Of a stretch of 20,179 bases of DNA, positions 1-20,179 are shown in pieces (position 1 is the stretch's first letter; each line of letters starts with the position of its first letter). Source of the stretch: Octopus sinensis (Eukaryota); the NCBI RefSeq assembly GCF_006345805.1, contig NW_021824180.1, positions 1 through 20,179 of the forward strand, given 5' to 3'. Position numbers and translations under genes: made by a program. The notes beneath the pieces are model-generated. The model saw nothing but the letters and a program-made list of their open reading frames with translations. It was not told the DNA's origin and searched no databases.

Positions 1-148
1 TAATCAATTAATTATAATAATAATTATTTTACCAAGTAGTCTGGTAGATATCTATGGTAGCGGAAAAATTAAGTGTTTTAACTGCTATTTCTAACTTCGG
101 TGCGTGGCGAAGCAATTAGGTGAACCCTGTTTATAACTAATACTTACA

Positions 149-212
149 ATATATAATAATATTAATATATTTATATATATATATATATATATTATAATAT
201 ATATACATATAC
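149..212. repeat. Interrupted (TA)n microsatellite
   Basis: Direct reading of TA dinucleotide runs with interruptions. Confidence 0.9.
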
Positions 213-224
213 TATAACATATAC

Positions 225-360
225 TGTTTGATTTGCCTAATAGTGGTTTTATCTCTAATTTAATATATATAAATAAATATATTTATACTATAAAATGATT
301 TAATCTAAATCCTAATCTAAGGTTCCCCTGGAAGTTTGGATTTTTCCCTAATATTATTAT
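225..360 (+). mobile_element. Diverged partial copy (distal arm plus tail, no ribozyme) of the hairpin/hammerhead element at 10436-11301
   Basis: 225-259 TGTTTGATTTGCCTAATAGTGGTTTTATCTCTAAT matches 10717-10750 with 4 substitutions and 1 indel. 335-360 TTTGGATTTTTCCCTAATATTATTAT matches 10816-10843. TA-rich sequence lies on both sides. Confidence 0.75.
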
Positions 361-1031
361 GATTATTATATATTATATATACGCGCGTGTGTGTGTGTGT
401 GTATGTGCTTATATGCAGTCCTACAATTTGATTCTCTTCGCATCCACGCAATCTGCCTACGCGATACTTTGAGCTTATCTGCTGTAGCATTATTGTAACC
501 AAAAGTTTGTGAGCGATATTTTGATACGGCATTGGAGGTAAGCTTTTCTTCTATCCATGTATGTTTGCATGGGTATGTCTGATTATATATCAATTTCTGT
601 TTAAGAGGAATAACACCTGTATGAATTAATTATTCCTGAGTCTCTAATGGCATGTAATTGAGCGGATGATATATAGACAGAGATAAAATATAATTTAGAC
701 TGAAACGTAGTTATTGTTAATATGAGTGACTAAGTGACTAACGTTGATGACACAATATGGTCGTCATCCAATCGCTGAATCCAGTAAAAGAATATAAACA
801 TATCCATTACATCTCATAACTATGGTGCATTTTCAGGTTTAAACTTTCGAAAAATTCTTTGAATGCTATACAATTCAATAAATTTTGCTAAATGATATAT
901 CCACACTTCTCAGCTGAAGATGGTGGATACAATTACCATAACACACTTTCCTTCTGAGACGTTAACAAATACTGTTATCATAAATTGATCGTATCCTTCG
1001 ATCTTCGTGATAGCGCATACACAAACTTACA

Positions 1032-1057
1032 TGTGTGTATATATATATATGATAATA

Positions 1058-1119
<62 letters not shown>

Positions 1120-1142
1120 TTATATGTATATATATGTATATA
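1032..1142. repeat. Compound (TA)n/(TG)n microsatellite
   Basis: Pure TG run at 1073-1115 flanked by TA-rich runs. Confidence 0.95.
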
Positions 1143-1160
1143 GAAAATCTACTTGCCAAC

Positions 1161-1333
1161 GTACATTGGTGGTCCTGGTAAGGACGATGTTAATACCTTT
1201 TTATAACCCCAGGAAAACATCTAGTCCAGCTGGCTACCGACGCACAACTGCATCCTTATACCTCGAGCAATGATGTTTTTCCTGGAGCTAATAAAAGATC
1301 GTAACACGATCCTAACCATGACTGCCAATTTAC
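1161..1333. mobile_element. Degenerate foldback element / MITE-like inverted repeat
   Basis: Arms 1161-1221 and 1272-1333 are reverse complements at 46/62 positions by hand alignment, with one gap and a 50-bp spacer. No TSD identified. Confidence 0.6.
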
Positions 1334-1380
1334 TCTGTAGTACAGTTACTACTTACTTCTCGCTCAGAGATTTAAAACTA

Positions 1381-1924
1381 TTGGGTTGTCCGGAAAGTTC
1401 GTGCCGATTTATAGTAGCTTAATTTCGACTTATTTTAGAACATGGTTGAGTCCATAAAATAGGATTTGACTACACCTCCATTCAGAGCACAGTTCAAATT
1501 ATCTTTTCGTGGAAGATGGTTTATGTTCGTATAACCTGTGTTAATTTTGTAACCGTTTAAAACGGAAAATAAGAAAGTTCCTTTTCGGCAGTTGATGCTT
1601 TGGGAACCAGACAAACATTGCTGCATCTCGGCTGGGATGCGTTACCCCACCCTCCATATTCACCAGATATTGCTCCTTCAGATTTCCAGTTATTCAGGTC
1701 TCTGAAGAATTGCCTTAATGGTAAAATTTCAATTCCCTGGATGACGTAAAGAGATACCTTAATGAATTCTTTGCCATGAAACAACCTCAATTCTGGGAAG
1801 AAGGTATTTTCAAGTTAAAGGAAAGATGGAGATGCATTGTGCAATAAAATGGTTCATAATGGCAAGTATTTATTGACCTTTTTCTTTCCTTTAAAAATCC
1901 GCACGAACTTTCTGGATAACCGAA
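1381..1924 (+). mobile_element. Internally deleted mariner (Tc1/mariner) DNA transposon
   Basis: 30-bp TIRs at 1381-1410 (TTGGGTTGTCCGGAAAGTTCGTGCCGATTT) and 1895-1924, 4 mismatches. Flanked by TA at 1379-1380 and 1925-1926. Contains a transposase remnant. Confidence 0.93.
1562..1860 (+). pseudogene. Mariner transposase remnant
   Basis: ACG-ENKKVPFR at 1562-1588 resembles a mariner N-terminus with a mutated ATG. It is joined out of frame to the C-terminal region LLHLGWDALP-HPPYSPDIAPSDF (motif at 1648-1686)-QLFRSLKNCLNGK, then a frameshift near 1726, FNSLDDVKRYLNEFFAMKQPQFWEEGIFKLKERWRCIVQ and a stop. YSPDxAPSD is the mariner motif preceding the third catalytic Asp. Confidence 0.92.
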
Positions 1925-2104
1925 TATTTCAAAGTATTTGTTAACTTAACCGGTTTCACTTCGTTATAATGATTTTCAATAATGAAGCGTGAGGCTTTGT
2001 GTATCCCCTGTCGTGCCAAATTTAGCTTACATAACTGCATTCAAGTCATGTAATAGTCTTTGACAATGATAGGAAAAAGGTTTGCGGTATTTTGTATTAC
2101 CTGT

Positions 2105-2341
2105 AATTAAGGCGGCGAGCTGGCAGAAACGTTAGCACATCGGGCGAAATGCGTAGCCGTATTTCGTCTGCCGCTACGTTCTGGGTTCAAATTCCGTCGG
2201 GGTCGACTTTGCCTTTCATCCTTTCGGGGTCGATTAAATAGGTACCAGTTACGGACTGGGGTCGATATAATCGACTTAATCCGTTTGTCTGTCCTTGTTT
2301 GTCCTCTCTGTGTTTAGCTCCTTGTGGGTAGTAAAGAAATA
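2105..2341 (+). mobile_element. tRNA-derived SINE, family S1, full-length monomer
   Basis: Head GGCGGCGAGCTGGCAGAA (A-box-like), B-box GTTCAAATTCC, core GTCGACTTTGCCTTTCATCCTTTCGGGGTCG (recalled as Meta/MESC-like, unverified). Identical 19-bp TSD GGTATTTTGTATTACCTGT at 2086-2104 and 2342-2360. Confidence 0.93.
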
Positions 2342-2584
2342 GGTATTTTGTATTACCTGTGTTGAGTCAAAAAGTAGTTTACATAAAAACGCGCAGAGCA
2401 GGTAAATAATTTTTATAATGATAAGAAGATAAAAATTAGTTTTTAGTCTTACAGTTATCAGAAACTATAATTGTTTGCAATACATCAAATAGAAGAAAAG
2501 GTGAGTAGCGAAATAAGAAACCATTTATAGTTCTCAGATCTAGTTGTAATGATCTCGTATCTGGCTGGTGTTTGGCATTTAATC

Positions 2585-2976
2585 TTTACTCTTTTACTCT
2601 TTTACTTGTTTCAGTCATTTGACTGCGGCCATGCTGGAGCACCGCCTTTAATCGAGCAACTCGACCCCGGGACTTTGAAAGCCAAGTACTTATTCTATCG
2701 GTCTCTTTTGCCGAACCGCTCAGTGACGGGGACATAAACACACCAGCATCGGTTGTCAAGCAATGCTAGGGGGACAAACACACACACGCATATATATATA
2801 TATACATATATACGACGGGCTTCTTTCAGTTTCCGTCTACCAAATCCACTCACAAGGCTTTGGTCGGCCCGAGGCTATAGTAGAAGACACTTACCCAAGG
2901 TGCCACGCAGTGGGACTGAACCCGGAACCATGTGTTTGGTAGACAAGCTACTTACCACACAGCCACTCCTGCGCCT
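2585..2976 (-). mobile_element. tRNA-derived SINE, family S2, full length
   Basis: Minus strand reads AGGCGCAGGAGTGGCTGTGTGG (A box), GGTTCAGTCCC (B box), a CORE-like CCTTGGGTAAGT segment, an internal TA/CA microsatellite, and a 3' tail ending in (GTAAAAGA)n. Confidence 0.9.
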
Positions 2977-3594
2977 ATTATTTACTATTTTAAATGCCAT
3001 TATAATTTGTGTGTTAGGAATGTTCGCCGTTCAATATTTCAAGCAGACGTGTTCTCGCTTAATGAGTATAGCGGAAGTTGTTTTTCGTAATGGCGTCGTA
3101 GCAGAAACACAATCGTTCTTTACCTTTTACATTGTGGCTTTTTAATTTTAGCTGTCTATAATTGGTTCCTCACGTGATGGTCGAGTCCATTTAGCTTCGC
3201 GTGGACTTTCCACCTTTACTGTGATAGACTAGTTTTGCGTTTCTGCATCGGATGTTCATGGGACGATTTTTTCACTACTTCCTAGAGTAGTAGGAGTGTT
3301 TGTTACAAGCAAGATTTGATCTCCGATATGGGATCAGTTTTTACCAGTTGGCAGCTTTCAACAAATAGAAAATTATAACGAGAACTTTTGGGGTTATGTT
3401 TTGTGTTTCCTCTTACATCTATCTTCAATTTCGAGAAACTATGAACCCATGTAAACTTTTTGACAGAGTTCCACTTGTTTTGTCAATATTCACTTTAGCG
3501 ACAGAATAAAATTTTACAGTTCAGTAGTTGTAACTTGCCATTGTATATCCCTATTGATATTCATCCTGACTCATTTTAATCAAAATATATTATA

Positions 3595-3906
3595 CTAGCA
3601 GCATAGTCCAGCGTTGCCCGGGTATGTAAGAACCCCTAGTAGGCAACGATTAGCAGAAGTATGCTAAGGTTATGTTGTCTGGTCATGTTTTCTCTCGTTG
3701 ACTGCTTCAAGTGGCGGAATTTATAAATTTTTCTTTAGAACTGGGGGAACTTTTCAAAATTTTCGCTGCTTTAGTTTTGAATTATGACATTGGGCTATGT
3801 GTGTGTCAAGTTTCATCAGAATCGGTTGAAAGCCGTGGTCAGGGTGAGGGTTCAACCTGACAGACACACAGACACGCAGACAGACAACCTGCCTTTTATA
3901 TATAGA
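3595..3906 (-). mobile_element. Non-autonomous Helitron
   Basis: Minus strand starts TCTATATATAAAAGG (3906) and ends with a subterminal GC-rich hairpin-like CCCGGGCAACGCTGG followed by CTAG-T (3598-3594). These match canonical Helitron termini. Confidence 0.8.
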
Positions 3907-3925
3907 GAAGATTATCGGGACTGAA

Positions 3926-4305
3926 GGCGGCGAAATGCTTAGCGGTATTTCGTCTACCACTACGTTCTGAGTTCAAATTCTGCCGAGGTCGACTTTGCCT
4001 TTCATCCTTTCGGTCGATTAAATAAGTACCAGTTACGCACTGGGGTCAATGTAATCGATTTAATACCTATATCTGTCCTTGTTTGTCCCCTCTGTGTTTA
4101 GCCCCTTGTGGGTAATAAAGAAATATGTATTTCGTCTACCGCTACGTTCTGAGTTCAAATTCCGCCGAGGTCGACTTTGCCTTTCATGTTTTCGGGGACA
4201 ATTAAATAAGTACCAGTTACGTACTGGGGTCGATATAATCGACTTAATCCGATTGACTTTGTTTGTCCTCTCTGTGTTTAGCCCCTTGTGGGTAGTAAGG
4301 AAATA
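3926..4305 (+). mobile_element. SINE S1 dimer (deleted head plus two tandem bodies)
   Basis: Head shortened between two GGCGA motifs. Body units 3944-4125 and 4126-4305 each contain the B box, core and tail. Confidence 0.9.
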
Positions 4306-4974
4306 TATATCATTAGGCCTGAAACTGCATTTCATTCAACAACCGCACTCACTAAAATGTTTATCATTTTCGGTTTAGTTTCGGATATAGATTTGTTATC
4401 AAGTAATCTTTCGCATTTGGTTGTTGGCCATTTTCGTCTTCTATCATGTAACAGAAGAATACACTAGAGATTCCATAAGCACAGATATCTAGATGCTTAC
4501 TAAATGTTTTATTTCTAGGAGTGGCATCTTTAATTTGATCTTTGTACCCTATTGCACAGCTGGTTAGTTTTGTCCAATTTCCCAACTATAAGGTTCATTG
4601 CAGCGTGGGTATATGGTGCAGTAGACGAAATTTTATTTTGTTTTGAAATTCCCATTCACTTTCAATTCCTTCCGATTGTCGAATAATTTGGTTGCATCTA
4701 TTTCTGTTCTTTCACATATCCCCATTATGAAGGTCCGCATTCATCCATTTGGCCCCATCTCTCTTCCTGCACTAGAGATCTACTGTAACTGTTTCATTTC
4801 CTTTAACTATTTAAATGTTCAAAACAATGGCACTTCCTCCTGTTTTATTACAATAATGAACTGGACAGATGCAGAAACGCTGTTTATTTCTTTACGGATT
4901 CTTGGAACGTTATACTTATTCCAAACTATGAAGTAGTCATGGAAGAATTTTTTCCAGTACCCTGTTATATAAGA

Positions 4975-5300
4975 CTAGCAGTATCGCCCGGCATTGCTCG
5001 GGTTTGTAAGGGAAATAACTATATAAGCATTTTTAGAGAGTTACTTCCTTATATAACCCGAGTTACTTCCCTTATATAACCCGAGCAAAAATCATTAAAA
5101 ATGCGGAAAAATGATAGTAATTTTTTTTAATCGTAGACTCATCGTAGGCGCGCGCTAATACCCAGAAGGGCTCGATATGAATGACGACTATAAGATACTC
5201 GCTTTTGGTTAAACTGCACCGCAAAATGTGGGAGTAGTTAGGAATCTAAATCGGAGGAGACAGAGTCTCACACACACAATTTCAATTTTATATATAAAGA
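4975..5300 (-). mobile_element. Non-autonomous Helitron (same family as 7596-7991)
   Basis: Minus strand reads A|TCTTTATATATAAAA...CCCGAGCAATGCCGGGCGATACTG-CTAG|T, i.e. 5' TC, 3' hairpin plus CTAG, inserted in an AT target. Confidence 0.88.
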
Positions 5301-5708
5301 TTACAAATGTTGACCAAAACATATTCTTGACACTTTGTCGGCTTTCTTCACTCTTATTATATTTGTCTATCCAGAATGCCACAGCTTCCAAATTTTAAAC
5401 ATATCTGGTATTTAAGTAGAGACCGGTTTCGTATATTTACATATACATTCTGTTGTCATGTCAGTTTTATAGAAGTGAATATAAATTTCAACTTATAATT
5501 AATGAAATACTCAATGACGGATTGTACACAGTTCGTTTCTCCAGACGCTTTAAAAAATTTTACACGAACCCCTACATACGGTTTTCCGATGTTGCAAACA
5601 TGATACATTTTAATATTTAATATGAAACGTATACGCGTGTATATGTGTACATATAATGAATTGCGTGTATGTATATGCGAATTTATACTCTCACACACAC
5701 ATATACAC

Positions 5709-5711
<3 letters not shown>

Positions 5712-5754
<43 letters not shown>

Positions 5755-5813
5755 GTATACATTTCTGTAGTTTATCCTCTCTGTCCCTCACCTCCACTCT
5801 CTCTTTATATGTA

Positions 5814-5844
<31 letters not shown>

Positions 5845-5845
5845 A

Positions 5846-5881
<36 letters not shown>

Positions 5882-5902
5882 CATCTATCTATCTATCTAT
5901 CG

Positions 5903-5937
<35 letters not shown>

Positions 5938-5960
5938 CATCTATCTGTCTATCTATCTAT
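5712..5960. repeat. (TA)n, a 65-bp unique spacer, then a long (TATC)n tetranucleotide repeat
   Basis: TA run 5712-5749 and TATC run ~5813-5960. The spacer is duplicated at 11342-11413. Confidence 0.95.
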
Positions 5961-7284
5961 ATGTATATATAGATATAACTATGTAAGCCTGCGTGCTTAC
6001 TAGACAGTCTCCAAATAATATGTATCTGTATATTTACGTCGTTGAGTTTAAGTATCTATGCGTATATTTATCTGTATATGAGTGAATATGTGTGTAGTGT
6101 ACGAATGGTTGTCTGTGTCCGGTTGTAAGTAATAAAAAAAAGGTTATGGTTGTTTCAACTAAGTTTAGTAAACATTGTATGGTTTTAAAGTATTTTTTGC
6201 TCCAACTCTCCGTCTGCACATGATTATAAAATCTTGAGAGAATTCTAATATAAATATTTTATGACTGCCCCCTCTTATAGATTTGTTAAGTGTTTGTGCT
6301 TTCTTTTTTGTGACTGTCTGTTCTCTAAAGTATATCTCGATTCTCCACCTGTTTAGTTCGTTGAATCATTGTTTCATACCACAGAAAATAGTGAGTGTCA
6401 CGAAACAAACGCTCAATGAACATATAGCTACAGTAGAAGGAGACTAAACATTTTGGTGTCTGAAGCTGACGTGCTTGTACAGACGATTTTAATGTTGTGG
6501 TTGGTGTTGTCGTTAATATTCTTTTTTTCTTTGGTTTTGATGTTATTGCCGTTCCAATTCGGGCCACCATTTGTAAAGAAGACCTACATTCCAAGACTGT
6601 AACTACTCATTGATTTCAAATTTGCCTAGGTTTATATTATATAATGTGCCGTTTATTGTTTTCTATTTATTTCTTACCTATGCTTTTGTCGGGGAAGTTT
6701 CTAGGAAGGCGTATGATAATCTACTCAATCTTGCAGTTTATGACGATCGCGCTGTCGGTTACAGTGGTAGAAGAACATGAAAGAAAAGATAAAAGGGTTG
6801 TCTGTATTAATCACTTGTTGCCTATCACAAGCCCTAGCGGAGCACTATTCGACAGTTTGTACCCTTCTGCTTTAAATGTGTATACGAATGACCTTGCTGG
6901 CAAGAGAAAAATTTTATGAACAGACATACCACCATAGGGAAACCAGAAAAAAATTTGTTTTGACAAGCAATGTGAGGTCGACATCGAAAGGTCACTTCAT
7001 GAATCCTCGACGGCTAAGACCTATGGTTCACATTTATACCGACCACCGTGACAATTCCTTCTGATTAAGAATACCTTGGAGTACACTGTATAATGAATCT
7101 CTGTTTTTGAGCGGGTAGAGTGTGAGTTGGTTAGGAAGTGCACATGATACAGTGCAGTTATCTAGCGGTTTATGCATAACTGAAGGAGATACAATTTTGA
7201 TGCAAGGTTCCATTTGAGTGAAAGCGCATCGGCTAAAGATTTTCTTCACGGAAACCAAGATTTTGATGTTTCGTGTTGGTTGCA

Positions 7285-7499
7285 GAGCGGCGAGTTGACA
7301 GAAACGCTAGCACGTCGGGCAAAATGCTTAGCGTTATATCGTCCGCTTTTACGATCTGAGTTGAAATTCCACCGAGGTGAACTTTGCCTTTCATCATTTC
7401 GAGATCGATAAAACAAGTATCAGTCAAGCACTGGGTTCGATCAAATTGAATTACTCCCTTCCCCGGAATTAATGGCCCTGTGTCGAAATATGAAACCAT
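7285..7499 (+). mobile_element. Diverged SINE S1-related copy with an alternative 3' tail
   Basis: GAGCGGCGAGTTGACAGAAACG head, GAGTTGAAATTCC B box, ACTTTGCCTTTCATC core. Tail CCCTTCCCCGGAATT...GAAACC differs from the other copies. Confidence 0.85.
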
Positions 7500-7595
7500 T
7501 TTTTTCTTTGGTTTTAGTGTTGGACATGTCCAATTCCAACGCTGCTGTGTATGACAGTTTCGTGATATAATTTTTCTAGGGACATGTTTTCGTCA

Positions 7596-7991
7596 TCTTT
7601 ATATATAAAAGTGAAGTTGTGTGTCTGTCTCCTACGATTTAGATTCCTAACTACTCCCACATTTGCGGTGCAGTTTAACCAAAACCGGGTATCTTATAGT
7701 CGAGATTCATATTGAGCCCTTCTGGGTATTAGCGCGCGTCTACGATGAGTCTACGATTAAAAAAAAAAGATACCATCATTTTTTCCATTTGAATGCATTT
7801 TTTTCGCTATTACATAAGGGAAGTAACTCTCTAAAAATGTCTACGATGAGTCAACGATTTAAAAAAAATTTACCATAATTTCTTTTCCATTTTTAATGCA
7901 TTTTTTTGCTATTTTTTGGCTATAACTCTCTAAAAATGCTTATATAGTTATTTCCCTTAAAAACCCGAGCAACGCCGGGCGATACTGCTAG
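7596..7991 (+). mobile_element. Non-autonomous Helitron
   Basis: A|TCTTTATATATAAAA start, hairpin CCCGAGCAACGCCGGG at 7964-7979, CTAG|T end at 7988-7992. Internal ~100-bp tandem duplication at ~7740-7939. Confidence 0.9.
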
Positions 7992-8308
7992 TTATATATA
8001 AAGCAAGGTAATGTGTCTTTCTAACTTCAACAATTGACTGTGGCTCTTTGCTAAATCTTTTCCAGAGCACCATTTCAAAACATCTTTACAATGCAGTTTG
8101 TGCTCCACAATAAAGCGAAGCAATAAATAGAGATGCAAAGAAGCCATCTTATAACTCACAAATGATATGCAAGTAATATATTCCATGCCTCTCAAAATTG
8201 TAGACTTCGCTTCATTTAATTGAAGGTGAATCAACCCATGTGATATACGTAAATGTAAATCACGATGTCTTGGACTATATTTTAAAGTCAGGAAATTTTT
8301 CATTTACA

Positions 8309-8461
8309 AGGTGCAGGCATGGCCGTATGGAAAGAACTTGCTTCTGAACTACATAGCTACATGCCACTGCGTGGCAGCTTGGTTAAGTATTTTATACAAT
8401 AGTCTCTTGCCGACCAAGGCTTTGTCAGTAGATTTGGCAGACGGAAGCTGAAAGAAGTTCG

Positions 8462-8538
<77 letters not shown>

Positions 8539-8773
8539 CGTTTAAATATTTGTTGTGCAAGATTGTTTATGTGAAGTCGTGTGTTGAAACAGATATTGTT
8601 ATATTTCGGAATGGTCATTTTGCCAGTTTAGCAAAAGAGTTTCAATCAATAAGTACCAAGCTTTTAGAAAACTAGTACTAGGGCTCGACACATTCTCCTA
8701 AAAAAATCTTCAAGATGGTAACCCTAACATGACCACGGGCTGATATCTGAGACAAGTAAGAGGTAAGAGGTAA
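8309..8773 (+). mobile_element. Degenerate SINE S2-related copy with an internal (TA)n
   Basis: AGGTGCAGGCATGGCCGTATGG head, CCACTGCGTGGCA, GCCGACCAAGGC, GACGGAAGCTGAAAGAAG matching 2585-2976. TA run 8464-8538. Ends in (GTAAGAG)n. Confidence 0.65.
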
Positions 8774-9157
8774 TATCACTTTGCGGCAGTGTATGAATAT
8801 TAGGTTGACTCCACATCACAGCAAGATGCATATATCCAGGTCTATTCTGTGTTAAACACAAAACACACACATAGTCATCTATACATACACACAAACATAC
8901 GCGCGCGCGAACACACCCGGGATTTTTAGTCCCCAACGAATCGGTTATTGGACTCAATCCGTTCTTTATGTAAAGTGTATACCAATTATGCTTTTTCTTC
9001 TCTTTGTTATTCTTGTAAATGTTTAAGTCTGAGTTAATCCTGATCAAACAGACATAACCCAAGGCATTCCAACCATGATTACCACGCTTTTTTCTAACAT
9101 ACCTATCATTCAGATTTATGCAACTGATTCTCTTTTTCTGTAAAAAACAGAAAAGAG

Positions 9158-9224
9158 CGAAATTTTTGAGGAGGAGACCAGTCCATTACATCGACCCCAG
9201 TATGCAACTGGTACTTAAATTATC
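9158..9224 (-). mobile_element. SINE S1 fragment
   Basis: Reverse complement GATAATTTAAGTACCAGTTGCATACTGGGGTCGATG...TCCTCAAAAATT matches 10307-10369. Confidence 0.75.
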
Positions 9225-9867
9225 TGGTACAAAATACGATTTGAAAATGATTTAGATGTTATTCCTAATATATATTTCGAGATAATGCAGATGCTCCCAT
9301 GTTACTTCCTATTGTTTGTGTTAGGGGTATCGTTCGAATTAGTAATGCGATGGGCGTTGGTAGACATGGGCTGTGATAACTTTTAACTCGAGCACACTTA
9401 TGATTCAGCAGACCCGTGATAACAATAAAATTCATCCGTGACTATTTCATTATTTTCTAAAGACATTATTTATCTTGATCTATTATATTTAATGTATCGT
9501 TACGGTGGCTGCTGTCAGAACCAATATTTTCTTTATATCAACACCAAATCTGATAAATAAGGATAAAAGATATTTTTATCTAATCATACGTCTCCTTCTT
9601 TGACTGTTGAGAGATATGTGCTGCCAATCTATGACAGTGTAATGGCTGCATAGTTACATAATTGATGACATTCAAATTACAATCTGGCATATTTATCTAA
9701 GATAAACGAGGTATCGTGAGCGCTTAAACGCGATCGTTGGACAGATTAGACAGAACAACTAAATCTGCCTTTAATCCCTATCAACACTCTTAGAATTCCC
9801 TTCTCCAAAAAGTGGTTATTTCCACTGATTACCACAATTTCGCCCTCCAAAAAATGTTAACACCTGG

Positions 9868-9966
9868 CACACACACATACACACAAAACGACGCACAAAG
9901 ACACACACAAATATGCACGCGCAAACAAACACACGCACGGACACATACACGCACACACACACAAAC
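9868..9966. repeat. Degenerate (CA)n microsatellite
   Basis: CA-rich low-complexity tract. Confidence 0.85.
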
Positions 9967-10015
9967 TCACGGTCTCCTCCATTTCACTTTTCTTCTTGTG
10001 CTGCAATAGCCGCTG

Positions 10016-10396
10016 GCAGAAACGTTAGCACGACGGGCGAAATGCTTGGCGGCATTTCGTCTGCGGTTACGTTCTGAGTTCAAATTCTGCCGAGGTCAAC
10101 TTTGCCTTTCATCCTTTCGGGATCGATTAAATAAGCACCAGTTACGCACTGGGGTCGCTATAATCGACTTAATCCGTTTGTCTGTCCTTGTTTGTCCTCT
10201 CTGTGTTTAGCCTCTTGTAGGTAGTAAAGAAATAGGTATTTCGTCTCTCTTTACGTTCTGAGTTCAAATTCCGCTAGGTCGACTTTGTTTTCATCCTTTC
10301 GGGGTCGATAATTTAAGTACCAGTTGCATACTGAGGTCGATCTAATCGACAGGTCTCTCCTCAAAAATTCCGTGCCTTGTGCCTAGAGTAGAAAAG
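10016..10396 (+). mobile_element. 5'-truncated SINE S1 dimer with two different tails
   Basis: Head, body and tail alpha, then a second body with tail beta. Flanked by an 11-bp TSD AATAGCCGCTG at 10005-10015 and 10397-10407. Confidence 0.9.
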
Positions 10397-10414
10397 AATA
10401 GCCGCTGATACTGG

Positions 10415-10445
<31 letters not shown>

Positions 10446-10532
10446 TATTAGAGACAAAACCACTATTTTGCAAAACAAACAAGGAAAGACTTAATCAAAA
10501 CATAAAATTTTAATAAATAGTCAAAAAAACCG

Positions 10533-10575
10533 CCACTACAATCGTTTCTTGTCTTGATCGACAATCTTCAGGTGG
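10533..10575 (-). ncRNA. Minimal type I hammerhead ribozyme motif (minus strand, copy 1)
   Basis: Exact reverse-complement mirror of 10623-10665. Predicted cleavage between 10537 and 10536. Confidence 0.75.
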
Positions 10576-10622
10576 ACTTCCAATAAGTCAGTTTCATAAT
10601 TTGAAACTGACTTATTGGAAGT

Positions 10623-10665
10623 CCACCTGAAGATTGTCGATCAAGACAAGAAACGATTGTAGTGG
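10623..10665 (+). ncRNA. Minimal type I hammerhead ribozyme motif (plus strand, copy 1)
   Basis: Stem I CCAC(10623-26)/GTGG(10662-65); core CTGAAGA(10627-33); stem II TTGTC/GACAA with loop GATCAA; GAA(10650-52); stem III AC/GT with loop GATT; triplet GUA. Predicted cleavage after 10661. Confidence 0.78.
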
Positions 10666-10988
10666 CGGTTTTTTTGACTATTTATTAAAATTTTATGTTT
10701 TGATTAAGTCTTTCCTTGTTTGTTTTGCAAAATAGTGGTTTGTCTCTAATAATATTTTATAATATTTTACTATAAAATTGGATTTAATACTAAATCTGAT
10801 TTTTTTCCCTGTAAATTTGGATTTATTCCCTAATATTTATTATTTATATATATATATATATAATATATATATATATATATTATATATATATATATAAAAT
10901 ATTATTAGAGACAAAACCACTATTTTGCAAAACAAACAAGGAAAGACTTAATCAAAACATAAAATTTTAATAAATAGTCAAAAAACCG

Positions 10989-11031
10989 CCACTACAATCG
11001 TTTCTTGTCTTGATCGACAATCTTCAGGTGG
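10989..11031 (-). ncRNA. Minimal type I hammerhead ribozyme motif (minus strand, copy 2)
   Basis: Mirror of 11079-11121. Predicted cleavage between 10993 and 10992. Confidence 0.75.
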
Positions 11032-11078
11032 ACTTCCAATAAGTCAGTTTCATAATTTGAAACTGACTTATTGGAAGT

Positions 11079-11121
11079 CCACCTGAAGATTGTCGATCAA
11101 GACAAGAAACGATTGTAGTGG
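11079..11121 (+). ncRNA. Minimal type I hammerhead ribozyme motif (plus strand, copy 2)
   Basis: Identical to 10623-10665. Predicted cleavage after 11117. Confidence 0.78.
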
Positions 11122-11300
11122 CGGTTTTTTTGACTATTTATTAAAATTTTATGTTTTGATTAAGTCTTTCCTTGTTTGTTTTGCAAAATAGTGGTTTGTC
11201 TCTAATAATATTTTATAATATTTTACTATAAAATTGGATTTAATACTAAATCTGATTTTTTTCCCTGTAAATTTGGATTTATTCCCTAATATTTATTATT

Positions 11301-11341
<41 letters not shown>

Positions 11342-11413
11342 TATATACATATGTATACATTTCTGTAGTATATCCTCTTTGTCCCTCACCTCCACTCTCT
11401 CTTTATATGTATA

Positions 11414-11468
<55 letters not shown>
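11342..11468 (+). repeat. Duplicate of 5744-5815 followed by (TATC)n
   Basis: TATATACATATGTATACATTTCTGTAG...CCTCCACTCTCTCTTTATATGTATA has 2 substitutions and 1 indel versus 5744-5815. TATC run at 11414-11468. Confidence 0.9.
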
Positions 11469-11469
11469 A

Positions 11470-11688
11470 TCTCTGTGTTTAGCCTCTTGTAGGTAGTAAA
11501 GGAATAGGTATTTCATCTGTCTTTACGTTCTGAGTTCAAATTCCGCTAAGGTTGACTTTGTTTCCATCCTTTCGGGGTCGATAATTTAAGTACCAGTTGC
11601 GTACTGAGGTCGATCTAATCGACAGGTCTCTCCTAAAAACTTCCGTGCATTGTGCCTAGTGTAGAAAAAAATAGCCGCTGATACTGGA
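11470..11688 (+). repeat. Genomic duplicate of 10198-10415 (SINE 3' part plus its right TSD and flank)
   Basis: About 11 substitutions and 1 indel in 218 bp. Shares private SINE variants and the non-SINE flank AATAGCCGCTGATACTGGA. Confidence 0.88.
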
Positions 11689-12000
11689 ATTTGTCTACTT
11701 TCGTGCCTCGTTGCTAAGGAACACTTCACTTCGCGTCACTCATGTTGTGTCGAGCCCCAGCGCATCTGCAATAACTAAACCACGTCCTTCTTCCCAACAG
11801 ATTCTTCTGAAACTCGCTCTGTGCATCAAATAGGGGATTCCTAGTTGATGCGTTGGAACAGTATCAATTCTAACGGGTTTGGGGAACCTACATATGTTAT
11901 GTCCACTGACCCTTCATCCGAACAAATCCCAATGAAATATAAAATGTGGGGTGGGTTGAGAAAATATAGCTATATATATACAAAACTCATTGATTCACTC

Positions 12001-12200
12001 TTTTATTCTTTTATTTGTTTCAGACATTTGATTGCGGCCATGCTGGAGCATCGCCTTTAGTAGAACAAATCAATCAGGACTTATACTTTGTAAGCCTAGT
12101 ACTTATTCTATCGGTCTATTGTGCCGAATCGCTAAGTTACGGGTTCATAAACACGTCAACATCTATTGTCAAGCAACGGTGGGCGGACAAACACAAACAC
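12001..12200 (-). mobile_element. SINE S2 3'-tail fragment
   Basis: TTTCAGACATTTGATTGCGGCCATGCTGGAGCATCGCC...TACTTATTCTATCGGTCT...GTCAAGCAA...GGACAAACAC matches 2600-2785. Confidence 0.85.
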
Positions 12201-12684
12201 ATATGGTTTGAATGTACACTGTATTCTTCTCTGAATAATGCATAGACTATTGACTAAATTTTTCCTTCTCGCTAGACCACTGGTAACAAAGAAATTTTCT
12301 ATAAATATTTTTGATACCCTAAATTTTTTTAATTATGATAAAATAATTTTGGTAAAAGAGAAAAAAGTTAAACAGTGCAAAATTCATAGAATTTTTTCCT
12401 AATAAATTGTCTGTTATTCATATTTGAGGAGAAAATAATTTGGGCGTTATACCTGCTGAACCATGAAGGGATGTGACGATTGGCATCATCAAAGCTTGCT
12501 GTAAAATATCATGGGAGTCAGAATGTAGGATGGTATTAGTGGCAGCTCGAAACCGTTTCATAGAAAGACATATCAGATTTTGGACCAATCACACCGATGA
12601 TAGTTTCTGACATGCGCTTTAAAACTCCTCCCCAGCTGACTAGTGTTTTTATCGTACGACGAGACAGCTCAGATTAGTTAAGGT

Positions 12685-12990
12685 CAGTTGTTTCCCAAAC
12701 ATTTTTGGGCTGCCGTTCCCTTCATGCCCAGGCCACATTCCTCGCGCCCACATCCCAACAAACCATCAAAGACGTTGACCACTTTCTGAAGCATATTTAA
12801 AGCAACTGTATTTCACAAATAAAACCTAACCTATTGAACACATTTTCACATGAATCACTACTCCATTATCACCCCCACATTTTTACACGAATCGCTACCC
12901 CATTATCGTCTCACTTTTCTTCAACGGCCCCTTGGAATTCTCCCCCACCTCCGCAAAGGGGGCAGTACCACCTACTTTGGGTCCAACAAC
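12685..12990. mobile_element. Possible old hAT-type MITE
   Basis: Left end CAGTTGTTTCCCAAAC resembles hAT/Charlie-type TIRs. Right end CTTTGGGTCCAACAAC is a degenerate complement, with a subterminal GCTGCC/GGCAGT pair and an internal ~37-bp duplicate (GAATCACTACTCCATTATC / GAATCGCTACCCCATTATC). Confidence 0.4.
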
Positions 12991-13911
12991 AATGAAATCA
13001 ACACTTTGTTATTCCGCTAAAAGTTATATCATTCTGTGTTAAACGCGTGCTGGGATAAGACAGAATCAATTTTAGACGCGAATATATTTGTATAAATACA
13101 TTTTCAGAGGCAATCTTGGAACGAAACCGCAACACGTATTTATCCATACACGCAGAGAACTTAATTTATATTTTGTACTTTTCTTTTTATTAAAATCTTG
13201 TATACTATAAATGGTTTTCTCTGATGCTAATTTTCCTTTGCTTCACTGGCAACCGCATCTGTATATTTGTAATAGACTACTTTACAAACTATAGCTGGGA
13301 AATATATCTTTTCAGGGGATACAAATAAATATTTTGTTTACTTAGCCGTTTATATAAATAATTTTTATATCTTTTATAAACCTTCTCTGTTCTTCGGTGA
13401 TTTCACTTGGCAATTTTATGGCAAATACATTCTGTAAAATTCCGGAATGTTATTATATGAATAACATATCCAACTGCTCCGATTTTTAACACCAAATTAC
13501 ATCTACATTTATATCTTCCACCAATTCACTATTCATTCTTTTGCAGTTACTGCTTACATTACTTGTCTTCCATGTGGCTGCACGATGATGCCCCTTGCAT
13601 GAGGTCTTTTAAAGAAACATCAGCTTTCAAGGAATATTTGCTTGGAAGACTAGAGCATTTCTCCTCTCAATAATTTTACAGCAACCTACTGAGAGATATA
13701 AGATTCTCAATGAGATGCTCTGTCAGTTTGAAACTACTTGCTTCTGTTAACAACGGGTTTACTTCTATGGTTACAATATTCAAATGATGCTGAAATATAT
13801 ACATTCCATAAAATGATATAGGCGATACAATGATATCAATCTATACAACTAGATAAGACGCGTGTAGTACGCTTATAATTCATAGAACCCAATACACAGA
13901 GATAGAATCAG

Positions 13912-14042
13912 ACACACACACACACACACACACACACACCACACCACACACACACATATATAATATATATATTATACATACACACAAACACACAGATTCG
14001 CACACACATATATATAGATGTGTGTGTATTTTTAACTATCTC

Positions 14043-14097
<55 letters not shown>

Positions 14098-14180
14098 GTA
14101 TATATATTATTATATATATATTATATATATGTGTGTGTGTGTGGTGTGTGTGTGTGTGTGTTGTGTGTGCGTGCGTGTGT
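13912..14180. repeat. Compound (CA)n-(TA)n-(TG)n microsatellite block
   Basis: Direct reading. Confidence 0.95.
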
Positions 14181-14324
14181 ATAGTCACAAGCATAGAATT
14201 ATAACTTATGGGTGGAGTAAGACGCCAAACAACCTCAGCAAACACAGAAAAGAACTTTTCGAAGTAACATGAGGCGCAGCTTTGATTTTAATTGGTGGCG
14301 AACAACATGTGACAATGTGTGCGT

Positions 14325-14363
14325 TTGTGCTTGTGTGACTGTGTGTGCGTATGTGTGTATATA

Positions 14364-14399
<36 letters not shown>

Positions 14400-14427
14400 T
14401 AGATTTATATATATGTATATATATATA
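14325..14427. repeat. (TG)/(TA)n microsatellite
   Basis: Direct reading. Confidence 0.9.
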
Positions 14428-14429
14428 CT

Positions 14430-14659
14430 TATTTCTTTATTACCCACAAGGGGCTAAACACAGAGGGGACAAACAAGGACAGACATGGGTAGTAAGTCGA
14501 TACATCGACCCCAGTGCGTAACTGGTTACTTAATTTATCGACCCCGAAAGGATGAAAGGCAAAGTCGACCTCGACGGAATTTGAACTCACAACGTAACGG
14601 CAGATGAAATACCGCTAGGCATTTGGACCGCGTGTTAACGTTTCTGCCAGGTCACCGTC
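14430..14659 (-). mobile_element. SINE S1 monomer
   Basis: Reverse complement of the head (GACGGTGACCTGGCAGAAACG), B box (GAGTTCAAATTCC), core and tail alpha. Confidence 0.9.
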
Positions 14660-14662
14660 TGT

Positions 14663-14739
14663 GGTATATATGTGTTTATATATATATGTATATATATTAT
14701 AATATTATATATATATATATATATATATCACATATATAT

Positions 14740-14790
<51 letters not shown>
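14663..14790. repeat. Interrupted (TA)n microsatellite
   Basis: Direct reading. Confidence 0.95.
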
Positions 14791-14793
<3 letters not shown>

Positions 14794-14800
14794 TGAAACA

Positions 14801-15168
14801 CATGTGAGGGTGCAATGGCCCACGTGGTTAGGGCAGCGGTACTCGCGGTCGTCGTAGGATCGACGTTTCGATTCTCAATCCGGGTGTGTGAGTGTTTATT
14901 GAACGAAAACACCTAAAGCTTCACGACGCTCCGACAGGGGGTGTATTGAATCATGCTGTAGTCTTTCACTGCAACTTTCTCTCACTCTTTGTTCCTATTT
15001 CTCTGGTACCTGTATTTCGAAGGGCCAGCCTTTTCACACGGTGTGTCACGCTGGATCTCCCAGAGAACTACGTTAAAGGTACACGTTTCTGTGGAGAGAG
15101 TGCTCAGACGCACGTTAATTTCACGAGCAGGCTGTTCCGTTGATCGGATCACCTGGAACCCTCGTAGG
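14801..15168 (+). mobile_element. tRNA-derived SINE, family S3 (head A plus tail 1), diverged
   Basis: Head TGCAATGGCCCACGTGGTTAGGGCAGCGG; homologous to the reverse complement of 17304-17693. 9-bp TSD CATGAAACA at 14792-14800 and 15169-15177. Confidence 0.85.
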
Positions 15169-15177
15169 CATGAAACA

Positions 15178-15372
15178 GTGTGGGGCTGTGGCAAGAAGGT
15201 TGCTTCCAAACCACATGGTTCCGGGTACAGTCCCACTGCGTGGCACCTTGGGCAAGTGTCTTTTACTATATTCTCGGGACGATCCAAGCCTTGTGAGGGA
15301 AACTGAAAGAAGCCCGTTCTATATATATATATATATATATATATGCGCGCGCGTGTGTGTCTGTGTCTGTGT
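15178..15372 (+). mobile_element. SINE S2 5' half ending in its TA/TG microsatellite
   Basis: CCACATGGTTCCGGGTACAGTCCCACTGCGTGGCACCTTGGGCAAGTGTC...GAAACTGAAAGAAGCCCG, then (TA)n. Confidence 0.8.
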
Positions 15373-15751
15373 ATAATCTATGCATTCCTTGTAAAATAAC
15401 TGCGATATTTTGACTCAGACGCAATAATTCTCCTTAGTCTTCCATTTGTGACTTATCATATTTGACTAATTGTTTAAGGATTGGACCAAATTGCAATCAT
15501 TTTATCTCAAAATGTACCTTAGGAGTGGACCTTCACTCCTAAAAACTGCGCACTCAGTTTGGTTCAATTAGTGATGAAGCCTAAAAATTCACAACAGGAA
15601 TAACCGAAATTTGACCTTAAGAAAATATCCACTCACTGCTGTAACACATACATATATATCTATGAATAGATACGATATGTATACACATATACATTTATGA
15701 TATATATATATATGTATATAATTATATTATATATATATATATATATATATT

Positions 15752-16017
15752 GTATCTCGTGTTATCGGCTGTTGTCTCTTTTTCCGTCCTTGTTTTGTAT
15801 ACATTCGAGGCTTTCTTCCAAGGAATCTAATGCGCTTGGCTTAGATTTTCCTTGGGGGCTGGCCAGATCGGAGCAATCTCAAGATTAACAGCCGAAATTA
15901 CGAAGATGATCCGGTTCTTGACTGAAGATTGAAGGCTTCGAATGTCCGCGTCCTTGTTTTTTGTATCGTCCTTTCTAATGTTTCACGTTCTTCTCCCAGT
16001 TTGTACGTTTTACATTT
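15752..16017. repeat. Unclassified structured segment between two (TA)n tracts (probable repeat fragment)
   Basis: Inverted pair 15801-15815 / 15931-15945 (13/15), inner hairpin 15818-15855, direct repeat CGTCCTTGTTTT at 15785 and 15949. TA tracts at 15647-15750 and 16019-16065. Confidence 0.45.
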
Positions 16018-16589
16018 ACTTATATATATATATATATATATATTATTATATATATATATATATATGTAAGGAATATATGTTGTGTCTGTGCGTCTGTATG
16101 TGTGCTTGTGTGTGTATAGGCATAGGGAGAGGATGTGAACAGAGAGAGAACCACACATAAGTAACTATACCTTCTTTTTCTTTTCTCCAAATGTTCTTCT
16201 CATTTTTTTACCTTTCCAATGACAGAAGCAGTTTTGAGTTGCGGCATGACATATGATCCCGGCAATATAGAGAAGAAAATATTGAGGATAGGTAGAAGAA
16301 TTTGAATAATGGTGAAATGATGGGGGGGGGGTGAATAAAATTGACGAGGAGGTGTTGGAGGACGAAATATTAAAAAAAACAATGCTCTAGAAAATACGAA
16401 AATGTAAAAAATGTAGACAGGATGTAGACGACAGCAGGCAGAGTATGACAGAGAAATGATGAAAATTATATGAGCTTAATAATGTAATAAAGTTAAAGAA
16501 ATGGACGTTTTGACAAATAGATTTTTGTCGAATAACGATAACGAAAAAAGTTTGTTCACGTGCGCGTGAGTGCGTATCAATTAATCGGA

Positions 16590-16728
16590 GATGGAAGGGA
16601 GGGACAGAGAGAAAGAGAGAGAAACAGAACCAGATATAGAGTGATAGGGAGAGAGATGAATGGAGAGAGACAGACGGAGAGACAAAGTGAGTGATTGAGT
16701 TGAGGGGCAGAGTGAGTGAAAGAGAGAG
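16590..16728. repeat. Degenerate (GA)n purine-rich tract
   Basis: Direct reading. Confidence 0.85.
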
Positions 16729-17303
16729 TGGTGTTTAGTGAATAACATTGAGGTAATTAGTAAATAACAAAGATGTATCAAACGTGATGACAGGACGGAG
16801 ATACCAATCAGATTCAAATATTCCATTACTGTCTTAATACACCTTTCGACCATTTACTTCAGACAGGTAAGTAATATATGGTCATTAAAATGTCAATTCT
16901 CAGGTCTTCTGATCCAGTTTCCAATATTCCAAGACAACGTTTTGGCAGGAAAATGAATCGTCATATTCGTTGTCGTTGTTACCAATAACTAGACAAATCG
17001 TTGTCTTGTCTCAAGAATCGACTAAATATAAATCGAACAAAAATTAATAAATATGCAAATAAATAAATATATCGACAACCTGATGAACTATCAAAAAAAA
17101 AAAAAAATTCAGCAACAAAAAATATAATTTCCGAAATACATTTACAATTTTGAGGTTTGAAAGTTTTTCACTATTTTGAATGCTGAGCTAATAAAATACG
17201 CCGAAAATATTCATATAAAATTCATTTCTCACTGCTCGGTGCCACATCATTGGTTGTAAGTCTATACAAAGGAACACAGGATTGCATACGTATATAAATA
17301 CAT

Positions 17304-17693
17304 GGATTTGGAAGCACTCCCTCAGTTACGACGACGAGGGTTCCGGTTGATCCGAATCAACGGAACAGCCTGCTCGTGAAATTAACGTGTAAGTGGCTGA
17401 GCACTCCACAGACACGTGTACCCTAACGTAGTTCTCGGGGATATTCAGCGTGACACAGAGAGTGACAAGGCCGGCCCTTTGAAAAACACGTACAAACAGA
17501 AACAGGAAGTAAGAGTGAGAGAAAGTTGTGGTGAAAGAGTACAGCAGGGATCACCACCATCCCCTGCCGGAGCCTCGTGGAGCTTTTAGGTGTTTTCGCT
17601 CAATAAACACTCACAACGCCCGGTCTGGGAATCGAAAGCGCGATCTATGACCGCGAGTCCGCTGCCCTAACCACTGGGCCATTGCGCCTCAAC
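17304..17693 (-). mobile_element. SINE S3 (head A, body, tail 1), full length
   Basis: Minus strand GAGGCGCAATGGCCCAGTGGTTAGGGCAGCGGACTCGCGGTC...TTTCGATTCCC (tRNA-like A/B boxes). 11-bp TSD TATAAATACAT at 17293-17303 and 17694-17704. Confidence 0.92.
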
Positions 17694-17729
17694 TATAAAT
17701 ACATACACACGCACACATACAAGAAGAGC

Positions 17730-17845
17730 TTGCATTTGTGGATAAGAAGTTCGCTTTCCAGGCTTGTGGTTTAGTCTTCTGTTTCACTGCGATGCGCAAT
17801 GGACAAGTGTTTCCTATAGACGTAAAACGTTGTGAGGGAATCTGA
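17730..17845 (+). mobile_element. Highly degenerate SINE S2-like head
   Basis: TCACTGCG...GGACAAGTGTTTCCTATAG...TTGTGAGGGAA resembles 15230-15302. Confidence 0.4.
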
Positions 17846-17922
17846 GGAGGCACAAAATTACATAAAATTACAAACAGATGCAGAGTAGTCTAACTATAGC
17901 GAGGTATAAAAATACATTGACT

Positions 17923-18528
17923 GGCGGTGACCTGGCAGAAACGTTAGCACGCCGGGCGAAACGCTTAGCAGTATTTCATCTGCCGCTACGTTCTGAGTTC
18001 AAATTCCGCCGAGGACGACTTTGCGTTTCATCCTTTCGGGGTCGATTAAATAAATAAGTACCAGTTACGCACTGGTATCGATATAATCGACTTAATCCGT
18101 TTGTCTGTCCTTGTTTGTCTTCCCTGTGTGTAGCCCCTTGTGGGTAGTAAAGAAATAGGTGTTTTTTTTTCTGCCGTTACGTTCTGAGTTCAAATTCCGC
18201 CGAGGTTCACTTTGCCTTTCATCCTTTCGGGATCGATTAAATAAGTACCAGTTACGCACTGGGATCGACATAATTGACTTAATCCGTTTGTCCGTCCTTG
18301 TTTGTCGCCTCTGTGTGTAGCCCCTTGTGGCTAGTAAAGAAACAGGTGTTTTGTCTGCCGCTACGTTCTGAGTTCAAATTCCGCCGAGGTCGACTTTGCC
18401 TTTCATCCTTTCGGGATCGATTAAATAACTACCAGTTACGCACTGGTATCGATATAATCGACTTAATCCGTTTGTCCCTCCTTGTTTGTCTCCTCTGTGT
18501 TTAGTCGCTTGTGGGTAGTAAAGAAATA
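17923..18528 (+). mobile_element. SINE S1 trimer (one head plus three tandem bodies)
   Basis: Units start at ~17970, 18158 and 18345, each with B box, core and tail. Degenerate 19-bp TSD (16/19) at 17904-17922 and 18530-18548. Confidence 0.92.
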
Positions 18529-19035
18529 TGTATGAAAATATGTTGACTGCAAAGTCAGAAGCATGAAGATTATGTCCACAGGCATGGTTGCAGTTGCAAA
18601 GATGCTTCACCTTCCATAATCTTTGAGCCTCCATGTACATACAAGCACACACGCACACAGATATTTGCTCTGTGGAAGATGTTAGTAAGTTATTCAAAAG
18701 CACACAAAACCCGTTAGTTTTGCTTCAATATTGTTGAGGATCAAGAAAAGAGAGGTGAAATAAAGATGGTTGAGTTGCTGACATTAAGCGCAATGAAAGG
18801 TTGTTATAAATATTAAACTGGGGTCAGTTTACTATATCAACAGAAAAAAATACATTGTCGCACCCATGCATAAGCACATACTTAGAATATAATAAGAAAG
18901 ACAATTAAAATGATCACGGATAAGAAAAGATCGAAAGAAGTTGCCTTGTGCCTCGAGTAGAAAAGACAGTAGTATGCGAGTATACATTTGAACACATACA
19001 CACATATAAGTATGTACGCGTGTATGCATGAATAT

Positions 19036-19363
19036 CTGGAGCACTCCGTCAGTTACGACGACGAGGGTCCCCGCTGATATGATCAACGGAATAGCCTGCT
19101 CGTGAAATTAACGTGCAAGTGGCTGAGCAATCCACAGACACGTGTACCCGAAACGTAGTTCTCGGGGAGATTCAGCGTGACACAAAGTGTGACAAGGCCG
19201 GCCCTTTGAAATGCAGGTACTACTCAATTTTTGCCGGCTGAGTGGACTGGAGCAACGTGAAATAAAGTGTCTTGCTTAAGGACACAACGCGTCGCTGGGA
19301 ATTGAACTCACGACCTTACAATCTTGAGCCGAATGCCCTAACCACTAAGCCACGCGCCTTCAC
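19036..19363 (-). mobile_element. SINE S4 (head B plus tail 1)
   Basis: Minus head GAAGGCGCGTGGCTTAGTGGTTAGGG...GAGTTCAATTCCC and core GTCCTTAAGCAAGACAC. The 3' ~175 bp is shared with 17309-17484. 13-bp TSD TATGCATGAATAT at 19023-19035 and 19364-19376. Confidence 0.92.
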
Positions 19364-19786
19364 TATGCATGAATATATATTCGTATGGACGTTAAGGTGT
19401 ATGGAAAAGTAGCTAGGTTATTGCGCTTAAGATTGCGGTGTGGTACATGTCCTTAAGCAAAACCATTTTTCTCACATTTCTCTACCATTACGAGCGGTAG
19501 ACCATGCAACACATAAGGCAATGTTAATTGCCTTATGTAGGAAGTGAGGTAAACTACAGTACATACATTTCATTCCAATAAACATATCATTTAAAGGTTG
19601 TTCAGAAACGTCCTTCTAGGACTGTAGGAGACAACCATCATAAATGTACGTATGTCTGCATGCATATAAACCTTGGCCAGACGAGGAATTGTATCTAATA
19701 AGAAAATTCAGAAGGCTTGATGAATTGGTGTGGAAAGAAAGAAGAAAAGAAAAATTGCTTGGACGATAGAATGTTAGACACATATT

Positions 19787-20093
19787 TTGTTGTTGTTCCT
19801 TCTTGAGCCATGTTTGGCTCATAAGGGCCGGTTTCCCGGTTTCTTGGCGTATAGGTTCCCCACCTGGACGGGTCGCCCCGGTCCGTCACAGGTGAGCTGC
19901 AAGATGCAGGAGAAAAGAGTGAGAGAAACTTGTGGCGAAAGAGTCAGCAGAAGTTCGCTATTACCTTCTGCCGGAGCCGCGTGGAGCTTAGGTGTTTCGC
20001 TCATAAACAAACACCTCACCCGGTCTGAGATTCGAACCCGCGATCCCTCGACCGCGAGTCCGCTGCTCTGACCACTAGGCCATGTGCCTCCAC
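19787..20093 (-). mobile_element. SINE S3 variant (head A, body, tail 2 ending in (CAA)n)
   Basis: Head and body match 17511-17690; tail 19787-19905 is unrelated to tail 1. 9-bp TSD ACACATATT at 19778-19786 and 20094-20102. Confidence 0.9.
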
Positions 20094-20179
20094 ACACATA
20101 TTCGGAAACCCTAGTTACTGAGAAGGGGTAGATTCACCACATAGATTCCAGCTATTAACTCGATTTTAAATTCAACTAA

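What the first reader, a model, noticed from the sequence alone, without database searches (positions are those of the whole stretch)
10623..10665. Unannotated minimal hammerhead ribozyme inside the palindrome arm
Seen: every core element is in the correct order and spacing for a type I hammerhead: CCAC, CUGAAGA, a 5-bp stem II, GAA, A-U and C-G stem III pairs, GUA, GUGG. Stem I may extend past a 2-nt bulge through wobble and A-U pairs. Established: minimal type I hammerheads with very short stem III are characteristic of Penelope-like element pLTRs and of metazoan retrozymes. Caveat: the first stem II pair is U-A rather than the usual purine-pyrimidine (G-C), which may slow cleavage.
Basis: partly seen in the sequence, partly recalled or inferred. 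Interest (0 to 1): 0.88.

Follow-up and report, generated by a model that had tools for sequence, protein, structure and literature searches.

The report
Hammerhead motif of a Penelope-like retroelement
The "palindrome" is two head-to-head copies of a short spliced retrocopy of a Penelope-like retrotransposon, and the flagged 43 bases are that family's hammerhead-ribozyme motif, a known kind of feature whose activity is untested and which almost certainly cannot fold in these palindromic copies.

Summary
The letters are exactly as described. 10623-10665 (+) reads CCAC-CUGAAGA-UUGUC/GAUCAA/GACAA-GAA-AC/GAUU/GU-A|GUGG. That is a complete type I hammerhead core with three helices. The window holds four copies, two on each strand. 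Chance is very unlikely: 0 descriptor hits in 20 Mb of simulated sequence.

Rfam Hammerhead_1 and a model built from this genome's own hammerheads do not recognise it. The 10.1-11.1 pair is U-A instead of the conserved G-C. The copies are too alike to test covariation.

The motif occurs about 3,242 times in the 2.7-Gb genome, always in the 3'-terminal exon of one element family. Intron-retaining copies (about 1,241) have GTAAGT...TTTTAG exactly where the window's copies (about 1,455 genome-wide) carry a precise exon-exon join (10613|10614). So the window copies are spliced retrocopies. The same 3' region lies 2-4 kb downstream of a reverse transcriptase/GIY-YIG ORF with Hydra-clade Penelope-like-element motifs. 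Insertion into (TA)n, head-to-head 5'-truncated twins with variable centres, and a tail on one copy only are all hallmarks of these elements.

Verdict: a Penelope-like-element hammerhead motif, a new member of a known kind. Catalysis is unproven. In the window's perfect hairpins it is predicted not to fold.

The parts
10415..10439 (.). (TA)n microsatellite, the insertion target on the left flank
   Evidence: Copies in the 30 fetched family loci typically abut (TA)n.
10440..10596 (-). Inverted copy 1 (left arm). It is a spliced retrocopy lacking the last ~88 nt ('tail-less'), and its 3' end joins (TA)n at ...AATAATATTTT.
   Evidence: The mirror of the exon-exon junction lies at 10584|10585.
10533..10575 (-). 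Hammerhead motif of inverted copy 1 (minus strand). Predicted cleavage lies between + coordinates 10537 and 10536.
10593..10601 (.). Head-to-head junction (centre of the palindrome). It varies between loci.
   Evidence: The spacing of the minus and plus motifs is 62-115 nt in 21 of 23 pairs on contig C1.
10597..10613 (+). 5' exon remnant of forward copy 1 (..CATAATTTGAAACTGACTT)
   Evidence: In long copies this same sequence is followed by GTAAGT (L112, L113, L114).
10614..10845 (+). 3' exon of forward copy 1 (ATTGGAAGT-hammerhead-...-tail). The exon-exon junction is 10613|10614.
   Evidence: In long copies the sequence is preceded by ...TTTTAG. Genome-wide there are 1,455 spliced and 1,241 intron-retaining joins.
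10623..10665 (+). The flagged hammerhead motif. Helix I is CCAC/GUGG and the core is CUGAAGA..GAA. Helix II has 5 bp starting with U10.1-A11.1. Helix III is A-U and C-G with loop GAUU. The cleavage triplet is GUA|G at 10661|10662.
10669..10675 (+). T7 run directly 3' of helix I. In predicted minimum-energy folds it pairs with the CUGAAGA core, giving a competing structure.
10758..10845 (+). 3' 'tail' present only on the forward copy of each pair
   Evidence: A tail at one end only is described for PLE insertions.
10846..10896 (.). (TA)n between the two units
10897..11052 (-). Inverted copy 2, with its hammerhead motif on the minus strand at 10989-11031
11053..11302 (+). Forward copy 2 with tail, with its hammerhead motif at 11079-11121
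11303..11357 (.). (TA)n on the right flank

Best explanation
The 43 bases are the hammerhead motif carried in the 3'-terminal region (the pseudo-LTR equivalent) of a Penelope-like retroelement (PLE) family of Hydra-clade type.

Shown:
- The family has autonomous-looking copies. These carry a reverse transcriptase + C-terminal GIY-YIG ORF, then about 1.6 kb, then a short 5' exon, then a 1.3-1.8-kb GT-AG intron, then a 3' exon that starts 9 nt before helix I and ends in (TA)n.
- The window holds four short copies in which the 5' exon is joined precisely to the 3' exon, so they were made from spliced RNA.
- These copies sit in a (TA)n microsatellite as two tandem head-to-head pairs. Each 'palindrome' is one full copy plus an inverted, tail-less twin.

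Inferred:
- The pairs arise during target-primed reverse transcription by the PLE enzyme, through priming on both nicked strands or template switching.
- In transcripts of source elements the motif folds as a type I hammerhead with a weak 2-bp helix III. Two motifs pair through the self-complementary ACGAUUGU/ACAAUUGU segment to form a double hammerhead, which cleaves after GUA (10661|10662).
- This would trim multimeric or read-through element RNA, as proposed for PLE and retrozyme hammerheads.
- The copies in this window are most likely inert products. A transcript through them would zip into a perfect ~150-bp hairpin.
For: Motif and chance:
- All core positions and three helices are present in four window copies.
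- The descriptor gave 0 hits in 20 Mb of null sequence.
- There are 3,242 genomic copies against 0 for the reversed-pattern control.

Retroelement nature:
- Long copies L112-L114 read ...GAAACTGACTT|GTAAGT...TTTTAG|ATTGGAAGTCCACC. The window reads ...GAAACTGACTT|ATTGGAAGTCCACC.
- There are 1,455 spliced and 1,241 intron-retaining joins.
- A third upstream exon uses the same acceptor in L034.

Insertion pattern:
- Solo copies exist.
- Pair centres vary.
- Orientation is head-to-head in 26 of 27 close neighbours and never tail-to-tail.
- The tail is on one copy only.
- (TA)n flanks are typical.
- These match published PLE traits: an inverted 5'-truncated twin, a tail at one end, microsatellite bias and retained introns.

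Parent element:
- L118 has reverse transcriptase (YRDD, SNHP) and GIY-YIG pieces upstream on the same strand.
- 6 of about 9 checkable endonuclease hits on contig C1 have the motif 2.1-3.75 kb downstream on the same strand.
- Homologues carry the CxCX5C linker, CxxC..E..N..CxH and DKT that define the Hydra clade. That clade inserts in (TA)n and always carries hammerheads.
- The motif is the only hammerhead-like motif in about 35 kb of long copies, even with a looser descriptor.

Dimer design:
- The predicted homodimer minimum-energy fold is exactly the double hammerhead: -21.4 against 2 x -6.5 kcal/mol. This is the same behaviour as an Rfam-positive hammerhead of this genome.
- The subfamily change G to A makes the 8-nt helix III segment a perfect palindrome.

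Precedent for a non-G-C base of helix II:
- Axolotl HHR_Amex2 has U.U there and self-cleaves.
- A second PLE family here has U.U there, 533 copies, with A at position 17 in about 95%.

Intron position: an intron end next to helix I is reported for D. virilis Penelope.
Against: - Rfam Hammerhead_1 and its clan give no match at the gathering score, at E<=10 in 401 nt, or at E<=10 in 65 nt. The same model scores a neighbouring hammerhead at 36.4 bits.
- A covariance model built from 16 hammerheads of this genome scores the candidate 9.6 bits (E about 0.8), which is noise level.
- G10.1-C11.1 is described as highly conserved in PLE hammerheads, but here it is U-A. From established hammerhead biochemistry, N7 of G10.1 helps bind a catalytic metal, so activity may be low.
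- Helix II is 5 bp without the bulged nucleotide typical of PLE minimal hammerheads.
- No covariation is available. The motif is identical in all 22 copies examined apart from one loop position.
- The monomer fold is 6-7 kcal/mol above the ensemble. Rfam-positive hammerheads here show 4.7-9.1 kcal/mol, so this test does not discriminate.
- Inserted copies contain the whole motif, so their template RNAs were not cleaved.
- Pfam and PDB profiles do not recognise the parent ORF.
Confidence: 0.72

Rival explanations
1. The motif is a hammerhead look-alike or a dead relic. The core letters are intact, but the U10.1-A11.1 pair, the 4-bp helix I and the competing pairing with the T7 run make it catalytically inert. 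On this reading the element multiplies without any self-cleavage, and the conserved 3' exon is kept for other reasons, for example recognition by the reverse transcriptase.
For: - Both covariance models fail.
- The conserved G-C pair is absent.
- All inserted copies derive from uncleaved RNA.
- PLE clades without hammerheads amplify very well, and the function of hammerheads in PLEs is called unclear.
- The whole 3' exon, not only the motif, is more conserved (96-98%) than the intron (85-91%) among long copies.
- The predicted minimum-energy fold pairs CUGAAGA with the U-run.
Against: - Every invariant core base, all three helices and a self-complementary helix III coincide in a 245-nt element. 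The chance estimate is about 1e-8 per base, before counting the extra pairs.
- It sits where PLE hammerheads sit and on the sense strand.
- Natural active hammerheads with a non-G-C base of helix II exist.
- PLE hammerheads in general cleave poorly in vitro.
Confidence: 0.2
2. The palindrome is a DNA-level foldback element or MITE with terminal inverted repeats. It would be moved by a transposase or made by replication errors in (TA)n, and the hammerhead-like string would be coincidental.
For: There are perfect 140-nt arms with a 5-nt spacer, AT-rich flanks and thousands of near-identical copies.
Against: - Solo, non-palindromic copies exist (L003, L007, L025).
- The centre differs between loci and one copy always lacks the tail, so the ends are not symmetrical.
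- A precise GT-AG intron is removed relative to long copies, which requires an RNA intermediate.
- The same 3' end follows a reverse transcriptase/GIY-YIG ORF.
Confidence: 0.03
3. Whatever the motif's origin, the biologically relevant product of loci like this one is the long perfect hairpin RNA. Read-through transcription would give about 150 bp of double-stranded RNA that feeds small-RNA silencing of the family.
For: - The predicted fold of 10441-10760 is -254 kcal/mol, z = -40.
- Sub-threshold matches to plant and animal microRNA precursor models reflect only the hairpin shape.
Against: - All microRNA matches are far below their gathering scores (49 against 211 bits and similar).
- No expression data are available.
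- This idea does not explain the hammerhead motif, and it is compatible with the best explanation.
Confidence: 0.05

Closest known systems
Hammerhead motifs in the pseudo-LTRs of Penelope-like elements (Cervera & de la Pena 2014, PMC4209133; Craig et al. 2021, PMC8557442)
   Same: - Type I topology and a short helix I (4 bp).
- Helix III of 2 bp with a self-complementary loop that allows a double hammerhead.
- Sense strand, near the 3' end of the element.
- Element inserted in (TA)n with inverted 5'-truncated twins.
- Intron end next to helix I, as in D. virilis Penelope.
- Thousands of copies.
   Different: - The 10.1-11.1 pair is U-A, not the 'highly conserved' G-C.
- Helix II is 5 bp without the unpaired base after A9.
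- It is not recognised by Rfam Hammerhead_1.
- The intron is 1.3-1.8 kb, whereas the Penelope intron is short (my recollection, not checked here).
Axolotl retrozyme hammerhead HHR_Amex2 (Cervera & de la Pena 2020, PMC7229834)
   Same: - 2-bp helix III capped by a tetraloop.
- Weakened base of helix II (U.U there, U-A here).
- Expected to work better as a dimer.
- Carried by a non-autonomous, AT-rich repeat linked to PLEs.
   Different: - Axolotl motifs sit in head-to-tail tandem arrays of about 350 bp and give circular RNAs.
- Here head-to-tail neighbours are rare (1 of 27), and the usual arrangement is head-to-head.
Hydra clade of Penelope-like elements (Craig et al. 2021)
   Same: - C-terminal GIY-YIG endonuclease with a CxCX5C linker.
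- CxxC and CxH around the conserved E and N.
- DKT motif, (TA)n targets and a hammerhead present.
- Reverse transcriptase too divergent for standard profiles.
- The clade is recorded in molluscs.
   Different: - Published Hydra elements are under 3 kb with 'canonical' hammerheads.
- This family has an extra ~3 kb of 3' region with a long intron and a non-canonical 10.1-11.1 pair.
- The RWK motif was not found.
- Clade placement rests on motifs only, with no phylogeny.
Schistosoma Sm-alpha, a SINE-like element with a hammerhead (from my own knowledge, not checked here)
   Same: A short non-autonomous retroelement of a few hundred bases that carries a type I hammerhead in its 5' part and is present in thousands of copies.
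   Different: - Sm-alpha has a canonical, active hammerhead and Pol III-type features.
- Here the short copies are spliced Pol II-like transcripts of a PLE terminal region, and a T7 run would stop Pol III right after the motif.

Membership tests
Hammerhead ribozyme, type I (Rfam RF00163; consensus core) | Invariant core C3 U4 G5 A6 N7 G8 A9 ... G12 A13 A14, A15.1-U16.1, H17, in type I order | tested here: met
   CUGAAGA, GAA, A-U and GUA| are read directly and recovered by the descriptor.
Hammerhead ribozyme, type I (Rfam RF00163; consensus core) | Three helices around the core | tested here: met
   Helix I has 4 bp, helix II 5 bp and helix III 2 bp. Helices I and II are in the minimum-energy fold of the isolated 43-mer.
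Hammerhead ribozyme, type I (Rfam RF00163; consensus core) | G10.1-C11.1 (purine-pyrimidine) pair at the base of helix II | tested here: not met
   U10634-A10649. This pair is described as highly conserved. An exception with activity exists in the axolotl.
Hammerhead ribozyme, type I (Rfam RF00163; consensus core) | Score at or above the Rfam gathering threshold (34 bits) | tested here: not met
   There is no hammerhead match at the gathering score or at E<=10. The positive control HHR1 in L034 scores 36.4 bits. My own model gives 9.6 bits.
Hammerhead ribozyme, type I (Rfam RF00163; consensus core) | Compensatory changes that keep helices I-III | tested here: inconclusive
   The motif is invariant apart from a G/A change in loop III, which improves dimer pairing, across spliced, unspliced and chimeric forms. 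There is no power.
Hammerhead ribozyme, type I (Rfam RF00163; consensus core) | Mg2+-dependent site-specific self-cleavage; loop-loop tertiary contacts | not testable with these tools
   This needs transcription assays or RNA-end mapping.
PLE / retrozyme-type minimal hammerhead | Short helix III (1-2 bp) with a palindromic 15.2-16.2/loop 3 that allows a double hammerhead | tested here: met
   ACGAUUGU and ACAAUUGU are self-complementary. The cofold minimum-energy structure is the double hammerhead.
PLE / retrozyme-type minimal hammerhead | Lies in the terminal repeat / 3' region of a PLE, on the sense strand | tested here: met
   It lies 2.1-3.75 kb downstream of the endonuclease coding region on the same strand in 6 loci, and it is the only such motif in the long copies.
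PLE / retrozyme-type minimal hammerhead | Long helix II (6-8 bp) with an unpaired base after A9 | tested here: not met
   Helix II has 5 bp and no bulge.
Penelope-like element, Hydra clade | Reverse transcriptase plus C-terminal GIY-YIG endonuclease in one ORF | tested here: inconclusive
   The motifs FD..FYPSI, YRDD, SNHP and GIY..YIG are read in L118 and in 7 homologues of 454-857 aa. Pfam and PDB profiles are silent.
Penelope-like element, Hydra clade | CxCX5C linker; CxxC and CxH around the conserved E and N; DKT instead of DKG; no CCHH | tested here: met
   CTCRDKSNC is present in L118. CNCx5C is in all 5 homologues in which that motif was found. CxxC..E..CxH is in 6 of 7 homologues. DKT is in 3 homologues. 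RWK was not found. CCHH absence was not tested.
Penelope-like element, Hydra clade | Insertion into (TA)n; inverted 5'-truncated twin; tail at one end; retained intron | tested here: met
   compared with the descriptions.
Non-LTR retrozyme (metazoan) | Head-to-tail tandem arrays of 150-450-bp units, each with a hammerhead | tested here: not met
   1 of 27 close neighbour pairs is head-to-tail and 26 are head-to-head. The window's 456-bp period is a tandem of inverted pairs.
MITE / foldback DNA transposon | Symmetrical terminal inverted repeats with fixed ends and target-site duplication; no RNA intermediate | tested here: not met
   There is an asymmetric tail, a variable centre, solo copies and a precise intron loss.

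The most novel reading that the evidence does not exclude
Splicing and the hammerhead may be functionally coupled in PLEs. The 3' splice site lies 9 nt upstream of helix I in this mollusc-type Hydra-clade family, and an intron end also abuts helix I in Drosophila virilis Penelope. The short spliced terminal-region RNA (5' exon + hammerhead exon) is itself a major retrotransposition template here, with about 1,455 copies. If this adjacency is conserved by selection, splicing would decide which helix I context the ribozyme sees, and so whether the RNA is cut or copied. The U10.1-A11.1 variant would then be a deliberately slow ribozyme.
Probability: 0.15. Interest if true: 0.6.

Novelty: new member of a known kind. 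Interest (0 to 1): 0.35.

Why it matters
Hammerheads in Penelope-like elements are known, but their role is still called unclear. This family offers a clean natural test set in one genome. The same motif occurs in thousands of spliced, intron-retaining and chimeric copies. It has a rare U-A pair at the base of helix II and an intron that ends next to helix I. It also shows that perfect palindromes in (TA)n tracts of this genome are by-products of PLE integration, not foldback transposons or hairpin genes, which matters for repeat annotation. For the scan, the flagged string is real and correctly attributed, but it is an ordinary feature of a known element class.

Tried and rejected
- Rfam at the gathering score and at E<=10 on 401 nt and 65 nt gave no hammerhead match. 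The only matches were hairpin-shaped microRNA models far below threshold.
- A covariance model built from 16 Rfam-type hammerheads of this genome was too sequence-specific. It skipped helix II and scored the candidate at noise level.
- A second, more diverse alignment was too badly aligned by MAFFT to model.
- Covariation and conservation tests had no power. Copies are 97-100% alike, and the most diverged long copy has 0 changes in the motif against about 1.4 expected.
- Thermodynamic preference for the hammerhead fold does not discriminate, because Rfam-positive hammerheads of this genome show the same 5-9 kcal/mol penalty.
- I looked for the parent among 21 3' flanks of Pfam-detectable GIY-YIG PLEs and found no sequence similarity. 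The parent was found instead by following widely spaced head-to-head motif pairs.
- Pfam, PDB sequence profiles and tRNA search on the element and ORF found nothing.
The ORF evidence therefore rests on one frameshifted copy, read through once with X at the joins for a homology search, and on its homologues.
- I rejected the MITE/foldback reading and a Pol III SINE reading. There is no tRNA-like part, and the T7 run would terminate Pol III right after the motif.
- A literature search for mutational data on the 10.1-11.1 pair found nothing usable.

Full report
OBSERVATION

The window is contig C651 of a 2.72-Gb, 13,516-contig eukaryotic assembly. Bases 10623-10665 (+) read CCAC CUGAAGA UUGUC-GAUCAA-GACAA GAA A-C-GAUU-G-U A GUGG. 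This is the full hammerhead core in type I order, with a 4-bp helix I, a 5-bp helix II and a 2-bp helix III. Cleavage is predicted at 10661|10662.

A loose descriptor of my own finds this motif four times in the window and nothing else. The sites are + 10623-10665, + 11079-11121, - 10533-10575 and - 10989-11031. The same descriptor found nothing in 20 Mb of second-order Markov sequence. My analytic estimate is about 1e-8 per base. That is about 5e-4 per window, but tens of chance hits per genome, so context matters.

The motif lies in the right arm of a perfect palindrome (140-nt arms, 5-nt spacer). The whole unit is repeated with a 456-bp period between (TA)n tracts.

STANDARD MODEL TESTS

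Rfam finds no hammerhead at the gathering score, at E<=10 in 401 nt, or at E<=10 in 65 nt. The genome does have Rfam-positive type I hammerheads of up to 48 bits. One of them, in locus L034, scores 36.4 bits in the same kind of search.

A covariance model built from 16 of these hammerheads scores the candidate 9.6 bits, E about 0.8. The best background hit in the window scores 10.5 bits, and the alignment skips helix II. So the candidate is not a canonical member by profile. Its helix II sequence is unlike the conserved GACCC/GGGUC type, and its 10.1-11.1 pair is U-A.

WHAT THE PALINDROME IS

Thirty family loci show that the basic unit is a ~245-nt element, not a palindrome:
- It begins (AT)GACTTCATAATTTGAAACTGACTT-ATTGGAAGT-hammerhead and ends ...TTATTATT-(TA)n.
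- Solo copies exist (L003, L007, L025).
- Most loci are head-to-head pairs whose centre differs from locus to locus.
- One copy of each pair carries the last ~88 nt (the tail). The other stops at ...AATAATATTTT and runs into (TA)n.

A whole-genome pattern count gives 3,242 copies of the motif with at most 3 mismatches, and 0 for the reversed control. Among the first 100 places on contig C1 there are 23 minus/plus pairs, spaced 62-115 nt (plus one each at 261 and 701 nt). There is one head-to-tail pair and no tail-to-tail pair.

These traits match published descriptions of Penelope-like element (PLE) insertions (Craig et al. 2021): strong 5' truncation, an inverted 5'-truncated copy next to the full one, a tail at one end only, and a bias for microsatellites.

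RNA INTERMEDIATE

Widely spaced minus/plus pairs led to long copies (L112, L113, L114). In these, the sequence ...ACTTCATAATTTGAAACTGACTT is followed by GTAAGT. After 1.3-1.8 kb...TTTTAG precedes ATTGGAAGTCCACCTGAAGA.

The window's copies join ...CTGACTT directly to ATTGGAAGT... at 10613|10614 (mirror image at 10584|10585). This is a precise GT-AG intron removal.

Genome-wide there are 1,455 spliced joins and 1,241 intron-retaining joins. In L034 and one other locus a different upstream exon (...GGTGAAG|), coming from an element with an Rfam-positive hammerhead, is joined at the same acceptor.

So the window's copies are retrocopies of a spliced RNA. The intron ends 9 nt before helix I. Intron retention, and an intron end abutting helix I, are both reported for Penelope.

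PARENT ELEMENT

Locus L118 carries frameshifted ORF pieces on the same strand, upstream of the 5' exon, in 20% G+C sequence:
- reverse-transcriptase motifs (FIQIDIDNYYSSI, LYRDDLLLV, NSNHP);
- a C-terminal GIY-YIG-like domain preceded by CTCRDKSNC.

A search of the genome with the endonuclease piece gives over 15,000 first-look candidates. All 150 scored had E<1e-63, with open frames of up to 859 aa. On contig C1, 6 of about 9 checkable hits have an intron-retaining motif on the same strand 2.1-3.75 kb downstream. The background density of that motif is about one per 2 Mb.

Pfam and PDB profiles do not see the ORF. Its homologues of 454-857 aa share three traits that define the Hydra clade of PLEs: the CxCX5C linker, CxxC...E...N...CxH, and DKT. 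That clade inserts into (TA)n, occurs in molluscs and always carries a hammerhead.

In about 35 kb of long copies, the candidate is the only hammerhead-like motif. This holds even when I allow a U3-A8 core or a bulge, and Rfam finds none.

HOW IT WOULD WORK

Helix III plus its loop, ACGAUUGU, is self-complementary. In a large subfamily it is ACAAUUGU, a perfect palindrome.

The predicted homodimer minimum-energy structure is exactly the double hammerhead. It has an 8-bp intermolecular helix III and gives -21.4 kcal/mol against 2 x -6.5 kcal/mol. An Rfam-positive hammerhead of this genome behaves the same way. This is the design described for PLE and retrozyme hammerheads, which cleave poorly as monomers.

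The missing G-C pair has precedents:
- Axolotl HHR_Amex2 has U.U at that place and self-cleaves.
- A second PLE family here has U.U there and an otherwise valid core. It reads CUGAAGA-U-UGCA..UGCA-U-GAAA-GUAC-UA|GUU and has 533 copies.

As a monomer in a solo unit, the fold costs 6-7 kcal/mol relative to the ensemble. That is within the 4.7-9.1 kcal/mol range of the genome's Rfam-positive hammerheads. In the window's inverted pair it costs about 79 kcal/mol, because the arms form a perfect hairpin.

Three steps are inference: cleavage itself, the role in trimming multimeric or read-through RNA, and the origin of the inverted twin in target-primed reverse transcription.

LIMITS

- There are no expression or cleavage data.
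- No other eukaryotic genome could be searched, so there is no covariation evidence.
- Clade assignment rests on motifs only.
- The source organism is not given. One homologue is an Octopus bimaculoides protein that is 83% identical over a short stretch. From memory, the assembly size fits an octopus genome. This is a hint, not a result.

VERDICT

It is not shown to be an active ribozyme, and in these palindromic copies it is almost certainly inert. It is a new member of a known kind and of moderate interest.

Noticed in passing
window 10051-10350: Two direct repeats of ~182 bp (82-85% identical) lie immediately upstream of the element. They are an unidentified repeat, and no tRNA was found in the window.
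   Followed up: no
L034:1977-2458 (G000:C5, next to the long palindrome): A second, unrelated perfect palindrome (147-nt arms, 1-nt spacer) with 159-nt direct repeats also lies between (TA)n tracts. Other families apparently form the same architecture.
   Followed up: no
L098, L099, L103, L091, L107, L108 (3' ends of Pfam-positive GIY-YIG elements): About 80 nt before the (TA)n end these elements carry UUGAUAA-GGUUC..GAACC-GAAAC-AUGU. This is a hammerhead-like motif with the U3-A8 core covariation reported for Schistosoma PLEs.
   Followed up: partly
L095:887-935, L106; 533 places genome-wide: Another PLE family carries a hammerhead with U.U at the base of helix II and the palindromic helix III AGUACU. 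Position 17 is A in about 95% of the listed copies. It also forms head-to-head pairs 80-140 nt apart.
   Followed up: partly
G000:C16:25146363 and 25146794 (L036, L037): Rfam-positive type I hammerheads lie 431 bp apart on the same strand, a retrozyme-like tandem arrangement.
   Followed up: no
L034:1240-1826 and G000:C12:50403703-50404617: These are chimeric copies. An upstream exon from an element with an Rfam-positive hammerhead is joined at the same splice acceptor as in the window's family, giving two hammerheads about 190 nt apart in 587-nt inverted arms.
   Followed up: partly
L031:1597-1610 versus window 10529-10542: There is a 14-nt identity (AACCGCCACTACAA) between the region downstream of an Rfam-positive hammerhead and the antisense of the candidate's 3' end. 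It is unexplained.
   Followed up: no
window 10669-10675: A T7 run lies directly after helix I. It would terminate Pol III, and in predicted folds it pairs with the CUGAAGA core.
   Followed up: partly
L112-L114 versus each other: Among long copies the 3' exon is 96-98% identical while the intron is 85-91% identical. The whole terminal exon, not just the motif, evolves more slowly.
   Followed up: partly
window 9868-9972 and 11414-11472: A CA-rich microsatellite and an (ATCT)15 array flank the insertion region.
   Followed up: no
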